64,000 nt of DNA from Pseudomonadota bacterium (lineage in GTDB: Bacteria; Pseudomonadota; Gammaproteobacteria; JAKAQQ01), in NCBI GenBank assembly GCA_027320085.1, contig DAHVLZ010000009.1:288001-352000 (forward strand). Direction: 5' to 3'. Below the pieces are notes generated by a model. That model searched no databases. It saw only the letters and a program-made list of their open reading frames with translations, and was not told the origin of the DNA. Positions 1 through 64,000 of this stretch are shown piece by piece. Positions within the stretch are counted from its first letter, which is position 1. Every line of letters begins with the position of its first letter. Both the position numbers and the translations under genes were made by a program.

Positions 1-429
1 CCACAGACTAGGACGCCCACCATCCGCTCCTACCAAGCACAACCAAGAATCCGTTTGCTTACCTACCCCGCGGGCTCTGCTTTTATTCCACTTAATCAAA
101 AATATAGCGCCTTAGTCGCCGCTCTGCTTGATCCGAACAGCCCCTATAACCTCTTGTACCTTGGGTTTTTCCATAATCTTTTTGACCACCTCCCTCGCTT
201 GCCTCAGGCTCGTTTGGAAACAATTGCCCGCCAGCTTCTCAGAACCCACCCGAAACTCGCTCGCGGATTTCTTCACCGGATCCTCGATCGCCGCTTTGCG
301 GGGAACCCGCGCAGCCGTCTTGACTTCTTTTATCGGCACCTGTTCCGTGATCCCGTCTCCCGACATCTGTACCCCGTCGCCGAGTGGCCGGCCACATCTC
401 AAGACCGGACACCACTGCCTACACCGTGA
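1..429 (+). CDS. C-terminal part (5'-truncated by window edge) of a probable M14-family zinc carboxypeptidase-like protein
   Basis: Frame 1 is open from base 1 to TGA 427-429. PAGSAFIPLNQ..LLDPNSP..LGFFHNLF..FAGNPRSRLDFFY..LYPV resembles the C-terminus of proteobacterial M14 peptidases. The stop overlaps the next start (GTGA). Confidence 0.6.
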   Translation, partial: PQTRTPTIRSYQAQPRIRLLTYPAGSAFIPLNQKYSALVAALLDPNSPYNLLYLGFFHNLFDHLPRLPQARLETIARQLLRTHPKLARGFLHRILDRRFAGNPRSRLDFFYRHLFRDPVSRHLYPVAEWPATSQDRTPLPTP

Positions 430-1655
430 AAATCCTGGTTGCTGAAAGTTCGCGTCTGTTCCACCTCGCCTGGGAGCGCCTGATCCGGGATTTGGGGCAG
501 GAACCGGTTTTTGCGACAACGGGGGAAGAAGCCATCCGGTGGGCACAAGAATCAGCCTGCCATACGGGACTGATTTCCCATACCTTGCCTGACATGGACG
601 GGGAGCGTTGTCTCGCCCGCATCCAGCAGCTGGCTCCAATTCCTCTCTTCCGCCCGGTTGTGGTCACATCTAACCCGGACAGTTGGGGGATAGCGCTTAT
701 GAAAGAGCCGGTTTGGGAAGTGGTTGACCGACAGAACCTACCCGCCATCCGGCAGATCCTTGAAGATCGGATCCGGGATTACGCGATCCAGTCTTTCCTA
801 CCCGTTCTGTACCTTGACGATAGCCAAGTGGCGGCAAAGCACATGCAGAATCTGTTTGCCAAACTGGGGGTCACCCTCCACCACTTTCCAACCCCAAATG
901 AGGCTCTCCATGCTCTTGGAGAAAACGCCTACGAACTAGTACTGTGTGACGTTCAGATCGAAGACGCGGCAACCGGCTACGCTTTGGTCCCCAAAATCCG
1001 TCATGCAATCCAGACTGGGGAGCGCCCCCCACTCGTTCTTGTTTCTGCAAATGACAGTCCCGACCAGAGACAACTGGCTATACTTTCCGGGGCAGACGAC
1101 TTCTGGAGTAAATCGATTTCTATAGGAGTCGTCCAAAAGCATCTGGAAGGCTACCGTGAGACTCGCCTCCTCCGTGAACGGATTGTTCAGCTGGAACAGA
1201 AGGTACTAGCGGAGCGTTTTCTCGAATCGGAAAGCAGCCTCCCAAACGAGCGCGCGCTTCAGGCTTATGCAAACTGGCGCTTCCGTGCCGGATTTGCGGA
1301 ATCTACCCTGATCCGTGTGGTCCTAGTTCATCTCCATGGCCAGTGTGAGACCGAGAGGGATACATCAGAATACCCTAGTCCAGTCACACACTGGCCAGAA
1401 CTCAAAAAATGGAAGTCCTTGCTCCCACGGACGGTTTTTTGCGCCCTCCTCTCTCACAGTCAGTTGGTTGTGATCATGCCCGCCATGTCAGATGATTCTT
1501 CAACTGAGCCGCTTCCTTGGTATGGATTGCCCCCCCTGCCTTACACACTGGCACCTGCTGGCATATCTGATACCACCAGTCTCGTCATCCATGCCGGAGC
1601 TAGTTTTGAGGAAGTCTGGCTAAATTTGAAACTAGAACACGAAACGGCTGACTAA
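426..1655 (+). CDS. Response regulator with two receiver domains and a degenerate GGDEF-like C-terminus
   Basis: GTG start at 426 (KILVAESS). REC1 has ..LISHTLPDMDG. REC2 has VLYLDDS..LVLCD..LVSA..GADDFWSK. The C-terminal SSLPNERAL resembles TGLPNRR. Confidence 0.8.
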   Translation: MKILVAESSRLFHLAWERLIRDLGQEPVFATTGEEAIRWAQESACHTGLISHTLPDMDGERCLARIQQLAPIPLFRPVVVTSNPDSWGIALMKEPVWEVVDRQNLPAIRQILEDRIRDYAIQSFLPVLYLDDSQVAAKHMQNLFAKLGVTLHHFPTPNEALHALGENAYELVLCDVQIEDAATGYALVPKIRHAIQTGERPPLVLVSANDSPDQRQLAILSGADDFWSKSISIGVVQKHLEGYRETRLLRERIVQLEQKVLAERFLESESSLPNERALQAYANWRFRAGFAESTLIRVVLVHLHGQCETERDTSEYPSPVTHWPELKKWKSLLPRTVFCALLSHSQLVVIMPAMSDDSSTEPLPWYGLPPLPYTLAPAGISDTTSLVIHAGASFEEVWLNLKLEHETAD

Positions 1656-1684
1656 CCTGGATTCACGCCTGCTTTATTTCTTGG

Positions 1685-1963
1685 TCAAAAATCCGGCAAA
1701 CAATCCGAATAGTCATCCCTTAGGATATCCCGTGCCCGGCTAGCATCTGCTTGCCCCACCTGCAGTTTGATTCCACCTACAGTCAGAGCATAGAGCCAAT
1801 CCATCTGCACAAGATGGTGGTCTTTCATCCGGACCGTAATTCCTTCCGTCTGAAGCCGGCCGGCAACAATATTGGCATTGACTTGGTCATCAAATACCGC
1901 GACGGTGACGAAGCTACTGGAGCTATCTGGATCAGTTAGACCAGACGACTCAAGCGCGCGCAC
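1685..1963 (-). CDS. DUF2007-type small putative signal-transducing protein
   Basis: VTVAVFDDQVNANIVAGRLQTEGI..GGIKLQV..ASRARDIL pattern; follows tatC. Confidence 0.7.
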   Translation of the reverse strand: MRALESSGLTDPDSSSSFVTVAVFDDQVNANIVAGRLQTEGITVRMKDHHLVQMDWLYALTVGGIKLQVGQADASRARDILRDDYSDCLPDF

Positions 1964-2696
1964 GTTCTGAATCCAGATGTCGTACCAGGATTAAACCGAG
2001 TTCGTAGAGTCCGTACATCGGAAGACCCAGCAGTGTCATAGATAGGGCATCAGGGGGCGTCAAGAATGCCGCAATAATAAAGCAGATCAGAAAAACATAG
2101 CGTCGCTGTTTCCTGAGTGTTTCCTCCCTGACAAGTCGTAGTGAAACCAGAAGGACAATCACTATGGGCATCTCAAACGAGATCCCAAAGGCTAACGCCA
2201 AATGGAGGCAGAAGGACAAATAGTTACGGATATCTGTCATCACGGCCACGCCCATCGGTGCAACAGAGACAAAGAAACGGAATGCCATCGGAAAAATTAC
2301 AAAATAGGCAAAGGCGATACCAATGTAAAAAAGTAACACGGCACTCACCAAAAGGGTGCGGGCAAAGCGCCTTTCCCATCGGTACAGAGCAGGAGCTACA
2401 AAAGCCCAAAGTTCATATAGGATCACTGGCATACAGAGAAGCAAGGTGACCAGTAGGGTGAGCTGGAATGGCACCACGAAGGGGGTTGAGACATGAATTG
2501 CAATCAGGTGGTCTCCAGGCGGCATAACCGATTCAAGGGGCTTCGCCAGAAACCGGAAAATCTCGTCAGACCATGGGATCAGCACCACAAAAATCACGAC
2601 GCAGAACCCGACCGACAACAAGAGACGACGTCTCAACTCGACTAGGTGCCCCACTAACGCGGGGGTTAACCATCGAGAATCTGGCATCTTACTCAT
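1950..2696 (-). CDS. tatC: Twin-arginine translocase subunit TatC
   Basis: HLVELRRRLL, WAFVAPALY, FEMP and TPPDALS motifs; about 6 TM segments. Confidence 0.97.
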   Translation of the reverse strand: MSKMPDSRWLTPALVGHLVELRRRLLLSVGFCVVIFVVLIPWSDEIFRFLAKPLESVMPPGDHLIAIHVSTPFVVPFQLTLLVTLLLCMPVILYELWAFVAPALYRWERRFARTLLVSAVLLFYIGIAFAYFVIFPMAFRFFVSVAPMGVAVMTDIRNYLSFCLHLALAFGISFEMPIVIVLLVSLRLVREETLRKQRRYVFLICFIIAAFLTPPDALSMTLLGLPMYGLYELGLILVRHLDSERARA

Positions 2697-2953
2697 CGTT
2701 CGGGTGGACGATCCGACGTGGGACCGGGTTTCCGTTCCGGATGGTGATCTTGGATCTTCCGGAACGGCTCTTGCATGGGCTCGTCCGAGCCTAGGGCTTG
2801 GTCAAACTCCTCGCTTAACCGTGCCCAAACTTGGCGCACCTGCCGAACCCACCGGCCTAACTGGCGAGCACAGACGGGGATCTGTTCTGGCCCGAGAACT
2901 AGAAGGGCAAGAACCGCGAGTACTACGATCTCGCCCATTCCAAAATCGAACAT
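2693..2953 (-). CDS. tatB: Twin-arginine translocase subunit TatB
   Basis: MFDFGMGEIVVLAVLALLVLGPEQIP; start reassigned to ATG 2953; ATGA overlap with tatC. Confidence 0.92.
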   Translation of the reverse strand: MFDFGMGEIVVLAVLALLVLGPEQIPVCARQLGRWVRQVRQVWARLSEEFDQALGSDEPMQEPFRKIQDHHPERKPGPTSDRPPER

Positions 2954-3023
2954 GCACCCTCCTCGAACTGCGTAGCCGCAGATTGCCTCCAGCCCGCATT
3001 CGGGCTTCTCCTTATTCCGGGTG

Positions 3024-3254
3024 TTAAGTGGGTGGAGTTGGAGGAGAAGGAGGTTCAACCCGGTTGGTGTGGGTGGGCGAATTTGGCTCGGGCGTCTTTG
3101 CAACCGTCTCCTCGCCATTCAAGGCTTCCCGGAAGCTCCGTACCGCCTTTCCTAAGTCCGCGCCGATCGTTCGCAGACGCCCCGCACCGAAGATCACGAC
3201 CACAATCATGAAAATGATAAGCAAATGCCATATGCTGAGACCGTCTAAACCCAT
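3024..3254 (-). CDS. tatA: Twin-arginine translocase subunit TatA
   Basis: LSIWHLLIIFMIVVVIFGAGRLRTIGADLGKAVRSFREAL. Confidence 0.95.
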   Translation of the reverse strand: MGLDGLSIWHLLIIFMIVVVIFGAGRLRTIGADLGKAVRSFREALNGEETVAKTPEPNSPTHTNRVEPPSPPTPPT

Positions 3255-3308
3255 TGCACGGCCCTCCGCGGACAAACCAAAACATATACATTCTAGCGCA
3301 AATATCCA

Positions 3309-3752
3309 TCAGCCACTCAGCAAAAATGTTACGGGACCATCATTGACCAGTCCCACTTCCATGTGAGCCCCAAAACAGCCCGCTTGGGCCAAACATTCCC
3401 CACCGCATTTCCGTGCGTGCTCTAGAACGGCCTGGAATAACTCAGCGCTGAGTGCCGGTGGCAGTGCCGGGGAGAGGTCTGCTCGTCGCCCCCGCTGTGT
3501 ACCCGCTGCCAGGGTAAACTCCGGAACCCATAGGATCTGACCTGAAATGGCTCGCACATCCCGGCTGAAGTGGCCATTGGTATCCGCAAACAAGCGGTAG
3601 CCGATAATCCGATCGACTAGTCGAAGTACCCGAAGTATCTCATCGCCCCGCTCAAATGCCAGGAAAACGACGATGCCCATCTCAATTGCTGCAACTTCTC
3701 GACCTAAAATTGAAACCCGGGCCTGAGTGACCCTTTGAAGGAGAGCTTTCAT
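3309..3752 (-). CDS. dtd: D-aminoacyl-tRNA deacylase
   Basis: MKALLQRVTQARV, PEFTL (SQFTL-equivalent), FGAHMEVGLVNDGPVT; GAGG RBS before ATG 3752. Confidence 0.93.
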   Translation of the reverse strand: MKALLQRVTQARVSILGREVAAIEMGIVVFLAFERGDEILRVLRLVDRIIGYRLFADTNGHFSRDVRAISGQILWVPEFTLAAGTQRGRRADLSPALPPALSAELFQAVLEHARKCGGECLAQAGCFGAHMEVGLVNDGPVTFLLSG

Positions 3753-3836
3753 ATCCTCTAGACCTTGACTTTTCCGTCCCGAATGGGACCTGTTTTGTGT
3801 GATGGAACAAGAAAACCGGGATTTCGGCATGGGATC

Positions 3837-3854
3837 TGTAAACATCTGTTTACA
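3837..3854. promoter_or_regulatory. Perfect inverted repeat TGTAAACA-tc-TGTTTACA, probable operator upstream of dtd-tatABC
   Basis: 8-bp arms with a 2-bp spacer in an AT-rich intergenic patch about 85 bp before the dtd start. Confidence 0.5.
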
Positions 3855-4044
3855 AAATTTATCTACATCTGTTGGTTCCTATTAGCTGCCACTTGCGTCA
3901 CACTATATCCACGACAGGGAACAGCGACGAGCAGAGGGAGGGCGGGGGATGGTGGGGTCAAAGGCGTCGCTTGCCCCAAGAAACCTCGGGCACTCATCCC
4001 CCCCCAGGACCGCTTGCTGTAGAACAATCTGGCCCTTCTCAGAG

Positions 4045-4512
4045 TCAATAGGGAAAACCCAACCGTTGGTAAAGCGCCGCAAGTAACCAGAGCGGACCAA
4101 TCAGGAGGAATTGGAGATCCCGGGAAAATGCCGGCTTACGGCCTTCAATCCGGTGCCCAACAAACTGACCGATCCATGCCATAACAAATATAGGCAACGC
4201 GAGTTGCCAAATCGCAGAAGTGACTTGTCCAGCCTCATAGACAACTGCCACAGTCGCGATGCCCACGATGCTCATGCCAATAGCCAAACGCCAATTCAAT
4301 GCATAGTAATAAACGAGTGCCAGAACCAGGAACAATACGCCCCAGTTGAGGAAAACTGAAACACGTATCCAGCGTATAGGTTCCGGGATCGACCAGAGCA
4401 AACCAACTAGCGAAACCATAATGAGCGGGATACAAATCCAGTGAATGGACTTGTTGACCGGAGATTGGTGGCTTTCGCCATATTCAGTAAGCCAGCTTTG
4501 AATACTGCGCAC
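4045..4512 (-). CDS. DUF962/Mpo1-like membrane protein
   Basis: YGESHQSPVNKSIHWICIP and WIGQFVGHRIEGRKPAF..LLIGPLW. Confidence 0.9.
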   Translation of the reverse strand: MRSIQSWLTEYGESHQSPVNKSIHWICIPLIMVSLVGLLWSIPEPIRWIRVSVFLNWGVLFLVLALVYYYALNWRLAIGMSIVGIATVAVVYEAGQVTSAIWQLALPIFVMAWIGQFVGHRIEGRKPAFSRDLQFLLIGPLWLLAALYQRLGFPY

Positions 4513-4698
4513 GACAGATCTCCTCGATCACAGAGTACGAAATTCCGCAGATACCATCCCCCCCAGCAGGGTAAAAAGGCCTCGCGGGCCCGGGCTGGTA
4601 TATGATGATAACCGGGTCACCGACAAGCGTAGGATCCGACGCACAGCCGGCTCGGGGTTTGGTACTTTTCTTTGTGTATCCGCTGACTTAGGAGTCTT

Positions 4699-5373
4699 TT
4701 GGGCAAGATGTCCGTCGAACGAAACCTGTTTATTCCAGGGACCGCGGGACGCCTTGAGGCACGAGTTACAGAACCAGTGACGGGATCGTCCGGGTCTTCA
4801 GGGGCGATTGCCGTTGTTCTGCACCCTCATCCGCTCTTTCAAGGCAGTCTGGAAAACAAGGTGGTTTTCACGCTAACCCGAGCAGCCTCAAGTGCCGGTG
4901 CAGGGACTATCCGCTTCAATTTTCGTGGGGTCGGGAAGAGTGAAGGGCATTACGGGGAGGGGATCGGCGAACTCGCCGATGTTCATTCCGTCGTGTCCTG
5001 GGCTCGCGCGCAATGGGGTCCTGAACCAGCACTCTGGCTTCTCGGGTTCTCTTTCGGTGCCGGACTGGCTATCCAGAGTACCCGTGCACTAGAAGGCACT
5101 GCTTTGGTCACAATTGCCCCGCCAGTTCACCACCTTGCACTCGCACCCGAGCAGCTTCCGGCTTGCCCTTGGTTAATCATTCAGGGCGAAGACGACGAAA
5201 TAGTCCCAGTACCCGCAGTCATCGATTGGAGCAGGAAACTGCCCACGCAAGCTATTTTCGAGCTCTGGCCACAGGTTACTCACTTTTTCCACGGGCAATT
5301 GGTACCGCTCAGATCAACCGTTAGCCGCTTTTTGGTTGACCGTATCCACCAACCTCTGCCTTCTACAAGCTGA
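4699..5373 (+). CDS. Alpha/beta-fold hydrolase
   Basis: HPHPLFQGSLENKVV, RFNFRGVGKSEG, GFSFG nucleophile, QGEDDE, HFFHG. Confidence 0.92.
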   Translation: MGKMSVERNLFIPGTAGRLEARVTEPVTGSSGSSGAIAVVLHPHPLFQGSLENKVVFTLTRAASSAGAGTIRFNFRGVGKSEGHYGEGIGELADVHSVVSWARAQWGPEPALWLLGFSFGAGLAIQSTRALEGTALVTIAPPVHHLALAPEQLPACPWLIIQGEDDEIVPVPAVIDWSRKLPTQAIFELWPQVTHFFHGQLVPLRSTVSRFLVDRIHQPLPSTS

Positions 5374-5417
5374 AAGGCAAGACCTTCCAGCGCCAACTGC
5401 GCTCCCAGAGGAGGCGT

Positions 5418-5464
5418 AAACCCCACCGGAGGGGGACGACAGGGCACCGGTGGGGTTTTCTTTA
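5418..5464. terminator. Probable intrinsic terminator between convergent genes
   Basis: AAACCCCACCGG (5418-5429) and CCGGTGGGGTTT (5447-5458) form a perfect 12-bp stem followed by a T-rich tract; the loop is long (17 nt). Confidence 0.6.
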
Positions 5465-5466
5465 CT

Positions 5467-5790
5467 TCAGACCATATCCTTGAGCTTTTTGAGTGCCTGT
5501 ACCTTGACAACGTTTCGGGCCGGCCTCGCCTTAAAGGTTGTAGGCTCGCCAGTAAAGGGATTGACTCCCTTCCGAGCCTTGACCGCCGGCTTATGCACCA
5601 GCTTGATCTTGAGAATTCCGGGCATCACGAACATTCCCGGACCCCGTTTACCGAGACTTTTCTTGATCAACCCCTCAAACGTATCGAAGACGGTACTGAT
5701 CTGCTTACGCGTCAGGTTCGTCTCTTCGGAAATTTTCCGAACGATCTCGCTTTTAGTAAGTGGTTTGGAGGTCTGATTATTGCTAGCCAT
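5467..5790 (-). CDS. HU-family histone-like DNA-binding protein
   Basis: LTKSEIVRKISEETNLTRKQI..ARKGVNPFTGE..FKARPARNVVKV; GAGG RBS before ATG 5790. Confidence 0.92.
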   Translation of the reverse strand: MASNNQTSKPLTKSEIVRKISEETNLTRKQISTVFDTFEGLIKKSLGKRGPGMFVMPGILKIKLVHKPAVKARKGVNPFTGEPTTFKARPARNVVKVQALKKLKDMV

Positions 5791-5897
5791 AAGATCCTCT
5801 AGGGTTACGGAAAGGGAGAACAACGTTGCGGAATGTATCATAACCTGCGCCAGAAAGGTAGCGCCGCCTCTCTAGGGCAAACCACCTCCTCAGGCTT

Positions 5898-6458
5898 TTA
5901 TACAAACCGGATGGAGGGGAGAAGAATATTGATGAAGAACAGGATTGCGAGCGCCAAAAGGGGAGAAAAGTCGAGCCCACCGGTTGCAGGCACGAAACGA
6001 CGCAAGGGCCGCAGGATCGGTTCATTGATGGCATAAAGAAAACTCGTCATGGGATGCTGCACGTAGGGGGGCTGGATCCAACTCATGAGAGCCCCAACGA
6101 TCAGAGTAAAAATGTAAAAATCATCCAAGAGAGTTGCACATTTAACGAGTGCGGCGAGTGCGAGCACACCCCCGCTAAGGGGGCGGCCAGCAATCCCGGC
6201 CAAGATGGCCACGTCAAGCCCGCATAGCACAACGGCGACGATAAGACTCCACCAGTCACGGCGCATCACTCGGCTCCCAGACCAATGGTAGAGTGGCTTC
6301 AGAACCGGCCATGTCAACCGGCCGATGCTCTGTACTACAGGATGGGAGAAGTTGAGAGGTCCCCAGCTCATGGCGAATCGCGAGAGAAAAAGTAGGGCAC
6401 CGACCGTGAATAGGAAATTCACCAGAAAAAGCCAGGCGCTGGACCAGTGCAGAATCAT
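5898..6458 (-). CDS. yggT: YggT family membrane protein
   Basis: Two YGGT repeats (LTWPVLKPL; NEPILRPLRRFVP..GLDFSP); coupled to proC. Confidence 0.9.
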   Translation of the reverse strand: MILHWSSAWLFLVNFLFTVGALLFLSRFAMSWGPLNFSHPVVQSIGRLTWPVLKPLYHWSGSRVMRRDWWSLIVAVVLCGLDVAILAGIAGRPLSGGVLALAALVKCATLLDDFYIFTLIVGALMSWIQPPYVQHPMTSFLYAINEPILRPLRRFVPATGGLDFSPLLALAILFFINILLPSIRFV

Positions 6459-7345
6459 GCTGTCTCAGTTTCTCGGATTTGTTGCGCCAGTTCGGCGCCC
6501 CGTTCCCACGCGGCCGTTAGGGCCTGCGTAACGGCCGCCTCGAAACCCAGCTTTCGAAGTTGCTCGAGTGCCGCAGCCGTGGTTCCACCTGGCGAAGTCA
6601 CTCCTTCTCGCAGGCGTTCGAAATCCCCCCCATCTTGATCAGCCAGTTCCAAACTTCCCCGCCCGGTTTGCAACACAAGATCCGTCGCGAGAGCGGGATC
6701 CATCCCCTTGGCGGCTGCCGCATTTCGGAGACAAGCCATGAAGTGGAAAAAGTAGGCCGGGCCGCTACCGGCAAGGGCAGTGACCCCGTCCATCCACTCT
6801 TCCGATTTGAGCCAGTAGAGTCGTCCCAACCGACCGAGCAAATCTTCCAGGGTCTCATGATGCTCGGGTGCGAGATCAGGAGCATAGAGGGCAATCGCTC
6901 CCTGGTTCAGGGCTATCGCTAAATTCGGCATGGCCCGGATCACAACCGTTTGCCCCTCACAACACCACCGGCAGATCATCTCGCGTGTGATCCCTGCCAC
7001 AAAGCTTACCAGCAGGCGGCGTCGGCCAACGAGGTGGGAGGCAGCCGTTTCGAGCACCTGCCGCAGGGATCCCGGCCGGACAGCCACCAAAATCAGGTCG
7101 GATTCTGCCACCACCCGTCCCACATCATCCGACACAAAAGCACCTGACTCAGCCTTGATCCGTGAGCGCCGATCGGGATCACTTTCCGCTATAGAGAGGC
7201 GAGACGAGCTCCAGCCACTTCGCAAAAGTCCGGCAATGCAAGCCCCCCCCAAGTGTCCAGCCCCGAGAACCCCCACTTTCCCGATATCCCGGCTTGGAGC
7301 CCCCCCCCTTGGGGGGGGGGCGGGACGGCTTGCCGTTCTTGTCAC
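6455..7345 (-). CDS. proC: Pyrroline-5-carboxylate reductase (start uncertain, GTG 7345 chosen)
   Basis: GVLGAGHLG, RAMPN, TALAGSGPAYFF, VTSPGGTT. The longer ORF N-terminus overlaps pilT and is spurious. Confidence 0.93.
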   Translation of the reverse strand: MTRTASRPAPPPRGGAPSRDIGKVGVLGAGHLGGACIAGLLRSGWSSSRLSIAESDPDRRSRIKAESGAFVSDDVGRVVAESDLILVAVRPGSLRQVLETAASHLVGRRRLLVSFVAGITREMICRWCCEGQTVVIRAMPNLAIALNQGAIALYAPDLAPEHHETLEDLLGRLGRLYWLKSEEWMDGVTALAGSGPAYFFHFMACLRNAAAAKGMDPALATDLVLQTGRGSLELADQDGGDFERLREGVTSPGGTTAAALEQLRKLGFEAAVTQALTAAWERGAELAQQIRETETA

Positions 7346-7358
7346 TTCGCTATACCTT
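7330..7358 (+). promoter_or_regulatory. Possible sigma70 promoter for pilT
   Basis: TTGCCG-17 bp-TACCTT about 35 bp upstream of the pilT ATG. Confidence 0.3.
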
Positions 7359-7393
7359 GTAGGGAGCCCTGATGTTAACCCAGGAAAGTTTTC

Positions 7394-8464
7394 ATGCCTG
7401 AAGAAGCCATTCGCATCCTTGATATAGCCCAGCTTTTGGAGTTCGGCGTACGAAACAACGCCTCCGACCTCCATATTTCCGCCGGCGAGCCCCCGATGAT
7501 CCGGGTCGATGGAGACATCCGACGAATCAATTTGCCGCCCCTCGATGGAAAGAAAGTGCATGACATGATCTACGACATTATGAACGATAAACAAAGGAAG
7601 CACTTTGAGGAATTCATGGATTGCGATTTTTCTTTTGAAATCAGTAAGCTAGCACGGTTCCGGGTCAACGCGTTCAATCAACGCAGGGGGCCAGGTGCAG
7701 TCTTCCGTACCATTCCCTCCGATGTCAAGACACTCGAGGATCTCGCCAGTCCGCCGACCTTCAAGGAACTCGTATTGCGACCCCGTGGGCTTGTCCTGGT
7801 CACCGGGCCAACCGGGTCCGGGAAGTCGACGACGCTCGCCGCCATGGTCAACCACGTCAACGAAAGTGTCATGTCCCACATTCTCACGATCGAGGACCCG
7901 ATCGAGTTCGTGCACCAATCCAAGAAGTGTATTATCAACCAGAGGGAGATCCATGAGCACGCGCTCGGATTCGCAGAGGCCTTGCGTGCCGGATTGCGTG
8001 AAGATCCGGACGTGATTTTAGTAGGTGAAATGCGTGATCTCGAAACCATCCGTCTGGCTCTCACAGCCGCCGAAACCGGTCACTTGGTTTTTGCAACCCT
8101 GCACACGAGTTCTGCCGCCAAGACAGTCGACCGTATCGTTGATGTCTTCCCGGCTGCCGAGAAGGATATGGTCCGCACCATGCTTTCCGAGTCACTGCAG
8201 GCTGTCATCTCGCAAACCTTGCTCAAAAAGGTCGGCGGTGGACGGATTGCTGCCTACGAAATCATGACAGCCACTCCTGCGATCCGCAACCTGATTCGGG
8301 AAAACAAAGTAGCCCAGATGTACTCGGCCATCCAGACTGGGCAGGCACACGGCATGCAAACGTTGGACCAGTGCCTGTCTGAGTTGCTCCGCCGGGGCGC
8401 CATCACACGGGAGCAAGCTCGCATCAAGGCAACCAACAAAGAGCTGTTCGCCCCAGGGGGATAA
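7394..8464 (+). CDS. pilT: Type IV pilus retraction ATPase PilT
   Basis: ASDLH, GPTGSGKSTT, TIEDPIE, REDPDVILVGEMRD, GHLVFATLH, AIRNLIRE signature. Confidence 0.98.
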   Translation: MPEEAIRILDIAQLLEFGVRNNASDLHISAGEPPMIRVDGDIRRINLPPLDGKKVHDMIYDIMNDKQRKHFEEFMDCDFSFEISKLARFRVNAFNQRRGPGAVFRTIPSDVKTLEDLASPPTFKELVLRPRGLVLVTGPTGSGKSTTLAAMVNHVNESVMSHILTIEDPIEFVHQSKKCIINQREIHEHALGFAEALRAGLREDPDVILVGEMRDLETIRLALTAAETGHLVFATLHTSSAAKTVDRIVDVFPAAEKDMVRTMLSESLQAVISQTLLKKVGGGRIAAYEIMTATPAIRNLIRENKVAQMYSAIQTGQAHGMQTLDQCLSELLRRGAITREQARIKATNKELFAPGG

Positions 8465-8467
8465 TTC

Positions 8468-9643
8468 ATGGACCGTGAACAAGCCATTAAGTTCGTCCAC
8501 GATTTGCTGCGCATCATGACCCAGCGCAGAGCCTCGGATCTCTTCATCGCAGCTGATTTCCCACCCGCCATGAAGATTGATGGTGAGGTCAAACCGGTAT
8601 CCGACCGTCCCTTTACTGCGGAACAGTCGGGTGTGATTGTCCGTGCCCTTTTCAATGACCGGCAGTCCCGCGAGTTCGATGCAACCAAGGAAATCAGTTT
8701 CGCAATAGCGCCGAAGGGGATTGGTCGGTTCCGGGTCAGTGCCTACGTCGAACAGGGACGGTTGGGTGCAGTTCTCCGCACGATTAATACACAGGTCCCC
8801 ACAGTTGCCGAACTTGAGCTTCCACGGATCCTGGAAGACATCTCTCTCACCAAACGCGGGCTCGTGCTGGTGGTCGGAGCAACCGGCTCGGGAAAATCTA
8901 CCACTCTGGCGGCTATGATCCATCACCGGAATATTGTTGCTCATGACCACATTGTTACCATTGAGGATCCCATTGAGTATGTCCACGGTCATGGATCCTG
9001 CCTGGTCACCCAGCGCGAACTGGGCGTGGATACCGAATCTTGGGGGGCCGCCCTCAAAAATACACTGCGACAAGCGCCTGACGTCATCTTGATTGGGGAG
9101 ATTCGAGATCCTGAAACCATGTCATACGCCGTTGAGTTCGCCGAAACCGGACACCTCTGTCTCAGCACCCTGCATGCCAACAATGCCAACCAAGCGTTGG
9201 ACCGAATCATTAATCTCTATCCCAAAGAACGGCGTCAGCAGTTGCTCATGGACCTTTCGCTGAACCTCAAAGCCATGGTCTCCCAGCGCCTCCTCCGACG
9301 GGCAAGCGGTACCGGCCGAGTGGCAGCCTTGGAAATCCTGGTCAACACGCCGTTGGCCGCTGACCTGATCTTCAAGGGTGAAATTGCCGAGCTCAAGGAA
9401 CTAATGGCAAAGTCAGTCAACGCTGGTATGCAAACATTCGACCAAGCGATTTTTGACCTTTACGAGAACGGTACCATTAGCTACGAGGAGGCACTCCGCA
9501 ATGCCGACTCACAGAATGAGCTACGCCTCCGGATTAAGCTCGAAAGCAAACGGGCTTCACGACCAGACGATTCCGAGCTTGATCAGCTTCATTTATCGGA
9601 ACCGGAAACGGCGCAACCCAAGTCACTTCGTCCCGGAAAATAA
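8468..9643 (+). CDS. pilU: PilU family ATPase
   Basis: ASDLFI, GATGSGKSTT, LRQAPDVILIGEIRD, TLHANNANQALDRII, NADSQNELRLRIKL. Confidence 0.96.
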   Translation: MDREQAIKFVHDLLRIMTQRRASDLFIAADFPPAMKIDGEVKPVSDRPFTAEQSGVIVRALFNDRQSREFDATKEISFAIAPKGIGRFRVSAYVEQGRLGAVLRTINTQVPTVAELELPRILEDISLTKRGLVLVVGATGSGKSTTLAAMIHHRNIVAHDHIVTIEDPIEYVHGHGSCLVTQRELGVDTESWGAALKNTLRQAPDVILIGEIRDPETMSYAVEFAETGHLCLSTLHANNANQALDRIINLYPKERRQQLLMDLSLNLKAMVSQRLLRRASGTGRVAALEILVNTPLAADLIFKGEIAELKELMAKSVNAGMQTFDQAIFDLYENGTISYEEALRNADSQNELRLRIKLESKRASRPDDSELDQLHLSEPETAQPKSLRPGK

Positions 9644-9682
9644 TCTCCTGCCAACTCCCCGATACCCTGTCTGGAAACTTAG

Positions 9683-10738
9683 ATGAATCTAGAACCTTAT
9701 CTGCGCCTGATGGCCGAAAGAGCCGCCTCGGATTTGTACCTGACCACAGGCTCGCCCATCAAGATCCGAGTCCAAGGGAGAGTTCTATCTGTGGGCCGGA
9801 CTCCACTCGACGAATCGATGATCAGGGAAGCGACCCTTGGCATCATGAATGAAGCACTGATCAACCAGTTCGAGAATCGTCACCAAGCTGAATTCCCCCT
9901 GGAAATTACCGGAGTAGGGCGTTACCGGGTGAATGTGTTTCTCGAACGAGGCCGGGTTGCCATGGCCATCCGTTTTATTCCGATCAAGATCCCTGAATTG
10001 GACACCTTGGGGTTACCTGGAGTTTTGAAGGAGCTGATTCGTGCACCAAGAGGACTCATCCTTGTCGTGGGCGCGACAGGTGCTGGGAAATCCACAACCC
10101 TGGCTTCCTTGATTGACTACCGTAATGCACACCAGGCGGACCATATTCTCACCATTGAGGATCCCATCGAGTACGTCTACGAAAACCGCCTCTCGATTGT
10201 GAATCAACGTGAGGTCGGGAACGACGTTCTGAGTTACGCAGATGCCTTGCGTAGCGCATTGCGCGCGACACCCGATGTTCTGCTTATTGGTGAAATTCGG
10301 GACTCAGAGACCATGTCTGCCGCAGTTGAAATGGCCGCGACGGGCCACCTCACCTTGGCCACACTCCATACCAGCAATGCCCATCAGACCCTTGAACGGA
10401 TCCTCAACTTGTACTCCGAATCGGCCCAGAAACTGGTACTGACTGACCTTTCAATCAACATGCGGGCAATCATCGCCCAGCGGCTGGTTCCCAATGTGGA
10501 TGCGAAACTGGTTGCAGCTGTCGAAATCCTGCTCAATACCCCACATATGGCGGACTTGATTCACAAGGGAGAACTCGGTATGTTGCGTGAAGCCATGGAG
10601 TCGAGCCATGAAATTGGAATGCAAACATTCGATACGGCGCTCTACCAGCTCTACCGGGACGGCATCATTGACCTCAAGACCGGACTGAACTATGCCGATT
10701 CCCGAACCAACCTTGAAAACAAGATCCGTTTCGGCTGA
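9683..10738 (+). CDS. Second PilU-like type IV pilus ATPase
   Basis: ASDLYL, GATGAGKSTT, TIEDPIE, PDVLLIGEIRD, GHLTLATLH, GMQTFD. Confidence 0.92.
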   Translation: MNLEPYLRLMAERAASDLYLTTGSPIKIRVQGRVLSVGRTPLDESMIREATLGIMNEALINQFENRHQAEFPLEITGVGRYRVNVFLERGRVAMAIRFIPIKIPELDTLGLPGVLKELIRAPRGLILVVGATGAGKSTTLASLIDYRNAHQADHILTIEDPIEYVYENRLSIVNQREVGNDVLSYADALRSALRATPDVLLIGEIRDSETMSAAVEMAATGHLTLATLHTSNAHQTLERILNLYSESAQKLVLTDLSINMRAIIAQRLVPNVDAKLVAAVEILLNTPHMADLIHKGELGMLREAMESSHEIGMQTFDTALYQLYRDGIIDLKTGLNYADSRTNLENKIRFG

Positions 10739-12758
10739 ATATTCAACCGTCCCCGTATCTCTCCGCATCATTCCAAGAGTTCTGGGAGTCGGGAGCCTTG
10801 TCGCGCTTTGCCTGCTACCGGCCTTCGGAGCCGGCCCCACCAAGACGATAAAGAGTGGCACTTCCCTTGTTGCGCCCGGCTTTGCCAATTCCCGCGCCAT
10901 CCATGTCAGTCTATCCCCCAACGGCCATTGGCTGGCCATCGCAGGGTATTTCGGTGCTGCCCACCAAGAAGGACTGGCTCTCCTCAACCTGAGGGAGCCC
11001 CGCTATGACCAGCGCCTGCACGTAGTCCGCAAAAGCCAGATCAACCATCTACGGTGGGCAGGGCCCCACGTTCTGCTAGCCACGACCCGGATCAAGCTGC
11101 CAGGCTACCGCAAAACCCTTCGGAGTGGAGAGATTTGGGCCATCCACCTGATTCATCATCACGCCCAAAGTAGCCTCCTTGCCGGATATCGGAAACAAGG
11201 CCTTGCGTTCAACATCGCTATTTACCTGATCCTGTCCCCACTCGACCATGATCCAGACCGGGTGGTAGTCGAGCGCTATTCTTCCGTTGACCTTGCACCG
11301 GAGACCGACATCCTAAATGTCCAAACCGGCCTCATGCTGCGTGGGATCCATAGTCCACTGACAAACGGACAACTATTAACCGACAACGACGGGCATGTGC
11401 GTCTAGCCTTCGGTACGAACGCACTCACCGGACAAATCGAGTTATGGTTCCGGAAACCACATACCCTGGAATGGAAGAATTTGAGCTTTCTCCTCAAGAA
11501 CTTTGGGCCGGCATCAAATGTGAGACCCCTCGGGTTTCTACCTGGCAATCGCCACTTTTACCTCCTCCGGACCAGTCATTACGGCACCCTTGGGCTTTAT
11601 GCCGTAAACCCTGACAACGGGAGAGAAACCCGGCTCTATGTCAATCCCAAAAACGATATCCTGAGGATTGCCCGGTCGCCCTCCGGGCGGGTTTATGCGG
11701 TCTGGGTGGGGATCCAGAAACCACACTGGGTTGTGATTGCCCCCAAAAACCGCGAAGCCGAATGGCTTAGATTACTTTCACCGGTCTTCCGCAACCAGCG
11801 GGTCACCATCCGGGACGTCACCCGTGATCGCACCATGGCTTTGATCCGCGTCCGGGGAGATCGCAATGCGGGAGAATACTATCTCTTCGATCCCAAAAGA
11901 CACCTCTTGCGATATCTCCTGAGTACACAACCGGGAATAGCGCCACCTGAACTGTCTTCTTGGCACACGTTCATGCTCCCTTGGCGTGGCCTCAAAGAAC
12001 CGGTCTATCTGGCTTATCCGCACGGTCCGGCCCGTGACCGCAAGGGTTTGGTCGTCTGGATCCATGGGCACCCCTTCGAGGAAGGCATACGCTGGCGTTC
12101 TGATCCTCGCCTCCAAGAACTCACACGCCATGGTTTCGTAGTTATGGAAGTTGACTACCCGGGTTCCTTTGGCCGTGGGAAAGTCTGGCGCCAACTGGGG
12201 TACCACCAATGGGGTAGAACCATGCTGGATGGGATCTGGGCCGCAGTTCGCTGGGTGGCTGGACAGCACGGGATCCCCTTTGGCCGGCTGGCTCTGGCAG
12301 GGCATGGTTACGGCGGATATGCCGCACTCATGCTCGGAGCCGAGCACCCCAGGCAGGTTCGGGCAATCGTGAGCCTGAACGGCATTTATGAACTGTCGTT
12401 GCTGAGAACGCCTGAGGAGCGATTATGGCGTTCGCCTTTTGGCAGGCGGTTCCTGAATACGGTACTTGGGCATCAACACCTCAATGCCGACTCTCCTCTT
12501 GCCCGTGCCCGATCAATACGTGCACCAGTTTTCCTGATCCATGGAGGAAGAGACTCCAGGGATCCTTCCGGTGGAGAAAACCATCTTGTATTGATCCTCA
12601 AAGAACACTCTGTTCTGGTCCGGCTCCTTGAAGAACCCACCCAAGGCTGGCATTTCACAGGCGCTCGCACCCGCTCCAAGATTTGGCGTGGGATCGCAAC
12701 TTTCCTGAACCAGGCATTTGCGTCAGGGTCTCCCCTCACCCCGATCCACCGTGACTGA
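10692..12758 (+). CDS. S9 (prolyl oligopeptidase) family-like exported protein with degenerate catalytic motifs
   Basis: Signal-peptide-like N-terminus, propeller-like middle, alpha/beta hydrolase C-terminus (VDYPGSFGRG, QWGRTMLD, APVFLIHGGRD). GHGYGG stands where GxSYGG is expected. Confidence 0.8.
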   Translation: MPIPEPTLKTRSVSAEYSTVPVSLRIIPRVLGVGSLVALCLLPAFGAGPTKTIKSGTSLVAPGFANSRAIHVSLSPNGHWLAIAGYFGAAHQEGLALLNLREPRYDQRLHVVRKSQINHLRWAGPHVLLATTRIKLPGYRKTLRSGEIWAIHLIHHHAQSSLLAGYRKQGLAFNIAIYLILSPLDHDPDRVVVERYSSVDLAPETDILNVQTGLMLRGIHSPLTNGQLLTDNDGHVRLAFGTNALTGQIELWFRKPHTLEWKNLSFLLKNFGPASNVRPLGFLPGNRHFYLLRTSHYGTLGLYAVNPDNGRETRLYVNPKNDILRIARSPSGRVYAVWVGIQKPHWVVIAPKNREAEWLRLLSPVFRNQRVTIRDVTRDRTMALIRVRGDRNAGEYYLFDPKRHLLRYLLSTQPGIAPPELSSWHTFMLPWRGLKEPVYLAYPHGPARDRKGLVVWIHGHPFEEGIRWRSDPRLQELTRHGFVVMEVDYPGSFGRGKVWRQLGYHQWGRTMLDGIWAAVRWVAGQHGIPFGRLALAGHGYGGYAALMLGAEHPRQVRAIVSLNGIYELSLLRTPEERLWRSPFGRRFLNTVLGHQHLNADSPLARARSIRAPVFLIHGGRDSRDPSGGENHLVLILKEHSVLVRLLEEPTQGWHFTGARTRSKIWRGIATFLNQAFASGSPLTPIHRD

Positions 12759-14847
12759 ATCCGGCGTGGGAATCGACAAACCCCCAACCCCCAAGGCCCG
12801 CAAACCGCTGCCCCCGGACGCTGAATCCTTCATTTCGGAAATCGTCCGCTGGGGGTTTCATGGACTTGAAGATCTGCTGTTTGATCTCCCGCTGCGCTAC
12901 GAAGACGAAACCCAAATCACACCCATCGGGGCACTGGCACCAGGTCAGTCCGCGTTGGTCCAGGGAAAAGTTGAACTAGCCGATATCCGATACATACCTC
13001 GTCGTCAGCTGTTATGCCGCATTGCCGATGGAAGCGGTCACTTGCACCTACGGTTCTTTCACTTTTACAACTCGCAACATGTCGGATTTAAGCGAGGTTT
13101 GACGGTCCGGGCATTTGGCACCCTACGGGAAGGTGGGCTGGGCCGGGAGTTTATCCATCCGCGATACCGGGTTTTCAAGGGCAGTCTGCCTCCGCTTAAA
13201 CGGAACCTGACCGCAGTCTATTCCAAGCGGGCCGGAGTGGAGTCGCGCCATCAGGAACGACTGATTGCCATGGCACTCGACCTCATGGAACAAAAACAGC
13301 TCGAACTACCCGATCATCTACCTCCTACACTAATCCGGCCATGGGCTTCCTGCAGTCTTCTGGAAGCACTGCGTGGTGTACACCAGCCCCCAGCTGGCCT
13401 CCCACTGGAATCACTCGAGAATTGGCTCAAACCTTATCAAAGGCGACTGGCCTTTGAGGAACTGCTCGCTCATGCCTTGTCACTGCGAAAAATCCGAATG
13501 GTCTGGGAACGTGCACGAAGCCACCCTCTTACTATTCCCGCCAAACCACTGGCCCATTTTCTCAAAACCCTGCCCTGGGAATTGACCGGAGCCCAGCAAC
13601 GTACTTGGCATGAGATCGAATGCGACCTCTCCAGTGGAAAACCCATGCTCCGGCTTCTACAGGGAGATGTCGGTTCCGGGAAAACCCTGCTTGCCATTCT
13701 GGCCGCTTGGGCTACTTTGATAAATCGAGGACAGGTCGCCGTGATGGCCCCGACCGAACTCCTCGCTGACCAGCATTACACCACCTTTCAGAGATTTCTT
13801 TCCCCACTGGAGAAACCTGTTCTGAGACTGGCTTCCCGCTCCCCGAAAAGCCAGCGACGCCTGATTCTGGAGTGCCTTGCCGCGGGCACACCCTGTGTGG
13901 TTATCGGAACTCAAAACCTGTTCCAAAATGAAGTCGTCTTTGGCCATCTGACGACCGTCATCATTGATGAACAGCACCGATTCGGAGTCGAACAACGTCT
14001 GGATCTGGTCAACAAAGGCACCCGGACACGCCCCCACCAACTCATCATGACGGCCACACCGATCCCCCGTACCTTGGCGATGTCACTGTATGCAGGCCTG
14101 GATCAATCTCGTCTCGACGAACTCCCACCGGGTCGCCAAGGGATCTCGACAACGATTTTCCCAGCCGAGCGACGCGCTGAAATCATGTCGCGGCTGCAGG
14201 CATTGTGTGAGAAAGGTCAGCGAATCTTCTGGGTATGCCCAAGAATCGAGGAAAACGAGGGTTCCGGTGGCCGTGCGGCAGAAACAGCGCTTGAGGACCT
14301 CCGAAGGACTCTTCCCCAACTTCCCGTAGGCCTGCTACATGGACGGGTTGGCGGTCCTGAGCGACAGCAGATCATTGAGGGATTCCGGGATGGTCGGATC
14401 CCGATTCTCGTCAGCACGACTGTCGTCGAAGTCGGAGTTGATATCCCGGAAGCGACAGTCATGGTAGTTGACGGCGCGGAGCGATTGGGCCTCTTGCAGT
14501 TGCATCAGCTGCGTGGCCGTGTTGGCCGAGGGTCACAGCCGGGCCAATGCCTGTTGATCTATGAAACCCTTTCTCCGGATGCCCGTTCACGTCTTGAGGT
14601 CATGCGGCAAAGCAGTGACGGGTTTTGGATTGCGGAACAGGATCTTGAAATCAGAGGGCCGGGTGAGATCTGGGGGGCGCGGCAGAGCGGAGGATTGAAC
14701 TTCCGCGTTGCCCAGCTTTACCGGGACCGAGACCTCCTTACACTCATTCCTGAGGCCACCCAAAGGCTGGCTAACGAAAATCCTGAGACCATTGAACCTT
14801 TGGTCGCTCGCTGGATAGGAGGAGACCTGCGTTTCGGCAGTGCCTGA
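12751..14847 (+). CDS. recG: ATP-dependent DNA helicase RecG
   Basis: LPLRYEDET, LLQGDVGSGKT, DEQHRFGV, MTATPIPRTL, QLHQLRGRVGRG, DLEIRGPGE. Confidence 0.98.
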   Translation: MTESGVGIDKPPTPKARKPLPPDAESFISEIVRWGFHGLEDLLFDLPLRYEDETQITPIGALAPGQSALVQGKVELADIRYIPRRQLLCRIADGSGHLHLRFFHFYNSQHVGFKRGLTVRAFGTLREGGLGREFIHPRYRVFKGSLPPLKRNLTAVYSKRAGVESRHQERLIAMALDLMEQKQLELPDHLPPTLIRPWASCSLLEALRGVHQPPAGLPLESLENWLKPYQRRLAFEELLAHALSLRKIRMVWERARSHPLTIPAKPLAHFLKTLPWELTGAQQRTWHEIECDLSSGKPMLRLLQGDVGSGKTLLAILAAWATLINRGQVAVMAPTELLADQHYTTFQRFLSPLEKPVLRLASRSPKSQRRLILECLAAGTPCVVIGTQNLFQNEVVFGHLTTVIIDEQHRFGVEQRLDLVNKGTRTRPHQLIMTATPIPRTLAMSLYAGLDQSRLDELPPGRQGISTTIFPAERRAEIMSRLQALCEKGQRIFWVCPRIEENEGSGGRAAETALEDLRRTLPQLPVGLLHGRVGGPERQQIIEGFRDGRIPILVSTTVVEVGVDIPEATVMVVDGAERLGLLQLHQLRGRVGRGSQPGQCLLIYETLSPDARSRLEVMRQSSDGFWIAEQDLEIRGPGEIWGARQSGGLNFRVAQLYRDRDLLTLIPEATQRLANENPETIEPLVARWIGGDLRFGSA

Positions 14848-14930
14848 TTCCGATGCCGAGGTTCGTGACTATAATAACTGGATCTCCAGCATCACTCTTG
14901 CGTTTCGGAACCATTTGGTTTTCTCCTGTT

Positions 14931-15500
14931 ATGAAACAACAATTTTTACAGAGTCATGGCTGGCATCAACCGGAGTGGTGGAGTAGCGCTCGTGACGACC
15001 CAGTCTGGCCGTGGCTTACTGACGAAGGTTCTCTGACCGCAAAGCTCAGAAAATGGGCAGGAGAACATCTCCGTTTGGTTCCATTTATGGAAGTACACAC
15101 GGCTTTCGATTCGGATGACATGCGCTTTCTTGGCTCGTCCACATCCGTTGCCGGACTCCGTCGTGAGGTCGCTTTTTTTTCGGAGTCGGAACCCTGGGTA
15201 TTTGCCTCCACCCTGATTCCAGACGAAACACTCAAAGAGGAGCCTTGGTTAGTTCATCTCGGAACCACTCCGCTTGGCGATCGTTTGTTTGGAGAAAAAA
15301 GGGGTCAGCGGATCAGGCTCGAAATCGCCCAGATCCGGACTGGGCACCCGCTCTATGAAGCATCCCGCTGCCAACTGGGCCGCCTACCCACCTGGTTTTG
15401 GGCACGTCGCTCACTTTTCCGAGTGGGCCACCATTCACTCATCGTCCAGGACGGCTTCATAGGATTCAGGGCCCCCTGGAGAGGAACTTCGATCCTCTGA
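14931..15500 (+). CDS. ubiC: Chorismate pyruvate-lyase (start may be 14853)
   Basis: WLTDEGSLTAKL, RREV, PWVFASTLIP, LGTTPLGDRLF, WARRSLF. Confidence 0.85.
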   Translation: MKQQFLQSHGWHQPEWWSSARDDPVWPWLTDEGSLTAKLRKWAGEHLRLVPFMEVHTAFDSDDMRFLGSSTSVAGLRREVAFFSESEPWVFASTLIPDETLKEEPWLVHLGTTPLGDRLFGEKRGQRIRLEIAQIRTGHPLYEASRCQLGRLPTWFWARRSLFRVGHHSLIVQDGFIGFRAPWRGTSIL

Positions 15501-15633
15501 ATCCCATCCCGTCCAGATTTGGCATCCGTGAGCCAGTGCTATAGGATAGCGGGCACATACTGGAGATTTTAATTCCAGTTCACTCCCAACTCGGCCGTGA
15601 TGGCCCCTCCCCAGCAATGCAGGAGAGTGCACC

Positions 15634-17172
15634 GTGCGACAAATCGTCAAAAACAGTTTACTGGTCGTTTTGAGCGTGACTTCAGCCGGAGCTTGGGCAC
15701 GCCTGCCAGTTCATGAACCCGTCGCTCCTGCCCACCCGATTCTCGGGCGCCGCATTGTCAGCCACGGGGTGGTTGTGGTGGATGGCCGCCGCATCCCTTA
15801 TACGGCAACCGCGGGAACTCTTATTCTCAAAAACAAAAAGAACCAGCCAACAGCTAGCATGTTTTATGTGGCCTATACCCGTTCTGGCGTCCGCCACCTC
15901 TCGCAGCGACCGATCACATTCGTCTACAACGGTGGACCTGGTTCATCCTCCGTATGGCTACTCATGGGTGGACTCGGTGCTGTCCGGGTTGTCACAGCCA
16001 ACGCTCGGGTCACCCCGCCACCACCTTACCCCGTGATTTCCAGCCCATCGAGCCTGTTACCGGTCACCGATCTGGTATTCATTGATGCTGTTGGCACCGG
16101 ATACAGCCATGTGGTTGGGGTTGGCCGGGACAAAGATTTCTGGGGAGTCGATGACGACGTGCGCTCTTTTGGACAATTTATTGAGCGCTACATCAGCCAG
16201 AACAACCGCTGGAACTCACCCAAGTTCCTGCTTGGAGAAAGCTATGGGACCACCCGATCGGCCAATCTTGTGGATTACCTCGAGGGGCAAGGAATCACCT
16301 GTAATGGCGTGATCCTGCTTTCCTCTATCTTGAACTACGGGGATTCCTGGCCCGGTACCGATCTGCGTTACATAACCTACCTGCCTTCCTATACGGCAGT
16401 CGCCTGGTATCACCATGCCTTGCCTGAGCAACCGGCACATCTTGCCCCTCTCATCCGCAAGGTCGAGCAGTTTGCCCGAACCTCCTACGCTTATGCCCTT
16501 TTCCAGGGGAGTCGTCTCAGCCCGGCCAAGAAAGCTGCCGTTCTGGCCACGCTGCATCAATATACAGGCCTCAGTACCGGCTTTCTCGAGGCGGTCCACC
16601 TACGGGTCACTCCGGACCGTTTTAGAGCGCAACTGCTAAGAGATCGAGGCCGTGAACAGTTTGTTGGCCGGCTTGATGCACGCTTCACAGGGATCAATCG
16701 GGATGGGGCCGAGGAATCCCCGGACTACGGGGCGCTCATGGCCGCCGTTTCGCCCGCTTTCACGGCGGCATTCAACTGGTATGTCCGCGAACGCCTGCAT
16801 TACAGCGCTCATCGCGCCTATCGGGTGATGAACGGGCAGGTTATCCAGAAGTGGAACTGGAATCACCGGTTTCCGGGAGCTGGTTACTCCTGGCCCTTGC
16901 CTGATGTTGCACCCAACCTGGCGGATGCGATGAGGAAAAACCCCTATCTCCAGATTTTTTCAGGCAATGGATATTTTGACCTCGCAACACCGTTTTACAA
17001 GACCGAGTTCGACTTTGCCCATATGAAACTCCCTCATCGCCTCATGACACGAATCCATTTTCACTTCTACCACTCCGGGCATATGCTCTACCTTCACCCA
17101 GCCACCCTGGCTCATCTTGACCGCAATCTGATCCAGTTCTATCACATGGTTCTTGCCAGAGATCACCAGTAA
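15634..17172 (+). CDS. Exported S10-family serine carboxypeptidase
   Basis: Signal peptide; NGGPGSSS, FIDAVGTGYS, GESYG, DLATP, SGHMLY; AGGAG RBS. Confidence 0.93.
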   Translation: MRQIVKNSLLVVLSVTSAGAWARLPVHEPVAPAHPILGRRIVSHGVVVVDGRRIPYTATAGTLILKNKKNQPTASMFYVAYTRSGVRHLSQRPITFVYNGGPGSSSVWLLMGGLGAVRVVTANARVTPPPPYPVISSPSSLLPVTDLVFIDAVGTGYSHVVGVGRDKDFWGVDDDVRSFGQFIERYISQNNRWNSPKFLLGESYGTTRSANLVDYLEGQGITCNGVILLSSILNYGDSWPGTDLRYITYLPSYTAVAWYHHALPEQPAHLAPLIRKVEQFARTSYAYALFQGSRLSPAKKAAVLATLHQYTGLSTGFLEAVHLRVTPDRFRAQLLRDRGREQFVGRLDARFTGINRDGAEESPDYGALMAAVSPAFTAAFNWYVRERLHYSAHRAYRVMNGQVIQKWNWNHRFPGAGYSWPLPDVAPNLADAMRKNPYLQIFSGNGYFDLATPFYKTEFDFAHMKLPHRLMTRIHFHFYHSGHMLYLHPATLAHLDRNLIQFYHMVLARDHQ

Positions 17173-17187
17173 ACCGGTTCGCAGGAG

Positions 17188-18627
17188 ATGCTGGATATGC
17201 GCCGAACCATTGCTGCGTCACAAACTCTAGACAGGGATGCGGTCGGGTTCTGGCAACTGACCTACCAGTCTATCTCGCTGATTGCTCCGGCTGGCGCGAT
17301 GGCAGCAACCTTAACCGGTGCCGCCGTCTATGCGCGGGGCGCTCTGCCCTTGGCCATGCTGGCCGGCGTCATCACGGCGGGCCTCATGATCAATACCACT
17401 CTCCAGTTTGCAAAATCGATTGCCTCAGCGGGCGGGTTTTATAGCTATATTGCCCACGGACTGGGAAGCCGATGGGCAGTTTACGGGGCCTTCCTATTTC
17501 TCATTTCCTACTTCAACATCTTGACCAATGCCACTATTTTCGTTGGTGGGGTTTTCCTCCCTGGTACCCTCCACCATTTCTTGGGCATTGCTTCCCCGGG
17601 GTGGCTTTGGTGGCCGGTTACTCTCCTATTTTATGGGGTGGTTCTCCTGCTGGCACTCAAGGGGATCCGCCCTTCACTGCGTTATGCAGTCTGGACCGGG
17701 ACTGCCGAAATTGTTGTTCTTCTCGTCCTGTCGATCCTGCTGATCATCCAATCTCCGAATCCTGTGACTTGGGAAGTGCTGAACCCGTTCTGGGCCAAGG
17801 GTGGCTTGAGCGGCTTCGGACATGGGGTCCTGATCGCCATGTTCGCCGTTTCCGGATCCTCGGCAGCAGTCGCATTGGGCGAGGAAACACGATCTCCCCA
17901 AAAGCGCATCCGCGGAGCTGTGATCGCAGCTTTTTTCTTCTCGTCCGTATTGTTCCTGCTCATGGCTTATGCTTTGACGGTAGCCTGGGGTTATACCCGA
18001 ATGGGCAGTTTTGCCCAGTCGCTTGTTCCTGGAGCAATCCTTGTCCAGGAGGTGCTGCATTCGCCCGTCTTGGCCTGGCTTATCCTTCTGTTGATCGCAA
18101 ACTCGATGCTCGCGGGCAGTCTAGCGCCGCTGCTCAGTTGCGCACGGATGATCTTTGCTCTTGGCCGTGATGGGGTCGTTTTTCCGGAACGGTTGGGACA
18201 AACCGATGCACGGCGCAATCCGTCACAGGCCCTGATTGTGACCACGCTCGCTGCCGCTGCTCTTTCCTTGTGTACCGGATTCTGGCTGGGCCCATTTCAT
18301 GGCTACATCTTGCTCATCACCTTGAGCAGCCTGGGACTCTTCTTGGGTCATATCCTGGCCAACTGTGCACTCGGACCATTCGCTCGCAGGACAGGACATA
18401 GCCACTGGCTCCTTCACTGGGTGATTCCGGCAATGGCCTCACTGCTCATTGCCGCTGCCATGGTCCTGACGCTGGTTCCCATTTCAGCCCGAATTGCGCT
18501 GGCCCCTCTTTTTATTCTTCTCACTCTCGGCATCGTCTGGTTGCGTTTACGCCGAGCATCACCGGAGAAAATTGCTGCAGCCGGTCGCCTCAATGTGATC
18601 GACGAAATTTCCTCTCCCACGCTTTAA
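17188..18627 (+). CDS. APC-superfamily amino acid permease
   Basis: About 12 TM segments; SAGGFYSYIAHGLG, LGEETRSP, ARMIFALGRDG. Confidence 0.9.
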   Translation: MLDMRRTIAASQTLDRDAVGFWQLTYQSISLIAPAGAMAATLTGAAVYARGALPLAMLAGVITAGLMINTTLQFAKSIASAGGFYSYIAHGLGSRWAVYGAFLFLISYFNILTNATIFVGGVFLPGTLHHFLGIASPGWLWWPVTLLFYGVVLLLALKGIRPSLRYAVWTGTAEIVVLLVLSILLIIQSPNPVTWEVLNPFWAKGGLSGFGHGVLIAMFAVSGSSAAVALGEETRSPQKRIRGAVIAAFFFSSVLFLLMAYALTVAWGYTRMGSFAQSLVPGAILVQEVLHSPVLAWLILLLIANSMLAGSLAPLLSCARMIFALGRDGVVFPERLGQTDARRNPSQALIVTTLAAAALSLCTGFWLGPFHGYILLITLSSLGLFLGHILANCALGPFARRTGHSHWLLHWVIPAMASLLIAAAMVLTLVPISARIALAPLFILLTLGIVWLRLRRASPEKIAAAGRLNVIDEISSPTL

Positions 18628-18758
18628 ATCCAAACCCCATCAGAAACAACCCCACGACCGGGCGCATACACCCCCCCCTCCGCCCTTGACCCGGGTCTAA
18701 CCGCCCACCAAAAAACGGGGCAATTACACAAAGCGGCTTGAACAGTATGGGCAGCCGT

Positions 18759-19244
18759 TCAGTTCAGCGGTTGAACGCGGACGGTACCGTCCGGAGAATA
18801 GAGAACCTGGACCCGTTCACCACTGGTCCAAGTGGTATGACCCTGTTGCTGAACAACCGCCATCAGGCGCCCGCTGTCCAGACGAACCGTCAGCTGTACA
18901 CCCGGCACTTTTCCGGTCGAATGACCAATGGCGTTTCCCGCAAGGGCACCGAGTACCACCCCGCCGACCGTGGCCAACGCCGCCCCGCGTCCACCACCAA
19001 TCGCACTGCCCGCAATCCCGCCAGCCACTCCACCAACCACGGTTCCAATCTGGCCATTCGTGATCTGTCCTTGTGCTTGTCCTCCTGAAATGGTGACAAA
19101 ACGGACTGCCACTAGGGTACCCAAGCGTACGCGCTGAATCGTCCGCGCCTCACCCCGGTAATAGGAACTGCCTCCCAAATTACTAGCACATCCAGCGAGC
19201 AAAACAGCTGCCACTAAAGCAGGGAAAAACAATAACTTGCGCAT
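18759..19244 (-). CDS. slyB: Outer-membrane lipoprotein with glycine zipper (SlyB family)
   Basis: Lipobox LAGC, GGVAGGIAGSAIGGGRG zipper, VRLDSGRLMAVVQ..GERVQV. Confidence 0.88.
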   Translation of the reverse strand: MRKLLFFPALVAAVLLAGCASNLGGSSYYRGEARTIQRVRLGTLVAVRFVTISGGQAQGQITNGQIGTVVGGVAGGIAGSAIGGGRGAALATVGGVVLGALAGNAIGHSTGKVPGVQLTVRLDSGRLMAVVQQQGHTTWTSGERVQVLYSPDGTVRVQPLN

Positions 19245-19362
19245 CAAGAAGCCCTCGATTTCCACGGGTGCAAGACTTGGATCATGATAGCATGTTCTCC
19301 TCGATCTACACCCGTAGAACGGTCCAGTTGCGCTCCGGTTGACCAGTGGCTCGGATCTCTCG

Positions 19363-22161
19363 CTAATGTCCTTTGCCACTTTCGTAGGCTGACAACGGGG
19401 CCTTGCGTCGCGCGGCGTACCGCTTGAGGTAGGCCATAACCATCTCATAAGATCTCAAGCCCTTGCTCGCGACCCATTCCTGCCTCATTTGCTCCGGACC
19501 CGAAACCTTGAGCAGGGTGGTTGGCGAATAGGATTGCCATGGATTAGGGGCCGGATCTGCGCCTGTCCCGGAGTGCCGTACCTGTCGTGCCCGATACCAA
19601 GCTTTCCAGTTAGGTGGCAAATTATGACCATTGACTCCAGCTTCCCGTCGCATCAGCGTGTAATGGCTGCAAGCTCCGGCGTTGAAAGCCAGTTGGACCT
19701 GCATCGGCAGAACCGGGGTCGGCGCGAAGTCCGGATGGCGGGTCCACAGGCCGGAGAAAACGCGGGCATTCTGATCCCATTGCGATAGGGCCGGAAGATC
19801 AAAAATCGCCTCCACGGTTTTTAGGATATTGACCTGCGAGTAAAGATGTGTTTCCAGGTGATTTCTTTTGACCCAAGGCCCGACCGCAAGAGCCAGTGTG
19901 CGATGGGCATTGATGTGATCTGCGCCTGACTGGGCATCGTCCTCAGTCACAAATACAACCATGTGTCTCCACTGAGGCGTGGTCGACAGGTAATGAATGA
20001 AACGGGCAGTTGCATGGTCGTTGTTGGCAACGTAGTAATCCGGCGTGTAATAACAAGGTGAACGGCCGGCTGTATGGTCATCCGGTAGCCAAATATAGAT
20101 AAAATGCGGGAAACGGGAGCCGGGATGAGCTTTGAGCCAATCCACTGACCGTCGCACTCGGTAGGTATCGAGAAGCATGCGGTCCCATCCTGGTACTTGT
20201 ATGGCCAAGTGCTTCCTCATCGCTGCGGAAATGTTGCCTGCCTCAGATCGGGAGACAAACTCGCCAAAGTCCTCGAATGACACCCGATGGGCGAGAAGAT
20301 CGTTGAAAAGAAACAGACGGCCTGGATAACTGATCCAGGGATTGGACCAAACACCCAGTGCCGAAAGGTTTTCATAGATCGCGTACGGATTGTCCACCCC
20401 GAGGGGCATTCCGCCTGTCCCAGTGGCCCCGCCCGGAATCAGGGACTGCGTCCATCCGGGATTGGCAACCAGTCCCCGGCCCGAATAGTACTCCGGCCAA
20501 GTCCGCTGCACGAAATCGGAATCAGACGCGGCAGTTGTCCATTGGTGACCTTGCGCAGTCACTTCCCCATCCGCCATGAAATTCACGAACAGTGTCCCTC
20601 GATGCGCGAGGTTGTAAAGATTGGGAAGCTCACGCGCCCCATAGAGGTCTAGGTGGGGGTCGGCCCAATGCCCGGCCGGGCGGTAATCGCCCAGATCCTC
20701 GTCGAAAGTTTTATTTTCCCTCAGAATAAAAACCACATACCGGATATGCCGGCGCAACCAGTGGGCGGTTTGCTGATTAGCCTGATGGCGAGTTGTTCGC
20801 TGCAGCCTCGCAAAGCCATCATTCCGAAGGACGTCACGGGTCCATCGGGACCCGTGACGTGAGAGCGTGGCAAGGTCAATCTTCTGTACGAGCCCACCCA
20901 TCATGTCACCCACCCATTGGTGCTCGACATTGGGTCCGGAACCCAAGCCCTTAGCGGAGGCAATGTACAACGTTCCTTTCCGGACCGCCAGCGAAGTTGG
21001 ATACCACCCGGTCGGAATCAGTTCTTGTCGCTTTCCAGTTTTGAGGGAGAACACGGCAACGTCGTTGTTACCGGCATTCGCTACGAAAATCCGGTCTCTT
21101 GCCACAGCCAAGGCATCAGGATAGCTACCAGGGGCTGAGTCTAGATATGGGCTGTCATCCAGCACGTCCATCTCCCTGAGAGAAAGGACATTTACACGGG
21201 CTACTTGGTCCACGTTCGATAGGGCAACCAGTACATCAGGGGTTCCTGGAATGGTGGCCAGGGCAGTTGGATGAATCCCGGCACGAGTGTTCCCCGGACC
21301 CGTGGACGGCCCAAGCCGTATGGTCCCTGCGAGTCTCAGATTTCGGGGTTTCACTATCGCCACCCGGTCACTCCCCCAGAGACTCACGACGAGCCGCCGT
21401 CCTTCATCGGCAAAAGTCAGGGCGAATGGATACGGGCCTACATTGAGGTAGCGCACATGACCGTTCTTGAGGTCGATACGCGCGAGACTATTCGCCAAAA
21501 GACCACTCACGAAGAGATGAAGACCACGCGGGCCTGCTGCAATCGCATCGGGGTAGAACAGACGATGCGAGATAGCGTGATGTCCAGCGTAATGGTAAGG
21601 GTACTGGCGGCTGGGAAAAGCTTGCCATGCCAGGGGATAGCGCCGGAGAACTACGACGTGCCCACCGCGCCGGACCAAGGCCAATACATCGTCACTGACT
21701 CCCCCTGCCACAAAGAGTCTCCTCCCATGCACACTGACAGCCATGCCCTGAAAAAAACTTTGGTGCCCAACCGCTGTCTTGTCGCCTCTCGTGCCCCTCC
21801 TCATACGATGTGACGGTCCCTTGGTTGCCACGAGTTGGGTCATCTCCTTCAACGACTCGGCGGAGTAGAGAGTGACATCTTGGACGCGGGTAGCACCGTT
21901 ATTGAGAACAGCCACGTCAGGTCCCCAAGACAGGAGAGCCGTGACAAAGTTCTGCGTTCCCTGGATACGGCCCCGAGGAGAAACTATGCGCCCGGTCGGC
22001 AGTACATGTGAGAAGCGGGCAGCATTGGCTTCTCCTACCACAACCGGTCCGATCACATTCTTGCTGTTGGGTACGGGCGCCGCGAGGGCCTGAAACGACA
22101 GGACAGTGGCGGCAGCAGCCCCACACAAGGCAAGGATCCTCGGGGATCTCAAAAATTTCAT
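19363..22161 (-). CDS. Exported YncE-like beta-propeller / phosphoesterase (alkaline phosphatase superfamily) fusion
   Basis: Signal peptide; VANAGNNDVAV, IPTGWYPT, ILRENKTFDEDLGD, LPDDHTAG, EDDAQSGADHINAHR. Confidence 0.88.
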   Translation of the reverse strand: MKFLRSPRILALCGAAAATVLSFQALAAPVPNSKNVIGPVVVGEANAARFSHVLPTGRIVSPRGRIQGTQNFVTALLSWGPDVAVLNNGATRVQDVTLYSAESLKEMTQLVATKGPSHRMRRGTRGDKTAVGHQSFFQGMAVSVHGRRLFVAGGVSDDVLALVRRGGHVVVLRRYPLAWQAFPSRQYPYHYAGHHAISHRLFYPDAIAAGPRGLHLFVSGLLANSLARIDLKNGHVRYLNVGPYPFALTFADEGRRLVVSLWGSDRVAIVKPRNLRLAGTIRLGPSTGPGNTRAGIHPTALATIPGTPDVLVALSNVDQVARVNVLSLREMDVLDDSPYLDSAPGSYPDALAVARDRIFVANAGNNDVAVFSLKTGKRQELIPTGWYPTSLAVRKGTLYIASAKGLGSGPNVEHQWVGDMMGGLVQKIDLATLSRHGSRWTRDVLRNDGFARLQRTTRHQANQQTAHWLRRHIRYVVFILRENKTFDEDLGDYRPAGHWADPHLDLYGARELPNLYNLAHRGTLFVNFMADGEVTAQGHQWTTAASDSDFVQRTWPEYYSGRGLVANPGWTQSLIPGGATGTGGMPLGVDNPYAIYENLSALGVWSNPWISYPGRLFLFNDLLAHRVSFEDFGEFVSRSEAGNISAAMRKHLAIQVPGWDRMLLDTYRVRRSVDWLKAHPGSRFPHFIYIWLPDDHTAGRSPCYYTPDYYVANNDHATARFIHYLSTTPQWRHMVVFVTEDDAQSGADHINAHRTLALAVGPWVKRNHLETHLYSQVNILKTVEAIFDLPALSQWDQNARVFSGLWTRHPDFAPTPVLPMQVQLAFNAGACSHYTLMRREAGVNGHNLPPNWKAWYRARQVRHSGTGADPAPNPWQSYSPTTLLKVSGPEQMRQEWVASKGLRSYEMVMAYLKRYAARRKAPLSAYESGKGH

Positions 22162-22330
22162 CTCACACTCCTTACAAATGGATGGATGGGATTAGGGGCT
22201 TGAGCCTTCTCAAGCACCACAGCAGCAGATCAAGGGGCAGGGGCATCCTAGCATGCCTCCCAGCTCACACGTGCCTGCCATACCAAGGTCAACCTTCCCT
22301 AGTGGCATTGCCTGATATCCGGTAGTATTA

Positions 22331-22370
22331 GTGTCATAACACTGTCATGTTTATTATTTATCATTGTCAC
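22331..22370 (+). promoter_or_regulatory. Pho box (PhoB-binding site)
   Basis: GTGTCAT-AACA-CTGTCAT (22331-22348) matches the CTGTCAT-N4-CTGTCA(C/T) consensus. A further in-phase TTGTCAC lies at 22364. Confidence 0.8.
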
Positions 22371-22394
22371 ACTTCGGCAACATATCTAAATTCA

Positions 22395-23753
22395 ATGCCC
22401 TCATCTGTTTCAGATAAACCCTCTCAACCCCGAGGATCGGGATGGCGCATCTTTCTACTCCTTGCCGTTGCCGGAATTGCCACCATTCCGGCTGCCGTAG
22501 CCAAAGTAACAGCTAAACATCACCCGCAGCATCGCCTTTCTCTTGGTAGTGCGGGTACGCTAACCGGTCGCTTCCGGGACTATGACTTCTCCCGTTGGTA
22601 CGAGAACTCCGCTGCCCCAATCGATCAGCATGCCAACGGTCTGGCCGGCCTTTTCAATTTCCGTTCAAGGCGTTTTGGCGGTCACTGGCGCGGGTATGCC
22701 AGTTTCTATGTAGCGACCGATCTTTTCGGAATCAACAACTCCCAGATGGATTATCGCGCCCTGGACACCACACTCTTCGGAACCCATACTCTGCAAAGTC
22801 TTGGTCAAGCCTACCTGACCTACCAGCAGGCAGGGTTTCAAATCGGTGGCGGTGCCTTCCCTCTCAACACGCCCTGGATGGGATCCTCGGATTCGCGGTT
22901 GATCCCGGCAACCTACGAAGGATTTTTCGGACGATGGAACCCGGCACCAGGTTGGACCCTGGAGGCCATACGCGAGTTTCGCTGGAAGAGCCGAACGTCG
23001 TCGCGTTTCTCGGCCACCAACCTCTATAATTCCGCCGGGGTTGCCGGGATCTACGGAGGTACACCGGACCCGACGGTCGGCGGTACCCGAAACCCGGGCA
23101 CATTTGCTTTGGGATCCACTTGGGCCTGGAAGACCGTCCGGGCCGATCTCTGGTACTACGATTTCTACCACTTTGCTCAGATGGCCTACGGCAGCGGATC
23201 GCTCCACCTTTCCCTGCAAGGCACTGATTTTCTCATTATCGGGATACAGGGGCTCCGTGAGTGGAGCCAGAACTCCACCTCTCTCGGAGTCCCCGTGGCG
23301 AGCTCGGCTTACGGGGCGGAGGTCGGTCTGGGGTTCAGCGCCAGCCGTTTGATCCTGAGCTATGATCGGATCCCGCGCGCGGTGACCGGGTTTAGGAACG
23401 GAGGTGTCGTCTCACCCTACACTTCGGGATACGCGACTGACCCCCTCTACACCACCTCCATGACAGCCGGCCTCGTTGAGAAAGGTCCAGGACAGGCGCT
23501 TAAACTGGCTTGGATCCAGTTTTTTGAGCACTCCTTCCGGGTCATCCTGAGCGAAGCTGGCTACTGGACCACCCCGGCTTATCCCAACACACACGAGACT
23601 GATATCGACGTGACTTGGTTTGCAGGAGGTCCCTGGAGAGGCCTGTCAATCAGAAACCGCCTGGGTATCGTGACGGGCATCAACGGGCAATACGGAACTC
23701 CGGACCTCGGAACGTTTCTCTACGAGCGTCTCATGCTCCAGTACCGGTTTTGA
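22395..23753 (+). CDS. OprD-like outer membrane porin
   Basis: Signal peptide; LGQAYLTY..LNTPW..DSRLIPATYEG; alternating beta strands; C-terminal YRF. Confidence 0.82.
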   Translation: MPSSVSDKPSQPRGSGWRIFLLLAVAGIATIPAAVAKVTAKHHPQHRLSLGSAGTLTGRFRDYDFSRWYENSAAPIDQHANGLAGLFNFRSRRFGGHWRGYASFYVATDLFGINNSQMDYRALDTTLFGTHTLQSLGQAYLTYQQAGFQIGGGAFPLNTPWMGSSDSRLIPATYEGFFGRWNPAPGWTLEAIREFRWKSRTSSRFSATNLYNSAGVAGIYGGTPDPTVGGTRNPGTFALGSTWAWKTVRADLWYYDFYHFAQMAYGSGSLHLSLQGTDFLIIGIQGLREWSQNSTSLGVPVASSAYGAEVGLGFSASRLILSYDRIPRAVTGFRNGGVVSPYTSGYATDPLYTTSMTAGLVEKGPGQALKLAWIQFFEHSFRVILSEAGYWTTPAYPNTHETDIDVTWFAGGPWRGLSIRNRLGIVTGINGQYGTPDLGTFLYERLMLQYRF

Positions 23754-23879
23754 AGCCCTCATTTAATGTGCAAACGACCCCCGAATTGTTCGCCCCCTTA
23801 GTTTCGGGGCGCCGGGTCTCGGGCGACAGTTGCACACAGAGAGATTCGTGTCCTTCGCGGAAACACTCCCTCTTATGCC

Positions 23880-24509
23880 TCATGCGGCAGCACCGGCTTT
23901 GAACACGACGGAGCGGATGGATTCGTGCGCATTCCGCATTGACTGTTCGCGCTGCTCCGGACTGATTGCAAGACCTTCCGCGCGAACGACCACAGGATCG
24001 CTGATGCCGATGAATGCGAGTACAGAGATTAGATAACGTTCCTGGAAATCCATAACTGCATACGGGCTCTCGCCCGCGTAGATCCCGCCGCGTGTCGAGA
24101 CGATCACTACCTTTTTTTCAGCGACCAAGCCTTCAGGACCATTTTCCGTGTAACGGAACGTATATCCCGCTTGGACGACGCGATCGACCCATGCCTTGAG
24201 CTGCGTGGGCAAACCAAAGTTGTACATCGGCGCGCCGATCACCACGACATCCGAGTCTAGGAATTCCCTGAGGAGTTTTTCGGTGAGCGCCCGATCTCGG
24301 CGCTGCACCTGCGTCATGACTTCGCTGACAGCGGTACGCGATGGGAGGCTCACAAGAGCCACATGGGGAAGTGAATCTGCCGCAAGGTCGCGATAGACGA
24401 CCCGGATACCGGGTTCACGGGTACGCCATTCCCGCACTAGGGACGCGGTGAGTAGGCGCGAGGCCGAAGCCTCCTGGGAGATACTCGAATCGATATGAAG
24501 CAGTTGCAA
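23880..24509 (-). CDS. azoR: FMN-dependent NADH-azoreductase
   Basis: LLHIDSS, GAPMYNFGLPTQLKAWVDRV..TFRYTENGPEGL, STRGG; TTG start with GGAG RBS. Confidence 0.95.
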   Translation of the reverse strand: MQLLHIDSSISQEASASRLLTASLVREWRTREPGIRVVYRDLAADSLPHVALVSLPSRTAVSEVMTQVQRRDRALTEKLLREFLDSDVVVIGAPMYNFGLPTQLKAWVDRVVQAGYTFRYTENGPEGLVAEKKVVIVSTRGGIYAGESPYAVMDFQERYLISVLAFIGISDPVVVRAEGLAISPEQREQSMRNAHESIRSVVFKAGAAA

Positions 24510-24587
24510 GTATTTCTCCCATCGGTTGTTTCTGGAGTTATAAAGCTACCCGACAGGACAGACTTGCACTAGACTGCTAAAATAGAA

Positions 24588-24615
24588 ATAATTGTTCTAT
24601 ATATGGAACAATTAT
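24588..24615. promoter_or_regulatory. LysR-type operator (inverted repeat)
   Basis: ATAATTGTTC-8 nt-GAACAATTAT containing T-N11-A, between the divergent azoR and lysR. Confidence 0.7.
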
Positions 24616-25533
24616 ATGGATGATTTAAACGATTTTTTTTATTTTTCCCAAGTCGTCGACCAGGGAGGATTCGCATCGGCTGGCCGGGCGCTGGGTATCC
24701 CGAAATCCCGGCTGAGCCGACGCATTGCCGGACTGGAACAGCGGCTCGGTGCACGCTTGCTGCACCGCACGACACGCCGGCTGCATGTCACGGAGCTGGG
24801 TGAGCAATTCCTGCAACATTGCCACGCAATGCTGGTTGAGGCACAGGCGGCCCGTTCCGTAATCGACGAAGCCCGGAGCGAACCCCGGGGCACATTGCGC
24901 GTGAGCTGCCCGCTGAGCATCGCCCAGCACATGTTGGCACCACTGTTGCCGCGTTTCCTGCTGACCTATCCGAAGGTCCGGTTATGGCTGGAGATCACAG
25001 GACGACGCGTTGACGTGATCCAGGATGGTTTTGACATCGCCATCCGCGTGCGCGCAACCCTGGAGGATTCCAGCCTTGCGATGCGCTCCTTCGGTAAACA
25101 CAGCGCCATGTTGGTTGCGAGCCCAGAATTTCTCAATCAACATGGGCGGCCTCGCACAGTCGACGATCTCTCCCGGCTCGACAGCGTTGACCTGATACGC
25201 CAAGATGGAAGGCACGTGCTATCAATCACCGACCCAAAGGGCGCCATGCATCAGATAACGCTGCAGCCGCGGCTCGTCGTCGACGACATGACTGTACTGT
25301 ATGAAACGGTACTAGGTGGCGCCGCCATGGCTGTGCTGCCGCTCTACATGTGCCAGGCGGCATTGCACGAGGGAAAACTCGAGACAATACCGACTGGCTG
25401 GAAGATGCCAATCTTCACGCTGCACGCCGTCTTTCCCTCGCGTCGCGGCCTGCTGCCATCCGTGCGCGCATTCCTCGATTATCTCAGCCTCAACCTACCG
25501 GGCGAACCCGACGATACGACCACACCACCATAA
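24616..25533 (+). CDS. LysR-family transcriptional regulator (CrgA-like)
   Basis: DLNDFFYFSQVVDQGGFASAGRALGIPKSRLSRRI HTH; RRVDVIQDGFDIAIR. Confidence 0.96.
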   Translation: MDDLNDFFYFSQVVDQGGFASAGRALGIPKSRLSRRIAGLEQRLGARLLHRTTRRLHVTELGEQFLQHCHAMLVEAQAARSVIDEARSEPRGTLRVSCPLSIAQHMLAPLLPRFLLTYPKVRLWLEITGRRVDVIQDGFDIAIRVRATLEDSSLAMRSFGKHSAMLVASPEFLNQHGRPRTVDDLSRLDSVDLIRQDGRHVLSITDPKGAMHQITLQPRLVVDDMTVLYETVLGGAAMAVLPLYMCQAALHEGKLETIPTGWKMPIFTLHAVFPSRRGLLPSVRAFLDYLSLNLPGEPDDTTTPP

Positions 25534-25930
25534 CGCTGCCTAATGCAGACGGCTAATCGAACGGGCGTTTGTTATACCTGATCCAGCTGCAACGGGCCTA
25601 TTGATCGCGAAGCAGTGCACGGCTCCTTGAACGGATGTGCGATCCGGGTCGCACCGAAAATTTCCGCTCCTCGGGCACTGACCTGTTGACGCCACGCTCG
25701 GAGAAGCCGGAAGGACCCTCTCTGGGACAGGGAATACAACCATCTGACGTTCCGGTATCATGCATTCGTCCCCAAGAGGCGAAAATTAACAAACTGCTCA
25801 GGCTGTTCTCTTCTCTCAAGTTAGGGAACTCGACGGGGCCTTTCTGTTCTAACTTTTCCAAACCCCCCTTAGTCGAGCGTGTCAGAAGACACTGGAGGGG
25901 TGCAAACAGTCCACTGTCAGGATTTTTCCC

Positions 25931-28873
25931 ATGCCGTCCCCACCCCCCACCCGGTCACAGCGGCTCTCCTACGCATTCCTCGGTCTTTTTTCCTTGGGGA
26001 CCCTGGTTCCGGTCGCGGCTGCTGCCCAGACTCGGACGTCCCACCACGCTCGAACAGGATTGGCCAGTTCATCCGCTGCCTCCTCCCGTGCAACCCATCT
26101 CACCCGAATCCGGGTGACCGGCTCAAGTCTGGTCACCACCTCCGGGAGGACTCCGACTCCCATTTATGTCATCCGGGGACAAGCGTTGAGCAACGAGGGG
26201 TACGTCACAATCGGCCAAGTGATTTCACGGCTTTCATTCGACGGTTCTGCTGCCAGTTCATCCAGTGCCTTCACGAGCCAGTTCACCAATGGAGGTGAAG
26301 CCAATGTGAGCCTGCACAGTCTGGGCCATAACCGGGTTCTCGTTTTGGTCAATGGCAAGCGCTGGGTGAGTGGTCTCAAAGGCGATGTCGATCTCAACAG
26401 TATTCCGCTGGCCCTTGTTCGTCGAGTTGAGATTTTTGATGCCAATGGCGGGGCCCGCTACGGTTCGGGTGCTATCGCTGGTGTTGTCGATATCATCACC
26501 CGTCGCACCTATCACGGTTCCACCCTTTCCCTGTACGACGGCATCTACCAAGGGAATGGCCACTGGGGAGGGGCCACACAAGGGCTTTCTTTCTCCACAG
26601 GCACTGCCTCAAGAAACAGCGGTGTAATCTTTGGCTTCACCTACTTCAATCAAGCTGGAATACCTGCCGGTGACCGGAATATTTCGAGGGAACCGATCGC
26701 TGGAACTGGTGTCACACGCGGTAGCTTGGCCACCCCACAGGGAACTTTCGAATTTGTGCCCGAAAGTGGTCCACTCACAAACTCCACCCTCTGCCCGACG
26801 GCAAAAGGCCAACCGCTCTGTGATCTGACCCGCATTCCGGGTACCAACGGCTTGAGTCTCACCAACTTCACGCCCTTTACCCAGCTCGATCTCTTCAACC
26901 CGGCACCCTTCAACCAGCTACTTGAGCCGCAGGAACGCACGAGTTTCTACGTCCACGGCTTTCATCACATCAACTCGCGACTCGATTGGACCTTTTCGGC
27001 GTTCTACAACCGGCGCAATTCTTCCCAGCAAACAGCTCCTCCTCTGCTCATCCTGGGGAAAAATGGGTTGGACATTAACATTGCCGCCAATCAGGCCTAC
27101 AATCCATTCGGCACCGCCCTGGACTCGAGCGGTCCCAACGCCAACCTGATTTCCCTAGGCAGAGCCATGGTGGAAGATGGCCCATTGCTCCTCACGGAAC
27201 AGGTCAACATGTTGCGCCTGTCCACAGGGGTCAAGGGGATTTTTGGTCCCCGATCAGCGCCCTGGCTCTGGAATGCCTATGTCACCTACAGCCAGAATGA
27301 CGTCACCGACACCAACCATGGGCGCTTCAATCTCTCCCACCTAGCGTTTGCCCTGTCTGACCCGACCGCTTGTGCCTCACAACCCGGCTGCGTCCCTCTC
27401 AATCTGTTCGGAGGTCCAGGGACCATTACATCTGCCATGTTGAAATACATCGGGTTTACCGAGGTCAACACGATTGCCAATATCCAGCGCATGGTAGGCG
27501 CCAACGTTTCCTCACCAGGTCTTTGGAATGACGGGGCAGGTCGACTACGGGTCGAGGCTGGATACCAGTTCAGGGACCATGCCGGAAACTCGAGCCCGAA
27601 TCCGATTGCCCAAGCTGGCGAGGACAGTGCAAGCCCTGGCATTCCCGTATTGCCGACCGTTGGCAGCTATGCCACCAACTCGGTCTATGCCACTCTGCAC
27701 CTACCACTCCTAAGGAAAGTAACAGGGTTCCGCCGATTCAGTCTCGATATTACCCACCGGTACTCGCACTACAATACATTTGGTCCGATCCAGCTCACCC
27801 AGATCGCCCTCCATGACCGGATCAACCGCTCATTGACCCTCCGTGCGGTATGGGGACAGAGTTTCCGCACCCCGAACCTCCATGAAGCGAGTGCCGCCCT
27901 AGTCGACGAACTCGTACCGGTCTCCGATCCCTGCAGCAATTATTCCACTGCAACGCCCGCGGTGCAGCGATCCTGCGCTGTGGCCGGAGTTCCCACTTCC
28001 TATGTCCAGCCGGAATCGACGGTTGAAGAACTGACAGGAGGGAATCCCAATCTCCAGCCTGAAACGGCCATCAACCGAACCCTCGGGTTCGTCTGGACTC
28101 CCTCTGCCTTTCCGTTGGAAGTCGAAGTTGATTACTACCGCATCACGATCAACCAAGCCATCGGCGCCCCCGGAGCACAGGAAGTCCTGAACAGCTGCTA
28201 CCTGTCAGGCAATCCCCTGGATTGCACCCGAATCAGCCGTGCCTCGGATGGGGTCATCCAATCAATCAACAATACCGATGCCAACTTGGGCGGGATCATG
28301 ACCGACGGAGTCGATGGACTTGCCGAGTACCGGTTCCCTTCGACCACGGTCGGCAGTTTCACGGCCAGTCTGATGATGAGCTGGGTCCACAACTATAAAC
28401 TCACCTCTCCGGCCTATCCTTCCGGGACTGATGTCACAAACCTAGTGGGTGTGGAAAGAGGAGGAACCTCTTTCCCCCTGGGAGTTCCGCGTCTAAAGGC
28501 CACCTATGTCATCGACTGGAATCGGGGTCCTTACGAAGGTAGTGTTGACTTTCGTTACATCAGTCCGTTGTCCCAATCGTGTAGTGACTTTCTGAACGGA
28601 ACACCGGAAAGCCTGACCGCCCTCGGTCTTTGTTCCGAACCGAACTATCAGAACAACGCGTTCTCGCGAACCGTGCTTAGCAGTGAGTTCTACACTGATC
28701 TCCAGTTCGGTTATGACATTGCGGCCTGGCAAACAGAAATCCGTTTAGGAATCCGCAACTTATTTGGGCGCCCCCCCCCGGTCTCAACTAATGCAGTCAT
28801 TGACAGTTACGATCCTTCCATCTACGACATTCCGGGACGTTTCCTATACGTTGATCTTTCCAGCCAGTTTTAG
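25931..28873 (+). CDS. TonB-dependent receptor
   Basis: Signal peptide, RIRVTGS TonB-box region, plug motifs RVLVLVNGKR and YGSGAIAGVVDIIT, GNPNLQPE, C-terminal GRFLYVDLSSQF. Confidence 0.95.
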   Translation: MPSPPPTRSQRLSYAFLGLFSLGTLVPVAAAAQTRTSHHARTGLASSSAASSRATHLTRIRVTGSSLVTTSGRTPTPIYVIRGQALSNEGYVTIGQVISRLSFDGSAASSSSAFTSQFTNGGEANVSLHSLGHNRVLVLVNGKRWVSGLKGDVDLNSIPLALVRRVEIFDANGGARYGSGAIAGVVDIITRRTYHGSTLSLYDGIYQGNGHWGGATQGLSFSTGTASRNSGVIFGFTYFNQAGIPAGDRNISREPIAGTGVTRGSLATPQGTFEFVPESGPLTNSTLCPTAKGQPLCDLTRIPGTNGLSLTNFTPFTQLDLFNPAPFNQLLEPQERTSFYVHGFHHINSRLDWTFSAFYNRRNSSQQTAPPLLILGKNGLDINIAANQAYNPFGTALDSSGPNANLISLGRAMVEDGPLLLTEQVNMLRLSTGVKGIFGPRSAPWLWNAYVTYSQNDVTDTNHGRFNLSHLAFALSDPTACASQPGCVPLNLFGGPGTITSAMLKYIGFTEVNTIANIQRMVGANVSSPGLWNDGAGRLRVEAGYQFRDHAGNSSPNPIAQAGEDSASPGIPVLPTVGSYATNSVYATLHLPLLRKVTGFRRFSLDITHRYSHYNTFGPIQLTQIALHDRINRSLTLRAVWGQSFRTPNLHEASAALVDELVPVSDPCSNYSTATPAVQRSCAVAGVPTSYVQPESTVEELTGGNPNLQPETAINRTLGFVWTPSAFPLEVEVDYYRITINQAIGAPGAQEVLNSCYLSGNPLDCTRISRASDGVIQSINNTDANLGGIMTDGVDGLAEYRFPSTTVGSFTASLMMSWVHNYKLTSPAYPSGTDVTNLVGVERGGTSFPLGVPRLKATYVIDWNRGPYEGSVDFRYISPLSQSCSDFLNGTPESLTALGLCSEPNYQNNAFSRTVLSSEFYTDLQFGYDIAAWQTEIRLGIRNLFGRPPPVSTNAVIDSYDPSIYDIPGRFLYVDLSSQF

Positions 28874-28951
28874 TGGGAATCGTTGTGAGCAGGACGGTAC
28901 AATCCTCTCTTAGATGATGAGGGGGGGAGTTCTGCCTCAACCCACCAGCCG

Positions 28952-29620
28952 ATGAAGGAACCCTACCCACCCCCCCAAGCGTTATGGCCAACCTCCTTCG
29001 ATCTGCTTATGGAAAGGGTCCGACAGTGCCAACATTGTGCTGGCCAGATTCCCGAACCGCGTCCCGTCGTACGGGCCCATCCACAGGCCCGTCTCCTCAT
29101 CGTCGGGCAGGCCCCAGGACTTCGGGTTCACCAGACGGGAATTCCTTGGAATGATCCCAGCGGTGAGACCCTACGCCACTGGCTACAAATCGAGCGTGCG
29201 TGCTTTTATGACCCGACGAAAGTGGCCATCCTGCCAGTCGGATTTTGCTATCCCGGGAGAGGACCCCATGGAGATTTCCCTCCCCGCCCGGAATGTGCGA
29301 TTCTTTGGCGGGGCTCCCTCCTTAGGCAACTCCCGAACCGCAAACTGACCCTCCTGATCGGCCGCTATGCACACCACCTCTATCAAGCTGAAACCCGGAC
29401 CTTGAGTGTGTCGGAGACCGTTCGCCAAGCGCACTGCTGGCTCCCCCAATTTTTCATGCTTCCGCATCCCTCACCCCGCAACCGGCTCTGGCTCCGCAAG
29501 CATCCCTGGTTCGAAAAAGAAACCCTGCCAAGACTGAGAACCATCCTCGAGTCCATCTGGGAGCCTAGTTCGGAACCCCCACAACCCTTCCCCTCTCTCA
29601 AGCAAGGAGTTCGACTGTGA
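28952..29620 (+). CDS. Uracil-DNA glycosylase superfamily protein
   Basis: CQHC, IVGQAPG, WNDPSG, GFCYPG, LPHPSPRN. Confidence 0.9.
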   Translation: MKEPYPPPQALWPTSFDLLMERVRQCQHCAGQIPEPRPVVRAHPQARLLIVGQAPGLRVHQTGIPWNDPSGETLRHWLQIERACFYDPTKVAILPVGFCYPGRGPHGDFPPRPECAILWRGSLLRQLPNRKLTLLIGRYAHHLYQAETRTLSVSETVRQAHCWLPQFFMLPHPSPRNRLWLRKHPWFEKETLPRLRTILESIWEPSSEPPQPFPSLKQGVRL

Positions 29621-30423
29621 TTCCGGTTTACCACGTTGATGTTTTTACTTCCGAATTGTTCCGGGGGAACCCGGCAGCGGTCTGCACCCTTACGAGCTGG
29701 TTACCCGATGAACTCCTCCTCGCCATTGCCGTGGAAAACCAGTGCCCCGAGACCGCCTACTGCATCTTGGGTCACAACCCCATACCTTTGCGCTGGTTTT
29801 CCCCACGCACTGAAGTTCCACTCTGCGGACATGCCACCCTAGCAACCGGTTTTGCCCTGCTCACCTTGGACCCAGGTCGTCGTCAAATTGATTTTGAAAC
29901 CGCAAGCGGCCCCCTCTTTGTCGAGCGTGCCGGCACACACTATGCGTTGGACCTCCCTGCAATCAGTCTCGGTGATCCGCTGCCTGAGGAACTCTCTGAA
30001 CGTCTCCTGTCAGGCCTTGGCATCCCGTCCGCAACGGGAACCTGCTTCGGCAACAACCGTCATCTCGTTGCCATTCTTGAACACCAAAGCGACGTCGAGC
30101 AGGCCCGGCCGGATTTTCCAGAACTCATGGCCTTGGATTCGCGGGATATCCTGATCACGGCCCCCGGCATCCAGCACGATTTTGTTTCACGCTACTTCGC
30201 CCCTACGATCGGCATTCCGGAGGATCCAGTTACAGGCTCGGCTCACGGCCTGCTGATCCCTTACTGGTCCAAACGATTGGGCCGTCAAGTGCTGAGTGCA
30301 CGCCAATGTTCGCCACGAGGGGGCGAACTGAGCGGGGAATGGCGGGGTGACCGGGTCCGTCTGGAGGGAGATTGCAGACTTTACCTGCGGGGAGAAATTC
30401 TAATCGACGGTAGCCCTTTCTAG
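29617..30423 (+). CDS. PhzF family epimerase/isomerase
   Basis: VDVF..GNPAAV, ETAY, RWFSP..EVPLCGHATLA, EDPVTGSAH. Confidence 0.94.
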   Translation: MIPVYHVDVFTSELFRGNPAAVCTLTSWLPDELLLAIAVENQCPETAYCILGHNPIPLRWFSPRTEVPLCGHATLATGFALLTLDPGRRQIDFETASGPLFVERAGTHYALDLPAISLGDPLPEELSERLLSGLGIPSATGTCFGNNRHLVAILEHQSDVEQARPDFPELMALDSRDILITAPGIQHDFVSRYFAPTIGIPEDPVTGSAHGLLIPYWSKRLGRQVLSARQCSPRGGELSGEWRGDRVRLEGDCRLYLRGEILIDGSPF

Positions 30424-30432
30424 ACCGGAAGA

Positions 30433-31800
30433 TCAGGTTTCGGGACTTTTTATGGGTAGACGCCGATGGGTACGCTTCCAGATCCAATAGACCGGGATAC
30501 CCATCAGGGTGAGCCCCAAGCTCACTAGCACATCGAAGGGTTTCTGCCATAGAGCACCCAGAAGCACCAGAATGGAAGCCAGGAGAAAAGCCCCCGGCAC
30601 CCAGGGATAGCCCCAAACCCGGTAAGGGCGCTCAAGATGAGGACGCTTCTGGCGGAGCCAGAATAATCCGAGGACAGACAACATCAGAAAAGGCCAGATT
30701 CCAAGCACATAGGCGGCAGCCAAGTCAGCAAAGCTCCGAAATGTGACAAAAATGATGGCCAGCACGGCATCCATGAGAATCGCCACATGGGGGGTATGAA
30801 ACCGGGGATGGGCACGCCCAACATTCCGGAAAAACAGACCGTCCTCGGCCATGGCATAGAACACCCGAGGGTCGGACATGATACTTCCGTTCAGTGACCC
30901 CAAAACGGAAACCATGACCAAGAGGGCAACGGCAACGGTGGCGAATGATCCGCCGAACGATGCCAGTGATGCAACAGCCACGGAAGGATGAGCCGCCACA
31001 CCGGACAGAGACAGAATATGGAGATAACCCCCATTGATGCCGAGGTAGAGTACGAGCACGAGGAGGGTTCCGACAATCAGGGAGAGCGGCAGGTTCCGTT
31101 CCGGCTCACGCACTTCACCTGACAGCGCGGTCAGGTTTTCCCAGCCGTCATAGGCCCAGAGGACTGCAAGAAGCGCCAACATCAATCCACCGAAAACACC
31201 AGGACTTGAAGGGGCGGTCGGAACAGGCGGTAACCGCGGCGCGGTGGATACGGCCGGGTGTACCCAGAACCAGAGCAGGAATCCAAGGCCGAGCAGGGTG
31301 ACCAGCTTGATCGAGCCAAACACATTCTGCACCCGTGCCCCCATTCCGACCGAACGGATCTGGATCAGGGCTACACCGGCAATCAGCAGAGCAGACGCCA
31401 AGTGGCGCGCAGTACTGCCCATTGGCAAAAATGTCGCCAGATACTCTGAAAAGATGAGCGACTGAGCCGCCCAGGAGATCGGATCGGTCAGCAGCCACAT
31501 CCAACCGAAGAGGAAGGCAGGTACCCGGCCGAAGGCTTCCCGAATATAAACGTAAAGGCCTCCAGCATGAGGATAGAGAGCCGCCAATTCCGCGATCGAC
31601 AATGCCCCGCAAAGAGCAATGATGCCTCCCGCAATCCAGACCCCATAGAACAGAAGTGGCGAATCGACATCCAGGGCAACTATCGATGGGACACGGTAGA
31701 GCCCTGTTCCAATCACGATACCCAAAACGACCATGATCCCGGTGAAGGGGCCCAAACGCCTCACTAGGCCGGTTTTTTCAGCTGCCACTTCTCCGTTCAT
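30433..31800 (-). CDS. APC-superfamily amino acid permease (LAT/SteT-like)
   Basis: VIGTGLY, AGGLYVYIREAFG, WAYDGWENL, PRVFYAMAEDG, RPYRVWGYP. Confidence 0.94.
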   Translation of the reverse strand: MNGEVAAEKTGLVRRLGPFTGIMVVLGIVIGTGLYRVPSIVALDVDSPLLFYGVWIAGGIIALCGALSIAELAALYPHAGGLYVYIREAFGRVPAFLFGWMWLLTDPISWAAQSLIFSEYLATFLPMGSTARHLASALLIAGVALIQIRSVGMGARVQNVFGSIKLVTLLGLGFLLWFWVHPAVSTAPRLPPVPTAPSSPGVFGGLMLALLAVLWAYDGWENLTALSGEVREPERNLPLSLIVGTLLVLVLYLGINGGYLHILSLSGVAAHPSVAVASLASFGGSFATVAVALLVMVSVLGSLNGSIMSDPRVFYAMAEDGLFFRNVGRAHPRFHTPHVAILMDAVLAIIFVTFRSFADLAAAYVLGIWPFLMLSVLGLFWLRQKRPHLERPYRVWGYPWVPGAFLLASILVLLGALWQKPFDVLVSLGLTLMGIPVYWIWKRTHRRLPIKSPET

Positions 31801-32792
31801 GATCGGGGATCCTTCCAGTGGTGCTGGGTCTTGGTACTACGCTTCGGTTGGAGCAGGCTGGGTCTTGCGCTTGAGTTTTCAAGATCTCCCTTCCGGATCG
31901 ACTGATGCTGGATCCCACCTCGCGCGTGGGTCACCCACTCAAAGTCGACGCCGGTCCGTTCTGAAAAGCGGGCACTAATCTCGAGTCCCAACTCTTCGCC
32001 CGGAACGAGTTGAAGGGGCTCCAAAACGGGTGCGAAAATCTGTTCCCAATGGGTGGTAGGGGAATCGGGTGCAGTCGAGAGGACGACTCCATCAATCAGG
32101 TCGGCAGTCCACCACATCGCAAACCCAAAGACCCATCCGGTCTGTTCGAACCGCCAATCCACTCGGCACCGTCTTCGGCTCCGGTAGCGGGTACCAAAAT
32201 CAATCCGATCCCAGACGCGCGCAGGTGGGATTCCTGCGAAGTCAGCCGACTGAAAGGTTCGAACATAGAGGTTCTGGCGGCTCAAATGGCTGAGGGGCGT
32301 CAAGTCCAGATCCATACCGTCGGCCCTCCAGGGGTCGAGTTCAGCCCAAAAACGGGCGCTCCCGACCGGCCGGATATACAGGGTCAGCGCATTCGGTATA
32401 CGGATTCCGCCCGGTACCAGAAACCGTCGCGCATCCCACAAAACCTCTCCGATTCCTTCCTCAAGCCCTAAATTGCCCAAGGTCTCGGAAACTACGAGAT
32501 CAACCGGCTCCGGGTCCAGAATCGACCTCGAATCCTCAGCGAAAACCTCGATCCGTGAAAGGCGGTTGCGACGCACAAGGAATTCCGAGAGTTTCGCCAG
32601 CGGAATTTCCCGCTCATAAAGTGTGGTCGAACGCGCCCCCAAGGCATCAGACATGAATCCCAGCCATCCGGTTCCGGAACCCAGGTCCGCCACGCGGGTT
32701 ACACCCGGCTGGATTGCCATTTTCAGGGCCTGGCAGAACGCCTCATTTCGGACACGGTCAGCCGCTAGGCGGCGATGGTAGTCGATCAGCAT
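31797..32792 (-). CDS. SAM-dependent methyltransferase of protein-arginine-methyltransferase (PRMT) type
   Basis: DRVRNEAF, VADLGSGTG, VDLVVSETLGNLGLEE, FLVPGG..IP, STAPDSPTTHWEQ. Confidence 0.85.
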   Translation of the reverse strand: MLIDYHRRLAADRVRNEAFCQALKMAIQPGVTRVADLGSGTGWLGFMSDALGARSTTLYEREIPLAKLSEFLVRRNRLSRIEVFAEDSRSILDPEPVDLVVSETLGNLGLEEGIGEVLWDARRFLVPGGIRIPNALTLYIRPVGSARFWAELDPWRADGMDLDLTPLSHLSRQNLYVRTFQSADFAGIPPARVWDRIDFGTRYRSRRRCRVDWRFEQTGWVFGFAMWWTADLIDGVVLSTAPDSPTTHWEQIFAPVLEPLQLVPGEELGLEISARFSERTGVDFEWVTHARGGIQHQSIRKGDLENSSARPSLLQPKRSTKTQHHWKDPRS

Positions 32793-32823
32793 GAAACGGG
32801 TTCCCCAAGAGCGAGGGGCTTGC

Positions 32824-32851
32824 TTGACAAGAGATTCCGCATCATTATGAT
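32824..32851 (+). promoter_or_regulatory. Near-consensus sigma70 promoter-like sequence
   Basis: TTGACA-16 bp-TATGAT, but the -10 element overlaps the likely ATG of the downstream ORF. Confidence 0.35.
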
Positions 32852-33440
32852 AAAAAGCGGTCAGGAGTGCTCACCCACGCGTAAACGGACCTGGCAGATT
32901 GCAGGCGCGATAATCCTCTCCGGAGGATTAGGTTCCTCGGCGGGTTGTGCCGTGAGTCCATTTCGCGCCTTTCACCCCGAGATTCAATCTGCACGGGTCC
33001 GGGCAAGCCCTATCTGGATCTATCAGGTTACCCTGCCGGGTGTGCTTCGGAACCCCGAGCACCAGCTGGTTGTCCCTGTCGACGTAACCTTCATCAATAC
33101 CAGCCGGGAGCCGATCAACAAAATCCAGTTCGTATATCTCACCTACGACAGTCTCGGGATACTTCGTCGCGATCGCCAGAACAATCTGCCCTTGGCGCTT
33201 GTGTTGCGTGTCCCGGGCCCCTTCGAACCGGGGCATGCCTACGAAGTAGATACCCAGCCCGAAGGACTACCGGGTCTCGGTACCTCATGCATTCGGCTGG
33301 TTTCACTATCGATCCACTGGCCAGATCGTGCCGTCAGAATCCACGGCAAGGCCTTGACCCAAGACCTTGCCCCCATACTGAGGAAGCATTGCGCAGACCT
33401 CGGACCCGCCATTTTTGTCCGTTCACAGGGCGGACGCTAG
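32847..33440 (+). CDS. Hypothetical protein, probable lipoprotein
   Basis: Basic N-terminus, hydrophobic stretch, SAGC lipobox-like motif; beta-rich body (VDVTFINTS..GPFEPG). Confidence 0.6.
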   Translation: MIKSGQECSPTRKRTWQIAGAIILSGGLGSSAGCAVSPFRAFHPEIQSARVRASPIWIYQVTLPGVLRNPEHQLVVPVDVTFINTSREPINKIQFVYLTYDSLGILRRDRQNNLPLALVLRVPGPFEPGHAYEVDTQPEGLPGLGTSCIRLVSLSIHWPDRAVRIHGKALTQDLAPILRKHCADLGPAIFVRSQGGR

Positions 33441-33458
33441 GAAACCGTGGCAAACTGA

Positions 33459-34007
33459 TCAGCCGGCCGTCTTTTGATCAAAATCCTTTAGAATCAATAG
33501 CGTGAGATCATAGTGAGGCTCCGCATAGACGGTCCCCTCAGCCGTATCGAAAATGATGGCAAAACGATGGGCTTGGGCATATTTTTTGATCAGGACCAAA
33601 AGACGGGTACGAATGGGGTTCAACAGCGCCACACGCTTGGCCTCGATACGCGAGTGTGTTTTCTCGTAGAGATTCCGGAGCGCCAGCTCACCCCGCTGGT
33701 AGGCAGCAATGTTCTTCTTCTGCTGTGCCTTCGTTTCGTGCGGAAGGTTCTTGCGCAGGAGTGTCTCTTCGAGGTGAAGTCGGTCCTGTGCCCGCTTGAA
33801 AGCCGCCGCTTGGCTTTTCACGTAGCTTTTAAGCTCATGTGAGGCCGCTTGGCCCTCGGTAGAGTGAGAAACGATGTAGAGAAGGTTGATGACACCGATC
33901 TTCTCGGATTGGGCTTTGGCAGGATGCAAGGCGGACACCCCCATCCCTAAGCCAGCGATCAAGGCAACAATGACGGTGGTCTGACGCACGGTACGCATGG
34001 ACTTCAA
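33459..34007 (-). CDS. skp: OmpH/Skp family periplasmic chaperone
   Basis: Signal peptide, KIGVINL, coiled coil, IIFD..VYAEPHYDLT. Confidence 0.82.
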   Translation of the reverse strand: MKSMRTVRQTTVIVALIAGLGMGVSALHPAKAQSEKIGVINLLYIVSHSTEGQAASHELKSYVKSQAAAFKRAQDRLHLEETLLRKNLPHETKAQQKKNIAAYQRGELALRNLYEKTHSRIEAKRVALLNPIRTRLLVLIKKYAQAHRFAIIFDTAEGTVYAEPHYDLTLLILKDFDQKTAG

Positions 34008-34215
34008 TACTCCAGCTGTCGCGGGATATCGTGGATTTTAAGGACTGCGATCTTGGGCCCCCCGGGAAACCAAATGGTTCCACAGGCCTACCCAACATGG
34101 GCTAGTCTACCAGACTGGCGGCAAAACCGGTCTTCGAGCTAGATCGTACCTAGGCTCCATATGACAGGACGGGCTAAAATGGCCTTGCCTTGGTACCCCA
34201 TAACCTAGCCTGGAC

Positions 34216-34995
34216 ATGTCAATCACTTTGGCCAGTTGGAACGTCAATTCGGTTCGTGCCCGCTTGGAACAAATCAAAGACTGGGTGCATCTGCGTCCGG
34301 TCGACATTTTGGCGCTACAAGAAACCAAGGTAGTCGATGCAGATTTCCCCCGTGAGATTCTAGGATCTTTCGGCTACACCGACATCCTCTCCTCGGGCCA
34401 ACCCTCCTACAATGGGGTCGCACTCCTGAGCCGGCGCCCCCTGATTGGCCCCCTTGAGACCGTGCTGGATCCCCTTCCTCTGGACTGCCGTTACCTCTCC
34501 GCTGAGATCCCTGAGAGTTTTTATCTCATCGACATTTACGCACCGAATGGCGAATCGCTGCAGTCGTCAAAGTTTTCCCACAAGCTCACCTGGTACGAAC
34601 GACTGATCGCTCATCTCGAACACCTGCTCCCCCAACATCCCAAAATTGCCTTGGTCGGAGATTTCAATGTCGCACCCACCGACCTCGATGTCCATGACCC
34701 TGAGGCTTGGCAGGATTCGGTCTTGACCGACAACCGGGCAAGAGACGCCCTCCGAGCTCTCGAGCGTCTGGGTTTCCAGGATGCCTTCCGCCTTCTCTAC
34801 CCGACGGAATCGGTTTTCTCTTGGTGGGATTATCGGGGGGCAGCCCTAAGGCGCAACGAAGGTCTCCGGATTGACCTCATTCTATTGTCAAAAGCTCTCG
34901 TCCCCCATCTTCGAGCGGCGGGAATCGATACAGATATTCGACGTCATGCCCGACCCTCTGATCATGTACCGGTCTGGGCTGAATTCAAACCATGA
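34216..34995 (+). CDS. xth: Exodeoxyribonuclease III
   Basis: SWNVNSVRAR, LQETK, YNGVA, GDFNVAP, SWWDYR, GLRID, SDHVPV. Confidence 0.97.
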   Translation: MSITLASWNVNSVRARLEQIKDWVHLRPVDILALQETKVVDADFPREILGSFGYTDILSSGQPSYNGVALLSRRPLIGPLETVLDPLPLDCRYLSAEIPESFYLIDIYAPNGESLQSSKFSHKLTWYERLIAHLEHLLPQHPKIALVGDFNVAPTDLDVHDPEAWQDSVLTDNRARDALRALERLGFQDAFRLLYPTESVFSWWDYRGAALRRNEGLRIDLILLSKALVPHLRAAGIDTDIRRHARPSDHVPVWAEFKP

Positions 34996-35369
34996 ATACC
35001 CCACGGACTTGGCCGACCGAAATCCGCCTAGATCATAAGCGGACATGCCTGTCGGTCCGGTTCGGTGACGGGCACTCCTTCAGGTTCCCCTGTGATTACC
35101 TGCGTGTCTTCAGCCCCTCAGCGGAAACAGGAGCAGCCATTGGCCGAGACCCCCAGCTTTGGGTCCGGGTTCCCGCGACCCTGCGCATCCGTTCGATTGA
35201 GCCAGTAGGCCGTTATGCGGTTCGCATCGTCTTCGAGGATGGCCATGACAGCGGGATCTATGCTTACGATTTTCTACGCGAGCTTGGCGAAACCCAAGTC
35301 GAACGCTGGTCCCGTTACCTGTACTATCTTGAATCGGTGCAAACCTCTTCGCGTGAGGGTTCAACATGA
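34992..35369 (+). CDS. DUF971 (gamma-butyrobetaine hydroxylase-like N-terminal) protein
   Basis: YLRVFSPSAE, IEPVGRYAVRIVFEDGHDSGIY. Confidence 0.9.
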   Translation: MNTPRTWPTEIRLDHKRTCLSVRFGDGHSFRFPCDYLRVFSPSAETGAAIGRDPQLWVRVPATLRIRSIEPVGRYAVRIVFEDGHDSGIYAYDFLRELGETQVERWSRYLYYLESVQTSSREGST

Positions 35370-36118
35370 ACTCAGGCGATCCCTCGACCCATTTTGGATT
35401 TGAAACAGTCACCCCAGAAGAAAAGACCCGCCGGGTGCGGCAGGTCTTTGAATCCGTGGCCCCCCGCTATGATGTCATGAACGATCTCATGTCCATCGGC
35501 CTGCACCGGGTCTGGAAATCGTTTCTCGGGGCCATAAGTCCGAGCTATCCAGCTCCACGGATCCTGGACTTGGCATCCGGAACAGGCGACCTCGTGCGAG
35601 TTTTGCGTCATCGCTATGGACCTAGCGTGGAGCTTATTGCCTCCGACATCAATCCTTTCATGCTGGCTCAAGGCCAGGAACGGAAGCATGCTTCCACCCG
35701 ATCCCTAGCCAGCCTCTATGTGCAAGCCGATGCCGAGCAGCTACCATTCCCCTCAGGCTACTTCGACCTCGTTACGCTGGCTTTTGGCCTTCGCAACATG
35801 ACTCATCCCGATAAGGCGCTCACCGAAATCCATCGCGTTCTCAGGGTCGGCGGGGTGACCCTCATTCTTGAATTTTCCCACCCGCGGGGCCGGGTTTTCC
35901 AGCGACTCTACGACACGTACTCCTTCGAGATCTTGCCACGTCTGGGCCGCTGGATCGCCCAAGACGAAGCCAGTTATCGTTATCTTGCTGAATCCATTCG
36001 CCGCCATCCGGACCAGGAGACTCTAAAACTCATGATGCAGGAATCCGGACTGGCCCGTGTGGAGTACTTCAACCTGTGTCGTGGAATTGTGGCACTGCAT
36101 CGGGGCTACCATCTGTGA
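35366..36118 (+). CDS. ubiE: Ubiquinone/menaquinone C-methyltransferase
   Basis: THFGF, YDVMNDLMS, LDLASGTGD, FGLRNMT, SYRYLAESIR. Confidence 0.97.
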   Translation: MNSGDPSTHFGFETVTPEEKTRRVRQVFESVAPRYDVMNDLMSIGLHRVWKSFLGAISPSYPAPRILDLASGTGDLVRVLRHRYGPSVELIASDINPFMLAQGQERKHASTRSLASLYVQADAEQLPFPSGYFDLVTLAFGLRNMTHPDKALTEIHRVLRVGGVTLILEFSHPRGRVFQRLYDTYSFEILPRLGRWIAQDEASYRYLAESIRRHPDQETLKLMMQESGLARVEYFNLCRGIVALHRGYHL

Positions 36119-36714
36119 ATTTTCTCCTGCGAACCTCTCGCCCTCTCGAGTTTTTGATCGACCGGCTCCTCGATCCTGTTTTTGCCGGGACCGATCTCCA
36201 GCACCGGCTTGCCGGTCGTAGCCTGATTGTCGAAATCACGGATCTCGGCTGCTCGTTCTCACTCGCTTTCCACCATCTCGGAGTTCGTCTCAGCCCCGGG
36301 TCTGGGGAACAGAGCGATCTCGTCTTACGGGGTACGCTGGGCGAGTTCATAGGACAATTACAGGGACTCTCGGAACCCACACTCCAGTTTGAAGGCGATC
36401 TCGGATTTGCCCGTATGCTTGGAGAGTTAGCCCAGCAGCTGCCACGGAAGCGCGACTTTTGGCTTAAGGCCATTCTGGGTGACCATCTGGGTCGCTGGCT
36501 GTCTCGTACCCTGGAGGACGGTGCACCATTCTTCCAAAAAAATGCAGCACAATTTGCGGGTTTCACACGAATCGGTCTCGAACGGATCGGATTTGGGGTC
36601 AACCTGACACACTTCTCATCCTGGCAGTCGACACTCAAGGAACTCGCGATGCAACTGGACACACTTGAAAACCTTGTCCGGGCCAGACAGTGGGAAGGGT
36701 ACCCTCCCCCATGA
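36115..36714 (+). CDS. ubiJ: SCP2-domain ubiquinone biosynthesis accessory factor (divergent UbiJ)
   Basis: Lies between ubiE and ubiB with 4-nt overlaps on both sides; LAGRSL, DLVLRG, FEGD, C-terminal coiled coil. Confidence 0.72.
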   Translation: MNFLLRTSRPLEFLIDRLLDPVFAGTDLQHRLAGRSLIVEITDLGCSFSLAFHHLGVRLSPGSGEQSDLVLRGTLGEFIGQLQGLSEPTLQFEGDLGFARMLGELAQQLPRKRDFWLKAILGDHLGRWLSRTLEDGAPFFQKNAAQFAGFTRIGLERIGFGVNLTHFSSWQSTLKELAMQLDTLENLVRARQWEGYPPP

Positions 36715-38336
36715 GTCCCAGAAACTGGCTAAGACTCATCTGGATCCAATGGATCCTCGTTAAGCATGGGCTGGACGACCTTTTGTTCGAGTGGACACCG
36801 CTGCGCCATGTCCGCCCTCTGCGACGGCTTCTACCTTGGCATTGGAAGCTCCGCAAGACACCACTGGCTATCCGGCTCCGATTGGCCCTTGAGGAACTCG
36901 GCCCACTCTATGTGAAGTTCGGTCAGCTTCTCTCCACTCGCCGCGACCTTCTACCTCGTGATTTCATTGACGAGCTCACGAAACTACAAGACCAAGTTCC
37001 ACCTTTCCCCGGCATACTGGCTCGAAATGCCATTGAAACCGCCTGGAAGGAACCCCTCGATCGCCACCTTGCCGCTTTCGACGAAACTCCTCTTGCGTCC
37101 GCTTCGATTGCACAAGTTCATGCTGCCCGTCTCCACAATGGCCGTGATGTCGTCATCAAAATAATCCGCCCTGGTATTGACCGACTCATCAAGCGGGATC
37201 TTATCCTGCTCGACCACCTGGCTTTCTGGATCGAGCGTTATTGGGGACCTGGCGTTCATCTTCATCCGCGTGCCATCGTCGCCAAGTTTGCGCAGACGCT
37301 GCACGATGAACTCAACCTGCTTCAGGAAGCCGGACATGCAAGCCAGCTCAGGCGCAATTTCCAAAACAGCCCCTTTCTCGCGATCCCCGAGGTTATATGG
37401 GAACTTACCCGCGAGCGGATCATGGTCATGGAACGGATCTACGGGATACCTATCCATGACTTTGCCTTGCTCCGGGCGCACGGGGTAGATTTCCGGGAGC
37501 TGGCACAACGGGGAGTCTCCATCTTCTTTACCCAAGTCTTTCGTGATAATTTTTTTCACGCCGACATGCATCCTGGAAACCTCTTCGTCGATGTCCGGGA
37601 TCCGCGCCATCCCTGCTACCAGGCAGTGGATTTCGGCATCATGGGTACACTGACTGAGGAAGACCGTCACTACCTCGCAGCCAACTTCCTGGCTTTTTTC
37701 AATCGTGACTATCGCCAAGTTGCCCGTCTTCACTTGCTCTCCGGCTGGGTTCCTCCCCAAACACCTCTGGACGAACTGGAGGCCGCAATCCGGAGTGTCT
37801 GCGAGCCAATCTTCAACCGCCCGCTCAAGGAGATTTCACTGGGCCAACTGTTGATCCGGCTATTCCAGACTGCCCGCCGTTTCAATGTTGACCTCAAGCC
37901 CGAACTCGTTCTCCTTCAGAAAACCCTGATTGCCGTAGAAGGGCTTGGCCGGCAGCTCGATCCGGATCTCGACCTCTGGAAGTCAGCCAAGCCGTTGCTG
38001 GAACGCTGGATGCGTCAACAGGTGAGCCCCTTCAATCTTCTGCGTCATGGAATCGAGAACTGGCCGGCTCTTTCGTGGGGCTTGCAAGCTTGGCTCGACG
38101 AGGCAACCCACCGGATGGCCCGGCATGGTTCTACGGATGCGCCGCAGCCAGTGGAACCAGCGGGGAAAAACCAGAGTTCCTCGCATTCATTCCCCATCCG
38201 TCTCGCCATCGCCGGACTAGTTTTGGCATCAGGAATCGCCTGGGTCGCACTCGAGCTGCCGCCGAAATTTCTAGGGCCTGCATTGCTGGTGCTATCCGGG
38301 GTTTTGCTGGCCTTTCTCTGGTGGCACCCACACTGA
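36711..38336 (+). CDS. ubiB: Ubiquinone biosynthesis kinase-like protein UbiB
   Basis: LGPLYVKFGQLLSTRRDL, ASASIAQVH, FFHADMHPGN, DFGIMG. Confidence 0.97.
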   Translation: MSPRNWLRLIWIQWILVKHGLDDLLFEWTPLRHVRPLRRLLPWHWKLRKTPLAIRLRLALEELGPLYVKFGQLLSTRRDLLPRDFIDELTKLQDQVPPFPGILARNAIETAWKEPLDRHLAAFDETPLASASIAQVHAARLHNGRDVVIKIIRPGIDRLIKRDLILLDHLAFWIERYWGPGVHLHPRAIVAKFAQTLHDELNLLQEAGHASQLRRNFQNSPFLAIPEVIWELTRERIMVMERIYGIPIHDFALLRAHGVDFRELAQRGVSIFFTQVFRDNFFHADMHPGNLFVDVRDPRHPCYQAVDFGIMGTLTEEDRHYLAANFLAFFNRDYRQVARLHLLSGWVPPQTPLDELEAAIRSVCEPIFNRPLKEISLGQLLIRLFQTARRFNVDLKPELVLLQKTLIAVEGLGRQLDPDLDLWKSAKPLLERWMRQQVSPFNLLRHGIENWPALSWGLQAWLDEATHRMARHGSTDAPQPVEPAGKNQSSSHSFPIRLAIAGLVLASGIAWVALELPPKFLGPALLVLSGVLLAFLWWHPH

Positions 38337-38345
38337 ATGAAAAGC

Positions 38346-39512
38346 TTATAATCGCTCGCTTTCATCGCACTGGATCCAACCCGCCCACGATGGGGCCTTC
38401 CCCTTCGTGCACATCATGACCCGAAACAGTTCACCAGCTTCCTCTGGATTGGTCAATCGCAACATGTCCTGAATCCATGTCCAGTGCTCTTGCTCGGCGG
38501 GATTTTCCTCCCAGCCTTGGGCTGCCAGTACAAAGGGGGCCAGCCGGGCAAAACCGTCCAAGTCCCAGCCTGCACCTTCGAATGCCTCTGCCAATGCTGT
38601 GAAATCCACCATTGCGGTGATGTCTTGCACTCCAGGCGCGTAGAGAGGATCCGCATAGGTTCGGTGCTGCAGATAGCAGGCGAGTGTGCCGTGGTATCGC
38701 TCTGGATGGTAATAAAGACGTCGGGGGTATCCGTAGTCAATCACGATTGCGCAACCCTCACGGCAGTTTTTGAGTAACGCCCTGAGACGTGTGTCGAGCG
38801 AGAGATTCCATTCCGTTCGGTAAGGAACTGGGAAAGGTCCATATTGGGATTCCAGATTTTCGAGCATGTGCTGGGTTCCGGGCCTCACCGGTAGTGCTTG
38901 CCACGAGAGGGTCTGGCCCCTGACTTTGACTCCCCATTCAAACCACCCGGATGCTGCTTTTTCCACTAGGGCAACCGGCCAGGCATCAATGATTTCGTTT
39001 AGGATCACCAGACCAGACCACTCCTCCGCAGGAAGCTGAACCTGCCACTCAGGTGTCCGGACACCGGAATGTTGGTCTCGGGACCAGAGTGCTGCCTGTC
39101 TTTTCGTTTGGGTTGGGCTAGGTTCAATCAATAGATGCTGATCAGGCACACATTCCAAACGTAACAATTCGTGAGACATGGCGTGTGATAATCGACCGGT
39201 GCCTGGCCCAACCTCAATGAGCGTCGGGGGCAGACCCGCATGGATCAGGTCGGCTGCAACTGATGCCAGTGTCCGTGCGAAGAGTGTTGTCGATTCGGGC
39301 AGGGTCACAAAATCACCAGCTGAACCGATCGTTTCTGAAGCTGTCCGGTAATATCCGAAGCGGGTATCGTAGAGGACGAAGTCCATATAACGATCGAAAT
39401 AGATCGCCCCCTGCACTGTCTCCATTTGCCGAAGGGCTTGCCGTGTCTCGGCGCATCGGTGGGCCTGTGGCTCAGTGAGTTCGGGCAGGGGGATCGCAAT
39501 TTCGGTTTTCAT
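38346..39512 (-). CDS. MidA/NDUFAF7-family SAM-dependent methyltransferase
   Basis: GYY..GDFVT, EVGPGTGRL, NEIIDAWP, IDYG, PGVQDITAMVDF. Confidence 0.9.
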   Translation of the reverse strand: MKTEIAIPLPELTEPQAHRCAETRQALRQMETVQGAIYFDRYMDFVLYDTRFGYYRTASETIGSAGDFVTLPESTTLFARTLASVAADLIHAGLPPTLIEVGPGTGRLSHAMSHELLRLECVPDQHLLIEPSPTQTKRQAALWSRDQHSGVRTPEWQVQLPAEEWSGLVILNEIIDAWPVALVEKAASGWFEWGVKVRGQTLSWQALPVRPGTQHMLENLESQYGPFPVPYRTEWNLSLDTRLRALLKNCREGCAIVIDYGYPRRLYYHPERYHGTLACYLQHRTYADPLYAPGVQDITAMVDFTALAEAFEGAGWDLDGFARLAPFVLAAQGWEENPAEQEHWTWIQDMLRLTNPEEAGELFRVMMCTKGKAPSWAGWIQCDESERL

Positions 39513-39643
39513 TGGAGAAAATACTACCCAGATCCAGGGCGTCGTGCAAAAAATGCTTGCGGACGGGTTGCGGTAACTTAATGGCCGTTTCGGTTTTATG
39601 TCAGGATGCGTTATGCTAGCGTCCAATGGTTAGCATCTGGCGT

Positions 39644-40408
39644 ATGTCGCCCGTCGTCCCTGTACCTGTTCAGACTGAAGGCCAGGTTGCCCTGATCACT
39701 GGAGCAGGGCGTCGGATTGGTGCTGCCATCGCTCGAACTCTCCACAGTGCAGAGGTGCGCATCATCCTGCATTACCACCACTCTGAAACCGAGGCACGGG
39801 AACTCGCCGACCAATTGAATAAGATCCGTCCAGACTCAGCACGAACACTAAAGGCCAATCTTCTTGAGACTGCTGAACTGAGTGACATGGCCGCGACCGC
39901 TTTGTCGTTCTGGTCTCGTCTTGACATATTGATCAATAACGCCTCCAGCTTTTATCCAACTCCACTGGCATCTCTGTCCGAGGAGGCCTGGGATGATCTA
40001 ATGGGAACCAATCTCAAGGCCCCACTCTTCCTGATCCGTGCAACGGCGGATGCCCTGAAGGCACAGCACGGATCCATTGTCAATCTAGTTGATATCCACG
40101 CTCGTAAACCACTCCGCGGCCATCTCATCTACGGAGCGGCCAAAGCTGGCCTCGAAATGCTGACACGTGCCCTTGCACGTGAGCTTGCACCCGAGGTACG
40201 AGTCAATGCAGTGGCTCCGGGTACCATCTTGTGGCAGGAAAGCGGCGTCCCGGAATCCGTGCAACGTAAAATCCTCACCCGCGTGCCACTCAAGCGTATG
40301 GGATCGGTGGATGATATCGCAAAAGCGGTGCTATTCCTTGTCCGGGACGCACCCTATGTGACCGGCGCAGTGATTCCTGTTGACGGAGGACGGAGCATCG
40401 GCAGTTGA
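39644..40408 (+). CDS. folM: Pteridine reductase (FolM/PTR1-like SDR)
   Basis: TGAGRRIG, NNASSFYPT, YGAAK, RVNAVAPG. Confidence 0.9.
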   Translation: MSPVVPVPVQTEGQVALITGAGRRIGAAIARTLHSAEVRIILHYHHSETEARELADQLNKIRPDSARTLKANLLETAELSDMAATALSFWSRLDILINNASSFYPTPLASLSEEAWDDLMGTNLKAPLFLIRATADALKAQHGSIVNLVDIHARKPLRGHLIYGAAKAGLEMLTRALARELAPEVRVNAVAPGTILWQESGVPESVQRKILTRVPLKRMGSVDDIAKAVLFLVRDAPYVTGAVIPVDGGRSIGS

Positions 40409-40768
40409 TTCGGGATCGGCCTCGCGTTCGATGATGACCCCAACCCGATCCGCACCACGAACTGCACCGGGCTTTTCGAGTACCACCTGTACGGCCTGTA
40501 CCGGATATTCGGTGAGGACGAGAGCCGCCACGGCTTCCGCCACGGTTTCTATCAGGGCAAAGGAGCGATTGTGGATCATTGCCTGGATGCGCTCGGCAAC
40601 GGAGCGATAGTCAACCGTCTCTTCGATCCTCCCACTCCGAGCTGAAACTGAGAGTTTGATTGTCATCTCAAGATGGAGAACGAGTCGTTGGCGCAGGGGT
40701 TTTTCGTAGGCATGGATACCAATCTGGGTTTCCAGGCAAAGCCCGTGGATAAATACTCGGTCAGGCAT
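40331..40768 (-). CDS. folB: Dihydroneopterin aldolase
   Basis: DRVFIHGL..IGIHAYEK..TVDY..LIETVAE..KPGA..VGVIIER. Confidence 0.94.
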   Translation of the reverse strand: MPDRVFIHGLCLETQIGIHAYEKPLRQRLVLHLEMTIKLSVSARSGRIEETVDYRSVAERIQAMIHNRSFALIETVAEAVAALVLTEYPVQAVQVVLEKPGAVRGADRVGVIIEREADPESTADAPSSVNRNHCAGHIGCVPDKE

Positions 40769-41807
40769 GGATCTGCCTCACCCCAAGGCATCGACGGGGT
40801 GGCCTGACAGACTCGAGCGGCCAGCGTGTCCGGACGTGCTCGTCGGTTGTTGTTTGTTCGCCAGCCAGCCATCGGAGCCAAGCGACATGAGCAACCATGG
40901 CTGCATTATCGGTGCAGAACTCAAGGGGAGGGAAATACACACGGACCCCGGTGCCTTGGGAGCGCCGGTCAAGTGAGCTGCGGAGCCGTTGGTTGGCACT
41001 GACTCCTCCCGCGACGACCAACTTTGATGCACCGGTCTTCTCGAGAGCCCGCCAAGATTTTTCGACCAAAACCTCGGTAATGGCGGTCTCGAAGGCTGCG
41101 GCGAGGTCAGCACGATCCTGACTGGTCGGATCCTCAATTTGGCGGAGTGCGTAAAGGACCGCCGTCTTGAGACCGCTAAAACTCATCTCGCAGCCAGGTT
41201 GGGAGAGCATCGGGCGTGGTAACCGGAAACGAGTGAGGCATCCCGTCTCGGCTAATCTGGCCAGCGCAGGCCCTCCAGGGTAGGGCAGTCCAAGCAATTG
41301 GGCAACCTTGTCGAACGCTTCCCCTGCCGCATCATCACGGGTTGCCCCGAGAAGCGCATAGCGACCCAATCCATCCACCTGGACAAGCTCCGTATGACCT
41401 CCCGAAACCAGAAGTGCTACAAACGGCGGCTCGGGTGGATCTGATCCAAGCCCGGCGGAGAAGAGGTGGGCTTCGAGATGATGAATACCAATCAGGGGGA
41501 TCCCCAAGGCAAACGCCAAACCACGGCCGAAGGCCTGACCTACATGCAGGGCGCCCGGGAGTCCAGGACCTTGGGTGACTGCCAGAGCCGAGAGATCACC
41601 CGTGGATAAGCCCGTCTGTTCGAGCAGGCTCTCCACGAGGGGCAAGAGGTATCGGCCGTGGTCCCTGGAAGCCAACTCCGGAACCACTCCACCATAACGG
41701 GCGTGAACGGCCACTTGGCTGTGCACGAGGTGACCTTTGAGCCCATCACTGCCATAAAGCGCAACAGCGGTTTCGTCGCAGGACGTTTCTAGGGCTAGAA
41801 GGTACAC
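40761..41807 (-). CDS. tsaD: tRNA N6-threonylcarbamoyltransferase
   Basis: ETSCDET, GGVVPELASRDH, HHLEAH, LLVSGGHT, DDAAGEAFDK, DNAAM. Confidence 0.97.
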   Translation of the reverse strand: MYLLALETSCDETAVALYGSDGLKGHLVHSQVAVHARYGGVVPELASRDHGRYLLPLVESLLEQTGLSTGDLSALAVTQGPGLPGALHVGQAFGRGLAFALGIPLIGIHHLEAHLFSAGLGSDPPEPPFVALLVSGGHTELVQVDGLGRYALLGATRDDAAGEAFDKVAQLLGLPYPGGPALARLAETGCLTRFRLPRPMLSQPGCEMSFSGLKTAVLYALRQIEDPTSQDRADLAAAFETAITEVLVEKSWRALEKTGASKLVVAGGVSANQRLRSSLDRRSQGTGVRVYFPPLEFCTDNAAMVAHVAWLRWLAGEQTTTDEHVRTRWPLESVRPPRRCLGVRQIHA

Positions 41808-41891
41808 GGGGGTCTTGGCTTCGTGGATATTCTCGGGTAAAATACCACGTTCACCTTGAGACAGTGCCAACGAGGAGAAACCCCAAACCCC

Positions 41892-42107
41892 ATGCCGACC
41901 ATCCGCGTCAAAGAAAACGAGCATTTCGACGCCGCTCTGCGGCGTTTCAAACGAGCCTGTGAAAAGGCCGGAATTCTCTCAGAACTCCGGCGGCGGGAGT
42001 TTTACGAGAAACCAACCCAAGAACGCAAGCGGCGTCGTGCGGCTGCCGTCAAGCGTTACATCAAGAAAAATGCCCGCGATAGTGTTCGGGCCCTTCGCGC
42101 ACACTAA
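41892..42107 (+). CDS. rpsU: 30S ribosomal protein S21
   Basis: [35 protein letters not shown]. Confidence 0.98.
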
Positions 42108-42115
42108 ATCCAGGC

Positions 42116-42562
42116 ATGCCCATCACGTCTCAGCTGACCGACGATATCAAAAAGGCGCTGAAGTCTCGGGATACCATCCGCCTCGATACACTTCGCTATG
42201 CCTTGGCAGCCATCCGCCGTCGCGAGGTCGACGAACGGAGGAGCCTAGAGGATGCCGAAGTGATCCAAGTCCTGACCAAGCTTGTCCATCAGCATGAAGA
42301 ATCGGCGGCGGCTTTTCGCAAGGCCGGCCGTGAACGGGAAACTCAGGCCGCAGAAGAGGAAATCCGGGTGGTCTCTACCTACCTCCCTCCCCGGCTGGAG
42401 GGAGCCGAACTTCTGGCCGTGATTGACCGAGTCATCACTGAAACCCATGCGCAAAAGCCCCAAGACATCGGCCGCGTGATGGGCCGGCTCAAAGTGGAGC
42501 TTGCCGGCCGAGCAGATCTGGCCCAGGTCAGTGCCAAGGTCAAAGCCCGGCTGACTGGCTAG
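42116..42562 (+). CDS. GatB/YqeY domain protein
   Basis: DIKKALKSRD, YLPPRL, DIGRVMG..GRAD; canonical position between rpsU and dnaG. Confidence 0.93.
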   Translation: MPITSQLTDDIKKALKSRDTIRLDTLRYALAAIRRREVDERRSLEDAEVIQVLTKLVHQHEESAAAFRKAGRERETQAAEEEIRVVSTYLPPRLEGAELLAVIDRVITETHAQKPQDIGRVMGRLKVELAGRADLAQVSAKVKARLTG

Positions 42563-42587
42563 CCTTCTCCAACATCGACTTCAGGGA

Positions 42588-44309
42588 ATGAATCCGGGAC
42601 GCATCCCTCAAGCTTTCATTGATGATCTGCTGGCGCGGATTGATCTCGTTGCACTTGTGGGTGAACGGGTTACGCTCAAGAAAACCGGCCGTGATTTCAC
42701 GGGCCGCTGTCCGTTCCACGAGGAACGGACGCCGTCCTTCACAGTCAGCCCGGGAAAGCAGTTTTATCACTGCTTTGGTTGTGGTGCACATGGAAGTGCG
42801 ATCGGATTCCTTATGGCCTATGACCGCTCAAGTTTTCCGGAAGCAGTCGAGGCGCTCGCTGCCCGCCTAGGCCTCGAAATACCAGATCGCAATGCGGCGG
42901 ATACGGATCCCCACCGTTCGGCTGCACTATCTTTGACCGAAGAGGTAGCCCGCGAGTATGAAGCCGCACTTGCCACCTCAGGTAACGCCCGTCGCTATCT
43001 CAACGAGCGCGGAGTTCGCCCGGAAACAGCCCGGCGGTTCCGCCTAGGATACGCCCCCCCGGGTTCCTCACTTTTCAATCGCTGGAAAACCGACGTCGAG
43101 CGGACCCGCCTTCTCAAACTCCTTGGCCTGATATCCGAGCGTGGAGACCGGTTCCGCAACCGGCTCATGTTCCCGATCCGGAACTTGCGCGGTGAAGTCA
43201 TTGGCTTCGGAGGCCGCACACTGGGCGAAGAAACCCCGAAGTACCTGAACACGCCGGAATCCCTCCTTTTCCACAAAGGGCGGGAACTTTACGGATGGTA
43301 TGAAGCCCGTCAAAAACCAGACCGCCCCGACCGGCTGATTCTGGTCGAGGGATATCTGGATGCCATAACCTTGTCGCAGGCTGGTTTTCCTGAAACAGTG
43401 GCTACTCTGGGGACTTCGCTCACAACCGACCAACTGCAAAAAATGGTTCGCCATACTCCGGAAATCGTCTTCTGCTTTGACGGGGACACCGCGGGTCGGC
43501 GTGCCTCGTACCGGACCCTCGAACTCGTCCTACCCCTGGCCCGTGCTGGACGTCGTTTCAGGTTTGTCGGGCTTCCGGCGAACCAGGATCCCGACAGTTT
43601 TATCCGGGAGGCGGGTACGGATGGGTTCCATGTGCGTCTTGAACGGGGGCACCAACTGTCGGAATCGGTGCGATATGCGCTCGAGAAGCGCTTCGCGGGG
43701 AGTGGAGTTGAAACTCGTGCCAGTTTGGCGGCAGAAACCCAGCGGCTTCTTCTGCTAATCGAAGATCCTGTCTATCGTGAACTGTTACGGGAAGAACTTG
43801 CCCGTTACTTCAAACTGGATCAAGTACTTCCTCGGCCAGCTGCGAAAGTGCGGTCGGAGAGCAAGCCCCAGAAACCGGACTCACGGGTCCCAGTTGGACG
43901 TGGTGGGATTGTGCGACAGCTGTTCCTGCATCTCTTGCACCAACCCGACCTCATTGCCCTACTGCCTGCTGAGGCTGAACTTGACGAAATAGACCTGCCC
44001 GGTCTTGAACACGTGAAAAACCTCCAAACGGCCTCTAAAAGTCACGAAAATCTCACGACTGGCCGGTTGCTTGAAATTTTCCGGGACAGCCCAACCGGTA
44101 CCCTCATAGAAAGGCTTTTGGGGCAAGGCCCTCTCCTTGATGCCGAGGCCAATCGGACCGAAACACTGGGACTGATCGCCAGGATCCGGGCACAAGCCAC
44201 AACCCAGAAGCGCTTGAAGGCCCTCCTCGACCTGTCACGGACGAGAACACTCTCAAGCGAAGAAAAAAAGGAAATTCAGTTACTTGAGTCGAATCTGAAG
44301 GTTTCCTAG
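42588..44309 (+). CDS. dnaG: DNA primase
   Basis: CPFHEERTPSF..CFGC zinc finger, RFRNRLMFPI, PKYLNTPE, VEGYLD, FDGDTAG, DPD. Confidence 0.98.
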   Translation: MNPGRIPQAFIDDLLARIDLVALVGERVTLKKTGRDFTGRCPFHEERTPSFTVSPGKQFYHCFGCGAHGSAIGFLMAYDRSSFPEAVEALAARLGLEIPDRNAADTDPHRSAALSLTEEVAREYEAALATSGNARRYLNERGVRPETARRFRLGYAPPGSSLFNRWKTDVERTRLLKLLGLISERGDRFRNRLMFPIRNLRGEVIGFGGRTLGEETPKYLNTPESLLFHKGRELYGWYEARQKPDRPDRLILVEGYLDAITLSQAGFPETVATLGTSLTTDQLQKMVRHTPEIVFCFDGDTAGRRASYRTLELVLPLARAGRRFRFVGLPANQDPDSFIREAGTDGFHVRLERGHQLSESVRYALEKRFAGSGVETRASLAAETQRLLLLIEDPVYRELLREELARYFKLDQVLPRPAAKVRSESKPQKPDSRVPVGRGGIVRQLFLHLLHQPDLIALLPAEAELDEIDLPGLEHVKNLQTASKSHENLTTGRLLEIFRDSPTGTLIERLLGQGPLLDAEANRTETLGLIARIRAQATTQKRLKALLDLSRTRTLSSEEKKEIQLLESNLKVS

Positions 44310-44425
44310 CCGTTATTTTGATTGGGCGTGGGGCCGTGGGTCAGTCGAACCGGATGGATGGGTTATAATTAGCAGTTCCACCCGGCCTCCGGGTTAGCCA
44401 TCTCAACCTTCAGGTATCCCCGCCC

Positions 44426-46297
44426 ATGAGTGAGAGTGAAGACCGGAATATCCAACTCCGCCAGCTCATCGCCAAAGGCAAGGAGCAGGGCTATCTGACC
44501 TACAGCGAGGTCAACGATTTCCTTCCCCGGGATATTGTCGACGCTGAACAACTCGATGAAATTATTTCGGTTATCAATGATATGGGAATCATGGTCCATG
44601 ATTCCCCCCCTGACGCAGCTCTTGAACTCCTTCTCCTATCTGACCATCAGGTCAACGAGGACGACGAGGCCATGGAAGAGGCGGCAGCCGCGTTGGCATC
44701 GGTCGATTCAGCGTATGGCCGAACCACTGATCCCGTTCGCATGTACATGCGTGAGATGGGCCAAGTCGATCTCCTGACCCGCGAAGGGGAGATCGGGATT
44801 GCGAAACGCATTGAGGAAGGCCTGAACCAGAAATACGCGGCCCTCGCTAAATTTCCCGGGGCCATCAGCCGCTTCATCGAGGAATACCGGCAAGTCGAGG
44901 CAAACCAGATCAAACTCGGAGAGCTGATCCAGGGGTTCCGGGATCCCGTGAGTGGGGCCCCCCTGTCCGACGATCATGCGGAACCCATTCCGCTTATGGA
45001 GATCGGTATTGAACCTGCCGGTCCCAGTGATGAGACGGATGAGGAAGACCTGGATCCGGGTGTCTCAGAAGATGACCTTCCGGTCCTCGGCCCCAACCCC
45101 GAGCTTGCAGCCGAAATGGTCCGCCGAATCGAGAAGGCCCACCTCCGATCCTCGCGCGCCCTGGCCAAAAAGCGCGACGAACGCTCGCTGCGGACACTCG
45201 CCCAAACCGCACTCGAACTACAGCGTTTGCGACTCACTCCCAGAACCATGGATATTTTGACACGCAGTCTCAGGGAAACCATCAATACAATCCGTCAAAT
45301 TGAACGGGAGATCATGCGGTTTTGTGTCGACCAGGCAGGAATGCCCAAGCGGGATTTTATAAAGACATTCCCGCAGCGCGAAACCGCGCTCAACTGGATC
45401 GATCCCCACATTCGCGCCAAGCGTAAATGGTCGACGGCACTGCGAGTGGTCCGCCCGGAAGTCCACAAACTGCAAGAACAGCTGATCACACTGGAAGAGA
45501 CCTATCACCTCAAGATTGCTGATATCAAGGAGATTTATCGGCAGATGATGATGGGAGAAACCAAAGCCAGACGGGCCAAAAAGGAAATGGTAGAGGCCAA
45601 CCTGCGCCTCGTGATTTCAATCGCAAAGAAGTACACGAACCGAGGACTCCAGTTCTTGGATCTGATCCAGGAAGGCAATATCGGACTGATGAAGGCTGTC
45701 GACAAATTCGAGTATCGACGCGGGTATAAATTCTCGACCTACGCGACTTGGTGGATCCGTCAGGCCATCACACGGTCCATCGCGGACCAGGCCCGGACCA
45801 TCCGTATCCCAGTTCACATGATTGAGACGATCAACAAACTCAACCGGATATCCCGTCAGTTACTTCAGGAAAAAGGTCGCGAACCTACTCCGGAAGAATT
45901 GGCCAAACGTATGGATATGCCGGAGGACAAGGTTCGAAAAGTGATGCGAATTGCCAAGGAACCAATCTCCATGGAAACCCCGGTAAGTGACGACGAGGAC
46001 TCCCACCTGGGGGATTTCATTGAGGATGTCAATATGCCTGCTCCGATCGAACAGGCAACAACGGACAGTCTCCGCAACACGACCCACTCCGTGCTGGCGA
46101 CCCTCACACCGCGCGAAGCCAAGGTACTCAGGATGCGCTTCGGAATTGATATGAATACCGACCATACACTTGAGGAAGTGGGGCGGCAGTTCGACGTCAC
46201 ACGCGAGCGGATCCGGCAGATTGAAGCCAAGGCTCTCAGGAAACTCAGGCACCCCTCTCGGGCATCGCGCCTGAAAAGCTTCATCGAAGAGTTTTGA
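44426..46297 (+). CDS. rpoD: RNA polymerase sigma-70 factor
   Basis: [55 protein letters not shown]. Confidence 0.99.
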
Positions 46298-46317
46298 GGC
46301 TGACCTGACCGATTCAG

Positions 46318-47004
46318 TTGCCCAGAGCGTGCCTAACGAACCCTGATCAGTGGACGGGAATCCTCTTCCCCGAGCCGGGTGTTGCCCGGCCTGGCTCTCT
46401 TGCTATACGGGAGGGGGCCGTCCTCTTCCCAGGTATGGCGGTCAAACCCAGCGACCTCCTGATGGAAGCGATTCTTGCGATCCTGGCACAAGCTCCGTTC
46501 CGTTGCATGAAGACCCCGGGGGGGCGGCGCATGTCGGTTGCCATGAGCAACTGCGGAACAACCGGGTGGATCAGCGACCGAAGGGGCTACCGGTATACAG
46601 ACCGAGATCCCCTGACGGGCAAGGCATGGCCACCTCTACCGGATAGCTTCCGAGATCTGGCAGACGCGGCCGCTCATCGTGCTGGTTTCCAGGGCTTTTG
46701 CCCCGATGTCTGTCTCATTAATGGCTACAAACCAGGGAGCAGCCTTTCTCTCCATCAGGATCGTGATGAGAAGGATGGATCCGCACCGATCGTTTCAGTC
46801 TCACTCGGACTGCCCGCGTCCTTCCTCTTCGGAGGTCTACAAAGAAATGATCCGGTGATGCGCATTCCCCTCTACCATGGGGATGTTTTGGTTTGGGGAG
46901 GTCCCTTTCGGTATGCATTTCACGGCATCGCACGACTGGCTTCTGGTCACCATCCCCTGACCGGCCCCATGCGCATCAACCTGACCTTCCGAAAGGCACT
47001 CTGA
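46318..47004 (+). CDS. alkB: Alpha-ketoglutarate-dependent dioxygenase AlkB (start uncertain)
   Basis: TPGG..MSVAMSNCG..GW, LHQDRDE, IVSVSLG, FHGI, RINLTFR. Confidence 0.95.
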   Translation: MPRACLTNPDQWTGILFPEPGVARPGSLAIREGAVLFPGMAVKPSDLLMEAILAILAQAPFRCMKTPGGRRMSVAMSNCGTTGWISDRRGYRYTDRDPLTGKAWPPLPDSFRDLADAAAHRAGFQGFCPDVCLINGYKPGSSLSLHQDRDEKDGSAPIVSVSLGLPASFLFGGLQRNDPVMRIPLYHGDVLVWGGPFRYAFHGIARLASGHHPLTGPMRINLTFRKAL

Positions 47005-47079
47005 CGGCGAGCCGGAACACCACTTCGAATGATCTCCCGGAAGGGTGGGGTCTGCCCCGGGTTCAGTTGTATCTCCAAA

Positions 47080-48261
47080 CTAAAACATGAAACCGGTTTC
47101 AAAAAGGACCCGGGCCTGATTCGTACTGTCTCCGTGAGGGCCAAAAATGTTGCCCGATACCCCATCAAGAACGTTCACAAAGGAAAATTCGGCTCGGGCA
47201 AAAAACCCCCTATCCTGCCAAGTGGGCGTGAGAGTCAGGGACCAAGCCCTGCTCCCAGGACCATACAGGAGATTCGCGGCTCCATCGCGGACATTCCCGG
47301 TGCTGGCGATGTATTCGACACGGGCGGCCAAAGAAAAACAGGGAGCAATCCGGTTGCTCGCAAGCAAGGCAATACCCCGGGTTGCGGTTCCCCGGCTGAC
47401 ACCGATCGATAGATTCCTTGGGACAAACGTGTACTGGAAATAAGGCTGGATAACCCATGATCTCGAGCTATACGTATAGACCACGCTATAGAGGTCGCTA
47501 TTGTTCTGATCCAACGGAGTCGCCGGACTGGAATAAACCGTCTGTCCGACATGACCCATCGCGACAAAACTCAGGCTACTCGCCGGATTGATGGTGTAGG
47601 AAAGCTCGCCCGAGATCCAATTGTATCGGTTCGAATAAAACCCATCGCCCCATTGTAGCGACGCGGCAAAGGATCCCACACTATAGTTGAGCTGGACTCC
47701 GCGTTCGATCGCGTTCTCTTGGTTCCAGAGCAGGCCGCGCTCAATATTCATGTTTTCAAAAGTAAAGGTGTATTCGGCGCCAATCAACGTCGGCAGCTTC
47801 CCGGCTTGAATCGAGAAATTCCGAGAAGGAACGATCTTCAGGAAGGCCTGTGGAAGAGCGCCGTAATACTCGCTGACCGTATTTCCAGTGGAGAGGGAGG
47901 GTGTCCCAAGTGTAGGTAAATTGTACGCGCCCGCCTGAAGGAAGAACTGGACCCAGCCATGAGTCTTCTGGATAAAAATCTGAGCGTTACTGATATCGGC
48001 ACGAAATGACCGATCCCCCCGAACCGTATGGTTCTGCCATACCCCGAAACCGCTCATGACGCCCGTGATATCGAGCTGACCAAGCGGACCCGCACGAAAA
48101 TGGATTGGGGCCAGTGAAGTCAAGGGACCACTCATCGGTGGCATAGGCAACGGGCTTGCCTGGGAGTAACGCGGAAGCCAAAGCAGGTTGCCAATTAGCA
48201 AAACGGGCAGGAGCTTGTACCAACCGGAGCAACGCTTGAGCCTGCTGATGGGTGTAGCCAT
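47080..48261 (-). CDS. Outer-membrane beta-barrel porin (BBP2-like) at the end of the kdp operon
   Basis: Signal-like segment, QAGKLPTLIGAE, LTLTPTW..FFARAEFS, C-terminal GFMF; starts 8 nt after the kdpC stop. Confidence 0.82.
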   Translation of the reverse strand: MATPISRLKRCSGWYKLLPVLLIGNLLWLPRYSQASPLPMPPMSGPLTSLAPIHFRAGPLGQLDITGVMSGFGVWQNHTVRGDRSFRADISNAQIFIQKTHGWVQFFLQAGAYNLPTLGTPSLSTGNTVSEYYGALPQAFLKIVPSRNFSIQAGKLPTLIGAEYTFTFENMNIERGLLWNQENAIERGVQLNYSVGSFAASLQWGDGFYSNRYNWISGELSYTINPASSLSFVAMGHVGQTVYSSPATPLDQNNSDLYSVVYTYSSRSWVIQPYFQYTFVPRNLSIGVSRGTATRGIALLASNRIAPCFSLAARVEYIASTGNVRDGAANLLYGPGSRAWSLTLTPTWQDRGFFARAEFSFVNVLDGVSGNIFGPHGDSTNQARVLFETGFMF

Positions 48262-48269
48262 GGATTCCC

Positions 48270-48968
48270 TTAGGGCAACCCGGACATCTGGGGATCCTCT
48301 TGTCGGATTTTTAGTGAACCGGCCCTTGATGATGGTTGAGGGCCCGGCGCTTTCGCTTCGCCCAATAGGGCAGCTGCCACGCTGTGGTGTACCTTGCAAT
48401 AAATACGGTACAGGGCCAAGTTGAGCCGAATCACGTTCACGACCGGCTCACCGGCAATCCCACCCAAAGAGTCGACCAGAGAACTACGGATCAGCCGTCG
48501 CAGGACATTTGGGGAGACTCCACCCGTACGCGCAACACGGGGTAACTGATAGAGCGCCGCTGCAAGGCTGATATCTGGATCGAGCCCACTCCCTGAAGAA
48601 GTCACAAGATCGACGGGAATCGGCCCCTGAACCCCGGGATCTGCCTTCCGCAGCCGCCTGATACGATCTTTGACGTGGCTTACGAGCTCGGGGTTATCCG
48701 GACCTAGATTGGAGGCGCCCGAAGCTGCCGCGTTGTCAGGAAAGGATGGAGTTGCAGAAGGTCGCCCCCAGAAATAGCGCCGCCCGCGAAAATGTTGACC
48801 GATCAGTGCGGAACCCACAACCTGCCCATGGATTTTGATCAGCGAGCCGTTCGCCTGGTGGGGGAATACGGTTTGACCGATTCCGGTCATGGTCAATGGG
48901 TAGATGCACCCGGTCAGCACGGAAAGGGCAAGGAAAAGTAGCATGGAGGACTTGAAGTCTTTTAGCAT
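48270..48968 (-). CDS. kdpC: K+-transporting ATPase subunit C
   Basis: FPHQANGSL, GSALIGQ, YFWGRPS, SGASNLGP, VTSSGSGLDPDIS. Confidence 0.97.
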   Translation of the reverse strand: MLKDFKSSMLLFLALSVLTGCIYPLTMTGIGQTVFPHQANGSLIKIHGQVVGSALIGQHFRGRRYFWGRPSATPSFPDNAAASGASNLGPDNPELVSHVKDRIRRLRKADPGVQGPIPVDLVTSSGSGLDPDISLAAALYQLPRVARTGGVSPNVLRRLIRSSLVDSLGGIAGEPVVNVIRLNLALYRIYCKVHHSVAAALLGEAKAPGPQPSSRAGSLKIRQEDPQMSGLP

Positions 48969-48983
48969 GGATGGTCACCCTTC

Positions 48984-51050
48984 TTAGAGGAGTGTCAAAA
49001 GCACATCAATCAGCTTGATGCCGATAAATGGGGCAATGATTCCCCCAAGACCGTAGATCCAGACGTTGCGCCGGAGAATACGCTGGGCAGAGTCCGCCTT
49101 GAATTTAATTCCCTTGAGCGCCAGGGGGATCAGCAGAGGGATGATGAGGGCATTGAAAATCACTGCAGCCAATATTGCGCGCTGGGGAGAACTCAGGTCC
49201 ATGATGTTGAGTGCTTCCAATTGGGGGTAAGTAGATACAAACGCAGCAGGGATAATGGCAAAGTATTTCGCCACATCATTTGCCACACTAAAGGTGGTAA
49301 GGGCACCCCGGGTCATCAGCAGCTGCTTGCCGATCTGGACGATTTCAAGTAGCTTCGTCGGGTTTGAGTCTAAATCCACCATATTGGCAGCTTCGCGAGC
49401 AGCCTGAGTTCCGCTGGCCATACATAACCCGACATCGGCTTGGGCCAGCGCTGGCGCGTCATTGGTCCCATCGCCTGTCATGGCCAGCATATAGCCCTCT
49501 CCCTGGTACTTCCGAATGCAGGACAGCTTGGTCTCCGGCTTGGCCTCGGCAAGAAAGTCATCCACACCGGCTTCTGCGGCAATGGAGGCGGCCGTCAGGG
49601 GATTATCTCCGGTAATCATGATTGTACGGATTCCCATTTCACGCAACTCGGCAAAGCGCGCCTTGATGTCGCCCTTGACGATATCCTTAAGTTCAACAAC
49701 GCCCAAGGTTCGTTGGTCCTCACAAACCACAAGCGGGGTAGCTCCACGGCCTGCAATTCGCTCTATCGTGGCAGCAAGGTCATCCGGCCAAGAGCCGCCT
49801 TGCAAGCTCACCCACTGTCTCATCGAGTCAGGCGCCCCCTTGCGCAACCTGATCTCTCCCCAGTCCATCCCGCTCATGCGGGTTTCGGCGCTGAATGCAA
49901 TCTGCTTTGCATCGTCAGGTATTGGATCCTCACGATCAGCTAATCTTCTTTGTGCCAGAGCCACGATGCTTTTCCCCTCTGGAGTCTCATCTGCCACTGA
50001 AGCTCGCCGAGCCGCAGTGGCCAGCTGCTCTTCGGTGACGCCCACAACGGGGTAGAACGCGGTGGCCTCTCGATTGCCGAAAGTAATCGTTCCGGTTTTG
50101 TCGAGCAGTAGTACATCGACGTCTCCGGCTGCTTCGATCGAACGACCAGATGTGGCGACGACATTAGCCCGTAGCAGACGCATGATGCCGGCAATCCCGA
50201 TCGCTGGAAGTAAAGCACCGATGGTCGTTGGGATCAAGCAAACCAGGAGGGCAACCAGAACCGTAATACTGATCACATGGCCTGAATGGGCAGCATAGTG
50301 AACGCTATACCAAGAGAAAGGGTAGAGGCTCAGGGTCACTACAAGGAATACGAGGGTCAAAACAGCCAGAAGGATGCTTAGGGCTATTTCGTTGGGCGTC
50401 TTGCGGCGCGAGGCCCCCTCCACCATCGCAATCATTCTGTCCAGGAAGGAATTTCCAGCCTCACCAGTCACCCGGACGATCAGCCAATCGGAAATCACAC
50501 GAGTGCCACCGGTCACGGCACTGTGATCTCCCCCACCTTCACGGATCACAGGGGCACTCTCACCGGTGATTGCACTTTCGTCCACGGCAGCGACACCGAG
50601 CAAAGCCTCTCCATCGGCCGGGAGAATGTCACCTGCCTCGACCAGGATGAAGTCCCCCCTTTTAAGACTGGCCCCTGCAACTTCTCGACAAGCGGCCCCG
50701 AAGACCGGCTGGGCGAGCTTCTTGGCCCGTACTTCCTGTCGGGTCTGTCTCAGGCTGTTGGCCTGTGCCTGACCCTGACGTTCTGCCAAAGCTTCGGCAA
50801 AATTGGCAAACAAAAGGGTCAGCCACAACCAGAGATCGATGACGCCAGTGAACAGAGTTCCGGTGGAATGTCCCATGAGATCATGGACAAAAAGTGCCAA
50901 AAGCAGCCACGAACCGATGTAAACGACGAACATCACTGGGTTGTGCCACTGCTTCCATGGCGTCAGCATGCGTACGCTATCTCCCAAGGCTCCCCGGATC
51001 TGCTGTTCCCAGCCCAGTCGTGGAGCCTGATGTGTTCGCATTGAATTCAT
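48984..51050 (-). CDS. kdpB: K+-transporting P-type ATPase subunit B
   Basis: [34 protein letters not shown]. Confidence 0.99.
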
Positions 51051-51059
51051 CGACCAACC

Positions 51060-52817
51060 TCATCGAATCAGGAAGTGAGACGCTATCGGTGCCAATTGTT
51101 CTGCAATAGGTCCCAGTGCCAGGGCGGGAAAGAAATTAAGTGCACCGAACAAGAGAATCACACCCACCAACAAGCTGACGAAAATGGGAGTGTGCGTCAC
51201 GAGGGTACCAGCACCCACCGGTACCTTCTGTTTTCTGGCCAAGGAGCCGGCCATCGCCAACAAGGGGAGATAGGACCAATAGCGACCGACCAACATGCAA
51301 AAAGCGGTGAGCAGATTGTAAAACCGCGTATCGCTGCTGAGGCCTCCAAAGGCGCTGCCATTATTGTTGGCTGGGCTGGTGATCGCGTACAGTATCTCAC
51401 TGAACCCGTGTGCACCTGGGTTGAACACTCCGGCACGTCCTGCCGATGAAGTGACGGCAATTGCAGTTCCAACCAGAACCAAAAGTGGCATGACCAGAAT
51501 CGACAAAGAGGCCATTTTTGTTTCGAAAGACTCGATTTTCTTACCGAGAAATTCCGGCGTCCGCCCCACCATCAGTCCGCCTAGGAAAACGGCGAAGATC
51601 ATGAAGGCCAACATGGTCGCTAGGCCTGTTCCCACACCACCAAAAACCGTTTCACCCATTTGCATAAAGAAAAGATTGATTCCGCCAGACAATGGCATCA
51701 GTGAGTCATAGGCGGAATTGGCTGCCCCAGTTGACGTTGCGGTTGCAAGGCTGGCAAAGAGAGCAGAGCCACCAGCTCCAAAGCGATCTTCCACGCCCTC
51801 CAAATTCCCTCCCCCCGCCAAGGCCGGCCGATTCGACTGCGCAACATGGAGTGCAGCCAGTCGGGGATTGCCCGCGAGTTCGAAATGCTCACTGGCCAAA
51901 GTCAGCGGAACGAATAATACCAACATGGCCGCGAGAATGGCCCACGCGGTGCGTCGCGACTGAGCCATGTAACCGAACAGAAAAACCAATGCCGTTGGAA
52001 TCAGAATCACTGCTACCATCTGTAGCAAATTAGTGAGTGCGGTTGGGTTCTCGAAGGGATGGGCAGCATTGGCGTTAAAGAACCCACCTCCATTATTACC
52101 AAGCACCATGATCGCCTCCTGTGAGGCCACCGGGCCCAGCGCGATTACTTGGCGAAAAATCTTCCTTCCATTCCAGTCGAAGGGATTAATCAAGTGGGCA
52201 TGGATATAAGGCGCCAGTGTCTGGACAACACCCTGCTCCATGAAAATGAGTCCTAACAAGACAGATAACGGCATGAGCACATAGAGTACCGTGCGGGTCA
52301 GATCTACCCAGAAGTTCCCTAAACAATCCGTTTTCTCACGGACCAGACCCCGAATGATGGGCAGAACCAAGGTGATCCCCACTGCCGCCGAGAGAAAGTT
52401 CTGGACAGTCAAACCCATCATTTGAGCGAGGTACCCTAAAGTCGATTCACCGGCATAATCCTGCCAGTTGGTGTTGGTCAAAAAGCTGACAGCGGTATTG
52501 AAAGCTGATCCTGCCGGCACTCCCGGGAAGTGCTCAGGATTCAAAGGAAGAGAGCCCTGCAACAGAAGCAAACCGTACAGGAAAAGTCCGCCCAACAAGT
52601 TGAACAGTAGGAGGGTAATGGCGTAACGTTTCCAGTCCATTTCCTCTGTTGGGCAAATCCTGGACACCTTGTAAAGTGCGCTTTCAACCGGACCCAGTAT
52701 CTTCCTAGCCCAAAACTGCTCGCCGGAATAGGCCCGGTGCATGTAATGCGCGAGTGGCACGGCCAACGTGATTGCGATGACCAGTACCGTTACGGTCAAC
52801 ACTATGGACTGCATCAT
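51060..52817 (-). CDS. kdpA: K+-transporting ATPase subunit A
   Basis: SFLTNTNWQ, NGGGFFNANAAHPFENPT, GRTPEFLGKKI, NNGSAF. Confidence 0.99.
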   Translation of the reverse strand: MMQSIVLTVTVLVIAITLAVPLAHYMHRAYSGEQFWARKILGPVESALYKVSRICPTEEMDWKRYAITLLLFNLLGGLFLYGLLLLQGSLPLNPEHFPGVPAGSAFNTAVSFLTNTNWQDYAGESTLGYLAQMMGLTVQNFLSAAVGITLVLPIIRGLVREKTDCLGNFWVDLTRTVLYVLMPLSVLLGLIFMEQGVVQTLAPYIHAHLINPFDWNGRKIFRQVIALGPVASQEAIMVLGNNGGGFFNANAAHPFENPTALTNLLQMVAVILIPTALVFLFGYMAQSRRTAWAILAAMLVLFVPLTLASEHFELAGNPRLAALHVAQSNRPALAGGGNLEGVEDRFGAGGSALFASLATATSTGAANSAYDSLMPLSGGINLFFMQMGETVFGGVGTGLATMLAFMIFAVFLGGLMVGRTPEFLGKKIESFETKMASLSILVMPLLVLVGTAIAVTSSAGRAGVFNPGAHGFSEILYAITSPANNNGSAFGGLSSDTRFYNLLTAFCMLVGRYWSYLPLLAMAGSLARKQKVPVGAGTLVTHTPIFVSLLVGVILLFGALNFFPALALGPIAEQLAPIASHFLIR

Positions 52818-52906
52818 AAAAAGCGTTCCGGATCAATCAGAAAAACCAGAAGATAAATACAGAGCCCAATACCGATGACTAAACTGATCCCGGCAAAAAG
52901 CTTCAT
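52814..52906 (-). CDS. kdpF: KdpF small subunit (30 aa, absent from the ORF track)
   Basis: Hand translation MKLFAGISLVIGIGLCIYLLVFLIDPERFL with the PERF signature; GAGGAG RBS; ATGA overlap with kdpA. Confidence 0.9.
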   Translation of the reverse strand: MKLFAGISLVIGIGLCIYLLVFLIDPERFL

Positions 52907-52995
52907 TTTCTTCTCCTCAATCGATCCAGCATTTGGACCATGACGATGGACAAGGGGAAAAATCCCAGCAGGACGAGCGTATAGATGACATTCAT
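52903..52995 (-). CDS. Small hydrophobic peptide upstream of kdpF (30 aa)
   Basis: MNVIYTLVLLGFFPLSIVMVQMLDRLRRRK; single TM plus basic tail; ATGA overlap with kdpF. Confidence 0.68.
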   Translation of the reverse strand: MNVIYTLVLLGFFPLSIVMVQMLDRLRRRK

Positions 52996-53176
52996 GTTTA
53001 TTACGGATGAGCCTTGCGAGCCCCTGCTCCCCACATTAGATGGATAGGTGCGCGTTGATGTAGCGGATAACGTGTCCGACTCAAAACTAGAACTGACACA
53101 AATATCCTCCCATGCCATACAGGCGCCAATATAAACCCGTGATTTCAATATCGGATGCAAAAAAGAGGTGGCGCGG

Positions 53177-53193
53177 CGTAAAAATTCCGTAAA
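53177..53193 (-). promoter_or_regulatory. KdpE-type binding site
   Basis: Minus strand TTTACG-GAATT-TTTACG followed by CCGCGCC, like E. coli TTTATA-N5-TTTACA-CCCCGCC; -10-like TATATT at 53128-53133. Confidence 0.68.
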
Positions 53194-53447
53194 GACGGAA
53201 GGTTGAATGGTCCAGGTCGTGTTTGTGATCCAACTGAAGGCCACAGGACCATGTGCGACACTGTGATTATTTGGTGCTTTTGTCGCCGATAGGCTTACCA
53301 ACCAAAACTCGAGAATCATGGACCCATGTGATCCAACGCTCTCCCCCCATCGTGCTTATCTTCGCCCCGATAGATTGTTTCTATAATTTTGGTTCAGAAC
53401 AAACCGGGCACGCGTTTGGATGGTGGGGCAACCCAAACAGGGTACTG

Positions 53448-53481
53448 CAGTCCTTGCACAACGCAACTCGGCAAGGCACTG
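53448..53481 (-). terminator. Hairpin directly after the glmS stop
   Basis: CAGT(G)CCTTGC and GCAAGGACTG arms; no clear U-tract. Confidence 0.35.
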
Positions 53482-53484
53482 AAT

Positions 53485-55335
53485 CTACTCGACCGTAACC
53501 GACTTGGCGAGGTTGCGTGGCTGATCGACATCATGTTTACGTAGAACAGCCACATGGTAAGCCAGCAACTGCAGAGGTAACGTATAGGCAATAGGAGATG
53601 AAAACTCGCCCGGAACCTCGGGAAGACGAAGTACGTGGACATTTTCCCCCACTGGAAGTTCCAGTCCGGGATCCACCAACAGGAACAGGTGACCATTGCG
53701 CGCGCGGATGACCTCGAGATTGGACCTGAGCTTATCCGTGAGAAAGTTGTCCGGCACAAGACCGATGACCGCCATCCTTGAATCGATCAAAGCCAGCGGG
53801 CCGTGCTTCAGTTCACCCGCAGGATAGCTCTCTGCCTGGATATAGGCGATTTCCTTGAGCTTGAGTGCCCCTTCCCGAGCAATTGGATCATGGACGCCAC
53901 GGGCGACATATAAGGCATGATCGTATCTGGTCAGCAACCGAGCCCATTCATTTACTACGGGATCCAACTCAAGCAGCTTTTCCAGAAGGACGGGGAGATG
54001 CCTCAACTCCTTCACAGCCCGTCTTTCCATCTCCTCCTCTAAAAGACCCTTTGACTTGGCGAGCCCCAGACTCAGCCAAAAAAGCAATGTGAGCTGGGTC
54101 ACAAACGCCTTGGTAGAGGCCACCCCGATTTCGGGGCCTGCCCGGGTCAAGAGACCGAGTTCGGCTTCACGCATCATGGCACTTTCAGCAACATTACAGA
54201 GTGCCAAGCGGCCGGCGTATGGGAGTGTCTTGGCCCGACGGAAAGCCGCTAGCGTATCTGCCGTCTCGCCAGATTGCGAAATCCCAACGAGTAGAGTGTG
54301 TTCCTGCAAACAGAGGGGGCGATACCGGTATTCGCTCGCAATCTCAACGGAAACCGGCACCTGAGCCAGTTTCTCGATCCAGTGACGGGCCACGAGCCCG
54401 GCATGATAACTGGAGCCGCACGCAACAATATGAACGGCCTTTACTTTCGGCAGAATTTCACGGGTCTGGTAGCCTAGGGCAGATTCCAGAACATGTTCGC
54501 CGGAGATCCTCTGTTCCAGAGTCTCCGTGACCGCACGTGGCTGCTCGTGAATTTCCTTCAACATGAAATGGCGAAAAGTTCCCCGTTCGGCAGCATCTGC
54601 CGATAATGAGACTCGCGTTGGATGGCGTTCGACCGGGATTCCAGCTCCAGACCAAATGCGACAAGGCGGCTGGCCACCCTTGGGGACACGCAACTCGGAG
54701 ACCTCGTGGTCTTCGAGAAAAAGAAAATCCTGAGTCAGAGGCAAAAGGGCAGTCACGTCAGAAGCAACGAAGGTTGCCCCTTCCCCGAACCCAATGACCA
54801 TGGGGCAACCCATCCGCAATGTGACCAGCACGTCAGGGGACTGTTCATCCAGAACTAAAAGTGCATACGCTCCCGTCAGGCGACGCTGGACTTCAATCAT
54901 GGTGGACCGAAGATCCGGATGTTCCTGCCGGATGGCGTGGATGAGGTGGACCACCGTCTCGGTATCGGTATCTGATTCGAAGTGGTATCCTCGGGATTTG
55001 AGCTGGTGTTTCAGAGACTCGTGATTTTCGATAATGCCGTTATGGACGAGTGCGATTCCCTCTGAACGGTGAGGATGGGCATTGGCCTCCGAGGGTGCCC
55101 CATGAGTGGCCCAACGCGTATGGGCAATCCCAACAGAACCGGAGCAAGGATGCTGACTGATCTCATCTGCCAGAAGGGCGACCTTACCCTGTCGGCGACG
55201 CCGGGCAAGCTGGTGCTTCCCATCGAGCACAGCGAGACCGGCTGAGTCGTAGCCTCGGTATTCCAATCGTTTCAATCCCTCCAGAAGAACCGGAACGACA
55301 TCATCCGTGGAAATAGCTCCGATAATCCCGCACAT
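53485..55335 (-). CDS. glmS: Glutamine--fructose-6-phosphate aminotransferase
   Basis: MCGIIG, LEYRGYDSAG, HTRWATHG, SQSGETADT, PRNLAKSVTVE. Confidence 0.99.
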   Translation of the reverse strand: MCGIIGAISTDDVVPVLLEGLKRLEYRGYDSAGLAVLDGKHQLARRRRQGKVALLADEISQHPCSGSVGIAHTRWATHGAPSEANAHPHRSEGIALVHNGIIENHESLKHQLKSRGYHFESDTDTETVVHLIHAIRQEHPDLRSTMIEVQRRLTGAYALLVLDEQSPDVLVTLRMGCPMVIGFGEGATFVASDVTALLPLTQDFLFLEDHEVSELRVPKGGQPPCRIWSGAGIPVERHPTRVSLSADAAERGTFRHFMLKEIHEQPRAVTETLEQRISGEHVLESALGYQTREILPKVKAVHIVACGSSYHAGLVARHWIEKLAQVPVSVEIASEYRYRPLCLQEHTLLVGISQSGETADTLAAFRRAKTLPYAGRLALCNVAESAMMREAELGLLTRAGPEIGVASTKAFVTQLTLLFWLSLGLAKSKGLLEEEMERRAVKELRHLPVLLEKLLELDPVVNEWARLLTRYDHALYVARGVHDPIAREGALKLKEIAYIQAESYPAGELKHGPLALIDSRMAVIGLVPDNFLTDKLRSNLEVIRARNGHLFLLVDPGLELPVGENVHVLRLPEVPGEFSSPIAYTLPLQLLAYHVAVLRKHDVDQPRNLAKSVTVE

Positions 55336-55337
55336 AA

Positions 55338-56720
55338 CTAGGATTTCTTCCCCGGCCGTTTCCAGTGAGGAATACTCTTCTGATCGTTACGGGACAGTGT
55401 CAGCTGGTCAGGAGGCGTATCTCTGACGACGGTCGTCCCAGCAGCAATGAAGGAACGCTGCCTGAGCGTTACTGGTGCAATCAACTGGCTATCACAGCCG
55501 ACGAAAACACCATCTTCAATGACCGTTGTGTGCTTTTCTGTTCCATCGTAGTTGACGGTGATAACCCCCGCCCCCAGATTGACATCATCCCCGATCTCGG
55601 CATCTCCGATGTAGGCTAAATGGTTTGCCTTGCTGTGATCACCGAGTCGGCTGTTTTTGACTTCGACGAAGTTACCGATCCGGGCATGATGGAGTAGGCG
55701 GGTTGACGGACGGATACGTGCAAATGGTCCGATACGGACATGGCTCCCGGTTTCAACTCCCTCAAGGACACAATGGGACAACACCTCTGTGCCCTCTCCC
55801 AGGCTCACATCACGCAGAATCGAATAGGGACCAATTCGCACTCCTTGACCCAGCTGGATCCGGCCTTCAAGGATCACACCGACATCGATCTCGACATCAG
55901 AGGCGGCCTCGACCGACCCACGCAGATCAAATCGTGCGGGATCCCGGATGCGCACGCCCTGACGCATCAGCACCCCAGCCAGCCGGGTCTGCAGAGTCCG
56001 TTCTGCTGTCGCGAGATCCGATGCTGAATTCACTCCCTGTGCCATCTCTGGACGGCCGAGCAGACGAGTATGAACCGGTATCCCGGCGAGGAGTGCTTCT
56101 TCAACCATATCCGTCAAATAAAACTCTCCCTGGGCATTTCGTCTCCCAATCCGCGGTAACAGCTGTGTCAAAAGCTGTCCCGAACACGCAAGTATCCCGG
56201 TGTTAACCTCACGGATTGCGCGCGTCGTATCATCGGAAAGATCAGCTTCTTCGACAACACAACGGATCCGACCCTGTGCATCGCGGACTATCCGTCCATA
56301 CCCACCCGGATCTGCTCTTTCCGTTGTCAGGAGTGCCAAGGCGGGCTGTTCCACGGCTTCGAGCAGAAGCTTGAGATCACCCGCTTCGAGAAGAGGTACG
56401 TCTCCGTAGAGTACAAGCACGCTGGGGTCACCAGTCACGTCTGCTACGGCCAGTCCCAGTGCATGTGCAGTACCGAGCGGTTCCGGCTGGTCCACAAACC
56501 GGATTCCGCTTTCTCCGAAGCGAGAACGGATTGCTGCCCCCCCCACACCCGTCACAACCCGGATCTCATCCGGATTGAGTGACCGAGCGGTCTCGAGGAC
56601 CCAATCCAAGAGCGGGCGTCCTGCCAGTTCATGAAGCACCTTAGGACGAGACGAGCGCATCCGCGTCCCAGCTCCCGCGGCCAAGACCACGACTAAAAGC
56701 CTATGTGATGTGGCCTTCAC
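55338..56720 (-). CDS. glmU: Bifunctional UDP-GlcNAc pyrophosphorylase/acetyltransferase
   Basis: LAAGAGTRM..PKVLH, GYGRIVR, EFYLTD, GNFVEVK, NYDG. Confidence 0.98.
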   Translation of the reverse strand: MKATSHRLLVVVLAAGAGTRMRSSRPKVLHELAGRPLLDWVLETARSLNPDEIRVVTGVGGAAIRSRFGESGIRFVDQPEPLGTAHALGLAVADVTGDPSVLVLYGDVPLLEAGDLKLLLEAVEQPALALLTTERADPGGYGRIVRDAQGRIRCVVEEADLSDDTTRAIREVNTGILACSGQLLTQLLPRIGRRNAQGEFYLTDMVEEALLAGIPVHTRLLGRPEMAQGVNSASDLATAERTLQTRLAGVLMRQGVRIRDPARFDLRGSVEAASDVEIDVGVILEGRIQLGQGVRIGPYSILRDVSLGEGTEVLSHCVLEGVETGSHVRIGPFARIRPSTRLLHHARIGNFVEVKNSRLGDHSKANHLAYIGDAEIGDDVNLGAGVITVNYDGTEKHTTVIEDGVFVGCDSQLIAPVTLRQRSFIAAGTTVVRDTPPDQLTLSRNDQKSIPHWKRPGKKS

Positions 56721-56769
56721 GGCCGTGGGCAGGCTTTCTTGGGAAACCCAGATCGCCCCAAATCTCCGT

Positions 56770-57195
56770 TCACCGCAGCTGTCCCCGCTTCCTCAGGCGA
56801 TCAAGGACCCTCAGCCTTTCGGTCATTTCGGCCAGTTCGGCTTCAGCACGCGCCACATCGACAGACTCAGCACTTGAGGCGAGAAAGGTCTCAGCTGCCA
56901 GCTTAGCTTCGCGTGTCTTGGCTTCATCAATCTCGGATGTGCGTATGAAACTGTTCGCCAGAACCATAACCTGATGGGGCTGGACCTCGAGCAGACCGCC
57001 GGACACAAACAGTGAGAGAGTTTCCGTTGGAGTCTGGATCCGCAACTCGCCAGCCTTGAGGCGAGTCAATAGGGGCGCATGACGTGGAGCGATACCGACC
57101 TCGCCGAGCTCTGCCGGAGCAAAGACCATCTCGGCCTCCCCAGAGTAAATCGGGGATTCGAGGCTGACGACATCCACCTGCATCACCATACCCAT
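56770..57195 (-). CDS. atpC: ATP synthase epsilon subunit
   Basis: VDVVSLE, GEVGIAPRHAPLL, VSGGLLEVQP. Confidence 0.97.
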   Translation of the reverse strand: MGMVMQVDVVSLESPIYSGEAEMVFAPAELGEVGIAPRHAPLLTRLKAGELRIQTPTETLSLFVSGGLLEVQPHQVMVLANSFIRTSEIDEAKTREAKLAAETFLASSAESVDVARAEAELAEMTERLRVLDRLRKRGQLR

Positions 57196-57201
57196 ACGAG
57201 T

Positions 57202-58587
<1,386 letters not shown>

Positions 58588-58602
58588 TCACGGATGAAGT
58601 CA

Positions 58603-59466
58603 CTAGACAGCGGCAGCCCCACCAACAATTTCGGCAATTTCACGGGTAATAGCCGCCTGACGGGCCTTGTTGTAGGCCAGTTTCAAGGTTTCAATTAGGG
58701 TACTTGCATTTTCCGAAGCGTTCTTCATGGCGACCATGCGGGCTGCCTGCTCAGAGGCAATGTTCTCGAGAAGCCCTTGGTAGGTCTCCGCCTCAAGATA
58801 GCGGGTTAGCCATGTGTCAATGAGATCGATGCTGTCCGGCTCGTACAGGTAGTCCCAATGGTCGGCCAGACCGGGGTCCCGCTGGACGGGTATCGGCAGG
58901 AGAGTCACCAAGTGAGGCTTTTGGATCATTGTGTTCTGGAAGTAATTGAAAGCCAGAACTAGACGGTCGATATGACCCTGTCGGTAATCCTCGAGCAGTA
59001 CGCGTAAAGGTCCGATCACATTTTCCGGAGAAGGGCGGTCGCCCAGATGCGTGACCGACGCTACGAGTGTTGCATCCAAGCGCCTGAGGCCAGTCAATGC
59101 CTTTTGTCCGATTGCCGCAAAGCGGATGGAAATGTCCTGCTTATTAAAGATTCGGACCTCGTTCCAGACCGTGCGGATCAGGTTGATGTTGAGTCCACCA
59201 CACAGGCCACGGTCGGTCCCGATCACAAGAAAACCCACTCCACGTACCGCAGTCCTCGGCAGCAGGAAAGGATGGGGGAACTCGGGGCGGAGAACGGCCA
59301 GGTGACTGGTCACCTGGCGGATCCGATCAAGATAGGGACGACTGGCCTGCATCCGTGCTTGAACCCGCCGGATCTTGCTCGCAGCCACCATCTCCATCGC
59401 CCGCGTGATCTTGCGGGTACTTTCGATGCTTCGAATTTGCGTCCTGATTTCTTTGGTGCCGGCCAT
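58603..59466 (-). CDS. atpG: ATP synthase gamma subunit
   Basis: KITRAMEMVAASK, DRGLCGG, ARMVAMKNA, RQAAITREI. Confidence 0.99.
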   Translation of the reverse strand: MAGTKEIRTQIRSIESTRKITRAMEMVAASKIRRVQARMQASRPYLDRIRQVTSHLAVLRPEFPHPFLLPRTAVRGVGFLVIGTDRGLCGGLNINLIRTVWNEVRIFNKQDISIRFAAIGQKALTGLRRLDATLVASVTHLGDRPSPENVIGPLRVLLEDYRQGHIDRLVLAFNYFQNTMIQKPHLVTLLPIPVQRDPGLADHWDYLYEPDSIDLIDTWLTRYLEAETYQGLLENIASEQAARMVAMKNASENASTLIETLKLAYNKARQAAITREIAEIVGGAAAV

Positions 59467-59469
59467 CTG

Positions 59470-61023
59470 TCAGCGTCCAGTTTCCTTCCGAAAACGGTTT
59501 ATGGTCTGGCGGAGACCGGAGGCCACCTTGTCGTTATAATCCCCCGTCTCATTGATCAGGGTGAAAAGTGCCGGCTCCTGTTCACGGAAAAAATCATGCA
59601 GACCACCTTCAAAGGCGCCAACCTCGGCAACGGGGATGCCATCGAGATCTCCCTCATTGACAGCAAACAGTGAAATAGCCATCTCGGCAATGGACAGGGG
59701 ACTGTATTGCTTTTGCTTCATGAGCTCTGTGACCCGCTGGCCCCGTTCCAACTGGCGCCGTGTGATTTCGTCGAGTTCTGATGCAAATTGCGAAAAGGCC
59801 GCCAGTTCCCGGTATTGGGCCAAAGCAAAACGGACTCCACCGCCCAACTTCTTGATGATTTTTGTCTGTGCGGCACCACCAACACGGGAAACGGAGAGCC
59901 CGGCATTGATTGCGGGGCGGATACCCGCGTTGAATAAATCATTCTCAAGATAAATCTGGCCATCGGTGATGGAGATGACATTGGTCGGAATGAATGCCGA
60001 AACATCTCCGGCCTGGGTCTCAATGATAGGCAGTGCCGTCAGCGACCCGGTCCGGCCCTTAACTCGCCCTCCGGTCCGCTGCTCCACTTCACGGACATTG
60101 AGGCGTGAGGCCCGTTCAAGCAGCCGGGAATGCAGATAAAACACGTCGCCGGGATAGGCTTCACGGCCGGGTGGACGTTTTAGCAGCAAGGAAATCTGCC
60201 GGTAAGCCCAAGCGTGTTTAGTAAGGTCATCGTAGATGATGAGCGCATCCTGACCCTGGTCGCGGAAATACTCGCCCATGGTGCAGCCCGCATAGGGCGC
60301 GATGAACTGCAGTGCAGCCGATTCTGCCGCTGTGGCAGCAACCACGATGGTCCGCTTGAGGACATCGTGCTCCTCCAGCTTGCGGACGACTTGTGAAACG
60401 CTTGAGGCTTTCTGTCCGATTGCCACATATACACAGAAAAGATCCGTGTGGCGCTGGTTGATGATTGTATCGAGGGCCAACGCCGTTTTCCCGGTCTGGC
60501 GGTCACCGATAATCAACTCGCGCTGTCCGCGACCGATTGGTACCATCGCGTCAATCGCTTTGAGCCCCGTTTGGACTGGCTGGGATACCGATTGACGGGC
60601 AATGACGCCCGGTGCGACTTTCTCGATCGGGGCACGGTGAACTTCGGGGAGTGGAGGCCCCCCATCCAAGGCCCGACCCAGCGGATCCACAACACGGCCG
60701 AGAAGCTCTGGACCCACTGGAACCTCGAGGATCCGACCAGTCGCCCGAACCTCTTGTCCTTCGGTCAGTTGTTCGTAGTTACCGAGAACCACTGCACCGA
60801 CAGCATCGCGTTCCAAATTGAGTGCAAGGCCCGTCCCACCATCGGGGAATTCGAGCATCTCGCCGTAGCGGACCCCGCTGAGCCCGTAAATCCTAACGAT
60901 CCCATCGGCAACGCTAACGACTGTGCCGACCTCCCGTTCATCGATACCGGCCTCGAAACGCTGGATACGTTCTCGGAGGAGGGAACTGATTTCGGCGGGG
61001 CTAAGTTGGACAGAATCACTCAT
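59470..61023 (-). CDS. atpA: ATP synthase alpha subunit
   Basis: [30 protein letters not shown]. Confidence 0.99.
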
Positions 61024-61042
61024 GTAATCAACCTCTGGAATA

Positions 61043-61579
61043 CTAGGCTGGACAGGTCAAAGCCCGGGAAAGCAGGTCCAGGCGTCCACGGACCGTTCCG
61101 TCCCAGACACGATCTCCGATCCGGATCTGGCCCCCCCCGATAAGCACTGGATCAACACGGAAAATCAAGTGGACTCGCCGGCCCAACTTCTTTGTTAACC
61201 CAACCTTCCACTCCGTCTGAGACGCTTCGTCGATCACCAGTGCCGTCGTGACCTGACATTCAGTTTCAGATGCGGCCGCCCGCCTCATTTCGGAGTAAAG
61301 CGAGGCGATATCGCTGACTTCATTCCAGCGTTGATGCACGATCAGAAGCTTCAGGAAATTACGCTCGGAAATTTCAAGTCGCCGGGCCAGGGTCAAGTCC
61401 AGCACTTCAAGTCGGTCTTCCGCGCTCGCGCGAGGATGCGATAACACCCACACGATGTCAGGCCGTTCCAGAGCAGTCGCCAGATCGACCAAAAGATGCT
61501 CCCAATGCTCAAGCCGGTTTTCCGAGCCCGCGACTTCAAAAATCGCCCGTGCATAGGGTCGCGCAACCGTTCGACTCAT
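61043..61579 (-). CDS. atpH: ATP synthase delta subunit
   Basis: [29 protein letters not shown]. Confidence 0.95.
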
Positions 61580-62049
61580 TGCAGGCGCTCCCCAGCCGCC
61601 CTCAGGAGTGCCGCGTGGCGTCCGGGATCGATTTCCCGCTCTAGAATCTTCTGGGCGATTTCAATGGACAGCTCAGCCAGCTGGTTTTTGAGCCGCTCCT
61701 TTGCACGCCCCACTTCGAGTTCCAGCTCCTGATGCCCCTGCTCCAAAATTTGTTTTGCCTGATCTTGGGCACTCTTTTGAGCTTGTTCTACGAGTTGGCT
61801 GGCTCTGTGCTGGGCCGTTTCAACGACCGTCGACGCTTCCTGACGCGCTTCGCGCAAGATGGAAACCGCCTTGTCCTGTGCCTTTTCCAAGTCCCGGACA
61901 GCCCGTTCCGCCGAAGCAAGACCATCCGCGATTTTCTTCTCACGCTCGGCCATAGCCTGGCTCAGCGGTGGCCAGATATAGCGCATCGTGATCCAGACAA
62001 AAAGGGCGAAAGCCAGGACTTCAGATGCGAAAGTGAGGTCTAGGTTCAT
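61576..62049 (-). CDS. atpF: ATP synthase Fo subunit b
   Basis: FALFVWITMRYIWPPL..EREKKIADGL; coiled coil. Confidence 0.97.
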   Translation of the reverse strand: MNLDLTFASEVLAFALFVWITMRYIWPPLSQAMAEREKKIADGLASAERAVRDLEKAQDKAVSILREARQEASTVVETAQHRASQLVEQAQKSAQDQAKQILEQGHQELELEVGRAKERLKNQLAELSIEIAQKILEREIDPGRHAALLRAAGERLQ

Positions 62050-62089
62050 GGTATTCCTCCCGTGGGTAGCCCGCCGAGTGACAACCCGT

Positions 62090-62395
<306 letters not shown>

Positions 62396-62414
62396 TTAAA
62401 AACGGGTTTCGATT

Positions 62415-63570
<1,156 letters not shown>

Positions 63571-63673
63571 GCCCCTCCCCCACCTGAGTCGCAGGAGACC
63601 CTCCCTCTGCCCTTTTGGGGGCCCCGAGAAGGCACAATTATCAGCCTATTTTAGGGCAACGCCCCCAATCCGA

Positions 63674-64000
63674 TCAAGTCCTGCGGCGGTATCCCAGCCG
63701 GCTCAGCAAGGCTTCGAAATCATCCAATCCCTTGAAATGGATGAGTAGACGGCCGGTTCTCCCCTGAGCGCCCGATGTCTCGACTTCGACGCGCCGGCCT
63801 AAGTGCTCGGTTAGTTCCCGCTCTAACCTCAGACGGTCAGCGTCGCGGGATTTTTCCTTGGTGGCCTTTGACCCACCCGCCCCCGCCTCACGCGCTGATC
63901 CTTGGAGGCGTCTCAAATAGCGCTCCGTCTGCCGCACATTCAGCGCATTCTCGGAGATGTAGCGCGCAGCTTCATCCTGTGCGGAACCCGTAATTGAAAG
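63674..64000 (-). CDS. parB: C-terminal part of chromosome partitioning protein ParB (5'-truncated)
   Basis: Frame is open to the window edge; LNVRQTE, LERELTEHLGRRVEV..GRLLIHF..LDDFEALL; canonical position before the atp operon. Confidence 0.88.
   Translation of the reverse strand, partial: LSITGSAQDEAARYISENALNVRQTERYLRRLQGSAREAGAGGSKATKEKSRDADRLRLERELTEHLGRRVEVETSGAQGRTGRLLIHFKGLDDFEALLSRLGYRRRT

Follow-up and report, generated by a model that had tools for sequence, protein, structure and literature searches.

[quoted passage not shown] The other neighbours are a putative lipoprotein of unknown kind, Skp/OmpH, exonuclease III, UDG and PhzF. Extending the methyltransferase frame 5′ of its ATG adds just 26 codons (357 versus 331 aa). 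Besides the motifs in Table 1, the translation holds RFLVPGGIRIP (residues 123-133) and an arm-like WRADGMDLDL (residues 155-164), and every motif that a first-pass annotation had listed from the letters alone was found in the translation in the same place and order. The core of the protein is acidic (pI 5.5); the basic C-terminal tail was modelled with low confidence and aligned in only the three closest of 37 relatives in the family alignment. Scanning the window with Rfam and for tRNAs gave nothing relevant. An HU-like gene (window positions 5470-5760) was considered as a contextual clue and dropped, as it lies ~26 kb from the methyltransferase.

Table 1. Features of the methyltransferase-permease locus (window coordinates)
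Feature	Position	Strand	Remarks
PRMT-type methyltransferase ORF	31797..32792 (stop codon included)	-	331 aa, ATG start
N-terminal helix HRRLAADRVRNEAF	32736..32777	-	residues 6-19; PRMT6 counterpart in the alignment is HEEMIADRVRTDAY
Motif I VADLGSGTG, SAM-binding glycine loop	32667..32693	-	residues 34-42
Post-I LYE	32613..32621	-	residues 58-60; E60 pairs with the post-I glutamate of PRMT6 and CARM1
Double-E loop VDLVVSETLGNLGLEE	32457..32504	-	residues 97-112; E103 and E112 nine apart
Helical arm within the beta-barrel	32268..32363	-	residues ~144-175, WRADGMDLDL included; predicted dimer interface
C-terminal beta-barrel domain	31878..32390	-	residues ~135-305; Pfam PRMT_C and PRMT5_C
THW loop LSTAPDSPTTHWEQ	32040..32081	-	residues 238-251; THW is residues 247-249 (32046-32054)
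Basic C-terminal tail	31800..31877	-	residues 306-331, pI 11.7
APC-superfamily amino-acid permease	30433..31800	-	455 aa; directly downstream of the methyltransferase

Two Pfam models matched the barrel above their cut-offs, PRMT5_C (38.0 bits; cut-off 30.3), which scored best, and PRMT_C (32.4 bits; cut-off 27). A phmmer search of the PDB with the single protein returned 70 matches at E ≤ 0.01, the best being CARM1 (E 1.7e-15, residues 33-269); among the 60 matches listed, names were of PRMT type throughout except for two entries, the yeast PRMT5 homologue Hsl7 and MGC151858, a protein without a name. With a profile of the family, 71 PDB matches were obtained at E ≤ 1e-5, and only the MGC151858 protein among the 60 listed was without a PRMT-type name. 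The profile matched PRMT6 at positions 4-285 of 311 (E 9.5e-43, 149.6 bits), the structures of PRMT8, CARM1, PRMT2, PRMT1 and PRMT3 at 118-136 bits, and PRMT9, PRMT7 and PRMT5 at 114, 104 and 90 bits, respectively. The match of the methyltransferase to PRMTs is far beyond chance. Judged from its sequence, the ORF truly belongs with the eukaryotic PRMTs as a bacterial relative, and adds one member to a kind of protein already known.

The AlphaFold2 (AF2) model of the methyltransferase (pLDDT 91.4, pTM 0.87) consists of a Rossmann domain and a beta-barrel, with strands across residues 125-298. Searched with Foldseek, this model placed CARM1 and PRMT6 at the top (E ~1e-26; CARM1 3.5e-26), with a TM-score of 0.79 over ~326 columns. 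The first-pass annotation had proposed a PRMT-fold enzyme with a double-E loop, THW loop, beta-barrel and arm, and had named comparison of a predicted structure with PRMTs as a check; Pfam, the PDB search, the AF2 model and Foldseek all bear the proposal out, the barrel being present and superposing on CARM1/PRMT6. The protein is also predicted to form a PRMT-like head-to-tail homodimer through the arm, as type I PRMTs do. In the modelled dimer the arm (residues 151-176) packs against the Rossmann-domain helices 1-11, 41-50 and 62-76 of the other copy; the runs agreed on at least 82% of contacts and partner pLDDT was at least 86. The homodimer score was 0.68 versus 0.09 for the best of 3 controls, though it may reflect mere likeness to PRMT dimers already solved; in calibration, 20 of 30 proteins with structures solved as one-chain pairs, and 1 of 23 solved as single chains, attained the score mark.

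To examine the active site we used a family alignment of 38 sequences (the window protein and 37 relatives). Residues H6, R7, D12, R15, D36, G38, G40, G42, E103, E111, E112, T247, H248, W249 and Q251 are invariant (38/38), and E60 is kept in at least 90% of the aligned sequences. E103 and E112 align to the SE...E loop of PRMT6 and CARM1, T247, H248 and W249 to the THW of both enzymes, and motif I and E60 to their equivalents in the same pair. Set against these conserved elements, and counting against the PRMT reading favoured below, are active-site positions at which the family is invariant yet differs from eukaryotic PRMTs, namely R7 for Glu, N107 for Tyr and an additional E111; in the alignment, HEEM, SEWMGY and HESM of PRMT6 become HR(T/R)(L/M), SETLGN and EE(G/N)(I/V) in the window family. 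Type I PRMTs are marked by an N-terminal YFxxY helix, which covers SAM, and by two active-site methionines. In the window protein the positions of the two PRMT6 methionines are occupied by L9 and I114, and I/V replaces the second methionine across the alignment. The YFxxY helix, reported missing by the first-pass annotation, is indeed absent: like each of its 37 aligned relatives, the protein starts 5 residues ahead of the HR motif.

Type I PRMTs (PRMT6, PRMT8, CARM1/PRMT4, PRMT2, PRMT1 and PRMT3) outscored all other solved proteins with the family profile (118-150 bits), and by this measure they are the nearest solved group; the sequence itself does not fix the product type (mono-, asymmetric or symmetric dimethylarginine). 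They have in common with the window protein the Rossmann fold with an arm-bearing beta-barrel, motif I, the post-I Glu, a double-E loop with its Glu residues 9 apart and the THW loop, but identity is only ~22-24% (Foldseek), and the window protein is without the YFxxY helix and an N-terminal targeting domain and has a bacterial host. PRMT7 (type III) and PRMT5 (type II) share the fold and loops at lower profile scores, and in its SExLG(N/S/T) form the double-E loop of the window protein is similar to theirs. PRMT5 has a TIM-barrel N-terminal domain and mammalian PRMT7 a tandem module; the window protein has neither.

At least 290 bacterial species genomes, from several bacterial phyla, encode relatives, with Hyphomicrobium and gamma proteobacterium HdN1 among the named carriers. 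A protein library yielded, at E ≤ 1e-30, 2259 representative clusters, eukaryotic PRMTs probably being among those counted. The gene was present in all nine other genomes of the same taxonomic family, indicating its long-term retention there; a tblastn search of plasmids and phages gave no match. Many relatives carry the JGI label 'protein arginine N-methyltransferase 1'. Among cluster members of 10 proteins, the single name was that of a hypothetical protein from a Myxococcales MAG. The rarity and novelty that the first-pass annotation implied are not supported, given this spread across genomes and phyla, the PRMT1 names at JGI and bacterial homologues in print in 2011-12. An excerpt of Aravind et al. 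2012, citing the authors' own 2011 review, states that eukaryotic PRMTs descend from a bacterial radiation (PMC3417536). No paper on a characterised bacterial PRMT came up when the literature was searched by phrase for PRMTs of bacteria or prokaryotes.

On balance we narrowly favour the reading that the protein is a catalytically intact, stand-alone, cytoplasmic member of this widespread bacterial PRMT branch, with peptidyl arginine as its probable substrate. A minimal PRMT core lacking the YFxxY helix, the enzyme would act as a head-to-tail homodimer and hold SAM via motif I, E60 and R15. The arginine guanidinium would be clamped between E103 and E112, beneath the THW loop, and the methyl group passed to a terminal guanidino nitrogen. 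Peptidyl arginine in bacterial proteins, the substrate that we would guess first, is weakly favoured by the acidic core and by the fusions to protein-interaction modules seen among 57 longer relatives (GreA/GreB-C plus Rnk_N, TPR and SEC-C), although each of these fusions is a single case (1 of the 57). RG/RGG-rich substrate candidates among the genome's raw ORFs were dropped because the matches resembled out-of-frame Arg/Gly-rich ORFs.

Gene neighbourhoods were surveyed at 74 of 80 related loci (the 6 left out had no ORF picked over the match) by clustering the surrounding ORFs, running Pfam on 135 flanking ORFs and comparing the 25 commonest families; the counts are rough because the greedy ORF picker took an antisense ORF at 17 loci. 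No family-wide partner gene emerged from these 135 ORFs, and neither a conserved partner at the 74 loci nor an RGG-rich candidate substrate among the genome's raw ORFs was found, which counts against the favoured reading. The commonest flank family was a SpoU/MRM3-like RNA methylase (11/135 ORFs). Arginine-metabolism and NRPS families were absent from the 25 commonest, as were dioxygenase and amine-oxidase families, which were not found beside the window gene either. An amino-acid permease occurred in 2 of the 135 ORFs, both from kin of the window genome (L003 and L004). The absence of arginine-metabolism and NRPS families from the commonest flanks, together with a permease seen just twice, weakly favours a protein substrate.

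Coupling to the permease in the window's lineage is a better fit to a small-molecule substrate, and free arginine is a live rival because of this gene. On that reading, which we consider unlikely although it is the strongest of the alternatives, the enzyme would N-methylate free L-arginine or another small guanidino compound, and the permease would move the substrate or product. The methyltransferase TGA and the permease ATG share 4 nt (ATGA), and from this overlap the two genes appear to be translationally coupled, in the window's lineage only. The co-oriented adjacency recurs in four kin (L003, L004, L083 and L084), and in a third genus (L082, L085) the permease still adjoins the methyltransferase. 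The permease is closest to an L-type amino-acid transporter model (211 bits, under the cut-off of 701.8), and two invariant residues close to the active site, R7 and E111, might engage the alpha-carboxylate and alpha-amino groups of a free amino acid. Bacterial enzymes of this chemistry exist: as described in excerpts of three papers (PMC11705231, PMC12637814, PMC11429834), SznE/StzE of streptozotocin biosynthesis make N-omega-methyl-L-arginine from free arginine. The likeness is by the described reaction only, SAM-dependent guanidino methylation of arginine in bacteria, and the SznE/StzE gene lies inside a biosynthetic cluster. Against a small-molecule role, the adjacency is limited to one taxonomic family (both permeases in the flank survey being from kin), the two genes are convergent in genus g2, so that co-transcription is impossible there, and the 25 commonest flank families include no arginine-pathway or biosynthetic-cluster family. 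In a bolder variant confined to the window's lineage, the enzyme may make free methylarginine, to be exported through the coupled permease and to serve as a signal or antimetabolite.

A role in tailoring a peptide natural product seems improbable. It would follow the bacterial PRMT-like peptide methylases and NRPS-embedded PRMT domains of Aravind, Abhiman and Iyer 2011, which, as relayed in an excerpt of PMC3417536, are also bacterial members of the PRMT radiation but sit in NRPS proteins or secondary-metabolite operons, whereas the window family is stand-alone in housekeeping-type neighbourhoods. NRPS proteins of ~1870 aa with a PRMT5-type domain did appear when longer proteins were searched, but such domains are distant relatives (≤55 bits, 24-37% identity), and neither the genes beside the methyltransferase nor the 25 commonest flank families include an NRPS, dioxygenase or amine-oxidase kind. 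That search yielded only 10 distant matches, mostly NRPS proteins and none above 55 bits, in keeping with the stand-alone state proposed in the first-pass annotation.

PrmA methylates lysine and the N-terminus, not arginine, and is not known to have the beta-barrel, double-E loop or THW loop. That the window protein could be such a ribosomal protein L11 methyltransferase is very improbable, even though PrmA has the class I SAM methyltransferase core in common with it and is the source of the family's automatic names. The first-pass annotation had warned of such mislabelling, and one NCBI relative is indeed named '50S ribosomal protein L11 methyltransferase', as are clusters in the Atlas; the methyltransferase core of relatives also matches Pfam PrmA. 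On the window protein itself, however, the Pfam PrmA match is below cut-off (E 0.091, 12.7 versus 22 bits) and confined to the core (profile positions 153-237 of 296), and the NCBIfam L11 methyltransferase equivalog PRK00517 scores 12.5 versus 188 bits, so neither full-length model is matched; a PRMT beta-barrel carrying the THW loop forms the C-terminal half, and the N-terminal L11-binding domain is absent. The earlier conclusion that this is not a PrmA is thereby upheld. When the genome that contains the window was searched with Pfam PrmA, the 4 partial matches to the core all lay away from the methyltransferase locus. Least credible of all is a eukaryotic source, with the gene having entered the bacterial bin by contamination or the genome by very recent transfer: the best characterised relatives are all eukaryotic, but the coding sequence overlaps a bacterial permease gene on a 480 kb contig, genome contamination is 0, the gene recurs in the same-family and wider bacterial genomes counted above, and bacterial relatives score 250-760 bits versus 60 bits for the best eukaryotic structure.

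Returning to the protein-substrate reading, we give a little less than even weight to its wider form, in which the ~310-aa family would comprise true bacterial writers of protein methylarginine, a free-living counterpart, and possibly the ancestral form, of the eukaryotic type I PRMTs with a minimal dimeric core. In a study that re-analysed 48 strains, roughly one in four of the bacterial proteins identified is reported to carry methylation (bioRxiv 10.1101/2023.06.29.546327). The significance of the finding belongs to the whole bacterial family and is not particular to this window. A compact, confidently modelled bacterial PRMT core offers a tractable system for what bacteria do with arginine methylation, the family could help to root the eukaryotic PRMT tree, and the widespread L11 methyltransferase mis-annotation is open to correction. 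If the family truly writes protein methylarginine, the 'L11 methyltransferase' labels would have hidden a whole bacterial arginine-methylation system.

All of the strings that the first-pass annotation had quoted from the ORF as PRMT-like were found in its translation in the same order (see table), with THW (residues 247-249) at 32046-32054, as placed there. The YFxxY helix that it had reported as missing is genuinely absent, and a start-codon artefact was excluded because the frame is open only 26 codons further 5' and because 37 of 37 aligned relatives start at an identical M-x-I-(D/E)-(Y/F)-H-R. A weak GGGGAA purine run lies upstream of the ATG. The protein has an acidic core (pI 5.5) and a basic C-terminal tail of 26 residues (pI 11.7), for which model confidence is low.

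Features of the methyltransferase ORF and of other genes in the window
Feature	Position	Strand	Remarks
Methyltransferase ORF	31797..32792	-	331 aa, ATG start
N-terminal helix motif HRRLAADRVRNEAF	residues 6-19	-	in translation
Motif VADLGSGTG	residues 34-42	-	in translation
LYE	residues 58-60	-	in translation
Double-E loop VDLVVSETLGNLGLEE	residues 97-112	-	E103 and E112 nine apart
RFLVPGGIRIP	residues 123-133	-	in translation
WRADGMDLDL ("arm")	residues 155-164	-	in translation
THW loop LSTAPDSPTTHWEQ	residues 238-251	-	in translation
221-aa ORF	32775-33440	+	5' of methyltransferase, divergent
GBBH-like_N (DUF971-type) ORF	34992-36118	+	4-nt overlaps with exonuclease III (upstream) and UbiE/MenG (downstream)
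HU/IHF-family gene	5470-5760	-	Pfam Bac_DNA_binding, 61 bits

The methyltransferase belongs, with high confidence, to the PRMT fold family. The Pfam models PRMT5_C (38.0 bits; cut-off: 30.3) and PRMT_C (32.4 bits; cut-off: 27) matched within residues 137-290, and the Pfam MTS match spans the Rossmann part. The PrmA model matched the methyltransferase core alone, at 12.7 bits and thus under its cut-off of 22, and none of the NCBIfam models fitted. CARM1, with E 1.7e-15 over residues 33-269, and PRMT6, over residues 4-273, headed the 70 matches at E ≤ 0.01 from a phmmer search against PDB sequences; the best 60 of the 70 carry PRMT-type names throughout, save Hsl7, the yeast homologue of PRMT5, and an unnamed MGC151858 protein. 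With a profile of 38 family members, PRMT6 was matched at E 9.5e-43 over positions 4-285 of 311; type I enzymes (PRMT6, 8, CARM1, 2, 1 and 3) scored 118-150 bits, and PRMT9, PRMT7 and PRMT5 scored 114, 104 and 90 bits, respectively. In the alignment with PRMT6, HR..D..R stands opposite HEEM..D..R, E103 and E112 opposite the two loop glutamates, and THWEQ opposite THWKQ; the two methionine positions of type I PRMTs are L9 and I114 here.

An AlphaFold2 model computed from the family alignment (mean pLDDT 91.4, pTM 0.87) divides into a Rossmann half and a strand-rich half, and shows two short helices at residues 147-151 and 165-171. The PRMT beta-barrel, whose absence would have spoken against the first-pass assignment, is present in this predicted structure. 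Foldseek against the PDB placed CARM1 and PRMT6 chains on top (E about 1e-26, TM 0.72-0.81), superposed over about 320-329 columns at 21-24% identity. Fold prediction with two copies scored 0.68 versus 0.09 for the best of 3 controls; in calibration, 20 of 30 proteins with homo-pair structures attained the mark, as did 1 of 23 with single-chain structures. At least 82% of contacts agreed in the dimer runs, with partner pLDDT of at least 86. In the predicted interface, residues 151-176, containing the "arm", lie on helices 1-11, 41-50 and 62-76 of the partner, which is the head-to-tail arrangement of PRMTs. Since such PRMT dimers are already solved, this predicted pairing shows likeness to PRMT dimers rather than independent proof.

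A word-indexed search gave 410 relatives at E ≤ 0.001 (the 120 listed being 288-332 aa), many named "protein arginine N-methyltransferase 1" (JGI) and one "50S ribosomal protein L11 methyltransferase" (NCBI). Exhaustive profile search of representative clusters gave 14529 (E ≤ 0.001), 8288 (1e-10) and 2259 (1e-30) matches, the last figure probably taking in eukaryotic PRMTs too. At least 290 stretches of species-representative genomes encode a relative; the best 80 are MAGs labelled as Gammaproteobacteria, Hyphomicrobium/Hyphomicrobiaceae, Alphaproteobacteria, Peregrinibacteria/Peribacteria and other Proteobacteria, together with gamma proteobacterium HdN1 (complete genome). Among bacterial clusters of the ESM Atlas, the commonest phyla were Pseudomonadota, Acidobacteriota, Actinomycetota and Myxococcota, L11 methyltransferase was the automatic name for most, and 66-92% of members carry PRMT_C in the clusters listing it. 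The distribution is patchy: all 9 further genomes of the taxonomic family to which the window belongs carry the gene, and none of 31 genomes sampled from the remaining families of its class does. An even sample of the phylum gave matches in 37 of 401 genomes (E ≤ 1e-10), 16 of which (including G000) cover at least 255 of 311 profile positions. Plasmids and phages gave no match. PRMT_C had zero matches in 14 well-known control genomes, which is probably why PRMTs are regarded as eukaryotic.

PRMT_C was found in 53 of 57 relatives of at least 335 aa. C-terminal fusions occurred once each among library relatives P0244, P0220 and P0163, to Rnk_N plus a GreA/GreB C-terminal domain (Myxococcales, 434 aa), NUDIX (430 aa) and TPR (408 aa), and a SEC-C motif in 1 of the 57. 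Separately, 32 of 149 representatives from the library searches (P0121-P0269) are 360-399 aa long; those checked carry about 80 extra C-terminal residues without a Pfam match, which may be an undescribed domain joined to the bacterial PRMT core.

Phrase searches of the literature for bacterial or prokaryotic PRMTs returned nothing relevant, and no paper was found characterising the stand-alone family of about 310 aa. A passage in Aravind et al. 2012 (PMC3417536), citing the authors' own 2011 review, traces eukaryotic PRMTs back to a bacterial radiation, and places their closest bacterial sister groups in antibiotic-like operons and PRMT domains inside bacterial NRPS proteins; bacterial PRMT homologues are thus already in print. 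Our search of longer proteins agrees with this passage, with 8 of 10 matches being NRPS-type (1826-1891 aa, with PF05185 (PRMT5), all ≤ 55 bits). In the NRPS relatives P0272-P0280, the PRMT5-type (PF05185) domain lies between adenylation and carrier domains, beside a second methyltransferase domain. The gene belongs to a large bacterial family that has been noticed before and is routinely mis-named.

On the 5' side, the 221-aa ORF had no Pfam or NCBIfam match; it is kept in kin from about residue 33-58 on and contains, by eye, a signal/lipobox-like stretch (...LSGGLGSSAGC). Its first ATG gives an 18-nt overlap with the methyltransferase start, and a strong sigma-70-like site (TTGACA-16-TATGAT, 11/12) at 32824-32851 suggests a later start. 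Beyond lie Skp/OmpH, exonuclease III, the GBBH-like_N protein and UbiE, and the overlaps around the GBBH-like_N ORF suggest a tightly packed operon. Some 26 kb separate the methyltransferase from the HU/IHF gene, one of four in the genome, whose product is presumably the "HU-like protein" proposed earlier as a candidate substrate.

On the 3' side, the methyltransferase TGA overlaps the ATG (ATGA) of a 455-aa APC-superfamily permease, nearest to an L-type amino-acid transporter model but far under its cut-off, and followed by PhzF-like and UDG genes. The co-oriented pair recurs in kin loci L003, L004, L083 and L084. At L082 and L085 (third genus of the family), the methyltransferase is only 42% identical and follows, with a 4-nt overlap, an ABC transporter (ABC_tran ATPase and 826-aa FtsX/MacB-like permease; L082:3953-8306), and the amino-acid permease adjoins but is convergent, the 3' ends overlapping by about 80 nt. 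Outside the taxonomic family, the 25 commonest families among 135 flanking ORFs (74 loci) suggested no shared partner and included no NRPS family; SpoU plus MRM3-like RNA methylase accounted for 11 ORFs, PHB depolymerase, NnrU and GMC oxidoreductase for 4 each, and amino-acid permease for 2, both from kin. The SpoU-type 2'-O-methylase (MRM3-like substrate-binding domain) lies on the same strand directly 5' of the PRMT-like gene at L033:4340-5932 and 10 further loci, which seem, from those named, to be mainly Hyphomicrobium/Hyphomicrobiaceae MAGs.

Residue roles are taken from established PRMT structures and by homology would apply here as follows: motif I, E60 and R15 would hold SAM, E103 and E112 would clamp the guanidinium under H248 and W249, and the methyl would then move to a terminal guanidino nitrogen. 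Residues invariant specifically in this family (R7, N107, E111, W155, D163, N174 and Y176) lie in the N-terminal helix, double-E loop and arm. The main rival, tied to the permease, takes free arginine as the substrate, and we consider it rather improbable. Protein arginine is our best guess, and the explanation as a whole, of which it is part, is one we favour slightly.
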